Source: an uncultured delta proteobacterium (GTDB taxonomy: Bacteria; Desulfobacterota; BSN033; UBA1163). From it: a stretch of DNA of 64,000 nt. The position numbers and the translations under genes were made by a program. The number at the start of each line of letters is the position of its first letter. Within the stretch, counting starts at the first letter, position 1. This document shows, in pieces, positions 1-64,000 of this stretch. Under the pieces are notes generated by a model that saw only the letters and a program-made list of their open reading frames with translations, did no database searches and was not told where the DNA came from. The stretch spans positions 256,001 through 320,000 of the forward strand of contig CAWHBU010000003.1 in the NCBI GenBank assembly GCA_963827685.1, in the 5' to 3' direction.

Positions 1-481
1 AGCCTCCTCCGGCGATCACCACATTTTGGATGCCTTCTGATCGAATCTGCTCGAAGATGGCATCGGCATCGAAGATGGAACGGAGATAGAACACGTTCTT
101 CAGATCAATGCCCTCAATCTTAGGCCGAATGGGATGGGCTCCTGTGGCAATGACTAATCGATCAAACTCATCCGTAAAGGTCTCTCCTGATCCAATTTTG
201 TGGCCAGAGACGGCACGATTCTGGATATCGATTTTCTCAATCCGGCGGTTCTTCAAAACCTTGATCCCCTCTTGGGCAAACTGACCGGGTGTACGGGAGA
301 TCAACTCCTGCCTTTTCCTAATCACACCGCTTATATAATAGGGAAGCCCGCAACCAGCATAGGAGATTTCATCCTCCACCTGATAGACGACAATCTCCAT
401 CTCCGGATCGCATCGCCTGGCCTTAGCAGCTGCCTTCGGCCCTGCCGCCACTCCTCCGATCACAACAAGCCTTTTTTTCAT
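1..481 (-). CDS. FAD-dependent pyridine nucleotide-disulfide oxidoreductase (CoA-disulfide reductase/NADH oxidase family), runs off the window edge
   Basis: Not in ORF track; hand translation gives MKKRLVVIGGVAAGPKAAAKARR...ISYAGCGLPYY...FDRLVIATGA...VVIAGGG (FAD dinucleotide motif, SYxxCGLPY redox Cys). AAGGAGG upstream. Confidence 0.88.
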   Translation of the reverse strand, partial: MKKRLVVIGGVAAGPKAAAKARRCDPEMEIVVYQVEDEISYAGCGLPYYISGVIRKRQELISRTPGQFAQEGIKVLKNRRIEKIDIQNRAVSGHKIGSGETFTDEFDRLVIATGAHPIRPKIEGIDLKNVFYLRSIFDADAIFEQIRSEGIQNVVIAGGG

Positions 482-519
482 CTTTCTTCGATCCTCCTTA
501 GTTTCTTTGTCTCCCCTCG

Positions 520-771
520 GAGACTGCGTCATGTTCATGCTTGGGGAAGTTACAGAAGGAATCCCGCCCTGCTGGGATCAGGCTCTTCACCTTTAGAATG
601 CGGTCATTTAGAGTTATGGGGAATCGACCTTCCTGTAATGCAAGCTTTCCACGGACCTGCAGACCAGTAGTTGACCGACAAAAGGTTTCCGCTCTAAAGC
701 TTCATCACCCGATCCCGGTAGGTCGGGATTCGGTCCGTATTCAGCCTCCACCATCATTATGACAGAGTTTA
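520..771 (-). mobile_element. MITE-like element with structured core, copy A
   Basis: Imperfect terminal inverted repeats (GAGACTGCGTCAT / ATGACAGAGTTTA), TCG at 517-519 and 772-774, long internal stems. Homologous to 34954-35228. Confidence 0.72.
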
Positions 772-799
772 TCGCGAGGGAGGAGGAATTCGTCGCTTC

Positions 800-1123
800 T
801 TATTTAAAGTGTAATGCTAACCAGACGGTTTTCTGCTCAGGGTCTGTCCATTCAACCCGGTGCCGTTGGTGAGGTTCGATTTGGACATAATCGCCGGCGT
901 TCATAATGAATACTTCCTCTTCATCCTCAAATAACAACCCGGCACTGCCACTTAGCAGGATGACCCATTCCTCAGTATCCTGATCATACCATTCCCCCTC
1001 CGGCGTTGCCTGACCCGCCGAGATGATCCGTTCAAGCTTGAAACCTTCCTTTTTTAGGAGCGTCTCAGAGATTTCATCCTGCATAAAATAAGGGATCCTT
1101 AAAAATATATTGTTGGACTTCAT
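800..1123 (-). CDS. cupin domain protein
   Basis: WYDQDTEEWVILLSG and GDYVQIEPHQRHRVEWT cupin motifs. Confidence 0.8.
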   Translation of the reverse strand: MKSNNIFLRIPYFMQDEISETLLKKEGFKLERIISAGQATPEGEWYDQDTEEWVILLSGSAGLLFEDEEEVFIMNAGDYVQIEPHQRHRVEWTDPEQKTVWLALHFK

Positions 1124-1248
1124 TCTCTCCCTCTTGCCCGGAAAAATTCTTCTTGAGCCGTGCTAATTTCCTTGGTTTCGGCCTTAAGGCATTCTGTGGC
1201 TATTTTGTTTACGGAGCCCGCCTTGAGTGGAGCCTGAGCGTTAATCAT

Positions 1249-1608
1249 TTACTCTCTCCTGTATTTCAGCCTGGCCCTCTTCTCTCTTTTTGACTTCTGC
1301 CGTCTCACCTTCTTAATGATCAACTCTTCAGGTGTCAACTCTCCTGACAACTTCTCGATTCTCATAACAAGTTCACGCCTCGCAAGAAATCGATTGAGAG
1401 ATTGATTCCTCTCTTTCATGCATTTCATTTCAATGCCTGTTGGAATATGTTTGAGATAAACGCAGGTGGATGTCTTATTCACCTTCTGCCCTCCCCTGCC
1501 TGAGGACCGAATGAATTTCTCTTCAATGTCCTTCTCATGGATGCCAAGGGCTTCCATCTTTTCTTTAAGCCATCTATTCTTCTCTTCGCTAACAGGGAAT
1601 AAGATCAT
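1249..1608 (-). CDS. peptide chain release factor-like protein (RF-1 domain, ArfB/YaeJ-like)
   Basis: EKFIRSSGRGGQKVNKT GGQ motif and basic C-terminal tail. Confidence 0.85.
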   Translation of the reverse strand: MILFPVSEEKNRWLKEKMEALGIHEKDIEEKFIRSSGRGGQKVNKTSTCVYLKHIPTGIEMKCMKERNQSLNRFLARRELVMRIEKLSGELTPEELIIKKVRRQKSKREKRARLKYRRE

Positions 1609-1728
1609 GAGATTTCCTTCAAATCTTGTTTTATGTGTTTCGTTTGACCAGTGCTTTTCCGATCTTTGAAGACCTTAAAGACAATCTTTCCGGAAACGGT
1701 TGCCCTTCCAACGCTCAGGGTCAATCCT

Positions 1729-2268
1729 CTATTCCTTCCCAGGTAATTTTCCAATGGCCTTCTTGTGGTAACCTTGGTCGGGCTCACTTTTGTGTATAAT
1801 CGTCACTGTCCCATCTTGCTCCAGCAGTGCCCGCTTGATTAAAGGAAGATCCGTGTCTGGATCGAGTTCGTGCTTACGAATCGAACGCTCCAATTCAGCC
1901 CTCGTCATGACCTCGCGCCTCAGGTTTCTTGTGAGGACCTTGCCGTCTTCAATTAACGGCGTGGGCTTGCCTTCGAGAAGCCGTGCTATGCTTGGGAAAT
2001 AAAGCGTGAGGCGTCCAATCAAACCATTTGCACAAAATAGGGCCAATCCACCGATGAGACCTCCGGTCAGAGAATTGTCTGGACCGATCATTGCATTTTG
2101 CAAGACGTTGCTGATTGTTAGCAGAACGATCAAATCAAAGGGCGTCATCTGGCCCAGTTCACGTTTTCCTACTATGCGAAAGGTAATAAGTAGGAAAAAA
2201 TAGACGATCAGCGGCCTTACAATTTTCTCAAGTATCTGAACCTCGGGAATAAACATATTTAGATTCAT
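1729..2268 (-). CDS. DUF421/YetF family membrane protein
   Basis: GKRELGQMTPFDL and ALLEQDGTVTII motifs, three N-terminal TM segments. Confidence 0.85.
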   Translation of the reverse strand: MNLNMFIPEVQILEKIVRPLIVYFFLLITFRIVGKRELGQMTPFDLIVLLTISNVLQNAMIGPDNSLTGGLIGGLALFCANGLIGRLTLYFPSIARLLEGKPTPLIEDGKVLTRNLRREVMTRAELERSIRKHELDPDTDLPLIKRALLEQDGTVTIIHKSEPDQGYHKKAIGKLPGKE

Positions 2269-2290
2269 CTTTTTCCTCCTTTTGAACTCA

Positions 2291-2887
2291 TCAAGATGGT
2301 CTAACCAGGGCCAAATCGTGTTGGATCCCTTTTCGCACAGCGTTGACGAATGTTTGGAGTTGGTCCCTATTCGTTCTGAGTACGTCGCGTACCTTGCGAC
2401 TGATTTCTAACTGAACGCCTTGCATCAATTTTCCCCGATTGCAAATGTTCATCCGATCAGTCCCCAGCAGCCCTTCTGTTGGAGGTCGAGTCTCAAAACC
2501 GGATGTTTCTAACTGGTGCTTTATTTCCGAACGTAAACCATCGTTGAGACCACCCAGCATCACAAACTCATCTTTCTGATCAATTTGCCCATGCACAGTA
2601 ACCACGATACTGGCCTTTTCGACCGCTTGCAGTGCGCGAGGCTCATCAAAAAGATGGCTCTCTATATGAAGCACACTATTTCCGCCTGCCTTTAGCCCCT
2701 CGAAACTGTAAAAAGAGTAATTCACACCTGCAATAGCTTCTGCAATTTCTGTCGTGGTTGGCTCGATTTTTCCCCCATGAGGGGCGATGATGAGGACACG
2801 TGGATCTCTCAGTGCGATCCTGATTCGATAATCCTGAACTTCCACTTCATGATCGGCAAGCTCTTTAAAATTTTTGTAGGAGGTCAT
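2291..2887 (-). CDS. poly-gamma-glutamate hydrolase family protein (YjqB/DUF867-like)
   Basis: IAPHGGKIEP, LHIESHLFDEP, TVHG, NICNR, GVQLEIS motifs. Confidence 0.8.
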   Translation of the reverse strand: MTSYKNFKELADHEVEVQDYRIRIALRDPRVLIIAPHGGKIEPTTTEIAEAIAGVNYSFYSFEGLKAGGNSVLHIESHLFDEPRALQAVEKASIVVTVHGQIDQKDEFVMLGGLNDGLRSEIKHQLETSGFETRPPTEGLLGTDRMNICNRGKLMQGVQLEISRKVRDVLRTNRDQLQTFVNAVRKGIQHDLALVRPS

Positions 2888-3346
2888 TTTATCCCCCTAA
2901 AATTGTGGCTTCACGGGAAAGTCCTCCCCGTGAGCGGGACGATATTAATGGAATTACTTTAGCTCGGAAGCTGTCTGCCCTGCCTGTAGCGTCTGAACGG
3001 GGTGTGCGGGCAGCTTCACTATAGCAAAAAGACCTACATTGTCAAACAGATCATGACAACCTTAGGAGAATAAAATTGAATCGTTAGGAGGAGGGCAAGA
3101 GTGGCTTTTGCCAATAAAGATGGAATGCAATTTTATTTTTGTAAAATTCTTATTCGCATTGTGTTCCAAATTGAAAAACGTCCTTGGAAACAGATGAATC
3201 AAAACATTAATAAGCTTCGTATTTCGACTGGGTCTTGTCGCAATTTACATCATTTTCTATGACACCCTCACGGATTATAGGATACGGGTAGGCTCACTGA
3301 CTCTTTAGGGGGTAAGATGATTTCGTAGAGCAAATAGGAGATGTTG

Positions 3347-3607
3347 TCAAGGCATAAATTTTGGACGATGCCTTCTGGCCTTAATCTTTCCTGGGGTAAT
3401 ACCTTCGTTGGGAGAAAAATAGTTCTTGTTGGGTAAGAATTTTGATTTTTCCTTATAAAGACTTTCTAATTTTTCTTCCTGCTGTTCAGTAATCATATTT
3501 TTTTGATCAAAATCATACTCTGTTGATTTGACAAATTGGTCTTCTTTTTGGGTCAATTCATACCGGTTTAATCCTGACAAAACCCACTCAAGTCGTTCCT
3601 TGTTCAT
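3347..3607 (-). CDS. hypothetical protein
   Basis: 86-aa ORF with AAGGGG RBS; no recognised motif. Confidence 0.55.
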   Translation of the reverse strand: MNKERLEWVLSGLNRYELTQKEDQFVKSTEYDFDQKNMITEQQEEKLESLYKEKSKFLPNKNYFSPNEGITPGKIKARRHRPKFMP

Positions 3608-3702
3608 GGCAAATCCCCTTTTACATGCTGTACATTTAAGTTTACATCTGCTTATTTATGATAATTCTCCCAAAAAGAGTTAACCAAATCAGCTGCCCTT
3701 TT

Positions 3703-3994
3703 TTATTCCCAATTCTCCCGAAAACCCCGAGCGACTCTGGCTTCCTTTACCAGTAAATCCTTTCCCATGAAGTTTTTTCGGTTCAGCATGGAGACAGCCC
3801 TCCGGGCTTCCCATTGGGTAGACATCTCCACGAAGGCAAACCCTCTGGGTTGGCTGGTTTGTCTATCCTTGACGATCTTGACAGACATCACATCTCCCGC
3901 ATTGGAGAAAAGGGGCTCTAAGTTCGGGTTCACTGGCCTGTAAAGGAAGGTTAGCGACATAAATTTTCTTATTTATTTTCGGTTTCCGATTCAT
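3703..3994 (-). CDS. RRM (RNP-1) RNA-binding protein, apparent +1 frameshift near 3912-3915
   Basis: RGFAFVEM (RNP1) is in the track ORF. KIYVANLP (RNP2) lies in another frame from ATG 3994 with a GGAGGGAG RBS. Removing one C of CCCC joins them (ELRALFSNAG). Confidence 0.82.
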
Positions 3995-4086
3995 TTCTCC
4001 CTCCACCTTAAATTCTCCTCACACATCAATTGCTCCTTTCACAAAAAATTCACGCTGGTAACCCTCACTTAATTTGAAGCCTCCAT

Positions 4087-4128
4087 AAAAAAGCCCGCAA
4101 AGAAGTTGTTTAGAGTTCTTTACGGGCT
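4087..4128 (-). terminator. intrinsic terminator-like hairpin upstream of the RRM gene
   Basis: AGCCCGTAAAGAA...TTCTTTGCGGGCT followed by a T run on the minus strand. Confidence 0.6.
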
Positions 4129-4275
4129 CAATTCCCTTGGTCGCAGGTTAAAAAGCTCTATGCAACTAATTTTAATTAATTCTACATTTTTATGAACTAA
4201 AAAACAAGAAAAATTACTACCTTTCAGATCACCGGTAAGGAAGTCTGAAAAGATGCCTTTGAGACGGTAAGGAAG

Positions 4276-4410
4276 TGAAGCTTCCCGGCCACACGCCGGG
4301 GCTTCCCGGGCACGTAGTGGCGAGCGGAAAGCTCGCAAAGGAAATATCGTTTTAATTGTGCCCCTTGCCCCCGCCTACAAGGCGGGGCTTGCGGGGCACT
4401 TGCCGGCCAA
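4276..4410. mobile_element. non-autonomous IS200/IS605-like palindromic miniature, copy 1
   Basis: Two GC hairpins each ending GGGGCTT; homologous in inverted orientation to 23286-23393. Confidence 0.6.
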
Positions 4411-4518
4411 CAAATAACTTCAATTAAGAATTGATAAATTAGGAATTGATGGATTGAAGGATTCGGAATTGCTTTAAAAAGTCTGTGGTTTTTTATCCTA
4501 TTGCAGTTGCAGCATTAT

Positions 4519-5802
4519 TTACTGCGGCTGCTTGCCGTTTCGAACCTTCCCATTCTTTTTCTGAGCCGTTACAAGAGGTCTTATTTCTTCATCCTTTGAA
4601 ATAGGAATGGAAAGGATCATCCCTTTTGAAATCGGGGTCGCCTTGGTGAGATGGTTGATTTCAAGCAATGGCTCAAGATCCACCCTGTATAGCTTGGCAA
4701 TTCCTTTCAGGGTCTCTCCTTTTTTGACGAGATGGGTCTTGAATTGAAACTTCTCCAAAGGCTGGAGGATTTCGAAGGCTATCAGAAAGATATCCTTCTT
4801 CCCGAAGGGGATTTTGATTTCATAATCGGTTTCATTGGGAGGCGTAACCCCTCTTCGAAGTTCGGGGTTGAGATCCTTAATCTCCTCAAGTGAGGTGTCG
4901 CAGGCTCTCGCGATGTGAGAGAGATCTGTCAACTCAGGAACCTTCACCTTTTCATACCGAAGAGGCTCCTGGAATTCGACGTCGCTGAATCCATATTTCT
5001 CCGGGTCTTTGCCGATGAGCGCTGCCGCAATCATCAGCGGAACATAATTTTTGGTTTCCCGTTTTAGATACTTGACTTTCGTCAGCTTCCAGAAGTCCTC
5101 TGTCCGGTAGCGTTTCATCGCTTTGACGATCTTGTATTCCCCTGCGTTGTAACCCGCCGCGGCAAGATACCAACAGGCGAACGTCTCATAGAGGTCCTTC
5201 AAGTATTTGGCCGCGGCAATCGTGGACTTTTCCGGATCCCTTCGTTCATCGACCCACCAATTCACCCTTAAACCATATCTTTTCCCTGTCAGGTAGATGA
5301 ATTGCCACGGACCCACGGCCTTGCTCCTGGAATAAGCATAAGGATCGAATCCGCTCTCGATGAACGCCATGTAGACCAGATCTTCAGGGAGGCCGTGCTC
5401 CTTCAAGAGCTTCTTCATGACGGGGATATATCTCCCGGACCTGGCGAGCCAGGTAACAAATTTGTCCCGCATGGTCGTCTGAAAACATAGGATGAACTGT
5501 TCCACTTTTTCGTTGATGACGATGGGGATATCGAAATCGGGTTCTTTTTTACGCTGATCTCCGAGAAGGATCTCTACGTTCAAGCCGTCCCCTTCTTGAA
5601 GATGGAAAGGTTCCAATTCCAGCCGATAGGAAATCGGTTCTTCCTTTCTTAAATAGAATTGGGAACCGTCCTGGGCACCCACATTGGACAGGCACGTCGA
5701 GGACAAAAGCAAGATGATTCCAATCAAAAAGATCTTCTGGATCAGAAGAAACCTCCCTAAGGCGTAAAACGTAAAGGGGTAAAAATGCATTTTTTGTGCC
5801 AT
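4519..5802 (-). CDS. mltD: membrane-bound lytic murein transglycosylase D-like (SLT + LysM); true start probably near 5740
   Basis: YMAFIESGF, AVGPWQFI, LAAAGYNAGE SLT motifs; C-terminal LysM (HLVKKGETLKGIAK). Confidence 0.88.
   Translation of the reverse strand: MAQKMHFYPFTFYALGRFLLIQKIFLIGIILLLSSTCLSNVGAQDGSQFYLRKEEPISYRLELEPFHLQEGDGLNVEILLGDQRKKEPDFDIPIVINEKVEQFILCFQTTMRDKFVTWLARSGRYIPVMKKLLKEHGLPEDLVYMAFIESGFDPYAYSRSKAVGPWQFIYLTGKRYGLRVNWWVDERRDPEKSTIAAAKYLKDLYETFACWYLAAAGYNAGEYKIVKAMKRYRTEDFWKLTKVKYLKRETKNYVPLMIAAALIGKDPEKYGFSDVEFQEPLRYEKVKVPELTDLSHIARACDTSLEEIKDLNPELRRGVTPPNETDYEIKIPFGKKDIFLIAFEILQPLEKFQFKTHLVKKGETLKGIAKLYRVDLEPLLEINHLTKATPISKGMILSIPISKDEEIRPLVTAQKKNGKVRNGKQPQ
5786..5801 (-). 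promoter_or_regulatory. putative sigma-54 (-24/-12) promoter
   Basis: TGGCAC-AAAAA-ATGCA on the minus strand, upstream of a GGGAGG RBS near 5755. Confidence 0.5.
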
Positions 5803-5995
5803 GCTAAGATTTTATAACTTATTGACTTTAAATACATTTTACACTCAAAAATCTCTTGCCATGGTTGATAATTGACCGAAATTGGCAGGAATTGACAATT
5901 TGTGCCATTTTAGGCCAAAGGGGTTCGGAATTTAATAATAAAAACTGAGGACTAAGAATCAGGAGGTAATAGAGGTGGCGTGGGTTGCGTTTGTA

Positions 5996-6541
5996 TTAGT
6001 GTCTCAAAGCGATAACACGAATAACGGCTGAGGCAATAACCATCAAGAAGGAAGGCAGCCACACCCATAAAAGCTCACTTTTGATCACAGCTAAGCCCCA
6101 TCTGCCAAAGAAAGAGACAACACCAATCGGTGAGACCATGATTGGCCTCCACGGAAAGAAATACCTTGTCTGATCGAAAGGAGACAACAGAGCAATACCC
6201 AAACCTCCATTCGTAAAGGCGTCGAGGATGCCATGACTTGCTGATAACGAGAAAAAGAAAATCAGATAGAAGAACCACTCTTTAGAAAACATCTCTATGT
6301 CAGGTAAGAAAACACAAACAAGAAAGATGCTCAATAACAAACCGAAAAAGGGTGAATGGAAGAATCCTCTGTGCCCAAAGAGATGTTGGTATGGGATGCC
6401 GAAGGAAAATGCGATGACGTCGGCGTCGGGAATCACTGAACAGATCAGGGAGAGAGACCAAAAACGATTGGTCACATCTCGGGGTGCAAAGGTTATTCCG
6501 GCAGCAACTCCAACCACTGCATGCGAAACTACTGAAGGCAA
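5996..6541 (-). CDS. inner-membrane metal-dependent hydrolase (YdjM/YbcI family)
   Basis: SH, PDAD, HRGFFHS, SHGILDAFT motifs. Confidence 0.85.
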   Translation of the reverse strand: MPSVVSHAVVGVAAGITFAPRDVTNRFWSLSLICSVIPDADVIAFSFGIPYQHLFGHRGFFHSPFFGLLLSIFLVCVFLPDIEMFSKEWFFYLIFFFSLSASHGILDAFTNGGLGIALLSPFDQTRYFFPWRPIMVSPIGVVSFFGRWGLAVIKSELLWVWLPSFLMVIASAVIRVIALRH

Positions 6542-6566
6542 AAGAGGCCCCCTCTAAACGTTCCCA

Positions 6567-7451
6567 TTAGGCTTTCCCTAAATCTTTTCCCGTTATTTTC
6601 CAGAGGATTTCCTCTATTTCGGAAGAGAGCTTAGGCATTCCCTCCCCTTCCTTTGTTTTGATCCGAACGTCATACATGGTCTCAAGTTGAGGGAGGAGAT
6701 TCTTCAGTTCTGGTGTTCTTTCCACTTTCTGGCTGATGAGACTGCGCTGCTCAAGAGCCCTCTCAAAGTCTTTCTTGTCAATGGGAATGTTATAGAGCAA
6801 ATTCAAAATTTCCATCAGCCGCAACTTTCCCAAATAATCCTCTTCCAAAACAAAATATTGGGGCAGAGAGACGATAAACCAAATCGTCTCAATACCAAAC
6901 GCTGGGGCCTTTTGACTAATCAAAATGGTAATGGTCGTCGGACCTTGATAACGACTCGGCAGGGCTCCGGATTTCTTTAAATCCTGCTCCGCTTCCATCC
7001 CTATTGCTCCCCCATTGACAATCAGAGGCCTGGTATGAGGAACCACATCATACATGCTCCCTAAAAGAATATATTTCTTCACTTTGAGAGTTTTGAGAAG
7101 TTTTAAAATAGAATCGACGTAAATTTCGGATAGGGCATGAGGTTCGAGAAGGTGAAGGAAGAGAAGGTCATGTCCTCCTTCCCTTTTAGCGTAATGAAGG
7201 GTCACGTTGGGAATGGATACTCGGCGAATGCCCTCTTCCAGATAAAGAGTCGGGCGGTACCGGGTAAAATCGAAAAAGTGACCAGGTTTAGCAAGCCCGG
7301 CCAATTCCTCAGCTCCCAGTTGGGTCTCCAATTCGTTCAGGACCAACGTTCCAACATTATTCACATCTATCCACGGCCGAAGGATGGCAAAGACATAGGG
7401 ATCGTTCAGTTCCGGTATAGGTTCTTTTACCTCAAAAGCACCAATTCTCAC
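6567..7451 (-). CDS. PAC2 family (proteasome assembly chaperone-like) protein
   Basis: PWIDVNNVG, FFDFTRYRP, LEPH, VPHTRP, YQGPT motifs. Confidence 0.78.
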   Translation of the reverse strand: MRIGAFEVKEPIPELNDPYVFAILRPWIDVNNVGTLVLNELETQLGAEELAGLAKPGHFFDFTRYRPTLYLEEGIRRVSIPNVTLHYAKREGGHDLLFLHLLEPHALSEIYVDSILKLLKTLKVKKYILLGSMYDVVPHTRPLIVNGGAIGMEAEQDLKKSGALPSRYQGPTTITILISQKAPAFGIETIWFIVSLPQYFVLEEDYLGKLRLMEILNLLYNIPIDKKDFERALEQRSLISQKVERTPELKNLLPQLETMYDVRIKTKEGEGMPKLSSEIEEILWKITGKDLGKA

Positions 7452-7747
7452 TTTCTATCCCTCCAGTAGCAATTGCCTATATAAACTATTATAAAAGAAT
7501 ATTGTTATCTCGGAAACTAAATCTTTGCATCCCTCAACCACTCTCACCTTTCAATCTTTCTGGGGTGCATTTGAGGAACGCCTTGTTCAGTGTCTGCTCT
7601 CGTTGAGGGGTGCTCTATATTAGGAGTATTACACTTAAGACATGGAGGAGGGTGTAAATTTTTGATCATAAGCCGTAAAGCCTAAGGAGTTGGAGCTTAG
7701 GTGGCGCGGCGTTTAGGATAAGGAGGGGGTCCGCTTTTCGTTGTCAT

Positions 7748-8284
7748 CTAGCGCAAGTAGGTAATGCCTTGAACGTTTTTGATGATTGGATGATTCTTTT
7801 CAAAGAATACTTTATATTCTTCAAGAGAATGGAATGGACCGTGAACCCCAACAAGCGTTTTATAAGGTGTCCCGTAATCCATAATGAAAAGATTACCCTC
7901 CCTCATATAAGAACAGACGTAATGATTTGCTCCTTGTCGAATTAAGAGAACCGCTATCTTAGCTTTATAGGATGGATCGATCCGGTTGAGAGTCTCCTTG
8001 GCAAAGATCGCTGCATCAATGTAGATTCCAGATTTGAGTTTGAAAGTTTCCTCTGGGGCTCTCGGGGGAGGTAATGTTCCTTCAAATCTCTTAAACCTCT
8101 CCACATCGAGAGAAAAATCCTTTTCCATCCATGTCTCTACGTCTTTATAGGATTTCCATCGGGAAACCGTATCATCATAGGATCTTACGAAAATAATCCC
8201 ACAGGCAAAGAGGAATAGAAACAAAATGGATAAACATTTAATTTTCAATCTTATTATTTTTATCTGATCCGTTTGAGAATCCAT
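7748..8284 (-). CDS. hypothetical exported protein or lipoprotein
   Basis: Hydrophobic N-terminus with LFAC; no family recognised. Confidence 0.6.
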   Translation of the reverse strand: MDSQTDQIKIIRLKIKCLSILFLFLFACGIIFVRSYDDTVSRWKSYKDVETWMEKDFSLDVERFKRFEGTLPPPRAPEETFKLKSGIYIDAAIFAKETLNRIDPSYKAKIAVLLIRQGANHYVCSYMREGNLFIMDYGTPYKTLVGVHGPFHSLEEYKVFFEKNHPIIKNVQGITYLR

Positions 8285-8529
8285 CTCGTATCTCCTGATC
8301 TCCTGAAATTTGATTCCCCGTCAGTTCCACAATTTAAGTTCATCAGAATAATCGAAGGCCCTATACTTTCTAACCGAAATACAACCAAAGATCAATCATC
8401 AGGATCCTCCCTTCTCTTTCAGAAAAGGATAAACTGTAAGAAAGATTGATTTTTTGCTTTAGAATGATTAAATTGAAAATTCTTCTATCAAACCTCCGGG
8501 AGGAAAGCATGTCGTCTCATGAGAATCTA

Positions 8530-8749
8530 ATGGAGCCCCACGGGCAAAGCCCGTGGTACCTCCATGAAATACCCGCCTACGCCCATGGACGCTGAAACGC
8601 TTCGGTGCGCAAGTGCCAGGGCTTCGGCGGGTTATCCGCCGGTAGCGGAATCCGCCGTAGCATTAACCTAGGGGCACAGAAATGACTAAGCCACGGAGTC
8701 CGCATTCATCCACGGGCAAAACCCGTGGTCTTCTGCGTAGGCGGATAAA
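8530..8749. mobile_element. IS200/IS605-like palindrome-ended miniature element
   Basis: Near-identical subterminal hairpins CCACGGGCAAAGCCCGTGG and CCACGGGCAAAACCCGTGG in direct orientation; no transposase ORF. Confidence 0.6.
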
Positions 8750-8836
8750 AATCTTTGAGTATGCCCTCCAGCAGGAAGAAACAGGAAAATCCTTCTTTCA
8801 GAATTCCCTCCAGAGGATGGGAGTGGATGATCCCAA

Positions 8837-10078
8837 ATGATTCGTACGTTGACGCCAGACGGTAATTTCCTGTTTGTCACACGCATCGCCCGCATGTTTG
8901 GTTACGGATTCCTCTCCGTTGTGCTCGTGCTCTATCTTGAACAAGTAGGATTGAACCAAGTCCAAATCGGCCTTCTCCTGACCTTGACCTTAATTGGCGA
9001 TACGATCATCTCCTTATGGATTACTACGAACGCTGATCGTATTGGCAGGCGGCGAATGCTAATCATTGGGGCTTTCCTGATGGTTTTCGCTGGACTCTTA
9101 TTCGCCGTGACACGCCATTTTATGTTCCTTTTGATTGCTGCCACCATTGGCGTTATCAGCCCAAGTGGTTATGAGGTCGGTCCGTTTTTGTCTATCGAAC
9201 AAGCGGCGTTGTCGCAGATTGTCGCAGACGAAAAACGGACCAATATCTTTGCCTGGTATAACCTTGTGGGTTCATTTGCCACGGCGTTAGGTGCCTTAGC
9301 GGGTGGTTCATTGGTTCAAGCCCTTATGGACTCCGGTGTGACACCACTCGGAAGTTATCGAACAATTGTGATCGGCTATGCAATAATAGGAGTACTGCTT
9401 GGCGGGTTATTCACCCGCCTTTCCTCTTCAGTGGAAGTTAAGGCAGGGGGCGCTTCATCTCCTTCTGCTTCTGCCTTCAAAACTCGATTTGGTCTTCATC
9501 GATCACGGGGAGTGGTGCTCAAGCTATCTGCTTTGTTCTCCATCGATGCCTTCGCAGGTGGCTTCGTGTTGCAGAGTATCGTGGCCTACTGGTTTCACGT
9601 ACGATTTAATGTGCAGCCAGCCATCCTCGGAAGCATTTTCTTCGGGGCGAATATTCTTGCCGGCCTCTCAGCTCTAAGCGCTGCCTGGGTGGCCTCCAAG
9701 ATAGGCCTAATTAGAACCATGGTATTCACACACATTCCCTCAAATCTCTTATTAATCCTGGTACCGCTCATGCCAAACCTGCCATTGGCCATTACGGTTT
9801 TGCTGTTACGCTTCAGCATTTCACAGATGGATGTTCCCACACGGCAATCCTACACCATGGCGGTGGTTGCACCGGATGAGCGGTCCGCCGCTGCTGGCAT
9901 GACAGGAATTGCACGGACGACAGGCGCTTCGCTCTCACCTGTCATTACAGGACCTTTGTTGGCTAATGCAGCACTAATGAATTTGCCCTTCTTCATATCC
10001 GGCGGCCTCAAAATCATTTATGACCTAATGCTATATCGCAATTTCAAGGCCATCAAACCCCCGGAAGAGAAGACATAG
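8837..10078 (+). CDS. MFS transporter
   Basis: About 12 TM segments; motif A ADRIGRRR. Confidence 0.9.
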   Translation: MIRTLTPDGNFLFVTRIARMFGYGFLSVVLVLYLEQVGLNQVQIGLLLTLTLIGDTIISLWITTNADRIGRRRMLIIGAFLMVFAGLLFAVTRHFMFLLIAATIGVISPSGYEVGPFLSIEQAALSQIVADEKRTNIFAWYNLVGSFATALGALAGGSLVQALMDSGVTPLGSYRTIVIGYAIIGVLLGGLFTRLSSSVEVKAGGASSPSASAFKTRFGLHRSRGVVLKLSALFSIDAFAGGFVLQSIVAYWFHVRFNVQPAILGSIFFGANILAGLSALSAAWVASKIGLIRTMVFTHIPSNLLLILVPLMPNLPLAITVLLLRFSISQMDVPTRQSYTMAVVAPDERSAAAGMTGIARTTGASLSPVITGPLLANAALMNLPFFISGGLKIIYDLMLYRNFKAIKPPEEKT

Positions 10079-10210
10079 GGATTGGGGGATTGGGGGATTG
10101 GGGGATTGGGGGATTGGGGGATTGGGGGATTGGGGGATTGGGGAATTGCGAATTGCATGGAGTTCCAGATTCCAAAATTCCTAAATTCCCTAATTCCTAA
10201 ATTCTTCAAT
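10078..10210. repeat. G-rich octamer tandem repeat (GGGGATTG about x8) with a degenerate complementary arm
   Basis: Read directly; followed by ATTCC(T/C)(A/T)A-type units. Confidence 0.9.
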
Positions 10211-11200
10211 TTGACCGCGAATTTTCCACCAGGTTTCGAAAAGCCTATCCGCCAGACTTCTGGCAAATGAAAGTCCTCGAGGTCCATCTTCCAATTGCTC
10301 CATCCATTTTACTGGAAGGCCCTTTTCTCCTACATGGGCGCCCACGATGGCTCCAACCATCCCTGCAATCGTATCGGTGTCGCCTCCGAGGGAAATGGCT
10401 GATCGAATGGCATCACAAAAATCCGGACTATAAGTAATCGCAATATAGCAGGCACTAGGAACAGAGAGATGAGCCTCCACCCCGTTTCCAAGGAATTGGA
10501 CAACCTCACGGGCTTGGAGTTTCTTCCCTTGAGACAACATCTCCTCAATCTTATTTAAAGCCTTTGTATAATCGATCGGTCCACCCCAAAGAAGTTCTCT
10601 CAGGTTGATAACCATTTGCTCTTTCTTGAACGGTTCCTTCGGGTTCTGCATCACTGCCAATCCTACAGAGCAAGCCTGCATTACAGCTCCCCATTGACCT
10701 AAGGGATGAACATGGGTGATATTTGCCTGTTTAATGGCCGCCTCTTGAAGGCCAACCAGATCGTGATGGTAGAAGAGGCCGACGGGAGAGACTCGCATGG
10801 CAGCGCCATTCCCGAATGACCCGTTTTCAAAAACAATCCGCGCCACCTCATGCCATTTCAATCCAGTTCGGAGCGCCTCGACAGCTTTGATCGTTCCGAT
10901 GGCATAACCACGTGTGAGATCACAGTAGAGACTGAACTGCTTCGCAATATCTTCCAGATCGATTTTCCCACATTGGATGATCGATTCAGCCAGGGCAAGC
11001 GTCATGTCTGTGTCATCGGTATAACTTCTGGTAAACTTTTTTGACACGAAGTGATGAACCGAAGGTGAATCAAGGATGCTCATGTGAAACATAGCCCTAT
11101 CTGGGTCCATCCCTTCGAAGCCTGATCCAAAGGCATCTCCCAAAAAGCATCCGAGGATTGCCCCTCTGAATTTATCTTGAAGGATTTCTTGAGATATCAT
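10190..11200 (-). CDS. ADP-ribosylglycohydrolase family protein
   Basis: GDAFG, YTDDTDM, GNGAAMRVSP, GGDTDTIAGM motifs. Start placed at ATG 11200 because the track extension lies inside the IS end. Confidence 0.9.
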   Translation of the reverse strand: MISQEILQDKFRGAILGCFLGDAFGSGFEGMDPDRAMFHMSILDSPSVHHFVSKKFTRSYTDDTDMTLALAESIIQCGKIDLEDIAKQFSLYCDLTRGYAIGTIKAVEALRTGLKWHEVARIVFENGSFGNGAAMRVSPVGLFYHHDLVGLQEAAIKQANITHVHPLGQWGAVMQACSVGLAVMQNPKEPFKKEQMVINLRELLWGGPIDYTKALNKIEEMLSQGKKLQAREVVQFLGNGVEAHLSVPSACYIAITYSPDFCDAIRSAISLGGDTDTIAGMVGAIVGAHVGEKGLPVKWMEQLEDGPRGLSFARSLADRLFETWWKIRGQIEEFRN

Positions 11201-11205
11201 AATTA

Positions 11206-12310
11206 TTGACTTTCGCATAAATAATGGAACGTTTTAACTTTTTCTGCTATAATATGGGGCATGAGACCCCATGGATCCCAAGAGGAACTGGAGAAGCGCC
11301 GTCGAGGCGCCATTTCGTTGTTGAAAGAAGGCAAGGCCAGTCTTTCGGCCATAGCGCGTTCGGTGGGGGCATCAAAAAGCTCAGTCTTCCGATGGTTTCA
11401 ACAGTACCAAGAAGGCGGATCGGAGGCCCTTCGCTCGAAGGCCATTCCAGGACGTCCTCCGAAGCTGTCTCGAATCGAGAAAGAGAAGTTAGCGGAACTG
11501 CTTTTGGCGGGTCCTCTGGCCGCAGGATATCGGACCGATCTGTGGACATTGAAGCGGATCGCTCAAACCATTCTGAAACACTTTCGTATCCGGTATCACC
11601 CCAATCATGTGTGGCGGTTGCTTCAGGGCATGGGATGGAGTTGTCAGAAACCAGAGCGTCGGGCGTTACAAAGGGACGACAAAGAGATCGTACATTGGAA
11701 GGTTCACCGGTGGCCGCATATAAAAAAACGCCAAAAGACTTGGGGCCCAGCTGGTCTTTCTTGATGAGTCTGGCTTCTTACTCATTCCAAACATTCGCCG
11801 CACCTGGGCTCCAAAAGGGAAAACCCCTGTCTTCTACCACCTGTACAAACAGGATAGGATTTCCTCTATCAGTGCTTTGTCGGTCTCCCCGAAACGAAAG
11901 CGGTTGGCCCTTTATCTCCGATTTCGGGCATGGAACCTCACCGGTCTGGATGTTCGGTCTTTTCTTAAAGAACTGCTCCAACATATCAGGGGACCCATGT
12001 TCCTGTTGTGGGATCGAGCCACCATCCATCGGCGAAAGGAAGTTAAACAGTTTCTTCTTCGGCACCCTAGAATTCATATGGAATACTTTCCGGCCTATGC
12101 TCCCGAGCTTAATCCGGCTGAGTATGTTTGGAACCAGACTGACCGTGCCTTGTCCAACAGTGTACCGGAAAGTCTAAATGATCTTAAGAAAATGCTTCGA
12201 AACTCGAGACGAAGACTCAGGCAATCACAGAAACTCCTCCGGTCATGCATCTATGCTTCTGATCTCCCATGGACTAGAGAGTAGCGTTCCATTATTTATG
12301 CGAAACTCAA
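11206..12310 (+). mobile_element. IS630-family insertion sequence
   Basis: TIRs TTGA(C/G)TTTCGCATAAATAATGGAACG at both ends, TA duplication at 11204-11205 and 12311-12312. Confidence 0.92.
11261..12284 (+). CDS. IS630 transposase, two ORFs joined by a -1 frameshift at the A run near 11722-11728
   Basis: HTH and winged-helix ORF (GRPPKL, WTLKRI) followed by DDE part (FLDESGF, LLWDRATIH, PAYAPELNPAE). Confidence 0.9.
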
Positions 12311-12334
12311 TAATACAAATGCAATAAATGGGTT

Positions 12335-12483
12335 GTCATTGCGAGGAGTCCTGCAGTTGCAGGATGACGAAGCAATCTCATAAAAGACGGGATTGCCACG
12401 CCTGCGTGCCGTAACATTTTTTTTGCACTGTAGTCAAGACAAGCACTCCGGCGTGCATGCACGCCCTTCGGGCTCGCAATGAC
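12335..12483. repeat. GTCATTGCGAG...CTCGCAATGAC palindromic element with nested insertions
   Basis: 11-bp perfect terminal inverted repeat, internal GCAATC/GATTGC arms and sub-hairpins. Confidence 0.75.
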
Positions 12484-12610
12484 GATGGATGAGGCTAACA
12501 TATTAAATGTTAAACGGAGCTGCAATGCTAATTCCCGTTAGTCCCCTTTTATGAAAAGGGGACTGTCTTTCCCCTCCCTGTACGAAAGGGTGGCTTGGAG
12601 GGATTATAAT

Positions 12611-13504
12611 TTATAACGGTTTTCCCACTAGCCTCTCATAAGCTTCCAGATATTTTTCTCGTGTTCTGGTAACGATTTCTTCTGGCAATTGGGGAGCTGG
12701 CGGACTCTTGTCCCACTTAATGGAAAGGAGGTAATCTCTTAAGAACTGCTTGTCAAAACTCTTCTGCGGACCTCCGGGTCGGTAACCATCTTTTGGCCAG
12801 AATCTTGAAGAGTCCGGGGTGAGGAGTTCGTCGATCAGGAGAAGCTTTTTATCCTTGATCCCAAACTCCATCTTGGTATCAGCGATGATGATTCCATTAC
12901 CCTCTGCAAAATCTCGCGCTTTTTTGTAGATTGCCAATGAGAGAGATCGCAGTTTCTTCGCGCGATCCTTTCCAACGATCTTTTCCGCTCTCTCAAAGGT
13001 AATATTCTCATCATGGAGTCCCATCTCTGCTTTCGTAGCCGGTGTGAAAATGGGCTCCTCTAATTTTGAGGACTCCAGCAGTCCCTTTGGAAGTGGAATA
13101 CCGCAAACTTCCCCTGTCTTCTTATATTCCTCCCATCCTGAACCAGAAAGATACCCTCTGACCACACACTCGATGGGAAGGACATTCGTCTTCACCACCA
13201 ACATGGAGCGATCCTTCAACATCTCCTGATAGGGTTTGCAATCTTTAGGATAATCCTCTACCTCCGTTGAGATGATATGATTGGGAACAACCTCCTTTGT
13301 CAGATCGAACCAAAACCTCGATAGTTGGGTCAGTATCCTCCCTTTATCCGGAATCGGATTGGGCATCACCACATCGAAAGCAGATATCCGATCCGTTGCA
13401 ACGATCAGGAGCCGATCTCCGAGATCATAGATATCTCTCACCTTCCCCCTTCCCTGCAGGGTCAAAGATTTGAATTCAGTCATAGAAACCACGTGTGAAC
13501 TCAT
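12611..13504 (-). CDS. purC: phosphoribosylaminoimidazolesuccinocarboxamide (SAICAR) synthase
   Basis: [42 protein letters not shown]; RBS GGAGAGGAGG before ATG 13504. Confidence 0.96.
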
Positions 13505-13530
13505 AAGTGCCTCCTCTCCTTCCATAAATA

Positions 13531-13595
13531 AGTTCGGAGTTCGGAACAACCATTTTAAGTCATTCTTTTCATCTTTAAACTCTGAACTCCGAACC
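13531..13595. repeat. AGTTCGG/CCGAACT heptamer inverted repeat
   Basis: AGTTCGGAGTTCGG...CTGAACTCCGAAC. Confidence 0.7.
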
Positions 13596-13696
13596 TATTT
13601 AACTTTTTCACTGGAAATGTTATGGTTTTTCTCAAAATTCTTCCCCCATCTTTCTCCTTCCCCACATGCGGGAGGATGGGGGGTGGTTTCCAAAAG

Positions 13697-14320
13697 ATGA
13701 TCAGTAACAAAATCGGACATCGACTCGACCCTTACCTCTATTATATCCTTAAAACAATTGTGGGAGAACATAGCAATCCCAATCTCTTCACCTTAATGGG
13801 CTTTTTGGCAACCCTGGTCGCTTCTCTCCTTATCCTTAATGGGTTTTGGTTCCTTGCGGGACTGGCGATCATCCTTTCAGGGCTTTTTGACCTCTTTGAT
13901 GGCGTGGTAGCCAGAAAATCGGGAAAGGTGACAGCCTTTGGGGGTTTCTTAGATTCAGTCTTGGATCGATATTCGGATCTCCTTCTCCTTATCTCTCTTC
14001 TTATTCATTACCTAAGAAAAGAAGATCCTGGTCTCGTCATCCTCACTTCTTTTGTCAGTATGGGCACGATTCTTATTCCCTATGTTAGAGCGAAGGCAGA
14101 GGCGCTACAAGTCCCGTGTACCATCGGGCTGATGGAAAGGGCAGAACGTATTATCCTTCTTTCTATCGGAACCATCTTCCAATGGATGGAACCCATTCTT
14201 TGGATCCTGGCCATCTTCACTCACTTCACCGTGCTTCAACGAATCTATTATGTCTGGAAAAAACTTCGTTCTCCATTGAAGAACGAAAATTCCAAATCCC
14301 AAATTCCAAATCCCAAATAA
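13697..14320 (+). CDS. CDP-alcohol phosphatidyltransferase family protein
   Basis: DLFDGVVARKSG...FGGFLDSVLDRYSD signature. Confidence 0.9.
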   Translation: MISNKIGHRLDPYLYYILKTIVGEHSNPNLFTLMGFLATLVASLLILNGFWFLAGLAIILSGLFDLFDGVVARKSGKVTAFGGFLDSVLDRYSDLLLLISLLIHYLRKEDPGLVILTSFVSMGTILIPYVRAKAEALQVPCTIGLMERAERIILLSIGTIFQWMEPILWILAIFTHFTVLQRIYYVWKKLRSPLKNENSKSQIPNPK

Positions 14321-14359
14321 ATTCCAGGCAAAGATATTTGAAATTTCCCCCTAACTATC

Positions 14360-14515
14360 CCCTCCCCCTTCGACGGGGGAGGGTGAGGATGGGGGCGATT
14401 AGAATCAATTTCCCCCTCCCCTTTACCCTGTTAGATAAGGTTGTCTATCCAGCCCCATTATTCAAGAAATCTTCTATCTAACAGGGTGAATCCCCTCCCA
14501 CCAAGGGAGGGGAGA
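14360..14515. repeat. GC-rich REP-like palindrome pair with a nested ~63-bp miniature element
   Basis: CCCTCCCCC..GGGGGAGGG and CCCTCCC..GGGAGGG hairpins; nested TIR ACCCTGTTAGATA / TATCTAACAGGGT at about 14426-14488. Confidence 0.7.
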
Positions 14516-14556
14516 ATTTTAGGGATTTGGCAAATGTTAGAAGAAGATTTCCAGAC

Positions 14557-15621
14557 TTAACCTTTCTCTTTTGTCATTTCTTGGATTTCATTTAACAAGA
14601 CTGAAACAAAATCTTTTTCCTTAAGCTTCCTGACTACCTTCCCCTTTCTAAATAGAACTCCTACCCCTTTTCCTCCGGCAATACCAATGTCGGCTTCTTT
14701 TGCTTCCCCTGGCCCATTCACGACACATCCCATAATCGCCACGGTGAGAGGAGTTGAGATTTTTTCAACCCCCCTTTCCACCATTCCTACAAGTCGGGTG
14801 AGATCAACCTCGCAACGGCCACAGGTGGGACAGGAAATAATCTCAACACCCCGCTTGCGAATATTCAAAGCTCTCAATATTGCGTAGCCAACGCGAACTT
14901 CTTCAACAGGATCTCCAGTCAACGAAACCCTGAGCGTATCTCCGATCCCTTCGCTGAGCAAAAGTCCGATGCCAATGGAGGATTTGGCAATGGCTCCCGA
15001 GCCTTTTCCGGCTTCTGTTACACCCAGATGGAGCGGATAATCCGATTTATTTGAAAACAGGCGGTAAGCTTGAACTGTCCGCAAGACATCCGAAGCCTTC
15101 AAAGAGATCTTGATCAGATGGAAACCGAGATCCTCTATCCATTCGATCGTCCGGAGGGCGCTTGAAACCATGGCCTCAGGAGTTGCTCCTCCGAATCGTT
15201 TTAAGAGGTCTTTCTCTAAAGAACCGGAATTCACTCCGATACGGATGGGAATGGAACGATCTCTCGCCTCTGTGATAACGGGCTTCAGACGATCTCTTCC
15301 TCCAATATTTCCAGGATTAATGCGGAGACCATCCGCTCCAGACGCCATGGCCATCAGAGCCAGGTGAGGATGGAAGTGGATATCTGCAATCAGGGGAATT
15401 CGAATCTTCTTCTTAATCTCAGTAATCGCACGGGCTGCTTCCTCATCCACCACAGCCACCCGAATGATTTCACAACCTGCCTCTTCGAGACGCCGGATTT
15501 GATGGACGGTCTTCCGGATATCCCTCGTATCGGTTTTCGTCATCGATTGGACAGAGATGGATGCATTCCCTCCAACCTTGACCGGGCCTATAGAAATCTG
15601 ATGTGTCTCTCTTCGTTCCAT
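14557..15621 (-). CDS. ispG: 4-hydroxy-3-methylbut-2-en-1-yl diphosphate synthase
   Basis: VQSMT, ADIHF, RINPGNIG, CPTCGR, MGCVVNGPGE. Confidence 0.97.
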   Translation of the reverse strand: MERRETHQISIGPVKVGGNASISVQSMTKTDTRDIRKTVHQIRRLEEAGCEIIRVAVVDEEAARAITEIKKKIRIPLIADIHFHPHLALMAMASGADGLRINPGNIGGRDRLKPVITEARDRSIPIRIGVNSGSLEKDLLKRFGGATPEAMVSSALRTIEWIEDLGFHLIKISLKASDVLRTVQAYRLFSNKSDYPLHLGVTEAGKGSGAIAKSSIGIGLLLSEGIGDTLRVSLTGDPVEEVRVGYAILRALNIRKRGVEIISCPTCGRCEVDLTRLVGMVERGVEKISTPLTVAIMGCVVNGPGEAKEADIGIAGGKGVGVLFRKGKVVRKLKEKDFVSVLLNEIQEMTKEKG

Positions 15622-15652
15622 CGAATATTTTGGGAACGACTCTTGAAGAAAC

Positions 15653-17068
<1,416 letters not shown>

Positions 17069-18233
17069 TTACAGTCCGGCGGCCTTCCTCAGTTCTTCCG
17101 CGCGATGGGTATTCTCCCATGGAAACCCAGGCTCATTTCGGCCGAAATGACCATAACAAGCCGTCCTCTTGTAGATCGGCTTGAGAAGATCGAGATACTT
17201 GATGATCGCCTTCGGCCTCATGTCAAAATGTTCACGAATGATCTTTGCAATCTTGTCGGGAGATATCTTTGAGGTTCTTGAGGTATCGATCATCAAGGAG
17301 ACAGGTTCTGCTTTCCCGATGGTGTAGGCAATTTGAACTTCGCATTTTTTCTGCAAGGCCACCTGCCACCACATTCTTGGCAATATGCCTGGCCATGTAA
17401 GATGCGCTTCGGTCCATCTTCGACGGGTCCTTTCCCGAAAAAGAGCCTCCCCCATGACTCCCCACTCCCCCATACGTATCCACAATGATTTTTCTTCCCG
17501 TCAGTCCGCAATCGGCTTTCGGCCCTCCCACCACGAAGCGTCCTGTCGTATTGACATAGTATTTGGTGTTCTTATCTCGAAGTTTCTCAGGAATGACTTT
17601 GAGGATGACTTCTTCGATAATCCCCTCCCTGAGCTTCTCATAGGCAATGCTTTCTGAGTGCTGAGCGGCAATGACGACCGAATCGACACGGGTTGGCTTT
17701 CCATTGATATATTGGATCGTCACCTGAGACTTTCCATCAGGCCTCAGAAAATCGAGGATCTTCTTCTTCCGCACCTCGGCCAATCGTTGGGTCAGGCGGT
17801 GGGCGAAGATGATGGGCATAGGCATCAACTCCGGGGTTTCATTGCAGGCATAGCCGAACATTAACCCTTGATCCCCGGCTCCTTGTTCATGATCTCCTGA
17901 TTCATCCACTCCTTGCTTGATATCGGACGACTGCTCATCAATAGAGGTGATCACGGCACAGGTCTCCCAATCGAAGCCCATCGCTGAGTCATTGTATCCG
18001 ATCTCCTTGATCGTCTCGCGGACGATGGATGGCATGTGGACATAGCAGGAAGTGGTAATCTCTCCCGCAATAATCGCCATGCCCGTGGTGACCATTGCTT
18101 CACAGGCAACCCGGGCCCTGGTATCCTGAGCGATGATCGCATCCAGGACGGAATCTGAAATCTGATCGGCCACCTTATCAGGATGCCCTTCGGTGACCGA
18201 TTCTGAGGTGAACAAAAAATCTGTCATTGCCAT
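17069..18233 (-). CDS. metK: S-adenosylmethionine synthetase, apparent +1 frameshift in the A6 run at 17345-17350
   Basis: [28 protein letters not shown] in the first ORF; [10 protein letters not shown]...YGHFGR in the second. Deleting one A gives AEKCEVQ. Confidence 0.95.
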
Positions 18234-18321
18234 GGAATATTTCCTCCCTTTCTCCCCTTACACTCTCCTCTCCCCCCTGCCTACCGGCAGGCAGGCGAAG
18301 GAGGTGTGGCGGGTGAGGGAT

Positions 18322-20118
18322 TTATGCTTTTGCCTTCTCTGTATTAGATTCAATTTCAATAAAATCTTCAGGAAATCGTTTGGCCGCCCATTTTCGTACA
18401 AAGCCCTCAATCTCTGAGGCTGTCGGAAATTGGAACAATTCTTCGACTAGCGACCGGCTCTCCTCAAACCTCGACATCCGGAGCACCTTCTTCACTTTGG
18501 GGATGGAAACCGGGGTCATGCTGAATTCATCCAGGCCCAATCCTAAAAGGACGACGGCATAAGCTGGCTCTGCCGCCATCTCTCCGCAAATGGCTACCGG
18601 AATTCCGGCCTGATGACCTGACCGAACCACCCACCGGATGATTCTCAGAACGGCCGGATGCAGGGGTTCATAGAGATAGGAGACGTGCTCATTGATCCGA
18701 TCGACGGCCAACGCATACTGAATCAGATCGTTTGTTCCGATGCTGAAGAAATCCACCTCTCTCGCCAAAATATCAGCGATGTCCGAGGCAGAGGGAATCT
18801 CGATCATGGCCCCGATCTCGATTTTTTCATCAAAGGGAATTTTGGCCCTCGCCAGGCCTTTCTTCACCTCTTCTAAAATGGCTTTCGCCTGTCGGATTTC
18901 TTCAATTCCCGAGATCATGGGGAAAAGGATTCTTAGCTTTCCATGGACACTGGCTCGCAAAATCCCCCTCAGCTGGGTTTTAAAGATTTCGGTCTCCTTG
19001 AGGCTGAACCGGATCGCCCTCAACCCCAAGGCCGGGTTCAACTCATTATTCTTTGAATAATTGGGAAGAAATTTATCGCCACCGATGTCCAACGTGCGGA
19101 TGGTGGCTGCGGCAGGGGAAACATTTTCCACCAGACGTCGGTAGGTTCGGAAATGTTCTTCCTCCGTCGGGAGGTCTTTCCGATTCAGATAAAGGATTTC
19201 AGTACGATAAAGCCCGATCCCTTCCGCACCATGCATCTTGGCAGAGGAGATCTCCTCCACCATTTCAATATTGGCCTGCAGACGGACACGGACTCCATCG
19301 CGGGTCTCTGCCGGCAGAGAGGCATACTTAAGAATCTCACGCTCAATCAATCTGGTCCGGCGTTTCCGTTCGAGAAAGGACTTTGAGATTTCCTCCGTGG
19401 GATTAATGACCACCTCTCCCGTCTCTCCATCGATGATCAAGAGGTCTCCCCCGTTGATGAGGGAAGTCGCCACCTGGAGGCCTACCACTGCCGGGATGCC
19501 CAGAGATCGGGAGAGAATGGCCGTATGGGAGACTTTTCCACCGATGTCCGTGACGAACCCCGCCACATGTTCCAGGCTCATCTGGAGGGTATCCGCTGGA
19601 GAGAGGTCATGGGCGACAATAATCACTTTCCCTTTGATCTTGGTGATATCATCATGCTTTTTTCCCAAGAGGCTTCGAAAGATCCTTGCCGCCACATAGT
19701 GAAGGTCGCTGCGCCGTTCCCTCAAATATTCGTCTTCGATGGCCTTAAAGACCGTGTCCAGCCTCTCCAAGGTGAGGTCCAGAGCCCATTCTGCATTGAC
19801 CTTTTTTTTTCGGATCGTATCCACTGTATCCTGAAGCAGCATCTCATCGTTCAGGATCATCAAGTGGACATCCAGGATAAAAGAATGTTTACGTACCTCT
19901 GGGTCCAGAATCTTCTCTTTAATCTCCGCTAACTGATTCTGTGATTCTTGAATCGCGTTGAGGAACCGCTTGACCTCTCCCTCTACCTGAGTTGAAGCGA
20001 TTTGCTTCTGAGGAAGACGGACTTTGAATCGTTCAACCAAGTAGGCTTTCCCAACGATGATTCCGGGAGAAGCTCCGATTCCTTGGATAAATTTATTGAT
20101 CTGTTGCCGAACAGCCAT
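18322..20118 (-). CDS. ptsI: phosphoenolpyruvate-protein phosphotransferase (PTS enzyme I)
   Basis: SHTAILSR phospho-His motif, GIGLYRTE, DFFSIGTNDLIQY. Confidence 0.96.
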   Translation of the reverse strand: MAVRQQINKFIQGIGASPGIIVGKAYLVERFKVRLPQKQIASTQVEGEVKRFLNAIQESQNQLAEIKEKILDPEVRKHSFILDVHLMILNDEMLLQDTVDTIRKKKVNAEWALDLTLERLDTVFKAIEDEYLRERRSDLHYVAARIFRSLLGKKHDDITKIKGKVIIVAHDLSPADTLQMSLEHVAGFVTDIGGKVSHTAILSRSLGIPAVVGLQVATSLINGGDLLIIDGETGEVVINPTEEISKSFLERKRRTRLIEREILKYASLPAETRDGVRVRLQANIEMVEEISSAKMHGAEGIGLYRTEILYLNRKDLPTEEEHFRTYRRLVENVSPAAATIRTLDIGGDKFLPNYSKNNELNPALGLRAIRFSLKETEIFKTQLRGILRASVHGKLRILFPMISGIEEIRQAKAILEEVKKGLARAKIPFDEKIEIGAMIEIPSASDIADILAREVDFFSIGTNDLIQYALAVDRINEHVSYLYEPLHPAVLRIIRWVVRSGHQAGIPVAICGEMAAEPAYAVVLLGLGLDEFSMTPVSIPKVKKVLRMSRFEESRSLVEELFQFPTASEIEGFVRKWAAKRFPEDFIEIESNTEKAKA

Positions 20119-20120
20119 TC

Positions 20121-20387
20121 CTATTCTTCACCGAACCGATTCTCAATCAATTCACCCAGGGCTTTGATCGCTTGGACCGCGTCTTTTCCTTCTGCCTTCA
20201 GCGTAATCTTCGAGCCCTTGGAAGCGGCCAGCATCAGAATGCCCATGATCGATTTCCCATTGACCTCCAGACCATCCTTCTCGAGGGTAATCTCTGAAGC
20301 AAAGCGATTGGCCGTTTTGACCAAGAGAGCCGCTACCCGTGCATGAAGCCCTAAGCGATTTCGAATCGTGAAGGTCTGAACTTCCAT
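20121..20387 (-). CDS. ptsH: phosphocarrier protein HPr
   Basis: GLHAR and NGKSIMG motifs. Confidence 0.95.
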   Translation of the reverse strand: MEVQTFTIRNRLGLHARVAALLVKTANRFASEITLEKDGLEVNGKSIMGILMLAASKGSKITLKAEGKDAVQAIKALGELIENRFGEE

Positions 20388-20461
20388 CCCAACTTTTATG
20401 AAAACCGCGCATAGCGCAAAGTGTTTTTTACTCTTAATTCTTAACTCTTAATTCATAACTC

Positions 20462-20884
20462 TTAACTCTTCATTTTATCCACCCGCTTTTTAAGCACCTC
20501 ACTGGCCAAGTTGATATTTCTCTGACCATAATCGGCGATAAAAGCAGCCAGGGCTTCGAGATCCATATTGTTCTGATAGGTTGCTAATTTCAGCAACATG
20601 GGAAGGTTGACTCCCGTGATCACTTCAATCCTCTTCTCTTCTAAGAAGGAGAGGCTGATATTGGAAGGGGTTCCCCCATACATATCCGTTAGGATAAGTA
20701 CCCCTTTTCCGACATCCACTTTTCGGATGGCAGAGATGATCTTTTCCCGGATCTCCTCGGATCCTTCCTTCGGATCGATCGAAACAGGTTGAAACTGTCT
20801 TAACTCTTCCCCCACCACCAACTGAGCAGCACAGATCATCTCCTCAGCCAGGTGGCAATGCGTCACCACAATCACCCCAACCAT
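20462..20884 (-). CDS. PTS IIA component, mannose/fructose family
   Basis: VVTH, LTDMYGGTPSN, ITGVNLPML. Confidence 0.9.
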   Translation of the reverse strand: MVGVIVVTHCHLAEEMICAAQLVVGEELRQFQPVSIDPKEGSEEIREKIISAIRKVDVGKGVLILTDMYGGTPSNISLSFLEEKRIEVITGVNLPMLLKLATYQNNMDLEALAAFIADYGQRNINLASEVLKKRVDKMKS

Positions 20885-20892
20885 CTCTTTCC

Positions 20893-21846
20893 TCATCCCT
20901 TCTCCGCATCGCGGTGTTCTACAGACAGAAACACTCCCCTCTTCGTCAATTCGTCCCGGAGCACCTCTGCCAATCGGTTGACGATGACAACGGACCGATG
21001 TCTCCCACCCGTACATCCTACAGCAATGGTCAAATGGGTCTTCATCTCCTTTTCATAGAGGGGAATAAGAAACCGAATCAGATCTTGAACGTGTCGCAAA
21101 AACTCTTTTGTCTCTTCCCACTGTAGGACATATTCCGATACCTTGGGATGATCCCCCTTCAATCGTTTCAGCTCTTCAACAAAATAAGGATTGGGTAAAA
21201 AACGAACATCCATCAAGAGGTCCGTTTCAAAAGGAATCCCAAAGCTATATCCAAAGGAAAGGAGGGCGACCGTCATCTGGCTTGAACCCCTTCCCTCCTG
21301 GGCATACTGCTGGACTTTTTCTTTCAGCTGATGGACATTTAATTGGGATGTATCAATCACCTGATTGGCCATATCCCGAATGGCTTGAAGTCGTTTTCGT
21401 TCCAACTGGAGCCCTTCTCGGATAGATCCGCCAACCGCCAAAGGATGCTGACGACGGGTCTCGCTGAACCGCCTCATCAGAATGGGGTCGGAAGACTCCA
21501 AAAAGAGAATTTCGATCGGGTAACCCTCCCTTTTCAAGTCCTGGATGATCCGTCTCGAATCTTCTAAGAAATCCATCTCCCCTACCGTACTCCCTGTCTG
21601 CCCCGAACCAGCACGGTTCAGGGCCTGCTGGGAGAGAGGGTAGGAGGCTTCTCCGCGAATGTCCTCCACCACTGCCACCTTGGAAATCTTTCCGTCTGAC
21701 TGCCCACAGAGTTCTATGAATTTAGGTAAAAGGAGGATGGGAAGGTTATCGACACAATAAAAGCCAACATCTTCTAAGGCTTTAATGGCCGTGGTTTTGC
21801 CCGACCCGGAAAGACCGCTGATCAGAATCACTCGCAGGTTCTTCAC
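20893..21846 (-). CDS. rapZ: RNase adapter RapZ (P-loop nucleotide-binding protein)
   Basis: GLSGSGKT, VDNLP, ETRRQHP, DVRFLPNP, GCTGGRHRSV. Confidence 0.95.
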   Translation of the reverse strand: MKNLRVILISGLSGSGKTTAIKALEDVGFYCVDNLPILLLPKFIELCGQSDGKISKVAVVEDIRGEASYPLSQQALNRAGSGQTGSTVGEMDFLEDSRRIIQDLKREGYPIEILFLESSDPILMRRFSETRRQHPLAVGGSIREGLQLERKRLQAIRDMANQVIDTSQLNVHQLKEKVQQYAQEGRGSSQMTVALLSFGYSFGIPFETDLLMDVRFLPNPYFVEELKRLKGDHPKVSEYVLQWEETKEFLRHVQDLIRFLIPLYEKEMKTHLTIAVGCTGGRHRSVVIVNRLAEVLRDELTKRGVFLSVEHRDAEKG

Positions 21847-22811
21847 TCCACTTCACCCTCAACCTCAACTCTGTCTCTCCCTCTCTCTTCCATCTTGCGG
21901 AGGAGTTTTTTCTCAAACTCCAACGCCGAATCGTATCCCATCACTTTCAAAAGGTGATTGCGGACAGCCACTTCGATGATGGTCGTCAAGTTCCGAGCGG
22001 GCGTGACGGGGATTCTAAACATCGGAAGCTCAATGTCCAAGATGGAAAATTTTTCCTCTTCAAACCCCAAGCGGTCGTACTCCCTCTGGGCATCCCACTC
22101 CGTCAGCTCCAGGACGAGCTCAATTTTCTTCTTATCGCGAATGGCCTCAACCCCAAAAAGGCTCCGGATGTTGATGATCCCCAATCCCCGGATCTCCATG
22201 TGGTGTTGGATCACTTCAAAACCACTTCCAATCACGGATGAGGGAGATCGCTTCTGAATATGAACCATATCGTCCGCCACCAGTCGGTGCCCTCGAAGAA
22301 TCAGATCCAAAGCACATTCACTCTTCCCGATCCCGCTTTTGCCCAGGATGAGGAGGCCCACCCCGAAGACATCCATCAGCACACCGTGGAGGCTGCTCGT
22401 AGCGGAAAGTTTCTCTTCTAAGAATTTGGTGACCCGCTCAATGAAATCGAAAGAACGCATATTGGTCCGAAATACAGGGATCCCCTTCTCATCGGCTTCC
22501 CGAAGGAGAAGTTCAGGAATCTCCAAACCCCGGGTGATGACCAAACAGGACAACGGGAGGCTGCAGATCTGATGGATCACCTTCTCCTGCATCTCGTGAG
22601 TCAGCGTTTTAAAATAAGCCATTTCCGTATTTCCGATGATCTGAAGACGCTCTGGATTGATGAATTGGATAAAACCCGTCAAGGCCAATCCCATCTTTTG
22701 GACTTGCGAATGGGTAATCTTCTTTTTGAGCCCCCTTCGCCCGGCCATCAGGGTCAGCTCCAAATGGTGTTCCCGACTCTGCTCCAATTCTTGTACGATG
22801 AGACTGTTCAT
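21843..22811 (-). CDS. hprK: HPr kinase/phosphorylase
   Basis: GKSGIGKSE, LVADD, EIRGLGII. Confidence 0.96.
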   Translation of the reverse strand: MNSLIVQELEQSREHHLELTLMAGRRGLKKKITHSQVQKMGLALTGFIQFINPERLQIIGNTEMAYFKTLTHEMQEKVIHQICSLPLSCLVITRGLEIPELLLREADEKGIPVFRTNMRSFDFIERVTKFLEEKLSATSSLHGVLMDVFGVGLLILGKSGIGKSECALDLILRGHRLVADDMVHIQKRSPSSVIGSGFEVIQHHMEIRGLGIINIRSLFGVEAIRDKKKIELVLELTEWDAQREYDRLGFEEEKFSILDIELPMFRIPVTPARNLTTIIEVAVRNHLLKVMGYDSALEFEKKLLRKMEERGRDRVEVEGEVE

Positions 22812-22814
22812 CGA

Positions 22815-23279
22815 CTAATATTTCTCATCCTCTCCAGAGATGATTTGAAAAAGCTCCTTCTGGGAAGGAGCCTCCATCAATCTTTTTTTGAAGGAAGATT
22901 CTTTGAGCAGGGTGACGATACGACCCAAAAGCTTTAGATTATCGACAGCCGAATTCTCTGGAGCCATCACTAAAAAAAAGAGCTGGCTGGGTTTTCGATC
23001 GATGGAATCAAAATCCACGCCCTTGAGGGAACGGCCGAAAGAGATGAAGAATTTTTTTAACTTTTTCAACCGACCATGGGGGATGGCAATCCCTTCTCCG
23101 ATCCCCGTCGATCCCAGTTTTTCCCGATCAAAGAGCACTTGAAGCAGCTCTTCAACAGACGTGACCTGGCAGGGCTTTACCAAGACGCTTGATAACTCCT
23201 TCAGAATGGATGGCTTGTCCGTTCCCTGCAAGTCCGGAATCACCCACTCTTCATTCAGATAGTCCATGATCTTCATCAT
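22815..23279 (-). CDS. ptsN: PTS IIA nitrogen-regulatory protein
   Basis: REKLGSTGIGEGIAIPH. The track N-terminal extension lies in a repeat. Confidence 0.9.
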   Translation of the reverse strand: MMKIMDYLNEEWVIPDLQGTDKPSILKELSSVLVKPCQVTSVEELLQVLFDREKLGSTGIGEGIAIPHGRLKKLKKFFISFGRSLKGVDFDSIDRKPSQLFFLVMAPENSAVDNLKLLGRIVTLLKESSFKKRLMEAPSQKELFQIISGEDEKY

Positions 23280-23285
23280 TTCCCC

Positions 23286-23393
23286 TCGACCGGAACGTGC
23301 CCCGCAAGCCCCGCCTTGTAGCGGGGTCAAGGGGCACATTATGAAATGAAAATACCTTGCCGGGAAGCCCCGCCCTGTGGGCGGGGAGGTTCA
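23286..23393. mobile_element. non-autonomous IS200/IS605-like palindromic miniature, copy 2
   Basis: Ends GAAGCCCCGCCCTGTGGGCGGGGAGGTTCA, resembling an IS605-type right end; inverted homolog of 4276-4410. Confidence 0.62.
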
Positions 23394-23400
23394 TGCCCCT

Positions 23401-23946
23401 CTATTTGGGATGAGGCTCGACCCACCCGTAACCCCCGTTTTTTGAGCGATAGACGACATTCATCTGCCCGGAATCCGAATTGATAAATACTAAAAAATCC
23501 TTCTTCGAAAGGTGCAATTGAGAGAGCGCCTCCTTAAGAGACATGGGTTTGGCAATGGTACGTTTCCTCTGGACGAGGAAAGGAATGCTTCCTTCTTCTT
23601 TTCCGTCTCCGACCTTTCCACTCCGTGGGAGGGGAATCTTTGAAGAAGAGGACGTCGCTCTCTTACGTCTTACTTTCTCCCTCCGCTCGCGAATCTGTCG
23701 CTCCATCTTATCCACCATCTGATCGATGGCGGCGTAGAGATCGTTGTCCCTCCCCTGGCTATTAAAAGCTCCTCCGTTCCCGACCATCGTGATTTCTGCA
23801 ATATGCCGGAATTTTTCCACCGCTAAAACGACATGAACTTCCCTCGGGTTCTCAATATATTTTTGAAGCTTCTCCACCTTCTCTTTCACATAAGCCTTGA
23901 CGCCTTCGTCGGTCTCCATATGTCGAAATGTCACCGAAACCTGCAT
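23401..23946 (-). CDS. hpf: ribosome hibernation promoting factor, long form (RaiA family)
   Basis: VTFRHM, DLYAAID, KPMS motifs; directly after rpoN. Confidence 0.92.
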   Translation of the reverse strand: MQVSVTFRHMETDEGVKAYVKEKVEKLQKYIENPREVHVVLAVEKFRHIAEITMVGNGGAFNSQGRDNDLYAAIDQMVDKMERQIRERREKVRRKRATSSSSKIPLPRSGKVGDGKEEGSIPFLVQRKRTIAKPMSLKEALSQLHLSKKDFLVFINSDSGQMNVVYRSKNGGYGWVEPHPK

Positions 23947-24020
23947 GGGTCAGCTCCTTATCTTCATCAAAGTTCATCGGCTTCGTAGCAAAGGGGTACA
24001 TGGGAACGATCCGGTTACGA

Positions 24021-25482
24021 TTAAACGATTTTCCTCCGTTCGTTGGAGGAGAGGATCCTCATCATCTCCCGATATTTCGAAACGGTCCTCCGGGCAATAT
24101 GGATGTTCATTCCCTGGAGGATTTGAACCAATTTCTCATCGCTGTAAGGTTTCTTCGGATCCTCTTTAGCGATGATCTCCCGAACCAGATTCTTGACACT
24201 TTCCGAAGCCATCGTCTCTCCCTGCGTGGAGGTGATCCCCGCATTGAAGAAGAATTTCAATTCATAAATGCCTTGGGGAGTATGAGCATATTTGTTGTGG
24301 GTAACCCGGCTAATCGTGGACTCGTGCATCTGGATATCTTCTGCCACATCCCGTAGCACAAGGGGTTTGAGAAATTGAATCCCTCTATCCAAGAATTCTC
24401 TCTGAAATTTCACGATGCTTTTCGCCACCTTGTAAATCGTCCTTTGCCGTTGGTGAATGCTGCGGATCAGCCAGAGGGCGGATCGGAGTTTTTCCTGAAT
24501 GTATTTTCGGTCCCCTTCCGGAGCGAGACGGTTGCCATTGAGGATATTCCGGTAAAGAGAATTGATCTTGAGCCTCGGGACCCCATCATCGTTCAGATAA
24601 ATGACATAATCCCCCTCCACCTTGTGGATATAGACGTCAGGGATGATTTCTTGGATCACCTCTCCTCCGAAGGCCTTGCCAGGTTTGGGATCCAATTTGG
24701 AAATGAGAGAGGCGGCGCGATTCACTCGATCCAGAGATACCCCTAACCGTTTGGCAATGGCTGGATAATTTCGATTCTTCAATAGCGAAAGATGTTCGGA
24801 AACAATCTTTTCTGCCAGGGAATCTCGGGGGCTCATCTGCTCCAGTTGGATGAGAAGACATTCTTTTAAGTCTCTCGCCGCCACGCCTACCGGATCAAAT
24901 TGTTGAATTTTTAGGAGGACTCGCTCGACCTCCTCCATCAGAAGATTGGTTTCCGAACAGATATCTTCCAGGGAAATCTTCAAGTATCCATCTTCATCCA
25001 GATTTCCGATGATCCACGTCCCGATTTCATGCTCTCCCTCTGTGAAATGTGAGAGTTGAAGTTGCCAATGAAGATGATCCGTGAGGGTTGTTCTCTTGGT
25101 GAGAAAATTTTCAAAGGACGGTCTTTCTTCCCCATCCTGAGAGCTCCGAGGACTCTTCTCAAATGGGGTGAGGTTGGAATTTTCTAAATAGTTCTCCCAA
25201 TCGAACTCATCTGCCCCCTGCCCATTGCCTTTTACTTCCGGGGTACGCTCAGGTTCTGGAGAAGTCTCTGTCTCTTCCTGTTCGGCCACCGGGGCTTCGC
25301 CTTCTGCGAGCTCCTTCCCCTCCTCCGCTTCTTCCAGGAGTGGGTTCTCCTTCATCTCCTGGCTGATCAGGTCTACCAGTTCAAGACGCGTTAATTGGAG
25401 AAGCCGGATCGCCTGCTGAAGCTGAGGAGTGATCACCAACTGTTGAACGAGCTTCACTGATTGTTTGAGCCTCTAAGACCAT
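24021..25482 (-). CDS. rpoN: RNA polymerase sigma-54 factor, apparent +1 frameshift at about 25470
   Basis: PQLQQAI, HESTISR, ARRTVSKYR RpoN box. ATG 25482 with GGAG RBS reads MVLE-LKQSVKL if one G is removed. Confidence 0.95.
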
Positions 25483-25483
25483 C

Positions 25484-26278
25484 TTACTCCCATCGTCTCC
25501 CCTGTGCAGGGGAATTTACATCCCTTTTCTCTTCCCCATCGCTACGGCGTCTTCCCCCCAACTCGAACCCATCTCCCAGATAGATCTTTCTCGCCTTTTC
25601 GCTTTGAGCGATCTTTTCGGGACTCCCTTCTTCCAAGATTCGCCCCTCATTGAGGATATACGCCCGGTCGCAAACTCCCAATGTTTCTCGAACATTGTGA
25701 TCAGTAATTATAATTCCAATCCCCTTTGATTTCAATTGACGGATAATGGTCTGGATATCTAAAACGGCGATGGGGTCAATCCCTGAAAAAGGCTCATCCA
25801 AAAGGATGAAAGAAGGTGAAAGCACCAGGGCTCGTGTAATCTCCACCCGTCTGCGTTCTCCTCCCGAGAGAATATAGGCCTTCTGTCTCCGCAGCGAGGA
25901 GAGTCCCAACTCGTTCAAGAGCTTCTCCAATCGGTCTTTACTCTCCTCTTTGGAGAGCGGGAGGGTCTCCAAAATTGCCATCAGATTCTCTTCGGTTGTC
26001 AGCTTTCTAAAAACAGACGGTTCCTGAGGAAGGTACCCTATCCCTTTCCTCGCCCTTAAATACATGGGGAGGGAACTGATCTCCTCATCATTGAGATAGA
26101 TCTTCCCGCCGTTGGGTTGATACAGCCCGACGATCATATAAAAAATGGTGGTCTTTCCTGCACCATTGGGTCCCAACAATCCCACTACTTCTCCCCCTTG
26201 GATCTCAATATTTACCGAATCCACAACCTTCTTATGACGAAATGACTTGGTTAAACTCTCACATAAAATGTGCGACAT
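25484..26278 (-). CDS. lptB: LPS export ABC transporter ATP-binding protein
   Basis: GPNGAGKT, YLPQEPS, LSGGERRR, LLDEPF, ITDHNVRE. Confidence 0.95.
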   Translation of the reverse strand: MSHILCESLTKSFRHKKVVDSVNIEIQGGEVVGLLGPNGAGKTTIFYMIVGLYQPNGGKIYLNDEEISSLPMYLRARKGIGYLPQEPSVFRKLTTEENLMAILETLPLSKEESKDRLEKLLNELGLSSLRRQKAYILSGGERRRVEITRALVLSPSFILLDEPFSGIDPIAVLDIQTIIRQLKSKGIGIIITDHNVRETLGVCDRAYILNEGRILEEGSPEKIAQSEKARKIYLGDGFELGGRRRSDGEEKRDVNSPAQGRRWE

Positions 26279-26293
26279 GGTTCTTCTCATCAC

Positions 26294-26385
26294 AGTTCGG
26301 AGTTTTTAGGGTATTAGAAATTTAGTTCGGAGTAATTTAGTTCGGAGACTTAAAAACTCCGAACTCCGAACTCATAACTCCAAAC
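26294..26385. repeat. AGTTCGG/CCGAACT heptamer inverted repeat
   Basis: Three AGTTCGG units facing CCGAACT units between lptA and lptB. Confidence 0.78.
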
Positions 26386-26954
26386 TATTTTTTTTTGCCT
26401 TCCCCTTCCTCTTTGGGCGGTGGAGTAATGCTGGTGCTGACTCGCCCCCCTTTTCCCGGTTCCACAACGCTCCTCTCCTCTTCGACGTAGAAGGTGATTC
26501 GCTCCCCTCTGATGACATTCGTCCCTTCACGGACCACCGCGTCCCCGTCCAGAACCACCTTATTCTTATCCTGATCGAAGGTGACCTTCTGGCCGGTTGC
26601 CCGGCGATCCAATTGGACGACCTTCACATTGCCGGTCGCTATAATCTCCTTCAGTTTTTTCGTGTCGGGATCGTAAATGACAACCAGCGTATTGGCATAG
26701 AGCGTCATGTCCTCCTGTTTGGCTATCACATTTCCTTTGAAAGTGACCCGGTTCTGTTTCTGCTCTCCCTCTACCGTGTCTGAGGTGATATCGATGGGGG
26801 CACGGCTGGCAGTAAATCCGAAACCCCTACCGGTCTTGAGTGCGCTCTCTCCGCCTTTTCCACTCCCCTTTTTTTCCTGGGCCTGTCCGGAAGCGAATAA
26901 GAGAAAAAGGGAGACCAGAATGACGACAAGACCGATTCCCTTGCTTGGCTTCAT
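26385..26954 (-). CDS. lptA: LPS transport periplasmic protein (OstA-like)
   Basis: Signal peptide; PIDITSD, FKGNV, ATGNV, GERI; operon position. Confidence 0.9.
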   Translation of the reverse strand: MKPSKGIGLVVILVSLFLLFASGQAQEKKGSGKGGESALKTGRGFGFTASRAPIDITSDTVEGEQKQNRVTFKGNVIAKQEDMTLYANTLVVIYDPDTKKLKEIIATGNVKVVQLDRRATGQKVTFDQDKNKVVLDGDAVVREGTNVIRGERITFYVEEERSVVEPGKGGRVSTSITPPPKEEGEGKKK

Positions 26955-27523
26955 AGCTTTTTTTTACCTCTCAGTTGAGTCTTAACCTGGCTGAGAACCT
27001 TAAACGTCTTGGCATCCATATTTACCAACATCCCTTTGCCCGTCAATCGAATCTGTTCTCCTTCGATCTCTACGGGATCTTGGGTTCTGATGATCTTTTC
27101 CGAATCGCAATAGGAAGCGGAATGGGTCTTCAGCTGATAGCCATCGCTCGTAGAGAGCACGACATCGCCCTCCACATCAATATCCTTCGATTTTTGATTC
27201 ACCTTTCCTTTCTTGCTCGTGAGTAAAAACGTCCGTCCTTCCTTGGCGTAATAAGTTACCTTTATGTCCTCTAAAACCGAAATGTTCTCATCCTGATATA
27301 CCTGAACAGATTTCGCTTCCAACTCCCAGGTCTTCTGACCGTGTTTATCCTCCACAAAGTGAACCTCTTTCAGTTCCTGGTCATGGCGGCCAGTGGAAAC
27401 AATTTGAGGCTTCTCGACTGCTTCCGATTTTTTTCTCTCCTGGAGATTCACCCAAAGCCTCACGAGAACAATCCCACCGATCAATAAAATAGAAATCAAG
27501 ATGGCAATCTTAAGTCTTTTCAT
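26951..27523 (-). CDS. lptC: LPS export protein LptC
   Basis: Single N-terminal TM, WELEA, beta-jellyroll pattern, operon position. Confidence 0.85.
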   Translation of the reverse strand: MKRLKIAILISILLIGGIVLVRLWVNLQERKKSEAVEKPQIVSTGRHDQELKEVHFVEDKHGQKTWELEAKSVQVYQDENISVLEDIKVTYYAKEGRTFLLTSKKGKVNQKSKDIDVEGDVVLSTSDGYQLKTHSASYCDSEKIIRTQDPVEIEGEQIRLTGKGMLVNMDAKTFKVLSQVKTQLRGKKKL

Positions 27524-27525
27524 AT

Positions 27526-27598
27526 GTGAGTCCTGAGTTCGGAGTTTAGAGTTCGGAGTATCATTATCTCCGAACTCCGAACTAATCACTCCGAACTA
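27526..27598. repeat. AGTTCGG/CCGAACT heptamer inverted repeat
   Basis: Between kdsD and lptC. Confidence 0.78.
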
Positions 27599-27599
27599 T

Positions 27600-28568
27600 T
27601 TACACCACCCCCGCCTTCAGAAGATCATGAAGATGAATGACCCCCGCGGGGACTCTATCTCCTGCTTTGTTGAAAACAAAGAGGGAAGTAATCGAATACT
27701 CCTCCATCCTCTGTACTGCTTTCGCCGCCAAGGCATCTTTCTCAATCCACTTCGGGTTTTTCGTCATTACCTCAGAGGCCTCCCGATTGAAGAGATCGCT
27801 GAATTTTTCCAAAGCCCGCCTCAGATCCCCATCCGTAATCACGCCGACCAGGTGTCCTTCTATGTTGCAGACTCCAGTCACCCCTAATCGTTTTGAGGTG
27901 ATCTCAAAAATCGCATCCTTCATCAACGTCTTCTCCGATACCATCGGAAAGGCATTTCCAAAGTGCATCAGGTCTTCCACTTTCAGGAGAAGCCTCTTCC
28001 CCAATGCCCCGCCCGGGTGGAGGATAGCAAAATCTTCTTTTTTGAAATCTCTCTTTCCCATGAGAGCAATGGCTAACGCATCTCCCAGGGCGAGGGTGGC
28101 TGTGGTGCTGGCTGTGGGGGCCAGACCAAATGGACAGGCCTCCTCTTTCACATGAACATTGAGGTTCACATCCCCGGCCTTCGCCAGGGTGGAGTTCAAA
28201 TTTCCAGTGAAGGTGATCAGCCGATTTCCATATCGTTTGATGAGAGGCAATGCTTCCAAAAGCTCTCGAGTCTCTCCGCTATTGGAGATGGCGATGATCA
28301 CATCCTGCTTCGCCAACATCCCAAAATCTCCGTTCAGTCCTTCTGCGGGATGAAGGAAAAAAGATGGGGTCCCTGTGCTGGCAAATGTGGAAGAGATCTT
28401 CCGGCCTACCAGTCCCGATTTCCCCATGCCCATGAGTACCACTTTCCCTTTACAGTGATAGAGTAATTCGACCGCCCGTGAGAGATTCTCATCAATTCGC
28501 TCTGCCAAATCGAGAATGGATTGGGCCTCTACTTTTAATACCCGCTTCGCCTCTTTCACAATATCCAA
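27600..28568 (-). CDS. kdsD: arabinose-5-phosphate isomerase (KpsF/GutQ, SIS + CBS)
   Basis: GMGKSG, HPAE, SNSGET, APTAST, HPGGALG, CBS pair; TTG start after AGGAG. Confidence 0.93.
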   Translation of the reverse strand: MDIVKEAKRVLKVEAQSILDLAERIDENLSRAVELLYHCKGKVVLMGMGKSGLVGRKISSTFASTGTPSFFLHPAEGLNGDFGMLAKQDVIIAISNSGETRELLEALPLIKRYGNRLITFTGNLNSTLAKAGDVNLNVHVKEEACPFGLAPTASTTATLALGDALAIALMGKRDFKKEDFAILHPGGALGKRLLLKVEDLMHFGNAFPMVSEKTLMKDAIFEITSKRLGVTGVCNIEGHLVGVITDGDLRRALEKFSDLFNREASEVMTKNPKWIEKDALAAKAVQRMEEYSITSLFVFNKAGDRVPAGVIHLHDLLKAGVV

Positions 28569-28696
28569 TGACTCCTGTCTCCTTTCGAATTCCACCACTC
28601 TCTCCGCTCCGTCGCTAAAGCTATGGAGCGTCAACGACCTCCCCCTCAAGACCTGCCGTGCCGTAGGCACGGGGGAGCGCTGGGAGGGGGTGAACG

Positions 28697-30400
28697 CTAT
28701 GCGCTATGTGTTATGCGATCCGTATGTAGCTTTGAACTTCTGGTCTTTCCCTTAACCTTCGACCTTTTCCCTCGCCGAAGGGAAGCCTTGATGAACTCCC
28801 TGAAAAGAGGATGGGGATCCATGGGTTTCGATTTAAACTCCGGATGGAACTGACATCCAAGAAACCACGGGTGGCCTTTCAGCTCGACGATCTCGATTAA
28901 CTCCTTATCAGGAGAGACGCCGCTGAATACCATTCCTGCTTTTCCTAAACTATCCATATAGGCATTATTGAATTCGTAACGATGCCGGTGTCGCTCGTTG
29001 ATCAACTTTTTACTATAGGCCTCAAGAGCCAAGCTTCCCTCTTCGAGCTTGCAGGGATAGGCGCCCAGCCTCATCGATCCACCCTTCTCCGAATCACAAG
29101 TACGTTTCTGAACGGTCTGATTACGATCCACCCACTCCTCGAGTAGATAGATCACAGGGTGTGGAGTATGGGCATCGAATTCCTCACTATTCGCCCCTTT
29201 TAGGCCGGCGCAGTGTCTGGCGATCTCAATCACCGCACACTGCATTCCCAGACAAATCCCAAAGTAGGGAATCCGTTTCTCCCTGGCATATTGAATCGCC
29301 TTGATCTTCCCTTCAATCCCCCTGGTCCCAAACCCTCCGGGAACGAGAATGCCATTGGCCTCCTTGAGAAAATGTTCTGGTCCTTCCTTCTCGATCTGCT
29401 CCGAATCGATATATCTCAGATTCACCCTGGCATCGTTCGCAATGCCTCCGTGAATCAACGCCTCGGATAAACTCTTGTAGGATTCAACCAGGCTAACGTA
29501 TTTTCCCACTACAGCGATCGTGGTTTCGAAACGGGGATATTTGACCCTTTTGACGACACGCTCCCACCCTTTCAAATTCGGGCGCCCCGTCCAGATATTC
29601 AGTTTCTCGACAATCTTCTCATCCAGTCCCTCCTGATGAAAGACAACAGGGACTTCATAAACCGTCTCCACATTCTTGGCCGTGATCACCGCATCTTTAT
29701 CCACATTACAAAAGAGGGCGATTTTCGCTTTCACATCGGGAGAAAGCAATCGGTCGGTCCGGCAGAGAAGAATATCGGGTTGGATACCTATTTCTCGGAG
29801 TTCCTTCACACTATGTTGAGTCGGTTTGGTCTTTAACTCCCCAGCTGTTTGAATATAAGGCACCAGAGTGAGGTGAATGTAAAGCGTGTTTTCCCTGCCC
29901 ACATCTCCTCGAATTTGTCGGATCGCCTCCAAGAAAGGAAGGCTTTCAATGTCGCCGACGGTCCCCCCCACCTCAATGATCACAATGTCTACATCCTGGG
30001 CCAGGTCGAAGATCTTGGACTTGATCTCATCGGTGATATGAGGGATCACCTGGACGGTACTGCCCAGGTATTCCCCCTTTCTCTCTTTGGAGATGACCGA
30101 ATCATAGATCTGTCCGGTGGTGAAATTATTTTTCTTCGACGTCTTGACATTGGTGTAACGCTCATAGTGTCCTAAATCGAGATCCGCCTCTGCACCGTCA
30201 TCGGTCACGTAGACCTCTCCATGCTGGAAAGGATTCATGGTGCCTGGGTCTACATTGATGTAGGGATCGAACTTGAGAAAATTGACTTTCAACCCCCTGA
30301 GTTCCAGGAGCGATCCAATGGATGATGACGCCAATCCCTTCCCCAAAGACGAAACCACGCCTCCGGTCATAAATATATATTTTGTCCTCGTATTCGCCAA
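28697..30400 (-). CDS. pyrG: CTP synthase
   Basis: [30 protein letters not shown]. Confidence 0.98.
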
Positions 30401-30417
30401 AAGATCCTCCCTTTCTC

Positions 30418-31656
30418 TCAGCACGAACAATGGGGATTTAAGAATTTTTCGATCAATTCAAATCCCTTTTCAATAAAGATTCCGGACTGACCTGCAGAAA
30501 CTTCATCAAATGCTTTCCCATGGGCGGACGTGGCCCCATCCTCATTGGAATAAATGACAAAAGGAACTGGATCGGCAGTGTGCGTTCTAACAGAAAGAGG
30601 AGTGGGATGATCGGGGAGGACCAAAACCTTATACCGTTTGAATTCCTTCATCCCTCTCAAGATGGCCCCTACGATCTTTTCGTCGAACGCCTCAATGGCT
30701 TCGATCTTCAATCGAAGATCTCCCATATGGCCCGCTTCATCAGGGGCCTCCACATGAATATATACAAAATCCTTTTCCCTTAAACCTCTCAGGGTATACT
30801 GCCCCTTCCCATCATAATTCGTATCAAAGTATCCTGTGATCCCAGGGACCTCCAGCACTTCCAACCCTGCCAAGATTCCAATCCCCCTGATCAGGTGGAC
30901 TGCTGAGATTACATAGCCGTCCATCCCGAATCGTTCCTTCAGTGTGATCATCTGGGGCGAACGGCCCTGACCCCAGAGCCAGATGGAGTTGGCCGGGGGA
31001 AGCCCCTTCGCCTCACGGGCGTGATTGACAGGATGATTCTTGAGAAGTTGCTGAGATTCTTTCATTAGAGTCAGGACAGGTTCTTTCATTTGAGGGAGGA
31101 AAGGGGATATTTCCTTACCAGTGATATCATGAGGAGGGGGGATTTCCAGTCTTTCCATGTTTGAGAACTTGGCCGCTCCATTTTTCATGACCATCAAATG
31201 CCGATAGCTCACTCCTGCATAGAATCGAATCTCATTGGTCGCCAGTTCTCTATTCAAATCAACGATGACTTTGCTGGCTTCCTCATTCGTGATGTGACCG
31301 GCAGAGAAGTCTTCCATCACGATTTTATTTCCATGAAATTTTAGGGTAACCAGATTACATCGGAAAGCAATATCATCCGCCTTAAGTTCGACCCCCAGGC
31401 TAGCGGCCTCCAAAGGACCTCTTCCGGTATAATAACGGACGGGATTATATCCGAAGATGGAAAGGTTGGCGATCTCACTACCCGGGTTAAAACCCTCAGG
31501 GATTGTCCTGACCAACCCAATCTCACCCTGGTTTGCCATCCAATCCATGTGGGGGGTCCTGGCTGCCATCAGTGGAGTCTTCCCTCCAAGACTCTCAACC
31601 GGGTAGTCTGCCATCCCATCCCCCACAATAATAACATACTTCATCTTTTCAGGCAT
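30418..31656 (-). CDS. apgM: cofactor-independent phosphoglycerate mutase (ApgM type)
   Basis: [38 protein letters not shown]. Confidence 0.92.
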
Positions 31657-31726
31657 TTCCTGACATCCTCAAAACCTCTAAATATACCAAAAACTTACAA
31701 ATGTCAAATGAAAAGCAAAAGGCGAA

Positions 31727-31742
31727 AGCAAAAGGCATGCCA
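31727..31742 (-). promoter_or_regulatory. putative sigma-54 promoter
   Basis: TGGCAT-GCCTT-TTGCT, close to consensus TGGCAC-N5-TTGCW. Confidence 0.55.
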
Positions 31743-32276
31743 AATCTTAGGGAGGGGTTGGAAGATTAACCCTTAACCTTTGGAAGGACCGCCTCTCTTG
31801 CATGACGGACCACCCTTTCCTTCTCCACTCTGTTCTCCTTGCTCTGGCTATGCAGAGGAGGGTTTAGACGCCCCCTTCACTCTATTTTCGCGGCTTAAAA
31901 GTCTGATGATTCCAATCACAGGATCGTTAATATAGCAGATTCCAGAAGCCCATAAGCTTAGATGAGTTCATAGGTCAATTTGAGTCGGATACCCCGAATG
32001 GGAAGAACGGATTCGTAATCATAATCGAAATAAGTACCTGTACAAATGAAACCGCTCTTCATAAGAACGAATTAACCTCACTCCACTAAATGTTTAATCC
32101 GAACTCAACCAAAATGGCCACTCAACTTTACCTTGATATCAAATATTTTTCAAGGCAAATATAAAAACCCGGTCGTCTAAGATTCGAGGGTGCAACTTTT
32201 TTTACGGACTTAAAGTTGAAGTAGGCACCGGCGGTAATTCTTAGTATTCAAGGACACTCTCTTTCTGCCACCATTC

Positions 32277-32312
32277 AATTGTTAACCACACATGCGATAG
32301 TGGTTGACAATT
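32277..32312. promoter_or_regulatory. BirA operator overlapping a sigma-70 promoter
   Basis: AATTGTTAACC-N14-GGTTGACAATT upstream of bioF; TTGACA (32304) - 17 nt - TATTCT. Confidence 0.85.
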
Positions 32313-32416
32313 AATCGAATCTATAATATTCTTTTCAAAATTTTTCATACAACGCTGAAAAGGAAAGCTGAGTGAGACGTCACCATGATCCACGATGTCA
32401 GTTTGAGAGTCAAGCA

Positions 32417-33611
32417 ATGAAGAATGCCCTTTTTAGAGATGAGATCAAGGACCTCAAAAAAAGAGGGCTTTACAGGGAACTAAGAACCATCGAGGGGGAA
32501 CAGGACAGTTCCGTAGTCATGGATGGTAAAAGGGTTTTGATGTTCTCTTCAAACAACTACCTTGGTCTTGCTAACCATCCGGGGCTCAAAAAAGCATCCG
32601 TCGATGCCGCATTGCGTTACGGTACGGGGAGCGGTGCATCCAGACTCATTTCAGGAAACATGGGAATCCATCGAACCTTAGAGAAGGAATTAGCCCTGTT
32701 TAAAGGAACGGATAGGGTTCTCCTTTTTCAGCTCGGGTTATCATGCCAACGTAGGAACCATTTCCGCCCTTACAGGGGAGGGGGATTTGATCTTGAGCGA
32801 CGAGCTCAACCATGCAAGTATCGTCGATGGATGTAGGCTCAGTAGGGCAGAGATTAGGGTCTATCAACACGCCAACATGAACTCTCTCAAAGAGATTCTT
32901 CAGAGATCTTCAAGGTTCAAAAGAAGGTTAATCATTACGGACTCTGTCTTCAGCATGGATGGGGACATTGCGCCCCTTCCCGATATCGTTGATCTTGGCG
33001 AGAAGTACTCAGCCCTGGTGATGGTGGATGACGCGCATGGCACAGGCGTCTTGGGCGAAAAAGGAAGGGGGATCATTGAACACTTTGGCCTCGGGGGAAG
33101 GGTTGAGATACAGATGGGGACCTTGGGAAAGGCCCTTGGTTCTTTCGGCGCCTATGTTGCTGGGACTGAAGACCTGATCCAATATCTCACCAATAGAGCG
33201 AGGAGTCTTCTTTATACAACGGCGCTTCCCCCATCGGTATGCGGTGCTGCCTTAGCGGCCCTTAAGATCCTTGGAGAAAGGCCTGAATTGGTAAGTCAGC
33301 TAAGGAATAACGCCACGTATTTTAGAGAAGGAATGAGAGATTTGGGTTACCTGATTCCAGAAGGTGAGACGCCGATTGTTCCTCTGGTTCTCGGAGACCC
33401 CTTCCTGACTATGGAAATGGCTCGAAGCCTGTTTGATGAAGGAATATATGTTCAGGGAATCCGGCCTCCCACTGTTCCTGAGGGAACATCAAGGCTTCGA
33501 ATCACACTGATGGCCAGCCACACCAAAGAGCAACTGGACTTCAGCTTAAGGGCCTTTGAGAAGATAGGGAAAAAATGGATCACACAAAGAAAAAAGAGCT
33601 TGAGGATTTAG
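32417..33611 (+). CDS. bioF: 8-amino-7-oxononanoate synthase, apparent +1 frameshift in the T5 run near 32724-32728
   Basis: SNNYLGL and GASRL in ORF1; NHASIVDG, FSMDGD, DDAH, GTLGKA in ORF2. Removing one T gives LLFSSGYHAN. Confidence 0.93.
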
Positions 33612-34972
33612 ACCGTCATTTGATCTGGCACCCTTTCACTCAGATGAAAGACTATATGGAAGAAGTTCCTCTCATCGTCGAAAGAGGTGAAGGATCTTAC
33701 CTCGTTGATATCTACGGGAAAAAATACCTTGACGGGGTCTCTTCGCTATGGGTTAGCCTCCACGGACATAGAAAGAAAGAGATTGATGATGCCATCAGAA
33801 ATCAGCTCGATCAGGTGGCTCACTCAACACTTCTTGGAATCTCAAACGTTCCGGCCATTCACCTGGCCAAGGAACTCGTCGAAATTGCACCAAGCGGGTT
33901 AAGAAAGATTTTTTATTCGGACAACGGCTCGACCGCCGTTGAGATTGGACTCAAGATTGCTTTCCAATTCTGGAAGCAAAAGGGAGATGGGAAAAACAAA
34001 CATACCTTTCTATCCTTTACCAATGCCTATCACGGCGATACCATTGGCTCTGTCAGTCTGGGCGGGATCGATCTTTTCCATGAGACGTACGGCTCCCTGC
34101 TCTTTCCGGTCCATAGAGCCCCTTATCCTTACTGCTATCGGTGTCCTCTGAAGAGGTCCACTCCTTCCTGTGGGATGGAGTGTTTGAACAGGGTTGAAAA
34201 TATTTTGTCAACCCATCACGAGGAGATCGCCGCACTGGTCATTGAACCGATGATCCAAGGCGCAGCGGGAATGATCACTTCTCCAAAGAACTATCTGAAA
34301 GCGATAAGGGAGTTGACGAAAAAGTACGGTGTGCTCCTGATCGCTGATGAGGTAGCAACTGGTTTTGGAAGGACAGGAAGGATGTTCGCCTGTGAGCATG
34401 AGGCGATCTCCCCGGATATCCTCTGTCTCGCAAAGGGGATCACAGGAGGATATCTCCCTCTGGCAGCGACTTTAACAACAGAGGAGATTTTCAATGCCTT
34501 CCTTGGAGAATATGAAGAAAAGAAAACCTTCTTTCACGGTCACTCGTATACCGGAAATCCCCTGGCCTGCGCAGCCGCCGTGGCCAATTTAAGAGTGATG
34601 AAGGAAGAAAGGATCCTTGAAAAACTGCAAGGTAAGATTCAATTTCTATCGGAGGCTTTAAAGGAATATAGGAGACTCGAACACGTCGGGGACATTCGAC
34701 AACTTGGGATGATGGTTGGGATAGAACTCGTCGTGGATAAGGCCACTAAAGAAGAATACCCTTATGGGGATAAGATCGGGATCAGAGTGATTCAAGAGGC
34801 GAGGAGAAGGGGGCTCATCATGAGACCTCTTGGCAATGTCATCGTGCTCATGCCGCCATTGAGCATATCCCAGGACGAACTAAGCGAGATCCTTTCGATT
34901 ACCTATCATTCAATAAAAGCGGTCACCAGCCAGCCCTCCCCTCCCCCCTCTGAGAAACTGTGTAATAATTAA
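33575..34972 (+). CDS. bioA: adenosylmethionine-8-amino-7-oxononanoate aminotransferase
   Basis: IWHPFTQM, YHGDT, ADEVATGFGRTG, AKGITGG, FFHGHSYTGN. Confidence 0.96.
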   Translation: MDHTKKKELEDLDRHLIWHPFTQMKDYMEEVPLIVERGEGSYLVDIYGKKYLDGVSSLWVSLHGHRKKEIDDAIRNQLDQVAHSTLLGISNVPAIHLAKELVEIAPSGLRKIFYSDNGSTAVEIGLKIAFQFWKQKGDGKNKHTFLSFTNAYHGDTIGSVSLGGIDLFHETYGSLLFPVHRAPYPYCYRCPLKRSTPSCGMECLNRVENILSTHHEEIAALVIEPMIQGAAGMITSPKNYLKAIRELTKKYGVLLIADEVATGFGRTGRMFACEHEAISPDILCLAKGITGGYLPLAATLTTEEIFNAFLGEYEEKKTFFHGHSYTGNPLACAAAVANLRVMKEERILEKLQGKIQFLSEALKEYRRLEHVGDIRQLGMMVGIELVVDKATKEEYPYGDKIGIRVIQEARRRGLIMRPLGNVIVLMPPLSISQDELSEILSITYHSIKAVTSQPSPPPSEKLCNN

Positions 34973-35228
34973 CGAGGGACGACTTCCGTTACAAGACGGA
35001 ATAGGCGGTCAGGTGACGAAGCTTTAGACCTGCCTGCGCGAAGCCGCTTCGGCGAAGGCAGGGCGGAAACCTCTTATCGGTCAGCTACTGGGCCACAAAC
35101 CCATGAAAAGAAAACATTTGCAAGAAGGTCAATGACCTATAACTTCAAATAACCGCATTCTAAAGCTGAGGGGCCTGACCGCCTGTTTCGCCCGTATCTA
35201 CTCTCCATCATGTTTACGACACAGTCTC
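34954..35228 (+). mobile_element. MITE-like element with structured core, copy B, carrying a nested 34-bp palindrome (35029-35062)
   Basis: TIR GAAACTGTGTAATAA / TTACGACACAGTCTC, TGA at 34951-34953 and 35229-35231; homologous to 520-771. Confidence 0.75.
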
Positions 35229-35275
35229 TGAGGGGGATGGGGAGGGTGAGGGCCGGGGGATGATGGGTTACACAG

Positions 35276-36010
35276 ATGGGGAAAGGGGTTTTTGTCACAG
35301 GCACAGATACAGGCGTTGGGAAGACTGTCGTCACAGCGGGCCTTGTGAGTCTTTTGATCAAGGAGGGACTCGATGTCGGTGTGATGAAACCGATCGAAAC
35401 AGGGTGTCCTAAGAGAAATGGTAGACTCGTTCCAAGGGACGCCACCTTTCTCAAAGCGGTATCACGTTCCAAAGATGATCTATCCCTCATTAACCCTTAT
35501 AGGTTCTCTAAACCCTTGGCTCCCCTGATCGCCGCAGAGATCGATCACAAAGAGATTAAGATAGGAAAAATCTCCTCAGCTTATAAAAAGCTCAGAGAAA
35601 AGCACGATATCATTTTCGTTGAAGGGGCCGGCGGCCTCCTGGTCCCTCTTACAGGAAAATTAACGAATCTTGAGCTGATATTGGAACTGAACCTCCCGAT
35701 CATTGTGGTAGTCGGTTCAAAACTTGGGGCTATTAACCATACGCTCCTTACTCTCAACTGGGCAAGAAAAAAAGGGGTAAAGATCCTCGGCCTTTTAATC
35801 AATCAACCAAATTCCAAACCGGGTTTTAGAAAGAGTCTGGCCGAGAAGACAAACCCTAAGGTGATCCGGTCTTTTACGGAAGTGCCGATCCTTGGGGAGG
35901 TTCCCCATATTCCCTTAATTCTTAGACCTCCTATCTTCTCAAAGTCACGCTTGATGAATATTTTAGAAAGGGCCTTTGATCTTGAAAAGATTAGAGCCCA
36001 AATACTTTGA
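35276..36010 (+). CDS. bioD: dethiobiotin synthase
   Basis: TGTDTGVGKT, MKPIETG, VEGAGG, LGAINH. Confidence 0.96.
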   Translation: MGKGVFVTGTDTGVGKTVVTAGLVSLLIKEGLDVGVMKPIETGCPKRNGRLVPRDATFLKAVSRSKDDLSLINPYRFSKPLAPLIAAEIDHKEIKIGKISSAYKKLREKHDIIFVEGAGGLLVPLTGKLTNLELILELNLPIIVVVGSKLGAINHTLLTLNWARKKGVKILGLLINQPNSKPGFRKSLAEKTNPKVIRSFTEVPILGEVPHIPLILRPPIFSKSRLMNILERAFDLEKIRAQIL

Positions 36011-36107
36011 CATGGGTCGGGCGTTCCTTCCTAAGAATTGGGTGAAGCTCTAAGGAGGTGTAGCCGTTCATCCTGAAAAGCCTGCCGTACAGTACATCCC
36101 GCCAGTA

Positions 36108-36157
36108 TTCCTTCGACTATGCTCAGGACAAGTTCACCCCTGTTGCCGACGTGAAAG
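36108..36157 (-). repeat. att-like tRNA-Glu remnant (50-bp copy)
   Basis: Identical to 36987-37036; includes ACCCCTGTTGCCGACGTGAAAG of tRNA-Glu. Confidence 0.85.
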
Positions 36158-36185
36158 TTAGTGAAAATGCCTTGTCCCACCATTT

Positions 36186-36845
36186 TTGAGCTTGCTTAAA
36201 CAGGTTCACCAAGGGCGTTTTTCCGAAGCAGAATCGTATGCGCGGGCGGCATTGAAAACTGCACCAACGAATCCATTTATCATCGATTGTCTCTGTGAAA
36301 TTATCATTGGTAAAGTTTCTAAATCAAGTGAACTAGAGGGCGACACCGAGTTCCATAAGCTGATGGAAGACCTTAAGTGGTATGGAGAGCTTGAAGGTCT
36401 TACATTATATGAAAACCGTAAGGCGATGTATTTGTTTAGAATTGGCAGATATGAGGAAGCGCTTAAGTATGCGCATGCTGCCGTCGAGAGGACCTCATGG
36501 AGGTTCAGTGCTTTCGTAACGAGGGCAAAAATCCGTTTAGGTTGCGGAAAAGAGATCGACCAGATTGCAGATGATATAAAGCAGTTGAGACGGCTTGAGT
36601 CTGATATGCGGACAGGGGAGGGAAAAGCTGGACGATTCCGAATAGACGAGATCGAAATACGGTACAAAGCCAGCATCGGTGATTATAGAGGGGCGTGGGA
36701 GCTACTGCAAAGATATAGAGAGATGCCTATATATGTAAGAGAAAGGTTAAGTATTGAGCTAGCAGCGATGGTCCGAAGTGCCAAGGTTGATGATCCCGAG
36801 CTAATGGCCTGGGCCGCAAGCGATGGGGGTTTGAAACCTAATTGA
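36186..36845 (+). pseudogene. TPR-repeat protein, probably a 5'-truncated C-terminal fragment
   Basis: TPR-like helices (GRFSEAESYARAAL, GRYEEALKYAHAA); TTG start without RBS just after the att remnant. Confidence 0.6.
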
Positions 36846-36925
36846 AATTAAGCCTTGATTTTAAGTTTTGGAGGATTTGAGGAAGACTCCCCATATTTTT
36901 CCCTAAAATGGTTCATGTTGTCTGT

Positions 36926-36966
36926 GAAAAAAAAGGGGGAGCGATTTCTGCTACTCCCTTTTTTTC
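36926..36966. terminator. bidirectional terminator adjacent to the tRNA-Glu remnant
   Basis: A8-GGGGGAG...CTCCC-T7. Confidence 0.7.
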
Positions 36967-36968
36967 TA

Positions 36969-37037
36969 TGGCGCCCCCAAGGGGATTTCCTTCGACTATG
37001 CTCAGGACAAGTTCACCCCTGTTGCCGACGTGAAAGG
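36969..37037 (-). repeat. att-like 3' half of tRNA-Glu interrupted in the T-loop by a small palindromic insert
   Basis: TGGCGCCCCCAAGGGGATT [..CCTTCGACTATGCTCAGGACAAG..] ACCCCTGTTGCCGACGTGAAAGG versus 56555-56599. Confidence 0.85.
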
Positions 37038-37485
37038 GGTTTGGTCGGACCCCCAAATTTACCGTCGTCATGGACGGACAAGGGGGCAGAAAGGAGGGAT
37101 TCATCAAGAAGTTTGATTACCGAAAAACTTGGGTCTGAGACCTTTCTTGCTCTTTGACAATCGGATAGCGATCTATTTTTTGCTGGTTACACCTACTGTT
37201 CAGTGAGGGTAGTTGCCGATAGTTGAAGATTACTGAAAGAAGTCATGCATCCCTACTCAATAGCAGGAAATAGGTACGTGCTTGAGAAAATAGATTACCA
37301 TCGGAGGTCGTTTCGCATTCTGCTTTTTTGAAAGCGTCTGTTTCCCTCGCGGGAATCTTCTGAGGGTGGGAATCGCATACTTGAGCAGGTCACAGGTGAG
37401 GGTTATGGAATCGGGTGCGCTTTTTTCGGTCCCATTACCGTTTTGTCGCGCGTAAGGTGTTAAGGCATAAAGCTGCAAGGAGTAA

Positions 37486-38538
37486 CTAAAGATCCTTGGC
37501 AACCCGAAAGCCGACGGTGGAGCCGCGGTGGTCTGGCCGCTCCCTACCGCGATTCGCTGAACGTAAGCGCCTGGAATCGCCGCTATACGAACCGCCACGT
37601 GACACACGCTCCTTTCCGGCTTTGGGCCCAGTCGGGTCCGTCACCTGACTGGATGGATAATCTCCATGCCAGTCCTGGCACCACTCCTTAACGTTACCGT
37701 GCATGTCATAAAGGCCCCAGGCGTTGGGCTCCCTTTTGCTCACGGGATGAGTCTTGAGGCTGAAAGGATTGGTCGCGTACCAGGCGTACTTTTCAAGCTC
37801 TGCTTTCTGATTGCCGAAGCAAAACCTGCCTTCGCTCTTCGCTCGGCATGCATACTCCCATTCCGCTTCCGTGGGAAGTCGATACTTCTTTCCGCCCTCC
37901 CTCTGGTTGAGATTTCGGATGAACTCCTGGGCATCTTCCCAACTGACCGTCTCGACTGGGCAATCATTGCCACATTCTTTGAAGAATGACGGGTTACTCC
38001 CCATCACCTGTGTCCACTGCTTCTGAGTCACCTCGGTAGTTTGCAGGTAGAAAGGTTTGCTGATCGTAACTAAGTGCTGCCTTTCGTCTTTAAACCGTCC
38101 GTCTTCGCCATCGGGGCTACCCATCTTAAAACTCCCTGCGGGAATCAGCCTGAAGCTCATGTCAATACTGTTTGTAAAGGTCTCTGGAGGCTTAGCCGTC
38201 AAGTCTATGTCTCCTATCCTTCTCTGCAGATAGATCACTAGCTCCATGTCCCTGTCCAGAGTCATCTCCCTTCGGTAAAGCAGCGTGACCCCCTGATAGA
38301 CTTCTAAGAGATATGTTCCGGGGCCCAGCGCGGAGAATTGAAATTGGCCATTTTGGCTTGTGAACGTGGTAAAGTGCGAAATCCCTTTTGCTGTTGGGGC
38401 CATGAACTTCACTGTCAGTCCTGGAATACCTTTCCGGCTCATGTCGTCCAGAACCGAGCCCCTGAGCTTTAATTCATTTCCATAGGCGGGGGGCAGTGCC
38501 ATGAGAAGGAGAACAAATACGAAAAGAAGCTTTTTCAT
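37486..38538 (-). CDS. exported FGE-sulfatase (SUMF1) domain protein with an N-terminal carboxypeptidase-regulatory-like domain
   Basis: Signal peptide; TEVTQ, RLPTEAEWEYA, NAWGLYDMHGNV, GFRV. Confidence 0.88.
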   Translation of the reverse strand: MKKLLFVFVLLLMALPPAYGNELKLRGSVLDDMSRKGIPGLTVKFMAPTAKGISHFTTFTSQNGQFQFSALGPGTYLLEVYQGVTLLYRREMTLDRDMELVIYLQRRIGDIDLTAKPPETFTNSIDMSFRLIPAGSFKMGSPDGEDGRFKDERQHLVTISKPFYLQTTEVTQKQWTQVMGSNPSFFKECGNDCPVETVSWEDAQEFIRNLNQREGGKKYRLPTEAEWEYACRAKSEGRFCFGNQKAELEKYAWYATNPFSLKTHPVSKREPNAWGLYDMHGNVKEWCQDWHGDYPSSQVTDPTGPKAGKERVSRGGSYSGDSRRLRSANRGRERPDHRGSTVGFRVAKDL

Positions 38539-38551
38539 CTCTTCGGCCCTC

Positions 38552-39091
38552 CTATTTGAATTCAGAAGGAACGGGAGGCAGGGCCTTCTGTTTGTAAATT
38601 GGTACAACGTCGGCAAAGATCTTTTGTTTCGGCAGAACGACCTCCCCATGCTCCATCTTCTTGAGATTGGCTCTGGTTTCTATGACGTTGTTACCCACAA
38701 TGTAGAGAATTTTATATTCTTCGCCTGTACCTCTTGGAAGCGGCACCCGGAGAGAATAATCTCCTGACTGCAGGAGGGTATCCGATCCGGTGACCGCATA
38801 GATCATGACTGGAAATAAATCCGCCGTCAAACTTCCCTTGATGGGAATCTCTTCGCGGAACCTCTCTATTCTGACGATGGGATAGATCAAGGGGAAGAAC
38901 CCCAGAACGAAAAGGACAAGGGCGGGAATGTTAGTCTTGAACTTTCCCACAGGTGTTTCAATCTCTGTGACTTGCTTTGATTCCCGGTCGATATAGATTT
39001 TCTGTTTATAAATGAGCCATATGCCCCCGGCGACCATGATGAACCCTGCGATAGAACTCAAATAATAGAGAACCAAGACTCTAAATTCCAT
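38552..39091 (-). CDS. hypothetical membrane protein (2 TM)
   Basis: Two hydrophobic segments, GAGG RBS, co-oriented with the FGE gene. Confidence 0.65.
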   Translation of the reverse strand: MEFRVLVLYYLSSIAGFIMVAGGIWLIYKQKIYIDRESKQVTEIETPVGKFKTNIPALVLFVLGFFPLIYPIVRIERFREEIPIKGSLTADLFPVMIYAVTGSDTLLQSGDYSLRVPLPRGTGEEYKILYIVGNNVIETRANLKKMEHGEVVLPKQKIFADVVPIYKQKALPPVPSEFK

Positions 39092-39469
39092 GACGCCCTC
39101 CTCGATTTTCCGCAATACTTCCTACCTTGGGGGCCGGTCATCCGCAAGGCCGATTTTCACGCCTGAGCAAGATCTATGACTTTCGGTCCAGCCAGATACC
39201 AAAGCCTTGCCTGACACCATCCGTTTCTACCTCAACGACTGCCCAGATATAGACCGCATTACCTGACCCAAGTCCCAGCTGATCGAGTCCCCCATTAAGG
39301 CTGTTTTGAGTGTGTCTTGCCTACAAAGTTCATTCTTCTCCCCCCTAATTGATCCCTTTCAAAGTGCAAAAACCCTAAAGGTAAAAAACATCCGGCCCAT
39401 TAAACATGCAACCATAAATACTATTTTTTGTCAATTGGGAAAATTGGATTGTGAAAATTATCTTTTGAG

Positions 39470-39530
39470 GATTACCATTTGAAACCTTGTATAGATACGC
39501 AAATTTAAGGAATCACGACTTCAGGAAGAA
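39470..39530 (+). repeat. 61-bp bipartite motif, copy 1
   Basis: GATTAC-CATT-TGAAA-N32-GACTTCAGGAAGAA. Confidence 0.7.
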
Positions 39531-39617
39531 AGTTTTGAGACGAGACCAAAGAAAAAGCTTGACAAAAGATATAGAAGGTGGATCATGGTGTATATCAATA
39601 AAAAGGAGGGGGAGGCC

Positions 39618-39773
39618 GTGATAACCAAGATCAGAACAAATATCTTTCTTACCAAAACTGAGCTAAAGAAACTTAGGGCATTATCAAAGAAGACTGAGGC
39701 GCCAGTCGCCGTGCTTGTGAGAAGGGCAGTTGATGAGTATTTGGAGAGGTTTGAAAAGAAGGAGAAGAAGTAA
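39618..39773 (+). CDS. ribbon-helix-helix (CopG-like) DNA-binding protein
   Basis: RTNIFLT...LRALSKKTEAPVAVLVRRAVDEYL; GGAGG RBS before GTG; TTGACA upstream. Confidence 0.8.
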   Translation: MITKIRTNIFLTKTELKKLRALSKKTEAPVAVLVRRAVDEYLERFEKKEKK

Positions 39774-39848
39774 AAAACCTCATTTCTCAAACCATCCTGT
39801 GGCTAGGAAGGTTTTCTAGTTTGAGATGAAAGGAGGTGAATTTAAAAT

Positions 39849-40283
39849 ATGAATTTCATATCTTATAGACTTGCCTTGTTCAAGCTGAATCGTAAGAGAG
39901 GCGAAGTAGTCAAAGCTATATCCAAGTTAGCTGAAGAGGCCCGGAAAACAGGCGGGGAAAGGAGGGCTCAAGAAATCTGGCAGACTGAAAGCTTCGATAT
40001 TGACATGGTTGATGATGAGATTCTCGGTTTGGTAACTCGGTATCTTGTCAACAAAGCAAACAAGAGATTTCTACCAGTTCCTTCCCTTTCAGAAGGAAGT
40101 GACATATGGGACAGAAGTAATTTCACTGGAAAATACCATCTAACTGACAAGGGGATTAGAGAGATACGTAAGATGGTAAGGCAAGACATGAAAGAAAATA
40201 TAGAAATTCTTTCACCTTATGTGACTATCTTGTTTGGATTGATCGGAGCAGCAACTGGTTTGATAGCAGTAATAAAACGATAA
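39849..40283 (+). CDS. hypothetical protein with a C-terminal TM helix
   Basis: AAGGAGGTGA RBS; LTDKG winged-helix-like end then a hydrophobic tail. Confidence 0.7.
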   Translation: MNFISYRLALFKLNRKRGEVVKAISKLAEEARKTGGERRAQEIWQTESFDIDMVDDEILGLVTRYLVNKANKRFLPVPSLSEGSDIWDRSNFTGKYHLTDKGIREIRKMVRQDMKENIEILSPYVTILFGLIGAATGLIAVIKR

Positions 40284-40347
40284 GATCAAGGTAGATCAAT
40301 CCCTTAATCCCTAACCGGCCAATGGCCAAAAGAAGGAGGTGAGTTGA

Positions 40348-41217
40348 GTGGCGGAGATATGTTTTGTGATAATGCCTTTTAGCAGAACTTCAGATGATCA
40401 CACCGAGGAATACTGGACAATACATTTCGAGACTTTCCTGAAGCCTCTTATCGAAGAGAATCCAGATCTTGAAGCCCGCCGTTCAGAAGCGTTGCGTGGA
40501 GATATTTTGAGACAAATCATTACAGACCTTGTTACTTCTCGTGTAGTAGTTGCTGACCTCACAGACCACAATCCTAACGTTTTTTGGGAGTTGGGGGTCC
40601 GACAGAGTTTCAAACATGGCACCGTTACAATCGCAGAAGAAAGTACCAAGCTTCCTTTCGATGTAGGGGTCAAAGGTACTCTATCCTATTATCCAAAGGA
40701 TTACATAAAAATGCAGGGATTTCGCAAAAAATTTAGTGAAGCTATCAAAGACTGTTTGGCGAATCCTAATAACCCCGATAGCCACGTATTGGAAACTCTT
40801 TCTGGTCGGGGGACTCTATTTGAGATTTTTCGTCGAGATGAGGCACTACGTCGGTTGGAAGCATTATTAGAAGAATGCCATTTCAATTTACTAGGTATAA
40901 AGAGTGTATTCAATTTTGCTCAAGAGAACCAGAAAAATCCCTCGGAACGACATTTCCCTACTGTTCGTTTTAGATCTTGTGCAGTCGAATTACTAATAAC
41001 AAATCAATACATCGATGAAGATAAATCATTTTTTAGAATAGCTGAACTTTATTTTATAGATACTATTATGTTTCACGAACAACTAAACCTTTGGCAACAT
41101 AATCCCGATGGAGTTGAAAAGTTTCTGTTAGAAAAGATAGAAATGTATAGGAGTAGCTGCGAGAAATTCAAAATGAAGGCAGAGGCTGCACGTGATAAGC
41201 TGAGTAAACGATTTTGA
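40348..41217 (+). CDS. nucleoside 2-deoxyribosyltransferase-like domain protein
   Basis: CFVIMPF, VVVADLTDHNPNVFWELGVR, LPFDV motifs; helical C-terminal half. Confidence 0.8.
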   Translation: MAEICFVIMPFSRTSDDHTEEYWTIHFETFLKPLIEENPDLEARRSEALRGDILRQIITDLVTSRVVVADLTDHNPNVFWELGVRQSFKHGTVTIAEESTKLPFDVGVKGTLSYYPKDYIKMQGFRKKFSEAIKDCLANPNNPDSHVLETLSGRGTLFEIFRRDEALRRLEALLEECHFNLLGIKSVFNFAQENQKNPSERHFPTVRFRSCAVELLITNQYIDEDKSFFRIAELYFIDTIMFHEQLNLWQHNPDGVEKFLLEKIEMYRSSCEKFKMKAEAARDKLSKRF

Positions 41218-41223
41218 TGTGAA

Positions 41224-41368
41224 GACAAGAACCTAGGGAGCAGGTCTCAACATATGACATGGAAACTTATGTTTGACATAGAAATTTGAGAGGTGTATTC
41301 TTTGAACCAGGAAGTGCCAGAGCACGGAGAGACACCGAAAAACATCGGATAAATTTATGACATCTGAA
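41224..41368. repeat. ~155-bp repeat R, copy 1, interrupted by IS1182 and resuming at about 42994-43013
   Basis: Near-identical to 47132-47287. Confidence 0.9.
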
Positions 41369-42989
41369 CGGGCTGTTGCCCAAATGATACTTGCAACGAT
41401 TATACATTCGAGCTATAAGCATGGCAGCACAAATCTGGAATGGAGATATTGCCATGATGGGACAACAGACAGGAATTCAGCCGAAGATCTTCTATCATCA
41501 TATGAACCTGGAACAAAGGATTCCCCGGACACACCTTCTGAGAAGGATTCAAGAGCAGATTGACTTTAACTTCATCTATGCAGAGGTCAGAGACACCTAT
41601 GGGGGCAACGGGAATGTGTCCATTCCCCCTCCTGTAATCCTGAAGATGATGTTGCTGTTAGTTCTTTACAATGTTCGATCGGAACGAGAGTTAATGGAAA
41701 CGATCCCCATGCGTTTAGACTGGCTATGGTTTTTAGGGTACGACATAGACAGTGAGGTGCCGGATCACAGTGTTTTGAGTAAAGCCAGGGCGCGGTGGGG
41801 AGTGGAAGCGTTTAGGGGGTTCTTTGAGCGAATGGTGTGGCAATGTGTGGAGGCGGGGTTAGTGGACGGCAGAAAGATCTTTGTGGATTCGAGCCTGGTG
41901 GATGCGGATGCATCGAACAACTCCGTGATCGACACGCGATCGTTGAAGGTTCAACTCCAGGAGGGCTACAAGAAGCTGGAAGCACGATTAGAGGAAAAGA
42001 GCGAGAGCACGGATTCCTCCAGGAGATACGTTAAAGAGAACAGCCGATACATTTCAACGACCGATCCGGATGCATCGATAGTGAATCGTGGCAAGCCCAA
42101 ACTCTCCTATCAGGTACATCGGGCCGTGGATGAGCGGAGTGAAGTGATCACGGCGATCGAGACGACAACAGGAGATGTCAATGAAGCGCATGAGATGATT
42201 CCTCTGATAGAGAGCCACCGTTTAAATACAGGGATCAATGCGGATACGGTGGTGGCCGACAGCAAATACGGGACGATCGAGAACTTTTTGGCCTGTCATG
42301 ATAGAGGAGTAGAGGCCCACATGCCGGACTTGAGGGAAATCTCATTGAAGCGTACAGAAAAGCAAAATATCTTTGGGGAAGAGCGGTTTGAGTATGATCG
42401 GGAGAGTGACACCTATCGTTGTCCGGCTGGGCATCGGTTGAAGCCTAGATCATTACATATGAGTCGGCAAAGTAGAGATTACGCTGCACCCAAGAAGATT
42501 TGTGCAGCATGTGACTTAAGAGAGCAGTGTACTAGAAACAGATCAGGTCGGACAATTAAGCGACATCTGAGGCAGGAAGATCTAGACAGGATGCGAGAAG
42601 CGAGTCGATCGGCCAAAGCGAAGCGGGATATCAAAGTGAGGCAGCATTTGATGGAGCGTTCCTATGCCAGAGGGACGCGGTATGGATATGACCGGGCACG
42701 ATGGAGAGGGCTTTGGCGGGTGCAGATACAGGAATACCTGATCTCTGCTGTCCAGAACATTGAGGTTTTGCTTAGGTACGGATCTTACCTAAAGAGAAGT
42801 CCATCGGTGATGATGGAGCAGATCAAAGGGGCTGTGACAAGGGAGATAAGGTCCTTTTCAGATTTTAAGGAGCTAATGAACTCAAAAATTGGCCGAATGG
42901 TGCTATTTGGTTTTACTTACCCTCGGCTATCATTCATGGAAACTCAAACTGTCAGATATTTTTGAATTGGGCTTTTGAGCAACAGCCCG
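41369..42989 (+). mobile_element. IS1182-family insertion sequence
   Basis: TIR CGGGCTGTTGCCCAAA / TTTGAGCAACAGCCCG; flanks TGAA/TAAA; empty site visible in repeat copy 2. Confidence 0.9.
41454..42965 (+). CDS. IS1182-family transposase
   Basis: SIPP..LKM, SERELM, PDHSVLS, VDSS, TDPDA, ADSKYG, CPAG zinc motif. Confidence 0.92.
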   Translation: MMGQQTGIQPKIFYHHMNLEQRIPRTHLLRRIQEQIDFNFIYAEVRDTYGGNGNVSIPPPVILKMMLLLVLYNVRSERELMETIPMRLDWLWFLGYDIDSEVPDHSVLSKARARWGVEAFRGFFERMVWQCVEAGLVDGRKIFVDSSLVDADASNNSVIDTRSLKVQLQEGYKKLEARLEEKSESTDSSRRYVKENSRYISTTDPDASIVNRGKPKLSYQVHRAVDERSEVITAIETTTGDVNEAHEMIPLIESHRLNTGINADTVVADSKYGTIENFLACHDRGVEAHMPDLREISLKRTEKQNIFGEERFEYDRESDTYRCPAGHRLKPRSLHMSRQSRDYAAPKKICAACDLREQCTRNRSGRTIKRHLRQEDLDRMREASRSAKAKRDIKVRQHLMERSYARGTRYGYDRARWRGLWRVQIQEYLISAVQNIEVLLRYGSYLKRSPSVMMEQIKGAVTREIRSFSDFKELMNSKIGRMVLFGFTYPRLSFMETQTVRYF

Positions 42990-43054
42990 TAAAGATGTGA
43001 CCTATTACATTGTCCTCAATTGCCAGAGCATTTCTGGTGGGAAGGAGGATCATC

Positions 43055-43825
43055 ATGGGATTGTTAATATGTCTCGATGTTGGGTTCGGTGACGCTTCAA
43101 TCATACAGACTGATAAAGCCACATTCCTGATTGATTGCCACTCTATTTCGGACTACCAATCCTACCTGCCAAAAGAGAAGAATATTCGCGCAATTTTTAT
43201 CACCCACCAGCACAACGACCACTATTCTGGTCTGAACTACCTTCAGGATAACGGATATTCAATTGACTATCTAATCTATAGCCCATATGACAGGCGCCGT
43301 GGTGACAATAGTGTGACAATAGAAGAATGGAACGAGTTCAATTCTCTTAAAGACTCCTTCATAAGTAAAGGCACCAAACCCTACGCAGTGTACCGGCAAG
43401 ATAATTTTGACAAGCCATGGTGGGACACTGGTACAGGTGTAAAATTCTGGATCGTAGGTCCCGATGCGAGTGTCGCGAACACAGAAACGAGAGAGATTCA
43501 TGATGCATCACTAGTCATTGAAGCGGACATAGGAGAGAGGGTCTGCCTATTTGCGGGGGACGCTTCCGATATAAATCTTGAGTATGTAGCCAATAAAACC
43601 AAGAATTACTGTGACGATATTCTCCATGCGAGCCATCACGGCAGCTTGAACGGGGCGCACCTAGAGTTCGTTAAAAAGTCCAACGCTAAATATACATTGA
43701 TTTCAACAAAGGCCGGAGTTCATGACAACGTTCCTCATCCGACCGCTCTCAAACGTTATAAAGATTACACCGAACACGACGTTCGGAGAACAGACATTGA
43801 CCACACCTGGAGTTGGGAATTTTGA
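43055..43825 (+). CDS. MBL-fold metallo-hydrolase, ComEC/Rec2-like, no TM domain
   Basis: LDVGFGDA, LIDC, THQHNDHYSG, FAGDA, ASHHGS; AAGGAGG RBS. Confidence 0.88.
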   Translation: MGLLICLDVGFGDASIIQTDKATFLIDCHSISDYQSYLPKEKNIRAIFITHQHNDHYSGLNYLQDNGYSIDYLIYSPYDRRRGDNSVTIEEWNEFNSLKDSFISKGTKPYAVYRQDNFDKPWWDTGTGVKFWIVGPDASVANTETREIHDASLVIEADIGERVCLFAGDASDINLEYVANKTKNYCDDILHASHHGSLNGAHLEFVKKSNAKYTLISTKAGVHDNVPHPTALKRYKDYTEHDVRRTDIDHTWSWEF

Positions 43826-43889
43826 AAATGACGAGGAATGGGACCTGTTTACCTATTAAAAGAATAGAAGAATTAGAGGTGATAAAGAA

Positions 43890-44819
43890 ATGGAGGAATA
43901 TCTGAAAATTTGGTTTCTAGATGTTGGGCATGGGGATTGTGCATATATAGAAATGCCAAATGGTGCCAGAATGATGGTCGACTGCGGAGGTTCAGACAAT
44001 TGGGCTTTTAAATTACTAAAACATTATAAAATTACTAAAAAGGAGTCTCCAAATGCATGGGGATATGCACTTGATGAATTAGTCATATCACATCCCCATG
44101 GAGACCATATTTCAGATATTATTGGAATACACGACGAAATAGGGTTCAAATGGCTCCAAGGGGGTTATAGGAATTTCATTGATGAGATAAAACAAGATGA
44201 TATAGACTTCCGGAAAAGAAACAAAGACGCCGTGTTAAAATTTATTAGTGTTGTAAAAAATTACAATGCAGAATACAAAGTTGAAGAAGACCGCGTTGCA
44301 GCTGCTGACCCCCCATGTAAAGTTGAGTCAAAAAGGTTCCTTCAGTACGAAAAAGATATTGATCTAAATGAATTGAGTTGGTTTACAACTTTAGAAATCG
44401 GGGGTAAAAAGGTTTTGTTTACAGGAGATATGACTTCTGCAGGAGTGAAAAGAATCTTGGAATCAAAGAGAGCTTCTGAATTCAAGGAATTCTTGAAGAA
44501 AACGACAGTAGTAAAGGTACCACATCATGGGAGAGTAAATGGGTGCTCAAAAGAGATGTTTGAAGCTCTTGGAGATAAACCGCTATTATGTATTGCGTCG
44601 GACAAGGTTTTAGATAACACAAATGAAGGGACGTCGAATATTTCCTGGTATGGGGAAAATACAAGTGATGATTTGGTCTTGATAGATGGAAAAATGGAAA
44701 AGAGGAAAGTGCTTACTGCTAGAAAGGATGGTGACATTTATTTATCAATCTCTAAGGAAGGGGAAATAAGTGTTGTAACGAATTGTTTTAAAGATGTTCG
44801 AGAGAAAATAATGAGTTGA
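43890..44819 (+). CDS. MBL-fold metallo-hydrolase, ComEC/Rec2-like, no TM domain
   Basis: LDVGHGDC, MVDCG, SHPHGDHISD, FTGDM, KVPHHGR. Confidence 0.88.
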   Translation: MEEYLKIWFLDVGHGDCAYIEMPNGARMMVDCGGSDNWAFKLLKHYKITKKESPNAWGYALDELVISHPHGDHISDIIGIHDEIGFKWLQGGYRNFIDEIKQDDIDFRKRNKDAVLKFISVVKNYNAEYKVEEDRVAAADPPCKVESKRFLQYEKDIDLNELSWFTTLEIGGKKVLFTGDMTSAGVKRILESKRASEFKEFLKKTTVVKVPHHGRVNGCSKEMFEALGDKPLLCIASDKVLDNTNEGTSNISWYGENTSDDLVLIDGKMEKRKVLTARKDGDIYLSISKEGEISVVTNCFKDVREKIMS

Positions 44820-44858
44820 TTGTAGGGTGATTTGAAAAAGAGGAAGGTGGTGATTGTG

Positions 44859-45467
44859 ATGATAAACGAGGAGAAAAGTGTAGACTTTCTTTTAAAGGAG
44901 TATTCTGAAGCATACAATCACATGAGACATTACGATAATTTGGAATTGTCATTCATAAAATTTGTTTTTACTTTTGACATTGGAATCTTGTCTGCGTGCA
45001 TTACGATCTATAATTATTTTAAGGGAACTGAAAAAATTGTAGTCAAACCGTTAGGCATAATTTCGTTATTGGGTTTTGCAGTAGGGTTGATTTTTTTAAG
45101 TTTGTGTGTTCGAAACAGGGTGTATTTCGTTATAGTTACAAGGGAAGTAAATAGGATTAGGAAATACTTTAATGAAAATATGGAGGGAAAGTTTAATTTT
45201 GATGAGATGTACATGAATCCGTTGTATCCGAAATATTTTAATTTTATGAGTACATATTCATTAAGCAAGTATCTTATTGGTTTATTGAACGCGATATTGG
45301 CTTCAATAGGATATTCATTGTTATGGTGTGGAGTTTTAGGATTTAATGTTTGGGTTCTAATAATAAGTTTTTTGGTACAGACGGGATTTATTATTGTGTA
45401 CTTAAAAAATAAAGAAGGTAAAAAGGCGGATGAAGCAATCCATGGTGAAAAAGTAAAGGTAACGTGA
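44859..45467 (+). CDS. hypothetical multi-pass (about 4 TM) membrane protein
   Basis: Amphipathic N-terminal helix (FLLKEYSEAYNHMRHYD), two TM pairs, very AT-rich. Confidence 0.75.
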   Translation: MINEEKSVDFLLKEYSEAYNHMRHYDNLELSFIKFVFTFDIGILSACITIYNYFKGTEKIVVKPLGIISLLGFAVGLIFLSLCVRNRVYFVIVTREVNRIRKYFNENMEGKFNFDEMYMNPLYPKYFNFMSTYSLSKYLIGLLNAILASIGYSLLWCGVLGFNVWVLIISFLVQTGFIIVYLKNKEGKKADEAIHGEKVKVT

Positions 45468-45517
45468 TATTTTCAAAAGTTCGATGGTAAATCTTAAAAT
45501 CAAAAAGAGTAATCAGC

Positions 45518-45573
45518 GGGACGGGTCTTGAATCTTGATGTTTATGAAATATCAAAAAGCAAGACTCGACCCC
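45518..45573. repeat. 56-bp imperfect palindrome P, copy 1
   Basis: GGGACGGGTCTTG..TTGAT..ATCAA..CAAGACTCGACCCC; second copy at 56419-56474. Confidence 0.85.
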
Positions 45574-45589
45574 AGTTATAAATAACAAT

Positions 45590-45991
45590 TTACTCATGCC
45601 TGACCCCGTTTTTTTCACTGGGGACATCAAATTTTGAGCTAGTTGGCAAGTGATTGGCAGCATAATAAAACCCAAAAGATATAAGAATGCTAATGCAGGC
45701 TACTGGGAATGCGAGTGATTTCCCATGCCACAACCCGACAAACCAACGCCTGAACTCATCCATAAGCACATTTGCCTTTCCACCATAGAGTTCTAAATCC
45801 CGTAAATATTTCTTGGAATCTTCAGGCATAATCGGATAAACAGATCCACCTTCCTCTTCGTAACCCAAAACGCCGCTCGAATTATTCTGAGCTGTCTGAT
45901 AAATCAAGATGGCACTACCCAAACCAACCACCAGGATAATGGCGCTGATGAGATTAAGCAATATATGCAGATCTGCGATTTTCCATTTCAT
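45590..45991 (-). CDS. hypothetical 2-TM membrane protein, copy 1
   Basis: Near-identical to 55901-56302; upstream TTGACA-N18-TATACT. Confidence 0.75.
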   Translation of the reverse strand: MKWKIADLHILLNLISAIILVVGLGSAILIYQTAQNNSSGVLGYEEEGGSVYPIMPEDSKKYLRDLELYGGKANVLMDEFRRWFVGLWHGKSLAFPVACISILISFGFYYAANHLPTSSKFDVPSEKNGVRHE

Positions 45992-46409
45992 GTTGTGCCT
46001 GTTTTTGATGAATACCGATTGATTTTGGAAAAAAGTATAAGAAAAGATGCCTTGTGGTGTCAATGGCCTGACCAGAGTGTAGCTGCCATTTGAAAAGGTC
46101 AAGTCCCGACCAGATTCACGACCAAGAATTACTTACTGAAACAAACGATTGATAAGGAATTTAAAAAGTAATAGATTACAATTGGTAATTCACAGATGAC
46201 CCAATAACTTCCCAAGCATTCTAAAATGCATTCCTCACCTCCGCATATTCAATTTGACCTCCGCCCCAGCCCTGACTTAAAGAAATGATCAAACTGTCAA
46301 TTTACCAAATTGTTACACATTGTACAAAAATGCATTGGGAGACTAAATCCATATTTTGTTCGTTTTAATTCCGGTTAATCAGAATTTTCTCAATATTAAT
46401 CAAAAAATT

Positions 46410-46425
46410 ATGGCACATTTGATGC
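46410..46425 (+). promoter_or_regulatory. putative sigma-54 promoter
   Basis: TGGCAC-ATTTG-ATGCT about 100 bp before the CDS at 46525. Confidence 0.5.
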
Positions 46426-46524
46426 TTTTCGTTACTCATTACCGATAAATCCTATTGACACTGAATAAACCCTATTAACCGCTCGCTTTTAAAATTCTGA
46501 AATTCATGAAAGGAGGGAAAAATT

Positions 46525-46893
46525 ATGAAATGGATACCATTGGTTTTAGCGGTTTTTTTGATTTTTGGGGGATCTGCATCTGGAGCAACTCTATCCATTA
46601 AGGGTACGTGGACACCAAACACTGAGTATGACATGGCAGGGTATAATCTTTACCGGACTGATGGAACCCGGACGAAGATTAATGCCACTTTAATACCTTT
46701 CTTGACTGGTACCACGCCTACGGCGCAGTATAGTTTTACAGCTACAGTGTCTGGAGCCGCTGGAACAATGACATTCGTTATGACAGCTGTGGATACTTCC
46801 AACAATGAGAGCTTAGACAGTAATACGGCTTCATATAGTTATGACCTTGCTGCACCCGCTGCACCGAGGGCCCTTTCTATTGTCAAACAATAG
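46525..46893 (+). CDS. small secreted fibronectin-III/Ig-like protein
   Basis: Signal peptide; W.PN.E.D.AGYNLYR and TAVD.SNNES..S pattern; GGAGG RBS; terminator at about 46943-46972. Confidence 0.75.
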   Translation: MKWIPLVLAVFLIFGGSASGATLSIKGTWTPNTEYDMAGYNLYRTDGTRTKINATLIPFLTGTTPTAQYSFTATVSGAAGTMTFVMTAVDTSNNESLDSNTASYSYDLAAPAAPRALSIVKQ

Positions 46894-47131
46894 AATAATT
46901 CATCTCCTGATAAAAATGCATATTTAATCGCCATAGGTTAAGGGCAGAATCGGAATTCGCTCTGCCTTTTTTGTTTTCGCAGGTTTCAATCCGTAATCAT
47001 TAACTCCCAGATCAGCCTGCTACTGAAGATAGGGAGGTGTACTGGTTAGGCAAGAGGTAATTTGACAGGGTCTGTCAGATTAAGTATCGTTCAGGGCAAA
47101 TACAAATAATCCGTCTTCGTCTATTAATGAG

Positions 47132-47287
47132 GACAAGAATCTAGGGGGCAGGTCAAAAACATATGACATGGAAACCTATGTTTGACATAGAAATTTGAGA
47201 GGCGTATTCTTTGGACCAGGAAGTGCCCGAGCACGGAGAGACACCGAAAAACATCGGATAAATTCATGACATCTGAAGATGGGACCC
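47132..47287. repeat. ~155-bp repeat R, copy 2, intact
   Basis: GGGGGCAGGTC...GATGGGACCC, followed by three CCTATTG(C/T)ATTG units. Confidence 0.9.
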
Positions 47288-47422
47288 TATTGCATTGCCT
47301 ATTGTATTGTCCCTATTGCATTGTCTCCTGCAGAAATAAAAAAGGCAGAGTCATTTCTGACCCTGCCTCATGCCTTTTCATTTAATCTTAATTTCAACAA
47401 GATTTCTCTAAGTATTTAGTTT

Positions 47423-47800
47423 CTATTTTTTTACAGACCCCTTTGCATAATCTACCATACCTTGAAAGTCGACGACGACCACAGGCTCATCTCCAATAAC
47501 CCAGGCATCATGTCCCGCTCCAAGTAAAGAGACATCCCCTGTCTTAAAATCCCTTTCTGTCCCATCGTCCATTTTAACCCTTATCGTTCCGGATACGTGA
47601 TACTGGAAATGGGGAGCCCCACAACTTTTGGTATTTACTAAAGGCTTGACAGATTTAGACCATCTCCATCCAGGTTGGAATGTAGCCCGTCCTATCGTTC
47701 TCCCTCCAATATTTATGATTTCCAATTTTCCTTTATCGAATGTCCTCACCTCATCCGAGATATTAAAATTTTTCCCTTCCATTTTTGCCATCTTGATCAC
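47423..47800 (-). CDS. cupin domain protein
   Basis: PGWRWS, GHDAWVIGDEP. Confidence 0.85.
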   Translation of the reverse strand: MIKMAKMEGKNFNISDEVRTFDKGKLEIINIGGRTIGRATFQPGWRWSKSVKPLVNTKSCGAPHFQYHVSGTIRVKMDDGTERDFKTGDVSLLGAGHDAWVIGDEPVVVVDFQGMVDYAKGSVKK

Positions 47801-47933
47801 CTCCTCAATCTATTGACTCATTTCTCCCCAGTCAAAATATGTGTATTCAAAACCCAAATGTCAACTAATTGTTGTTTAAAATCTGTTTTTGAAAGTTAAT
47901 TGTGGAGGGGATTCCTGAATGATGAGAGATATT

Positions 47934-47994
47934 GATTTCCATCTGAAATATTGCATCTTGGAGGGGAATTTAAAATTGAGGACTTCAGGAAGAA
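47934..47994 (+). repeat. 61-bp bipartite motif, copy 2
   Basis: GATTTC-CATC-TGAAA-N32-GACTTCAGGAAGAA. Confidence 0.7.
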
Positions 47995-48131
47995 GTCACC
48001 AAGACGCTTGACAATGTCCGTAGGATTAAACCCTTTATAATAATGTGTGAAAATCAGGATTCGAGTTAACAAAAATTGGACAAAAAAAGAAGGCTCACAT
48101 GGGTCCTTCTTCGGAGACCTTCTCTTTCAGT

Positions 48132-49373
48132 TTAACGGTGGCCTCCGCCACCTCCACCGCCACCGCCATGGCCGCCTCCTCCATAACCTCCTCCATGGCC
48201 TCCTCCGTGAGAACCTCCAGAGCCGCCACCACTAAAGCCGCCGAAAGAACTTCGCCCGCCCATAGAAGGTGCGCTAAAAGACCTGCTTGGTAGGCTACTG
48301 AAGCTTCTGCTATGTGGTCTGCCAAAAGACCTGCCTGCGCCAGTCCCTGGCCCTTGAAAGTTTCGATATTGTCTTCCAGTATTGCCTGGTTGGCCGAATG
48401 CCCTGCCGTTCGCACTCCGGTTGAAGATGGAGGTAGCGCCTTTTCTGGCCTCCCGGGATACGAACCCACGGGAACCTGTTCCCCCAGGGGTGCGAGTTGC
48501 AGCCGTTCGGGTCGTCCTCGTTGTTGGGTCAACCCTAAGAGAGGCATGGGTCTTTGGGTCAATAAAGTGGTTGGAAATCAAATGATGACCGTGATGGAAA
48601 TGATGATCATGATGGAAATGATGAAAATCGTTCAGGATGTAAAAGCCAGGGAAGAAGAAACCAGAACACCAGAATGGATAAGGCACCCAGCCATACAGGT
48701 AGTAGTAATCCCACGGCGGCGGATAGTAAGTGACAATCGGCGGGCCTTCCTCATAGTAATAGTTGTCAATTTCCTGAGGCTGGGCGTATTCGCTACTTGT
48801 TGGGGGTTGACTCTCTGCATACTGACCGGACCCAGGTGCAACTGCTAAGCCGAACTCGGTTGTGAGCCCCTGGAATGCCTGCAAGGCCTCATCTTTTCCC
48901 ATGGGTAACTTCTTTAAGGCTGCCGCGGCAATCAAAGCGTTTTGCACCTGACCGATAATAATGGGAGTCATAGGATAATCGGCAATCCACCCGTTTTTCG
49001 GCGTAATACCGACCGAAGTCAGCATGTCTTCGGCCTGGGCCTCCGTTTCTGGCGTACCCAGTTTAAGGGCAGTCGCAAGCTTCAGCGCAAAATCACCTTC
49101 TGGTACAAGGGATTGTGAAATCGGAGGAACTTGCGTTGCCGTCCCCGTTGACTGTACATTAACCCCCATCTTTTCAGCAGGGGCTTCGGAAGGGGCTGTA
49201 CGCTCCTTTCTTCGCGTACTTACCTCTTCAACGCTCTCGCGATAAATAGCAGGAACTTTGCTATAATCATCCGTAAAGCTTACCACGCCTCTTTCATCTA
49301 TCCACTTATAAATAGTAGCCGATGCAGAGGAAGCGAAAATAAGTATGAATAAAATAAAAATGAGCTTCTTCAT
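48132..49373 (-). CDS. exported protein with a DUF4124-like N-terminus, His-rich segment and Gly-rich tail
   Basis: Signal peptide, IYKWIDERGVVSFTD, YYPPP, HHFHHDHHFHHGHH, GGGSHGGG repeats. Confidence 0.78.
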   Translation of the reverse strand: MKKLIFILFILIFASSASATIYKWIDERGVVSFTDDYSKVPAIYRESVEEVSTRRKERTAPSEAPAEKMGVNVQSTGTATQVPPISQSLVPEGDFALKLATALKLGTPETEAQAEDMLTSVGITPKNGWIADYPMTPIIIGQVQNALIAAAALKKLPMGKDEALQAFQGLTTEFGLAVAPGSGQYAESQPPTSSEYAQPQEIDNYYYEEGPPIVTYYPPPWDYYYLYGWVPYPFWCSGFFFPGFYILNDFHHFHHDHHFHHGHHLISNHFIDPKTHASLRVDPTTRTTRTAATRTPGGTGSRGFVSREARKGATSIFNRSANGRAFGQPGNTGRQYRNFQGPGTGAGRSFGRPHSRSFSSLPSRSFSAPSMGGRSSFGGFSGGGSGGSHGGGHGGGYGGGGHGGGGGGGGGHR

Positions 49374-49796
49374 CTTTTTTCTCCATTTTGATTAAAAATA
49401 CATCATGCCTTCCCCCAGTTCAAATTCAACCCTTTTGGTTGATTCATTGCAACTCATTGGCCCAGCCTGATAAACACTCTCTAATTACTTTAGACGTATT
49501 ATTCAGTTTTTTATTCAACATTCTTCATACCTCGCGCTGCTCAACATCAATAATGACATCCTTGGTAATCAGTTAATTCTACCTTTGGAAAGAAAAGGAT
49601 GTTTGCCTTTATTATTTAACCCAGTCTGGATCAGCTTCGGATTCTTCTGTTTCCTTTGATTCACCTCTTTCTTGCCTAATTATACGCAACAAGAATATCC
49701 TTTCTGAGCCGGCAAACAAATAGGCCGAGTCTACCGTTGGTTCATCCTTCGGCAGCTCGGCCATCTTCTTCCCAAAAGATCCGCCGCTTTCCTTCC

Positions 49797-49988
49797 CTAC
49801 CTCACGGAAGGTTTGGCTTTATCGAGTGAGCCTCTACAACTATTATCTAAAGAAATCTTAGATTTGTCAAACAAATAATTGGTGATTTCCTTGGTTATTC
49901 TCTGAGGGTTGTTCCTCCTTTCCGGTACCACCCCGATCAGTTCATAACCCTTTGGATCACGCCAGCAGTGAAGTTCGTAACCTACCAT
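49797..49988 (-). pseudogene. small hypothetical protein, possibly truncated
   Basis: GAGG RBS; plausible N-terminus (LIGVVPERRNNPQRITKE). Confidence 0.35.
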
Positions 49989-50210
49989 ACGTTAATCCTC
50001 TACTCACCTTTTAAACTTCTTAAACTCCTTCCTCAACACGTTTTTATCCGGATTTTCAATGCCGAGTCTCGGCTATCATCATAAGCTCCCATAACCACTC
50101 TATCTTTCTCAAACTTCAATATTTTAACGGAAGTCAAAAGGGAAAGAGATTTACACAAAAGTCTCGGGCTACTTCCCTAAAAATGTGAAAAAGGTCTCCC
50201 ACTTTTTATT

Positions 50211-50271
50211 GATTTCAGATTGAAATCTTCTAATTTAAAGGAAGGTTCAAGAATCAAGACTTCAGGAAGAA
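50211..50271 (+). repeat. 61-bp bipartite motif, copy 3
   Basis: GATTTC-AGAT-TGAAA-N32-GACTTCAGGAAGAA. Confidence 0.7.
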
Positions 50272-50344
50272 TTATGCAAGGAAAACCACTCTTACTCTTG
50301 CCAGAATTGATAAAAAGGCCATATTGAACTTTATGCCTCCATAC

Positions 50345-50643
50345 CCTTCTGGTCAAGGACATCAATCACGGTTTTGAGGAGCAGGAAGAGGAAACCCTTT
50401 TGCTCCTCAGTTAATGCCACAGCATCCTCCCCTTCATCATCCTCCATTAAAGCATCAGCCACATACTTTACCACATAGGGCTGTCTGGAAATCTGAACAC
50501 TGGCAACCCTATCGAGAAATTTTTCATGGGCCGATCCAACACGTCCCCAAACCTAATTCATAAGCCTGTAGTATCATGAATGAACAGGCCATGGACACAT
50601 CCACCGTATAAGCTGGCTGACCACAGGCCATGGTTGCCTTCGA
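50345..50643 (-). pseudogene. fused gene fragments: nitroreductase internal piece plus the C-terminus of an unrelated protein
   Basis: Hand translation: [34 protein letters not shown], then in another frame HEKFLDRVA...FLLLKTVIDVLDQK. Confidence 0.65.
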
Positions 50644-50644
50644 T

Positions 50645-51064
50645 TCATTGCGGGATAAGACGAAAATAAGTACTTACCACATTTGTCGGTTGAATCTTCC
50701 CGTCTCGAATATATAGAACATAGCTTTCCAAAAGACGTGCGCCAGGATTTTTAGTGTGAATCTGTACCTTGATCGTTCCTCGTAACCCATAATTTACATC
50801 TGTTACCTTAAAACAGTGTGGGCCATCATCTGCGAAGTAGAAACAGGCTGCTTTAATCTCCGGTTCACCATCTGCCTCAAAACTGATATTCACAATAAAT
50901 GGTAAATGTAACCTGATATTTTCCTTTTCTGGAACGAGCATACTTAATAATCTTAGCTCACCAGGAGCAAGGGGTTTAGGCACTGTGGCGCAAGAAGAAA
51001 TTCCTAACAAGACCGCTCCCATCATTAAAACAGCTATTGAGATAGACTTCCTAATCACAGACAT
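50645..51064 (-). CDS. hypothetical lipoprotein
   Basis: ISSC lipobox; paralog of 51983-52441. Confidence 0.75.
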
Positions 51065-51085
51065 GCCTTAGAATCCCCTTTCCCT

Positions 51086-51685
51086 TTACCTTCTTTCTTT
51101 TTCCTTTTGTTTTTCATAGTCTCTTCTCTCCTCGCTAATCTTTCTGGAATTCATGGTAAGGGTTCCCTTATGGCGATCCTTGGAATATGACAACCAGATC
51201 TCTGTATTTTTGCCCCACCAAACATAAAATCCTCCAGCACGTTCTGTCGGTGATCGTTCTCTCCGTGCCCTTTTACTCATCTTATCCATACTTCCCTTAG
51301 GCTCAAAGGCTTTTCCAAATCGTTCAAATAACTCTTTTTTAAGAGCCTCGAAATTTTCCTCGCCTTCAAAATCAATCCATACACTCTCAAATTCTCCCAT
51401 CCAAAATGAATAAAATATGTTTTCAAGTTTTGCCTCACCTATCGCTAAGGTATCCCCTTTTCTTCTATACCAGACTAAGTCTCTACCAGAGGATTTGTTT
51501 TGTTCAACTTCCTCCATGTCTTTTAATGTAGAAATCTCGATTCCCCACTTGATATCCCTGAAGCCGTCTGGGTCTGAGCGAGGCATAGAAGGCCGAGGGG
51601 GAGCAAAACAACCTACCAAAAAGATGGTGAATAAAATAGCTAAAATCTTACCCTTCTTCATGGCTTCTGCTTTCAGTTTTACCAT
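51086..51685 (-). CDS. hypothetical lipoprotein
   Basis: LVGC lipobox; DPDGFRDIKWG. Confidence 0.72.
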   Translation of the reverse strand: MVKLKAEAMKKGKILAILFTIFLVGCFAPPRPSMPRSDPDGFRDIKWGIEISTLKDMEEVEQNKSSGRDLVWYRRKGDTLAIGEAKLENIFYSFWMGEFESVWIDFEGEENFEALKKELFERFGKAFEPKGSMDKMSKRARRERSPTERAGGFYVWWGKNTEIWLSYSKDRHKGTLTMNSRKISEERRDYEKQKEKERR

Positions 51686-51697
51686 TTTACTTAGGTG

Positions 51698-51871
51698 CTA
51701 CCCTCCTTTTATTCTTTTTCTCTTCATCTCCCTATCCACCACTCTCACCATTTCCAGAAACTCCTCTCTGGTGAATATCCCCTTCTTAATGAGTAACCTG
51801 GTAAGGGCTTCCTGCTGGACGACCTGGGACATCAGGAGTTATTCAGAGGAAACTATTTGTTTAGATAACTT
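51698..51871 (-). pseudogene. small helical ORF remnant, copy 1
   Basis: KQIVSSE*LLMSQVVQQEALTRLLIKKGIFTREEFLEMV; homologous to about 52470-52620. Confidence 0.55.
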
Positions 51872-51982
51872 TCATTAATCAATTCTTCATTCACATCAGA
51901 CATTGGGTGTTTGAGCATGGAAGAGTAAATGTGATGAGTTTATAATTCGAAATCCGATGTGAAAAATCCAGCTCTTTTGCGT

Positions 51983-52441
51983 TTATTCTTCAGGTTCCTT
52001 CAGAACAATGACATAATAAGTTACGGTATTTGTCCGTTGTGTTTTCCCGTCTCGAATATATTCAGCGTAACAGTCTATTCTCTTTGAACCCACAGGAACG
52101 TGAATCGGTACTCGGAAGTATGTATGCGACCCATATGTCACATCTTTCGCTTGAACATCAACACAGGATTGGCCGTCACCTGAGAAGTTGAAACAAGCTC
52201 TCAGAATCTTTGGTTCACGGTTTGCCACAAAATTAATAGTAGTCCAATATTCTACGTTCGCTGAGAGGTTACCACTTTGGGGAACATCCACACTTAATAG
52301 CCTGAGTTCGTCTGCACTGGAGGGGAGTTCTCTCTTTCCAATCGAGATAGAGGGTCCTTCCGGTCCAGTCGTGATAGTGGCACAAGAAGAAATTACTAAC
52401 AAGACAGCTACACCCATCAGAACAGCTATTAAGGATTTCAT
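51983..52441 (-). CDS. hypothetical lipoprotein
   Basis: ISSC lipobox; shares ELRLLS, ACF, YIRDGK with 50645-51064. Confidence 0.75.
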   Translation of the reverse strand: MKSLIAVLMGVAVLLVISSCATITTGPEGPSISIGKRELPSSADELRLLSVDVPQSGNLSANVEYWTTINFVANREPKILRACFNFSGDGQSCVDVQAKDVTYGSHTYFRVPIHVPVGSKRIDCYAEYIRDGKTQRTNTVTYYVIVLKEPEE

Positions 52442-53486
52442 AATTATAAACCTCCTTCCTATTATGTCCCTTTCTTTTTCCTCTTCATCCCCTATCCACC
52501 ACCTTCACCATTTTCAAAAACCCCTCTTTGGCAAAAATCCCTTTCTCCACAAGCAACCCGGTAAGGGCTTCTTATTGGACTAACTGGGACACGATTTGTT
52601 TAGGATCAAGGGTGGTTGCTATAGAAGCCTCCGAAAAGATCATTTGGTTTGCTTTAAGAAATTTCAATAACTCCTTATGGAAGAGTTCCGGCGCTTCCAG
52701 ATGAGGGATATGTCCAACGTCAGGCAATTCAATCAAGGAAGAGTTTGCTATCAGTTTTGCAGTCCTTCTGCCTAATTCCGGGTATTGCCCCACCAAAGAG
52801 AGCAGTTCTTTTTTCACTTTTGCTTTACCGACAACCGTTCTGTCGGATTGCCCAATGACCAGAAGGGTCTTTGACCTGATATATGGAAATTCATAGCAAA
52901 CGGGTTGTTCGTAAATCATCTGGGATGTGAGTGCTGAAGACATGGCCAGCCTCGGGTATTCACCGCTTGCTTTCCACCTGAGAAAAACTTGAACATATTC
53001 TTCATAGTCAGGCTTCCATTTCACATAGTAACTTTTATGGTAATTCCGAATTCCTTCCTCTGTGGCGTTCAGTTCATTACGATATGCTTCTTCAATAGGA
53101 GTATAGGGCACATATATTCTATAATCTTCCAGACCAATGGGATTCTCAAGGATCAGATGGGTAACCGTCTCAGGATACATGAGGGTAAATCTTGTTGCCA
53201 GCATTCCCCCCATCGAGTGACCAACAACCGCAACTTGCGTTATTCCGAGGCTGTCCACAACTTTCTTGGTATTGATTGCTAATGAATGAAAGCTATAATG
53301 GATATTCGGTTTTGACGATTTCCCAAAACCGATCTGGTCAGGGACAATCACTCTGAAGCCGTTTTGAGACAAGATATGAATAGTCTCTTTCCAGTAGGCT
53401 CCGAAGAAATTCTTTCCGTGTAAAAGTAATACGGCCATGCCATTCGGGGTTCCTTCAGGTGGTATATCCATATAGGCCATTCTTAA

Positions 53487-55081
53487 CAGTCTGTTGAAAA
53501 ACTCTATTCAATAAATTCTTTGCTTTAATATATCACAATGGTAGAATATGGCAACTTTTGAATAAAGGAGGAGCCATTGTTAGGAGAAAACCCACGAAGT
53601 GAGCGCATGTTCTACTATGTCCGGATGGAAGATATCGTTCCAGAGAACCATCTTCTAAGATTGATCGACAGACATATCGATCTAAAATTCATTCGGGACA
53701 AAGTGAAGCATCTATACAGTCATACAGGGCGTCCATCGATTGATCCGGAGGTATTACTCAGGATGCTTTTAATTGGGTATCTGTATGGAATCACATCAGA
53801 GCGTCGCCTATGCGAAGAAGTACAGATGCACATTGGGTACAGGTGGTTTGTGGGCTTGAACCTTGAAGACAAGGTGCCAGATCATTCGACCTTCTCCAAG
53901 AATCGGCATGAGCGGTTTTCAGAGAGCGATCTATTTCAGAGAATCTTTGACGAGATTGTGAATCAATGTGTCTCTCAGGGGTTGTTAACAGGAAAGCATC
54001 TGACGGTGGACAGCACCTATGTACAAGCCAATGCGGCCTTAAAGAGTCTAGAACCAATAGTGGTGACCATGGGGACAGGAGAATACATAGAGAAATTAGA
54101 GAGAGAAAACCCTGTAACAGAAGAGCCTTGGGAGCCTGGGGACGACTATCCCCATCGGGGTCAGAAAATAAGCAATGGGACTCATCGGTCCAAGACCGAT
54201 CCGGATGCCCGTCTGGCAAGGAAATCGTTGAAAGCAAACACCCAACTTTATCATGGAGTGACCTATATCATGGACAACCGGAGCCGGATCATCGTAGGGG
54301 CGGATGTGGGAAAACCAGATCGGAAAACTGACTGCGAAAAGGCGTTGAAGCAGATACGAAGGATTCCATTTGCTTTTGGGATAAAGCCGGAGAGCTTAGG
54401 AGCAGATAAGGGGTACTCCACGGGAGAATTTATCAATGCACTGGTCAAAGAGAAGGTACAGCCTCACATTCCAATCATGGATTCTCGGAGTCAAAACGAT
54501 CGAGGGATCTACTCGATAGAACAATTTAGCTTTGATCCGGGTGAAAACCGGTTTCTCTGTCCGTCGGGGAAGGAGTTGAAATATTGGGGAATTCATAAAC
54601 CCAGTAAGCAGCATGTCTATAGGGCGAGGGCGAAGGATTGCAAAGTGTGTTCGAGGAAGGCGGAGTGTACGAGGGACAGGTCCAGATCACTCAGTTATCA
54701 CATTTATGAGGAGTTTATCAATCAAGCGAGGCAAATCAATCAAACAAGGGCTTATCGGATATCGCAGAGGATGAGGAAGAGGATTGAGGAGCTATTTGGA
54801 GAAGCAAAGGAGTGGATGGGACTGAGGAGGGCTAAATTCCGGAGGCGGAAGTTTATCAGAGAACAGGTATTAATGACGGCGACAGCGCAGAATATAAAAA
54901 GGATGGTAAAGCTGTTATCCAAAGGAGGATACACAAAGCAAGCCCAGGTGGCCCAACAGCTTGGGGAATCGTTTCTTTCAAAGACATTTTCTAAATTATT
55001 TGGTTTGATGACTCTTTTCAGGTTTCGAACTCAATATTTTCTTCAGGGTTGCTGATAAATGCTTAGTTTTTCAACAGACTG
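53487..55081 (+). mobile_element. IS1182-family insertion sequence
   Basis: Perfect TIR CAGTCTGTTGAAAAACT; TTAA duplicated at 53483-53486 and 55082-55085. Confidence 0.93.
53577..55055 (+). CDS. IS1182-family transposase
   Basis: GRPSIDP, SERRLC, PDHSTFS, VDST, TDPDA, ADKGY, RIEELFGEAK. Confidence 0.93.
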   Translation: MLGENPRSERMFYYVRMEDIVPENHLLRLIDRHIDLKFIRDKVKHLYSHTGRPSIDPEVLLRMLLIGYLYGITSERRLCEEVQMHIGYRWFVGLNLEDKVPDHSTFSKNRHERFSESDLFQRIFDEIVNQCVSQGLLTGKHLTVDSTYVQANAALKSLEPIVVTMGTGEYIEKLERENPVTEEPWEPGDDYPHRGQKISNGTHRSKTDPDARLARKSLKANTQLYHGVTYIMDNRSRIIVGADVGKPDRKTDCEKALKQIRRIPFAFGIKPESLGADKGYSTGEFINALVKEKVQPHIPIMDSRSQNDRGIYSIEQFSFDPGENRFLCPSGKELKYWGIHKPSKQHVYRARAKDCKVCSRKAECTRDRSRSLSYHIYEEFINQARQINQTRAYRISQRMRKRIEELFGEAKEWMGLRRAKFRRRKFIREQVLMTATAQNIKRMVKLLSKGGYTKQAQVAQQLGESFLSKTFSKLFGLMTLFRFRTQYFLQGC

Positions 55082-55335
55082 TTAAGTCCTGACCCTCTAT
55101 GGTAAGGGGAAGTAATTTTACCGGGTAGGGATAGTCATAATTTTCCATTGATATGGATAGGGGTATCGTCTCTTGAGCAATTGCGGTGAAGGGCAGTGAG
55201 AAGATCCAAATCAATAAGCCGTAACTCAACATTTTCGTTGACAAACTGACAAAAGCCTGTGTGGAACATTTCATGGTCGATCCCTTTCTTTAAAGCGCTT
55301 GATATATACTAGAATCTGTCAAACCGTTAGGGAAA

Positions 55336-55535
55336 TTATGAAAGACTTCTCAAAAAATTCTTTAACTTGTTCATAGCCTCTGAAGAAATATCAATAAATT
55401 TTACTCCGCACCGATAATCTCCCCAGACTTCACCTAAATGAATATCTATCCAAGCTGCCTCAGCCAACGTTTCAGTGGTATTCAAATCAGAACCTGAAGT
55501 GAAAAAGAGTTTAACCTTTAGATGCTTGCCCTCAT
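55336..55535 (-). pseudogene. PilZ-like domain C-terminal fragment
   Basis: Hand translation GKHLKVKLFF...AEAAWID...DYRCGVKFIDISSEAMNKLKNFLRSLS*; lacks the N-terminal RxxxR part. Confidence 0.6.
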
Positions 55536-55900
55536 ATACCCACCCAATAGTTAGAGGTTAAGAATGGATTGCTTCAGTATTGATTGGATTGTATTCTTTT
55601 CAGGACATGGTGTCAATGAGAATTGGATGGGCAGGTGCCCTCAGAAGTACGAACGGTTAGAAGGTGGAATAAGAAGGAATGGGAAAAGAGATGCGTCTCG
55701 ACTTAGAGATCATGCCCACTTTACACGATGAGGAATATCCTAAACAGGTTATCGATCCTCGGCACCGCCACTGCTTTGTTAGGGGGCGTTGATACTATGA
55801 GTTTCGGTGGATGTCTGGTAGGAGGGGGGAGATTTTGGATTATTTTGGACAGCAATGATCAGAGGATATTGTTGATGAAAACGGGGCGAGCCATCATATT

Positions 55901-56302
55901 TTAGTCGGTTCCATCCCGATTGTTTTCACTGGGAACATCAGATTTTAGGCGGGATGGCAAGTGATTGGCAGCATAATAAAACCCAAAAGATATAAAAATG
56001 CTAATGCAGGCTACTGGGAATGCGAGTGATTTTCCATGCCACAACCCGACAAACCCACGCCTGAACTCGTCCATAAGCACATTTGCCTTTCCGCCATAGA
56101 GTTCTAAATCCCGTAAATATTTCCTGGAATCTTCAGGCATAACCGGATAAACAGATCCACCTTCTTCCACGTAACCCAAAACGCCGTCCGAATAATTCTG
56201 AGCTGTCTGATAAATCAAGATGGCACTACCCAAACCAACCAGCAGGATAATTGCGCTGATGAGATTAAGCAATGCATGCAGATCTGCGATTTTCCATTTC
56301 AT
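55901..56302 (-). CDS. hypothetical 2-TM membrane protein, copy 2
   Basis: Near-identical to 45590-45991, including about 105 bp upstream. Confidence 0.75.
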   Translation of the reverse strand: MKWKIADLHALLNLISAIILLVGLGSAILIYQTAQNYSDGVLGYVEEGGSVYPVMPEDSRKYLRDLELYGGKANVLMDEFRRGFVGLWHGKSLAFPVACISIFISFGFYYAANHLPSRLKSDVPSENNRDGTD

Positions 56303-56418
56303 GTTGTGCCTATTTTTGATCAATACCCAATGATTTTGGAAAAAAGTATAAGAAAAAATGCCTTGTGGTGTCAATGGCCTGACCAGAGCGTGGCTGCCAT
56401 TTAAAAAGAGCAATCAGA

Positions 56419-56474
56419 GGGCCGGGTCTTTAATCTTGATGTTTATGAAATATCAAGAAGCAAGACTCAACCCC
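56419..56474. repeat. 56-bp imperfect palindrome P, copy 2
   Basis: GGGCCGGGTCTTT...CAAGACTCAACCCC. Confidence 0.85.
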
Positions 56475-56513
56475 AGCCACTAATTTAGCGGCCCGCCCAA
56501 CCTGCATCAAAAC

Positions 56514-56545
56514 AAAAGGGTTAGCAACTTACAGCTAACCCTTTT
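56514..56545 (-). terminator. hairpin downstream of tRNA-Glu
   Basis: AAAAGGGTTAGC-N8-GCTAACCCTTTT. Confidence 0.7.
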
Positions 56546-56554
56546 GAGTTAATC

Positions 56555-56631
56555 TGGCGTCCCCAAGGGGATTCGAACCCCTGTTGCCGACGTGAAAGGC
56601 CGGTGTCCTTGGCCGACTAGACGATGGGGAC
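56555..56631 (-). tRNA. tRNA-Glu (TTC)
   Basis: GTCCCCATCGTCTAG...CTTTCAC...GGTTCGAATCC...GGGGACGCCA cloverleaf. Confidence 0.96.
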
Positions 56632-56643
56632 CCTTTTCATATT

Positions 56644-56715
56644 ACGGAATGCGGATTGTAGAATGCGGAATTAAGATCTAAAATAAATCCGAATTCCGAA
56701 ATCCGAATTCCGAAA
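56644..56715. repeat. TGCGGA(A/T)T / (A/T)TCCGAA heptamer inverted repeat between the tRNAs
   Basis: Read directly. Confidence 0.7.
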
Positions 56716-56722
56716 TAGACAC

Positions 56723-56798
56723 TGGTGGGCCGTGCGGGACTCGAACCCACGACTCTCTGCTTAAAAGGCAGATACTCTACCTCCTGAGTTAACGGCCC
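56723..56798 (-). tRNA. tRNA-Lys (TTT)
   Basis: GGGCCGTTAACTCAG...CTTTTAA...GGTTCGAGTCC...CGGCCCACCA. Confidence 0.96.
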
Positions 56799-57025
56799 CT
56801 CTCAATTCAAAGTAAGGAAGAATCCATCAAAATGTCAAGCAAAATCTAACAGAGCCTTTAAAAACTACTGCACGCTTTCATGATTACACAGATTCCAAAA
56901 AGTGATTACGCAGATTTTTCTTTATTTTCCAACCCGTTTCTAGATCTGTGTAATCGTTTCATAATCCCTGCCTACCGGCAGGCAGGCGTGTCATCAGAGA
57001 TTTCTGGACTTTTTCAGAAATCTCT

Positions 57026-58336
<1,311 letters not shown>

Positions 58337-58497
58337 TCAGGGCTCCGCCCTGCATCCTATCCTGAACTTCGTCGAGTTCAGGACCAATCATGAACCTTAC
58401 ATGGTTCATGGCGTGGTGCAGGGCCAAACCCTCTTCCCCTGCCTACTGGCATGCAGGCATCAAGGGAGAGGGCGTATTTTGATTTACCATGAAGCGA

Positions 58498-60090
58498 TTA
58501 CAGTTGAATTTGACGAACCGAGATGATATTCGGCAACCTCAAAATCTCGCCCACCATTCCCGGTGGCAAGGGGACATCCAGATGGAGCAGTGAGATCGCA
58601 TTGCCACCCATTTGATCGCGTCCAAACTGCATTGTCGCAATATTGATATTTCGGCTTCCCAAGGCATTCCCAATATTCCCGATCACCCCGGGTTTGTCAT
58701 AATTATTCACTAATAGAATATGTCCCTCCGGAATGGCTTCGATGAAAAAATCGTTCAGCTTGACGATTCGCAATTCTTTCCTTCCGAAGAGGGCCCCTGC
58801 AATATAATTTTGCTCCATCTTCGATCGGGCCCTGAGGGCAATTAAACTTGCAAAATCTTCTGCCTCAGCCCTGGTAGATTCTGTGATTTTTATCCCCCTT
58901 TCTTTTGCCATGACGGGAGCATTGACAAAATTGACGGTCTCACCCACAAAAGGTGTAAGGAGGCCTTTCAAGACCGAAATGGTGATCGGCTTTGTCCCAT
59001 ATTCCACGACCTCGCCGTGATATTCAATCAGAATCTCTTCGATAGCGTAATTTGAAATTTGAGCTAAAAAGCTTCCCAACTGCTCTCCCAGCCGGAGATA
59101 GGGCCTTAAGAAAGGAAGGATTTCTGGGCTGACGGCTGGTATGTTGATAGCATTGCGAGCCTCTCCCAAAGTAAAAAAATCGACAATCTGTTGCGAGATA
59201 GCAATGGCGACATTCTCCTGAGCCTCCTCGGTAGCGGCTCCTAAGTGGGGAGTGCTGATCACCTCCTCTAATTCCACCAGAGGGTTTCCAATGGCAGGCT
59301 CTTTCTCGAAGACATCCAAGGCCGCCCCAGCCACTTTCCCTTCCTTAATAGCGTCATAAAGGTCTTTCTCATGGATGATCCCTCCACGGGCACAATTGAT
59401 CAAAATCACGCCCTTCTTCATCTTTGCGAAGGCTTTCTTGCCGATGAGGTTCCTGGTTTCATCCGTTAAAGGGGTATGGATACTGATGAAATCGGAACGG
59501 CTCAGCAGTTCATCGAACGATACCAGGTCGACCCCTTTCTTCTCGGCTACCTCTTTTGAAAGATAAGGGTCGTAACCGATAACCTTCATCTTCAGGCCTC
59601 TTGCACGATCGGCGACAATCGTCCCGATGACCCCGATGCCGATCAGTCCAAGGGTTTTATTATAAAGTTCCACTCCCATAAACTTTTTCTTTTCCCACTT
59701 GCCGGCTTTCATCGAACCCGTTGCCTGGGGTATCTTCCTCGAAACAGAAAGGATCATGGCAATCGTGTGTTCCGCCGCGGCAATGGCATTTTCTTGGGGA
59801 GTATTCATCACCACGATACCCTTCTTCGTGGCGGCAGGGACATCTACATTGTCCAACCCAATCCCTGCCCTCCCGATCACTTTCAAACGTTTCCCTGCCT
59901 CGATGATATCAGCCTTTAGTTTTGTCTCGCTTCGGATTATGATCCCGTCATATTCCGGAATAATCTTCTTCAGCTCTTCCGGAGAAAGTCCGGGTTTAAG
60001 ATCACAAGTCAGGTTCTTCGCCTTTCCTAATATTTCCAGCCCTTTGCTCGATAAAGCGTCGCTGACTAAAACTTTTTTAATCTCCTCCAT
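58498..60090 (-). CDS. serA: D-3-phosphoglycerate dehydrogenase (long form with ASB and ACT domains)
   Basis: RAGIGLDNVD, INCARGG, PHLGAAT, DKPGVIG. Confidence 0.95.
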   Translation of the reverse strand: MEEIKKVLVSDALSSKGLEILGKAKNLTCDLKPGLSPEELKKIIPEYDGIIIRSETKLKADIIEAGKRLKVIGRAGIGLDNVDVPAATKKGIVVMNTPQENAIAAAEHTIAMILSVSRKIPQATGSMKAGKWEKKKFMGVELYNKTLGLIGIGVIGTIVADRARGLKMKVIGYDPYLSKEVAEKKGVDLVSFDELLSRSDFISIHTPLTDETRNLIGKKAFAKMKKGVILINCARGGIIHEKDLYDAIKEGKVAGAALDVFEKEPAIGNPLVELEEVISTPHLGAATEEAQENVAIAISQQIVDFFTLGEARNAINIPAVSPEILPFLRPYLRLGEQLGSFLAQISNYAIEEILIEYHGEVVEYGTKPITISVLKGLLTPFVGETVNFVNAPVMAKERGIKITESTRAEAEDFASLIALRARSKMEQNYIAGALFGRKELRIVKLNDFFIEAIPEGHILLVNNYDKPGVIGNIGNALGSRNINIATMQFGRDQMGGNAISLLHLDVPLPPGMVGEILRLPNIISVRQIQL

Positions 60091-60122
60091 CTCATATCAC
60101 CTCAAGCCGTCCGGGTCTCCTT

Positions 60123-61262
60123 TCATTTCATCAAGATCTCTTCAGCTGCCTTCACTCCTGTTCCAAGCTCAAATTCATAGCCCATTTCCTTCAAAAGCAT
60201 CTCCAGCGCTGAAATGACCATCACCATGTCCAGTCGCTCATAATATCCCAGATGGGCAATTCGAATAATCTTGCCTTTTGCCTGATCCTGGCCTCCTGCC
60301 ACGGTGATTCCGAACTTCTCAAAAAACAGATTCTTCAATTTCCCACCCTGTATCCCCTCCGGAACTTTGACGGCTGTAACCGCATTGCTCGGTGAATCAG
60401 GCGCATAGAGTCCAAGACCCAAAGCCTTCACCGCGGCACGGGTGGCCTCTGCCAATTTTTCATGGCGCCGAAATACCGCCTCCATACCCTCTTTTCGAAT
60501 CATATGGAGTGCCTCTCTCAAACCCACAAACAAGGAGATGGCTGGCGTGTAAGAACTCTGGTTCTTCTTCGTGTTTTTCAACTCTTTTTTAAAGTCAAAA
60601 TAATATTTCGGCAAGTTTGACTTCTCAGCAAGCTTCCATGCCTTATCGCTTAACGCCGCAAAGGCAAGACCGGGAGGAAGCATCAAGGCCTTTTGAGAAC
60701 CACTGATCAACACATCGATCCCCCACGCGTCCATCGGGAGATTGAACACACCAATGCCCGTAATGGCATCCACGACGAGCACCGTCTCTTCATATTTTCT
60801 TACGATCTCCGCAATCTCAGTAATGGGATGTTTCACTCCCGTCGAGGTTTCGCTGGCCTGTGTGTAAACCGCTCGAACGGAAGGATTCGATTCTAACGCC
60901 TTTTGAATCTGCTTTGGATCCACCGCCTTTCCCCATTCCACATCAATGGGGATAAACTCGATCCCGTAGGCCTTACAGATCTCCCCCCACCTTTCACCAA
61001 ACTTGCCTCCACGAACAACGATGGCCTTATCTCCTTTGGAAAGGATGTTAGAGACCGCTCCTTCCATGGCCCCCGTTCCAGAAGAGGTAAAGATCAACAC
61101 CTCATTTTTCGTCTGGAAAAGATACTTCAACCCTTCCCTGATCTCAGCAAAGATTTTTTCAAACTCCGGTTCCCGGTGGTGCATGATGGGCTCGGCCATC
61201 TTGAGAAGCACCTCCGGCGGAAGCATGGTCGGCCCAGGCGAGAATAAATATTTCTTTTCCAT
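60123..61262 (-). CDS. class V aminotransferase (alanine-glyoxylate/serine-pyruvate family)
   Basis: PGPT, SGTGAME, ETSTG, GSQKAL, RIAHLG; adjacent to serA. Confidence 0.92.
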   Translation of the reverse strand: MEKKYLFSPGPTMLPPEVLLKMAEPIMHHREPEFEKIFAEIREGLKYLFQTKNEVLIFTSSGTGAMEGAVSNILSKGDKAIVVRGGKFGERWGEICKAYGIEFIPIDVEWGKAVDPKQIQKALESNPSVRAVYTQASETSTGVKHPITEIAEIVRKYEETVLVVDAITGIGVFNLPMDAWGIDVLISGSQKALMLPPGLAFAALSDKAWKLAEKSNLPKYYFDFKKELKNTKKNQSSYTPAISLFVGLREALHMIRKEGMEAVFRRHEKLAEATRAAVKALGLGLYAPDSPSNAVTAVKVPEGIQGGKLKNLFFEKFGITVAGGQDQAKGKIIRIAHLGYYERLDMVMVISALEMLLKEMGYEFELGTGVKAAEEILMK

Positions 61263-61521
61263 ATCAAACTCCCTTTAAGTGAGAAAAACCACATAATATT
61301 ATTTTATATTCACCCCTATGTCAATACTCCCTTCGCTTTTGGAAGCTTCCCAGCGAAAGCGTGACGCTTTCCGGATACAAAGGATCACTTCGCATACTGT
61401 CCTTTCCTGCCTGCCACAGGCTGGGAGGTCGAAGGGGAGACCGGCAAGGGAGATCATAGGGGTTGACTTTTGGGGAATTATTTTCTAATTTTTAGAAAGG
61501 TCTTTCAGACTGGTAGGTTCA

Positions 61522-61776
61522 ATGGATCGCATGGCGACGAAAACATTGGCTGAGATCTATATCCAACAAGGTCATCTTCAGGAGGCCTACGAAATTTTTA
61601 AAGCCCTTAGTGAAAAAGAACCCAATAATATGGAAATAAAACTGAGGTTAGAAGAATTGCGTAAACAGTTAAACTCTTCCTCTCCCTTAACCCATTCCCT
61701 TCCGCGCTCTACAGAGGAAAAGATTCGTTTCCTGGAGAAATGGCTGGCCAATATCCGTGAACGGAGAAGAGGATAA
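61522..61776 (+). CDS. small TPR-containing protein
   Basis: TKTLAEIYIQQG...LEKWLANI. Confidence 0.75.
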   Translation: MDRMATKTLAEIYIQQGHLQEAYEIFKALSEKEPNNMEIKLRLEELRKQLNSSSPLTHSLPRSTEEKIRFLEKWLANIRERRRG

Positions 61777-62858
61777 TGGAAAATTCTCTTTACGAAGAAC
61801 GTTTAAAATCTGTTCGGAAGATCATGGATTTGAATCAACTGGACGGAATCCTTTTCAGCAGTCTTGAAAATATTCGCTACCTTTGTGGTTTCACTGGCAG
61901 TGATGGTGCCTTCGTGATCACCCAAAAGGAATGCTTCTTTCTTACAGACTCTCGATATTGGACCCAATCCGAAGAGGAGGTTCGGGAATCTCAGATCGTC
62001 CATTATAAAAAGAAAATGGAGGGGATTAACTCTCTCCTAACAGACTTAGAATTAAGAAAGATAGGGTTTGAATCTACTTCCTTTCCTTTCTCAGCCCATC
62101 AGTTCCTTACAGAAAGGTTGGCTTCTGATGCAAAGCTTGTCCCTTTAGAGGACGAGACCAAAAATATAAGGGCCCTCAAAGATAGACGAGAACTGGCTTT
62201 GCTCCGAACCTCCATCGAGATCGCATCCAATGCCTTCCTTCACGTCCTGGAATTACTTAAAGAAGGTGCGCTGGAGAGAGAGATCGCTCTTGAGATGGAG
62301 TGGTTGATGAAGCGGAAAGGTGCTGACGCCCTTGGATTTGATATCATCATCGCCTCTGGGAAACGATCGGCTCTCCCCCATGGAAAGGCAAGTGGCAAAC
62401 AAATCGAAAGAGGGGATTTTATCCTGATCGATTTCGGCGCAGGATTTCAAGGTTACCATTCCGATCAGACACGCACGGTGATCTGTGGCAACCCCTCTTC
62501 AGAACAGCAAAAAATCTATCAAATCGTCAAAGAAGCTCACGATCAAGCGATTGAGAAGATTCGGCCGGGCATCCCCATTTGTGAGGTGGATGGAGCAGCA
62601 AGGGATCACATTCGAAATCACGGCTACGGAGAATATTTTGGTCACGGAACAGGTCACGGTATAGGGCTTGCCGTCCATGAGGCTCCTGTGGTCAACAGTG
62701 AAAACAAGGGGCTCGTTGAGGAAGGAATGGTGTTTACGATAGAGCCTGGCATTTATATACCTGATTGGGGAGGAGTTCGAATAGAGGATATGGTTCTCGT
62801 TACCCCCCACGGGGCAGAAGTATTAACTTATCTTCCTGGTCAAGTGACGGTGATCTAA
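61776..62858 (+). CDS. Xaa-Pro aminopeptidase (M24 family)
   Basis: TDSRY, ALPHG, SDQTRT, HGTGHGIGLAVHE, TIEPG, GVRIED. Confidence 0.94.
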   Translation: MENSLYEERLKSVRKIMDLNQLDGILFSSLENIRYLCGFTGSDGAFVITQKECFFLTDSRYWTQSEEEVRESQIVHYKKKMEGINSLLTDLELRKIGFESTSFPFSAHQFLTERLASDAKLVPLEDETKNIRALKDRRELALLRTSIEIASNAFLHVLELLKEGALEREIALEMEWLMKRKGADALGFDIIIASGKRSALPHGKASGKQIERGDFILIDFGAGFQGYHSDQTRTVICGNPSSEQQKIYQIVKEAHDQAIEKIRPGIPICEVDGAARDHIRNHGYGEYFGHGTGHGIGLAVHEAPVVNSENKGLVEEGMVFTIEPGIYIPDWGGVRIEDMVLVTPHGAEVLTYLPGQVTVI

Positions 62859-63011
62859 AGAGGTCTCTTTGAGAGACCTCTGATTTTGAAATCTGTGTAA
62901 TCAAAAGAACGCATAGTAGTGGTTTAAGCTCTCTTAAAAATTCCCTTGACAAGTCTCAATCGTTTCTTATATTTTGAATTTTGAGTATTGATTGATTTTA
63001 GAAAGGATGAG

Positions 63012-63087
63012 GCGGGCATAGCTCAGTTGGTAGAGCATCGGCTTCCCAAGCCGAGGGTCGCGGGTCCGAACCCCGTTGCCCGCTCCA
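63012..63087 (+). tRNA. tRNA-Gly (CCC)
   Basis: GCGGGCATAGCTCAG...TTCCCAA...TGCCCGCTCCA cloverleaf; T-loop reads TCCGAAC. Confidence 0.93.
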
Positions 63088-63286
63088 AATTTTTTCTGAG
63101 CAATCTTTCATGACGGTTACGTCACCCTTGAACAAAGAAAATTCAAATCCCCCCTCGCCCCCTTTAGAAAAGGGGGGTTGGGGGGATTTGAAACTTATTT
63201 TCTGAGCGAGTGATTTTGTGCTTGCTTTTTAGAAACTATTTTGTATACTTAATACCTAAATCACTTCAGAAGGAGGAGGAAAGAAT

Positions 63287-63589
63287 ATGGCAGGAAAGAA
63301 ACCCCTTACTAAGGCCCAAATCGTTTCATATTTTGCGAAGAAGTTCGACCTTTCAAAAAAGGTCGCTTCCTCAGTCATTGACGAGATGGCAGCATTAGCC
63401 ATCGCCGAAACCAAAAAGGCAGGTGTCTTCACCTTTCCCGGGGTCGGCAAACTCGTCCTGGTTAGACGTAAAGCACGCGTCGGAAGAAATCCGGCCACGG
63501 GCGAGCCGATCAATATCCCAGCCAAGACCGTAGTGAAGATGCGTGTCGCTAAGGCTTGCAAGGAAGCGATCGTTCCACCCAAAAAATAA
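63287..63589 (+). CDS. HU/IHF family DNA-binding protein
   Basis: ARVGRNPATGEPINIPAK. Confidence 0.93.
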   Translation: MAGKKPLTKAQIVSYFAKKFDLSKKVASSVIDEMAALAIAETKKAGVFTFPGVGKLVLVRRKARVGRNPATGEPINIPAKTVVKMRVAKACKEAIVPPKK

Positions 63590-63689
63590 ATATATTAAAC
63601 TGGACACAAGCGAGCTGAATTGAGGACTCTTCTGTAGAAAGGGATTTCTATATCCATAATTCTATGGATATTTGAATCTTACTGACAAA

Positions 63690-63725
63690 TTTACAGCGGG
63701 GACGAATTTGTTTCCCCGCTGTAAA
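63690..63725. terminator. hairpin between convergent genes
   Basis: TTTACAGCGGGGA...TCCCCGCTGTAAA. Confidence 0.65.
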
Positions 63726-63836
63726 AGGTTCTAATGGGAAGAACCTTTCTTTCTTCCGACTTTGAGAGAGCGTGTATGCGTGCGGGCCGGGCATTCGACT
63801 GATAAGGGTCCCTCGATCAAATCTTTATTGATCTCT

Positions 63837-64000
63837 TCATTCATAAATCAGATTAAAAAGTTTGTTAGCCAGCTCCTTATCCAGTTCCTTCAGAATTTTA
63901 TATTCCTCGATAGCAGATCCCCTGTCATCCAGCTTCAAATAGGACATGCCCAAGTTGAGATGGGCTTCAGCCAAGGAAGGCTTCAGCCGGACGGCCTGCT
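63837..64000 (-). CDS. TPR protein, C-terminal end only
   Basis: Hand translation QAVRLKPSLAEAHLNLGMSYL...LANKLFNLIYE*. Confidence 0.75.
   Translation of the reverse strand, partial: QAVRLKPSLAEAHLNLGMSYLKLDDRGSAIEEYKILKELDKELANKLFNLIYE

Follow-up and report, generated by a model that had tools for sequence, protein, structure and literature searches.

The question raised by this locus is what kind of sequence lies twice in the window (the whole 64,000-nt stretch of DNA analysed, from a metagenome-assembled genome of an uncultured delta proteobacterium), how it came to sit where it does and what its conserved fold may be for. An earlier note, made from the letters of the window, had proposed a mobile, non-coding inverted-repeat element with a structured, RNA-like core, inserted into the loops of hairpins.

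Two window copies at the centres of palindromes

Copy A, a 252-nt element of the subfamily termed group 2, occupies 520..771 on the minus strand, and copy B, 275 nt including a nested REP, occupies 34954..35228 on the plus strand; the features given below lie on these same strands. The two share 77% column identity in alignment, B being the longer because of a 34-nt palindrome at 35029-35062. The inverted ends of both are of the type GAGACTGTGTCGTAAT, diverged at the 5' end of A. The terminal inverted repeats of A are TAAACTCTGTCATAAT (5', 756..771) and ..AACATGACGCAGTCTC (3', 520..535), its 3' end reading ..GACGCAGTCTC, and those of B are GAAACTGTGTAATAAT (5', 34954..34969) and TTTACGACACAGTCTC (3', 35213..35228), its 3' end reading ..CGACACAGTCTC. 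A 3-bp target-site duplication (TSD) flanks each copy: CGA for A, at 772..774 on the 5' side and, as the same three nucleotides, at 517..519 on the 3' side, and TGA for B, at 34951..34953 on the left and 35229..35231 on the right. The inverted ends and the duplications that the earlier note described can thus both be read in the sequence, and so can the hairpin-loop location, since each copy is central in a C-rich/G-rich palindrome. For A the C-rich arm, cctcctccctcg, is at 775..786 (partner 511-516); for B the C-rich arm is at 34934..34950 and the G-rich arm at 35232..35252.

Inside these ends each copy is organised in the same way. In A the arms of the outer stem P1 lie at 707..731 (5') and 559..583 (3'), with boundaries drawn by eye. 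Between them are the purine-rich 5' side of the internal loop IL1 followed by P2 (GAAGCTTTAG), an A and P3 (GCGG) at 689..706, an interior with the conserved blocks AAACCTTTT and CCCCATAA and without conserved helices at 604..688, and, at 584..603, P3 (CCGC), ATT, P2 (CTAAAGGTGA) and the purine-rich loop. In B the 5' arm of P1 (34995..35013) leads to the IL1 side TGACGAA and the P2 5' arm GCTTTAGA (35014..35028). The nested 34-nt REP-like palindrome follows at the P2/P3 junction (35029..35062), then P3 (GCGG, 35063-66), the interior, P3' (CCGC, 35153-56), ATT and P2' (35159-66), together 35063..35166, and the IL1 side TGAGGGG with the 3' arm of P1 (35167..35195). As had been noticed, the outer stems of A and B differ in sequence and pair in both. 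The conserved strings listed at the same time stand in part: CTTTAGA/TCTAAAG, GCGG/CCGC and AACCT occur family-wide, but CGGTCARCTACTGG is confined to one subfamily.

Copy B lies between two ORFs on its own strand, at 33575-34972 (+, 465 aa) upstream and 35276-36010 (+) downstream. The 465-aa ORF runs through the C-rich palindrome arm and stops within the first 19 nt of copy B, which means that the C-terminal tail of this ORF was remodelled by the insertion.

Beyond the window pair, the search by BLASTN for more copies in the genome yielded four further full copies, a diverged one and a fragment, each of which lies in a similar palindrome. The TSDs of the full copies are CGA, TGA, CAA, CAA, CTT and CAA/CAG; that is, 3-bp repeats flank 6/6 full copies of the window subfamily, one of them imperfectly. 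Copies D and E are 95% alike and have unrelated flanks. The flanks of D are themselves a repeat, and D is bordered by CAA on both sides; in two other genomes the D-type target is found uninterrupted, as a ~105-nt palindrome with a single CAA at its apex. Comparison of copy D with this uninterrupted palindrome is direct evidence of insertion at a palindrome centre with a 3-bp duplication. The ~105-nt palindromic repeat that serves as the target has the ends CTAATACAAACG and the apex CCCCTCCCCCTCAAGGGGGGAGGG and is present in several genomes (L170, at G006:C2:145180-145480, L171 and L172; the flanks of copy D are at G000:C2:199109-199459, G000 being the genome of the window). The single-CAA empty target of D and the variable TSDs bear out the proposal of a mobile, non-coding inverted-repeat element with duplications at palindrome centres. 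It has what defines a MITE: terminal inverted repeats, a TSD with one copy in the empty site, short length (240-290 nt), many copies and no transposase gene, only spurious ORFs crossing the elements.

No precise empty site of copy A was found in the metagenome contigs aligned to the window. One contig, 93% identical, is devoid of the copy A region, 483-1261 being replaced by 181 other letters. In another, 97% identical, copy A bears an extra REP at the CTTTAGA/GCGG junction, so REP insertion at copy A is polymorphic in a metagenome strain. The 34-nt REP-like palindrome of copy B, CCTGCCTGCGCGAAGCCGCTTCGGCGAAGGCAGG, also has separate copies across the genome, where it is present 59 times at ≤4 mismatches. 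In cores it keeps to one position and one orientation, the CTTTAGA/GCGG junction, in 9/9 REP-bearing cores read. Insertion at the centres of palindromic repeats has in this way nested the palindromes, from outer palindrome to MITE shell to core to REP.

A second recurrent nesting site is seen in several cores, where an extra hairpin of ~40-50 nt (for example ..GCCGGCAAAAAA..CGGGCGATTTATCGCC) stands on the 5' side of the purine-rich loop. These cores are at C4:112923-113073, C2:1045021-1045177, C7:90050-90199, C6:444921-445069, C1:347889-348042, C10:35105-35224 and C7:106349-106500 of G000.

One core, several shells and a candidate transposase

A covariance model (R1) of the ~150-nt core was built from 19 unaltered copies of the own genome and used in searches that ran a profile HMM first. 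It matches copy A at 573-719 (105.2 bits, E 1.4e-22) and copy B at 35041-35183 (56.5 bits, a score lowered by the 34-nt insert). The earlier description of the element as two-copy holds for the window but not for the genome, in which R1 has 50 matches. Within the bacterial family the core is abundant, with at least 1,710 matches in 53/55 genomes and 21/21 genera, counted at E ≤ 0.001 with the best ≤56 candidates per genome scored. Outside it, R1 matched 0/13 genomes in the two other families of the class and 1/146 genomes in a phylum sample, the latter by a single 45-bit match. The window copies belong to a group of non-autonomous DNA transposons that is specific to this family and present in high copy number. 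Exact-motif matches fall in MAGs of uncultured Thermodesulfobacteriota, 'Syntrophaceae' and delta-proteobacteria; the multicopy sequences of Geobacter, followed as a lead from the available portions of papers, were dropped because the exact-motif matches belong to another lineage.

The suspicion that the element belongs to no named RNA family was upheld for Rfam 15. The whole window scanned at gathering scores gave only tRNAs and a riboswitch and left the element unmatched, the region around copy A (400-900) gave zero matches up to E = 10, and copy B was covered by the scan at gathering scores alone; no known self-cleaving ribozyme class was matched in those scans. The riboswitch is a c-di-GMP-I-GGC aptamer at 49747-49826 (-), scoring 66.3 bits (gathering score 59), and the three tRNA genes are at 56558-56631 (-), 56726-56798 (-) and 63012-63084 (+).

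Shells of at least seven kinds, each with inverted ends of its own, carry the same core. Besides the window type these include CAGAAACTGTGAAAAAAAT, GAAGGTGTGAAAAAAAT, ACTTTAGCGCYTTGAAA, ..ACCTTAACGTTGCAT.. and GTAATCCCTCAGT. A search with the end motif found a 254-nt subfamily with identical ends, other flanking parts and a homologous core, and the ends GAGACTGTGTCGYAAT / ATTRCGACACAGTCTC recur across the genome, on no fewer than 15 short elements. Three further short elements have the ends of the window copies and unrelated interiors. Two candidates for an empty shell were rejected as internal deletions: at C1:98237-98368 4 nt of core remain, and at C3:937773-937913 only the 5' half is missing.

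A core of another shell type, with ends GAAGGTGTGAAAAAAT.., lies 1.2 kb ahead of the window start (G000:C3:254621-254771, +), in a palindrome and with REP copies adjoining. Elsewhere in G000 two pairs of cores of different subfamilies, C2:572508-572658 (+) with C2:574387-574540 (-) and C6:344110-344262 with C6:345602-345752, each bracket a single gene in a composite-like arrangement, 1.3-1.8 kb apart; the enclosed genes are ordinary ones, not transposases. No conserved neighbouring gene was found at 27 own copies or at 86 loci of the own genome and its relatives (L008-L036, L082-L140). The 'ORFs' that recur near cores are the element itself or transporter paralogues, and an apparent locus common to several genomes was discarded as not collinear.

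The elements are mobilised in trans, by a transposase whose staggered cuts are 3 bp apart, and this may be a DDE enzyme of the IS1182/IS5 kind. The ends do resemble, as the earlier note had remarked, those of IS1182/DUF772-type insertion sequences of the genome (GAGACTGTGTCG.. against GAGCCTGTAGAAAAAG, ACAGTCTGTTGAAAAAC and ACGGGCTGTTGC). The motif ..GAGNCTGT.. is common to IS of 1,597, 1,624 and 1,813 bp with DUF772 and DDE_Tnp_1 domains, the match being partial. The expected autonomous IS with the same ends did not appear: no inverted pair 0.3-4 kb apart was found in the own genome. DUF772 transposases are present in 30/54 genomes of the family and in 2/8 and 3/5 of two sister families, and are missing in several genomes with 40-56 cores, though IS are often unassembled in MAGs. 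No pattern of co-occurrence of cores with DUF772 transposases was seen in the family and sister families.

Two full IS with DUF772 and DDE_Tnp_1 lie in the window, at 41368-42990 and 53486-55082; 14 and 6 full-length copies of the 525-aa and 497-aa transposase types are listed in the genome. Many copies of the 1,624-bp IS abut a common motif, GGGGTCAGGTCTC, which suggests a specific target. The genome also has 25 Y1_Tnp matches. Among its elements is an IS200-like one of ~545 bp with the end hairpins CCGCCCAGCTCTGCTGGGCGG and CCCCGCAGCTCTGCTGCGGGG, at G000:C4:636157-636519 and 17 more places (L175-L180), with 18 identical tnpA copies and a second type in 3 copies; 18/19 scorable elements are on the G-rich strand. 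The idea that the REP is an end of this element was ruled out, the IS200-like ends being other hairpins.

A fold kept on one strand and its orientation

From outside to inside the fold consists of P1, a symmetric 3x3 purine-rich loop (IL1), P2 (consensus aAAgCUUUAg / cUAAAGcUuu), a small asymmetric loop, P3 (GCGG/CCGC) and an interior of ~95 nt with the conserved blocks AACCUUU, UUACCCAUAA and AAAnaaCCGC. In the main covariation set, 84 distinct copies from the own and more than 20 other genomes, 92.7% of the pairing cells are paired (76.1 ± 0.6 when shuffled), 20/24 pairs have changed on both sides, and there are 313 compensatory cells (118 ± 7 when shuffled). The covariation score of 0.442 compares with 0.05-0.08 for slid registers. 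The same holds within one subfamily of 29 copies with a common shell: 94.4% pairing against 89.3 ± 0.5, 11 pairs changed on both sides against 5.5 ± 1.5, 33 compensatory cells against 9.2 ± 2.4 (0/500 shuffles as high) and a score of 0.235 against 0.04-0.08 for slid registers. The shuffles overstate significance because the alignments are model-fitted and the copies are kin, a weakness from which the slid-register control is free; the stems stand far above both controls, and the covariation claimed in the earlier note is therefore real.

Oppositions of G with U (GU+UG) number 158 overall and those of A with C (AC+CA) 31, and in P1, after collapse to 17 clusters, the counts are 44 and 14. This excess of G-U over A-C means that selection has preserved folding on one strand. 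Little of the excess is seen in P2 (13 vs 7) and P3 (3 vs 3), whose arms form almost perfect inverted repeats. The sense strand is the more stable by 1.4 kcal/mol on average and in 31/50 copies, a small gap. No shared helices were found in the interior by mutual information, summed base-pair probabilities or RNAalifold per subfamily.

IL1 is 3x3 in 81/84 distinct copies, and 68/81 of these have at least two G.A/A.G oppositions, a purine-purine character that is far more frequent than identity of the two sides, the pattern that a TSD would leave (25/81). In 24/81 copies GGA stands on both sides of the core, again like a TSD. In group 2 the middle pair of the loop changes from U-A to C-G, and is thus complementary, not identical. 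A kink-turn consists of tandem sheared G.A pairs beside a helix and a three-nucleotide bulge on one strand. Of the kink-turn-like loop proposed earlier the tandem G.A oppositions are there by sequence, but the loop is a symmetric 3x3 one and has no one-sided bulge.

In 40/49 own copies the strand that folds is the one opposite the G-rich (leading) strand (p = 9e-6), replication direction being taken from the GC skew of a MAG in 14 contigs (94.5% completeness, 8% contamination). The bias persists when the skew window is varied between 10 and 100 kb, and it is spread over 12 sequence clusters; copy A is among the 9 exceptions and copy B is typical. As expected of a leading strand, long ORFs run 1,447:715 towards the G-rich strand. 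In other genomes 38/46 copies have the same orientation, a figure that rests on local skew, is confounded with gene strand and comes from relatives that are not independent of one another. Between two leading-strand genes (called by a crude ORF-length rule), 29 elements run antisense to their neighbours and 6 sense; between two lagging-strand genes, 0 run antisense and 7 sense. This switch with gene strand (Fisher 6e-5) means that the bias tracks replication, not transcription, and points to a DNA-level, strand-specific process.

Other repeats of the genome behave differently from the cores (9:40). REPs outside cores are unbiased (24:24), the IS1182-like IS give 1:5, 8:6 and 4:1 (8:6 for IS525), and the IS200-like elements favour the G-rich strand by 18:1. 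A genome-wide orientation bias of IS200/IS605 in the same sense as the IS200-like elements here is described in the accessible parts of two papers (PMC3971601, PMC5027513), and a survey, in its accessible part, gives no significant replication bias for IS1182. The literature searched on bacterial MITEs reported no orientation bias of this kind, and titles and abstracts on miniature inverted-repeat elements in the syntrophic lineage gave nothing relevant.

What the fold may do

The reading preferred here, at close to an even chance, is that the copies form a family of nested MITEs which target palindromes and in which the fold, specific to one strand, probably works at the level of single-stranded DNA. 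The fold would be a substrate or a retention signal for transposition; alternatively, it would cause loss of the element when on an exposed lagging-strand template, and the idea that copies may be lost when the folding strand is so exposed is an attractive one. Orientation set by replication, the lack of any promoter-like pattern and the lack of interior helices favour a DNA-level role in cis, or an effect on survival, over a free RNA. Several points weigh against this explanation. The folding strand is mostly on the leading-strand template and so is less often single-stranded, and a model of the IS608 type, with the active strand on the lagging template, does not fit directly. Both tandem G.A loops and G-U pairs would suit an RNA just as well. 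The difference in stability between the strands is small, and the orientation counts depend on GC skew and a crude calling of genes. Nor was an IS with the same ends found in the genome, its three IS1182-like IS having similar but not identical ones; DUF772 transposases are missing from several genomes rich in cores, and IS1182 has no significant replication bias in the survey.

It is possible, though doubtful, that the core is instead a transcribed structured ncRNA riding on MITEs, with a putative protein or RNA partner bound through the hairpin, tandem G.A loop included, and through the conserved single-stranded blocks AACCUUU and UUACCCAUAA; the replication bias would then come from the mode of insertion of the transposase, not from the fold. 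Covariation and the G-U asymmetry would suit such an RNA, as would the conservation in sequence of loops and blocks across subfamilies and a purine-purine loop whose sides are identical in a minority of copies. There is a precedent in bcr1, described in the available text of PMC3184786 as ~155 bp long, flanked by direct repeats, transcribed and showing compensatory changes. However, simple consensus scans found 0 sites resembling a sigma-70 promoter or an intrinsic terminator at both window copies, the 95-nt interior is without conserved helices, both orientations relative to genes are found, and most copies, if transcribed in the sense direction, would run head-on to the fork, which is unusual for an expressed RNA gene. 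That the fold is without a function in its own right is unlikely. Palindromic insertions nested in palindrome centres would give a rod of themselves, with the symmetric loops as old TSDs, the 'covariation' as differing target hairpins together with concerted change of inner inverted repeats bound by transposase, and the orientation bias as survival, copies with the better-folding strand on the lagging-strand template being deleted. Nesting is indeed seen directly at two levels, P2 and P3 are almost perfect repeats with a small G-U excess, GGA flanks the core in a TSD-like way in some copies, one core is found in at least seven shells, and the DNA fold of the sense strand is the more stable by a little. 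But compensatory changes inside one subfamily with a common shell weaken a purely passive origin, the group-2 middle pair changes in a complementary way, the loop is purine-purine in many more copies than have identical sides, both candidate empty shells are internal deletions so that no clean one is left, and REPs are unbiased.

Movement as a single strand by a Y1/HUH transposase of the IS200/IS605 or RAYT type, as for REPINs or PATEs, is very improbable. The Y1_Tnp matches of the genome and a strand-specific fold in replication-oriented copies would agree with it, and REPIN hairpins too are kept through compensatory changes, according to the consulted sections of PMC3116915. It is disfavoured by the TSDs, variable 3-bp duplications that flank the copies and are single in the empty site, by an orientation opposite to that of the IS200-like elements of the same genome, and by the lack of any Y1 gene consistently adjoining the cores. 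IS200/IS605 transposition is not known to make target duplications.

Comparison with known systems sets the preferred reading, a palindrome-targeting MITE with a fold acting in DNA, in context. The likeness to bcr1 of the Bacillus cereus group is considerable in the available text of PMC3184786 and PMC6542083: a ~150-nt, non-coding, clade-restricted repeat in tens of copies per genome, with short direct-repeat flanks and a predicted fold kept by compensatory changes. However, bcr1 is there reported as transcribed and has TTTAT-type repeats, and it has no known sequence relation to the present element, which, unlike bcr1, has long inverted ends in several versions, targets palindrome centres and is oriented by replication. 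REPINs and REPs with RAYT are likewise high-copy hairpin repeats with compensatory changes, and their hairpin has been proposed to act in ssDNA or mRNA (PMC3116915, in the part available). REPINs differ in that they consist of paired REPs, are associated with a flanked RAYT gene and make no TSD, whereas the element here duplicates 3 bp of its target and has no gene linked to it, and the REP of this genome is unbiased in orientation (24:24); the fixed tetra- or pentanucleotide target without TSD of PATEs and REPINs is replaced here by variable 3-bp TSDs. IS200/IS605 elements, in the portions of the literature at hand, resemble the cores in that their DNA folds on a particular strand, in being coupled to the replication fork and in a bias of orientation across the genome. 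They are not known to have TSDs or terminal inverted repeats, and their bias is opposite in the same genome (18:1 vs 9:40), most cores not having the folding strand on the lagging-strand template.

Specific insertion into repeated extragenic palindromes is shared with IS1397, ISKpn1, IS621 and ISPpu9/10, among others, and the accessible part of PMC1525189 describes it for five IS families including IS5. Those IS are autonomous, whereas here the inserted unit is non-coding and palindromic and in its turn becomes a target for the next insertion. To IS1182/IS5-type elements (DUF772 + DDE_Tnp_1) the likeness lies in the end motif ..GAG(N)CTGT.. of three IS types of the genome and in the small TSD; the ends are similar, not identical, the partner IS was not found, and the survey cited above has, in the part consulted, no replication bias for IS1182.

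Structured, clade-restricted MITEs are already known. What is unusual in this family is the carriage of one conserved core in several shells with different ends, the insertion into the centres of palindromes in the manner of Russian dolls, and a bias in orientation (82%) that tracks replication and is opposite to that of IS200 in the same genome. The core may be a new cis-acting single-strand module that couples a cut-and-paste MITE to fork polarity, or an undescribed protein-binding RNA encoded in over 1,700 genomic copies, though a claim of that novelty is rather unlikely to hold; as a module in cis, one folding strand, kept through the history of the bacterial family, would decide the orientation of insertion or of survival. 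Should insertion or retention be governed by the fold, DDE-type transposition would be linked to the replication fork in a new way. If it is an RNA, it would be among the most abundant undescribed RNA motifs of a lineage known only from metagenomes. For the host family of uncultured sediment bacteria, with dozens of copies per genome, the elements occupy many intergenic regions and can alter the ends of genes, and annotators are advised to mask them.
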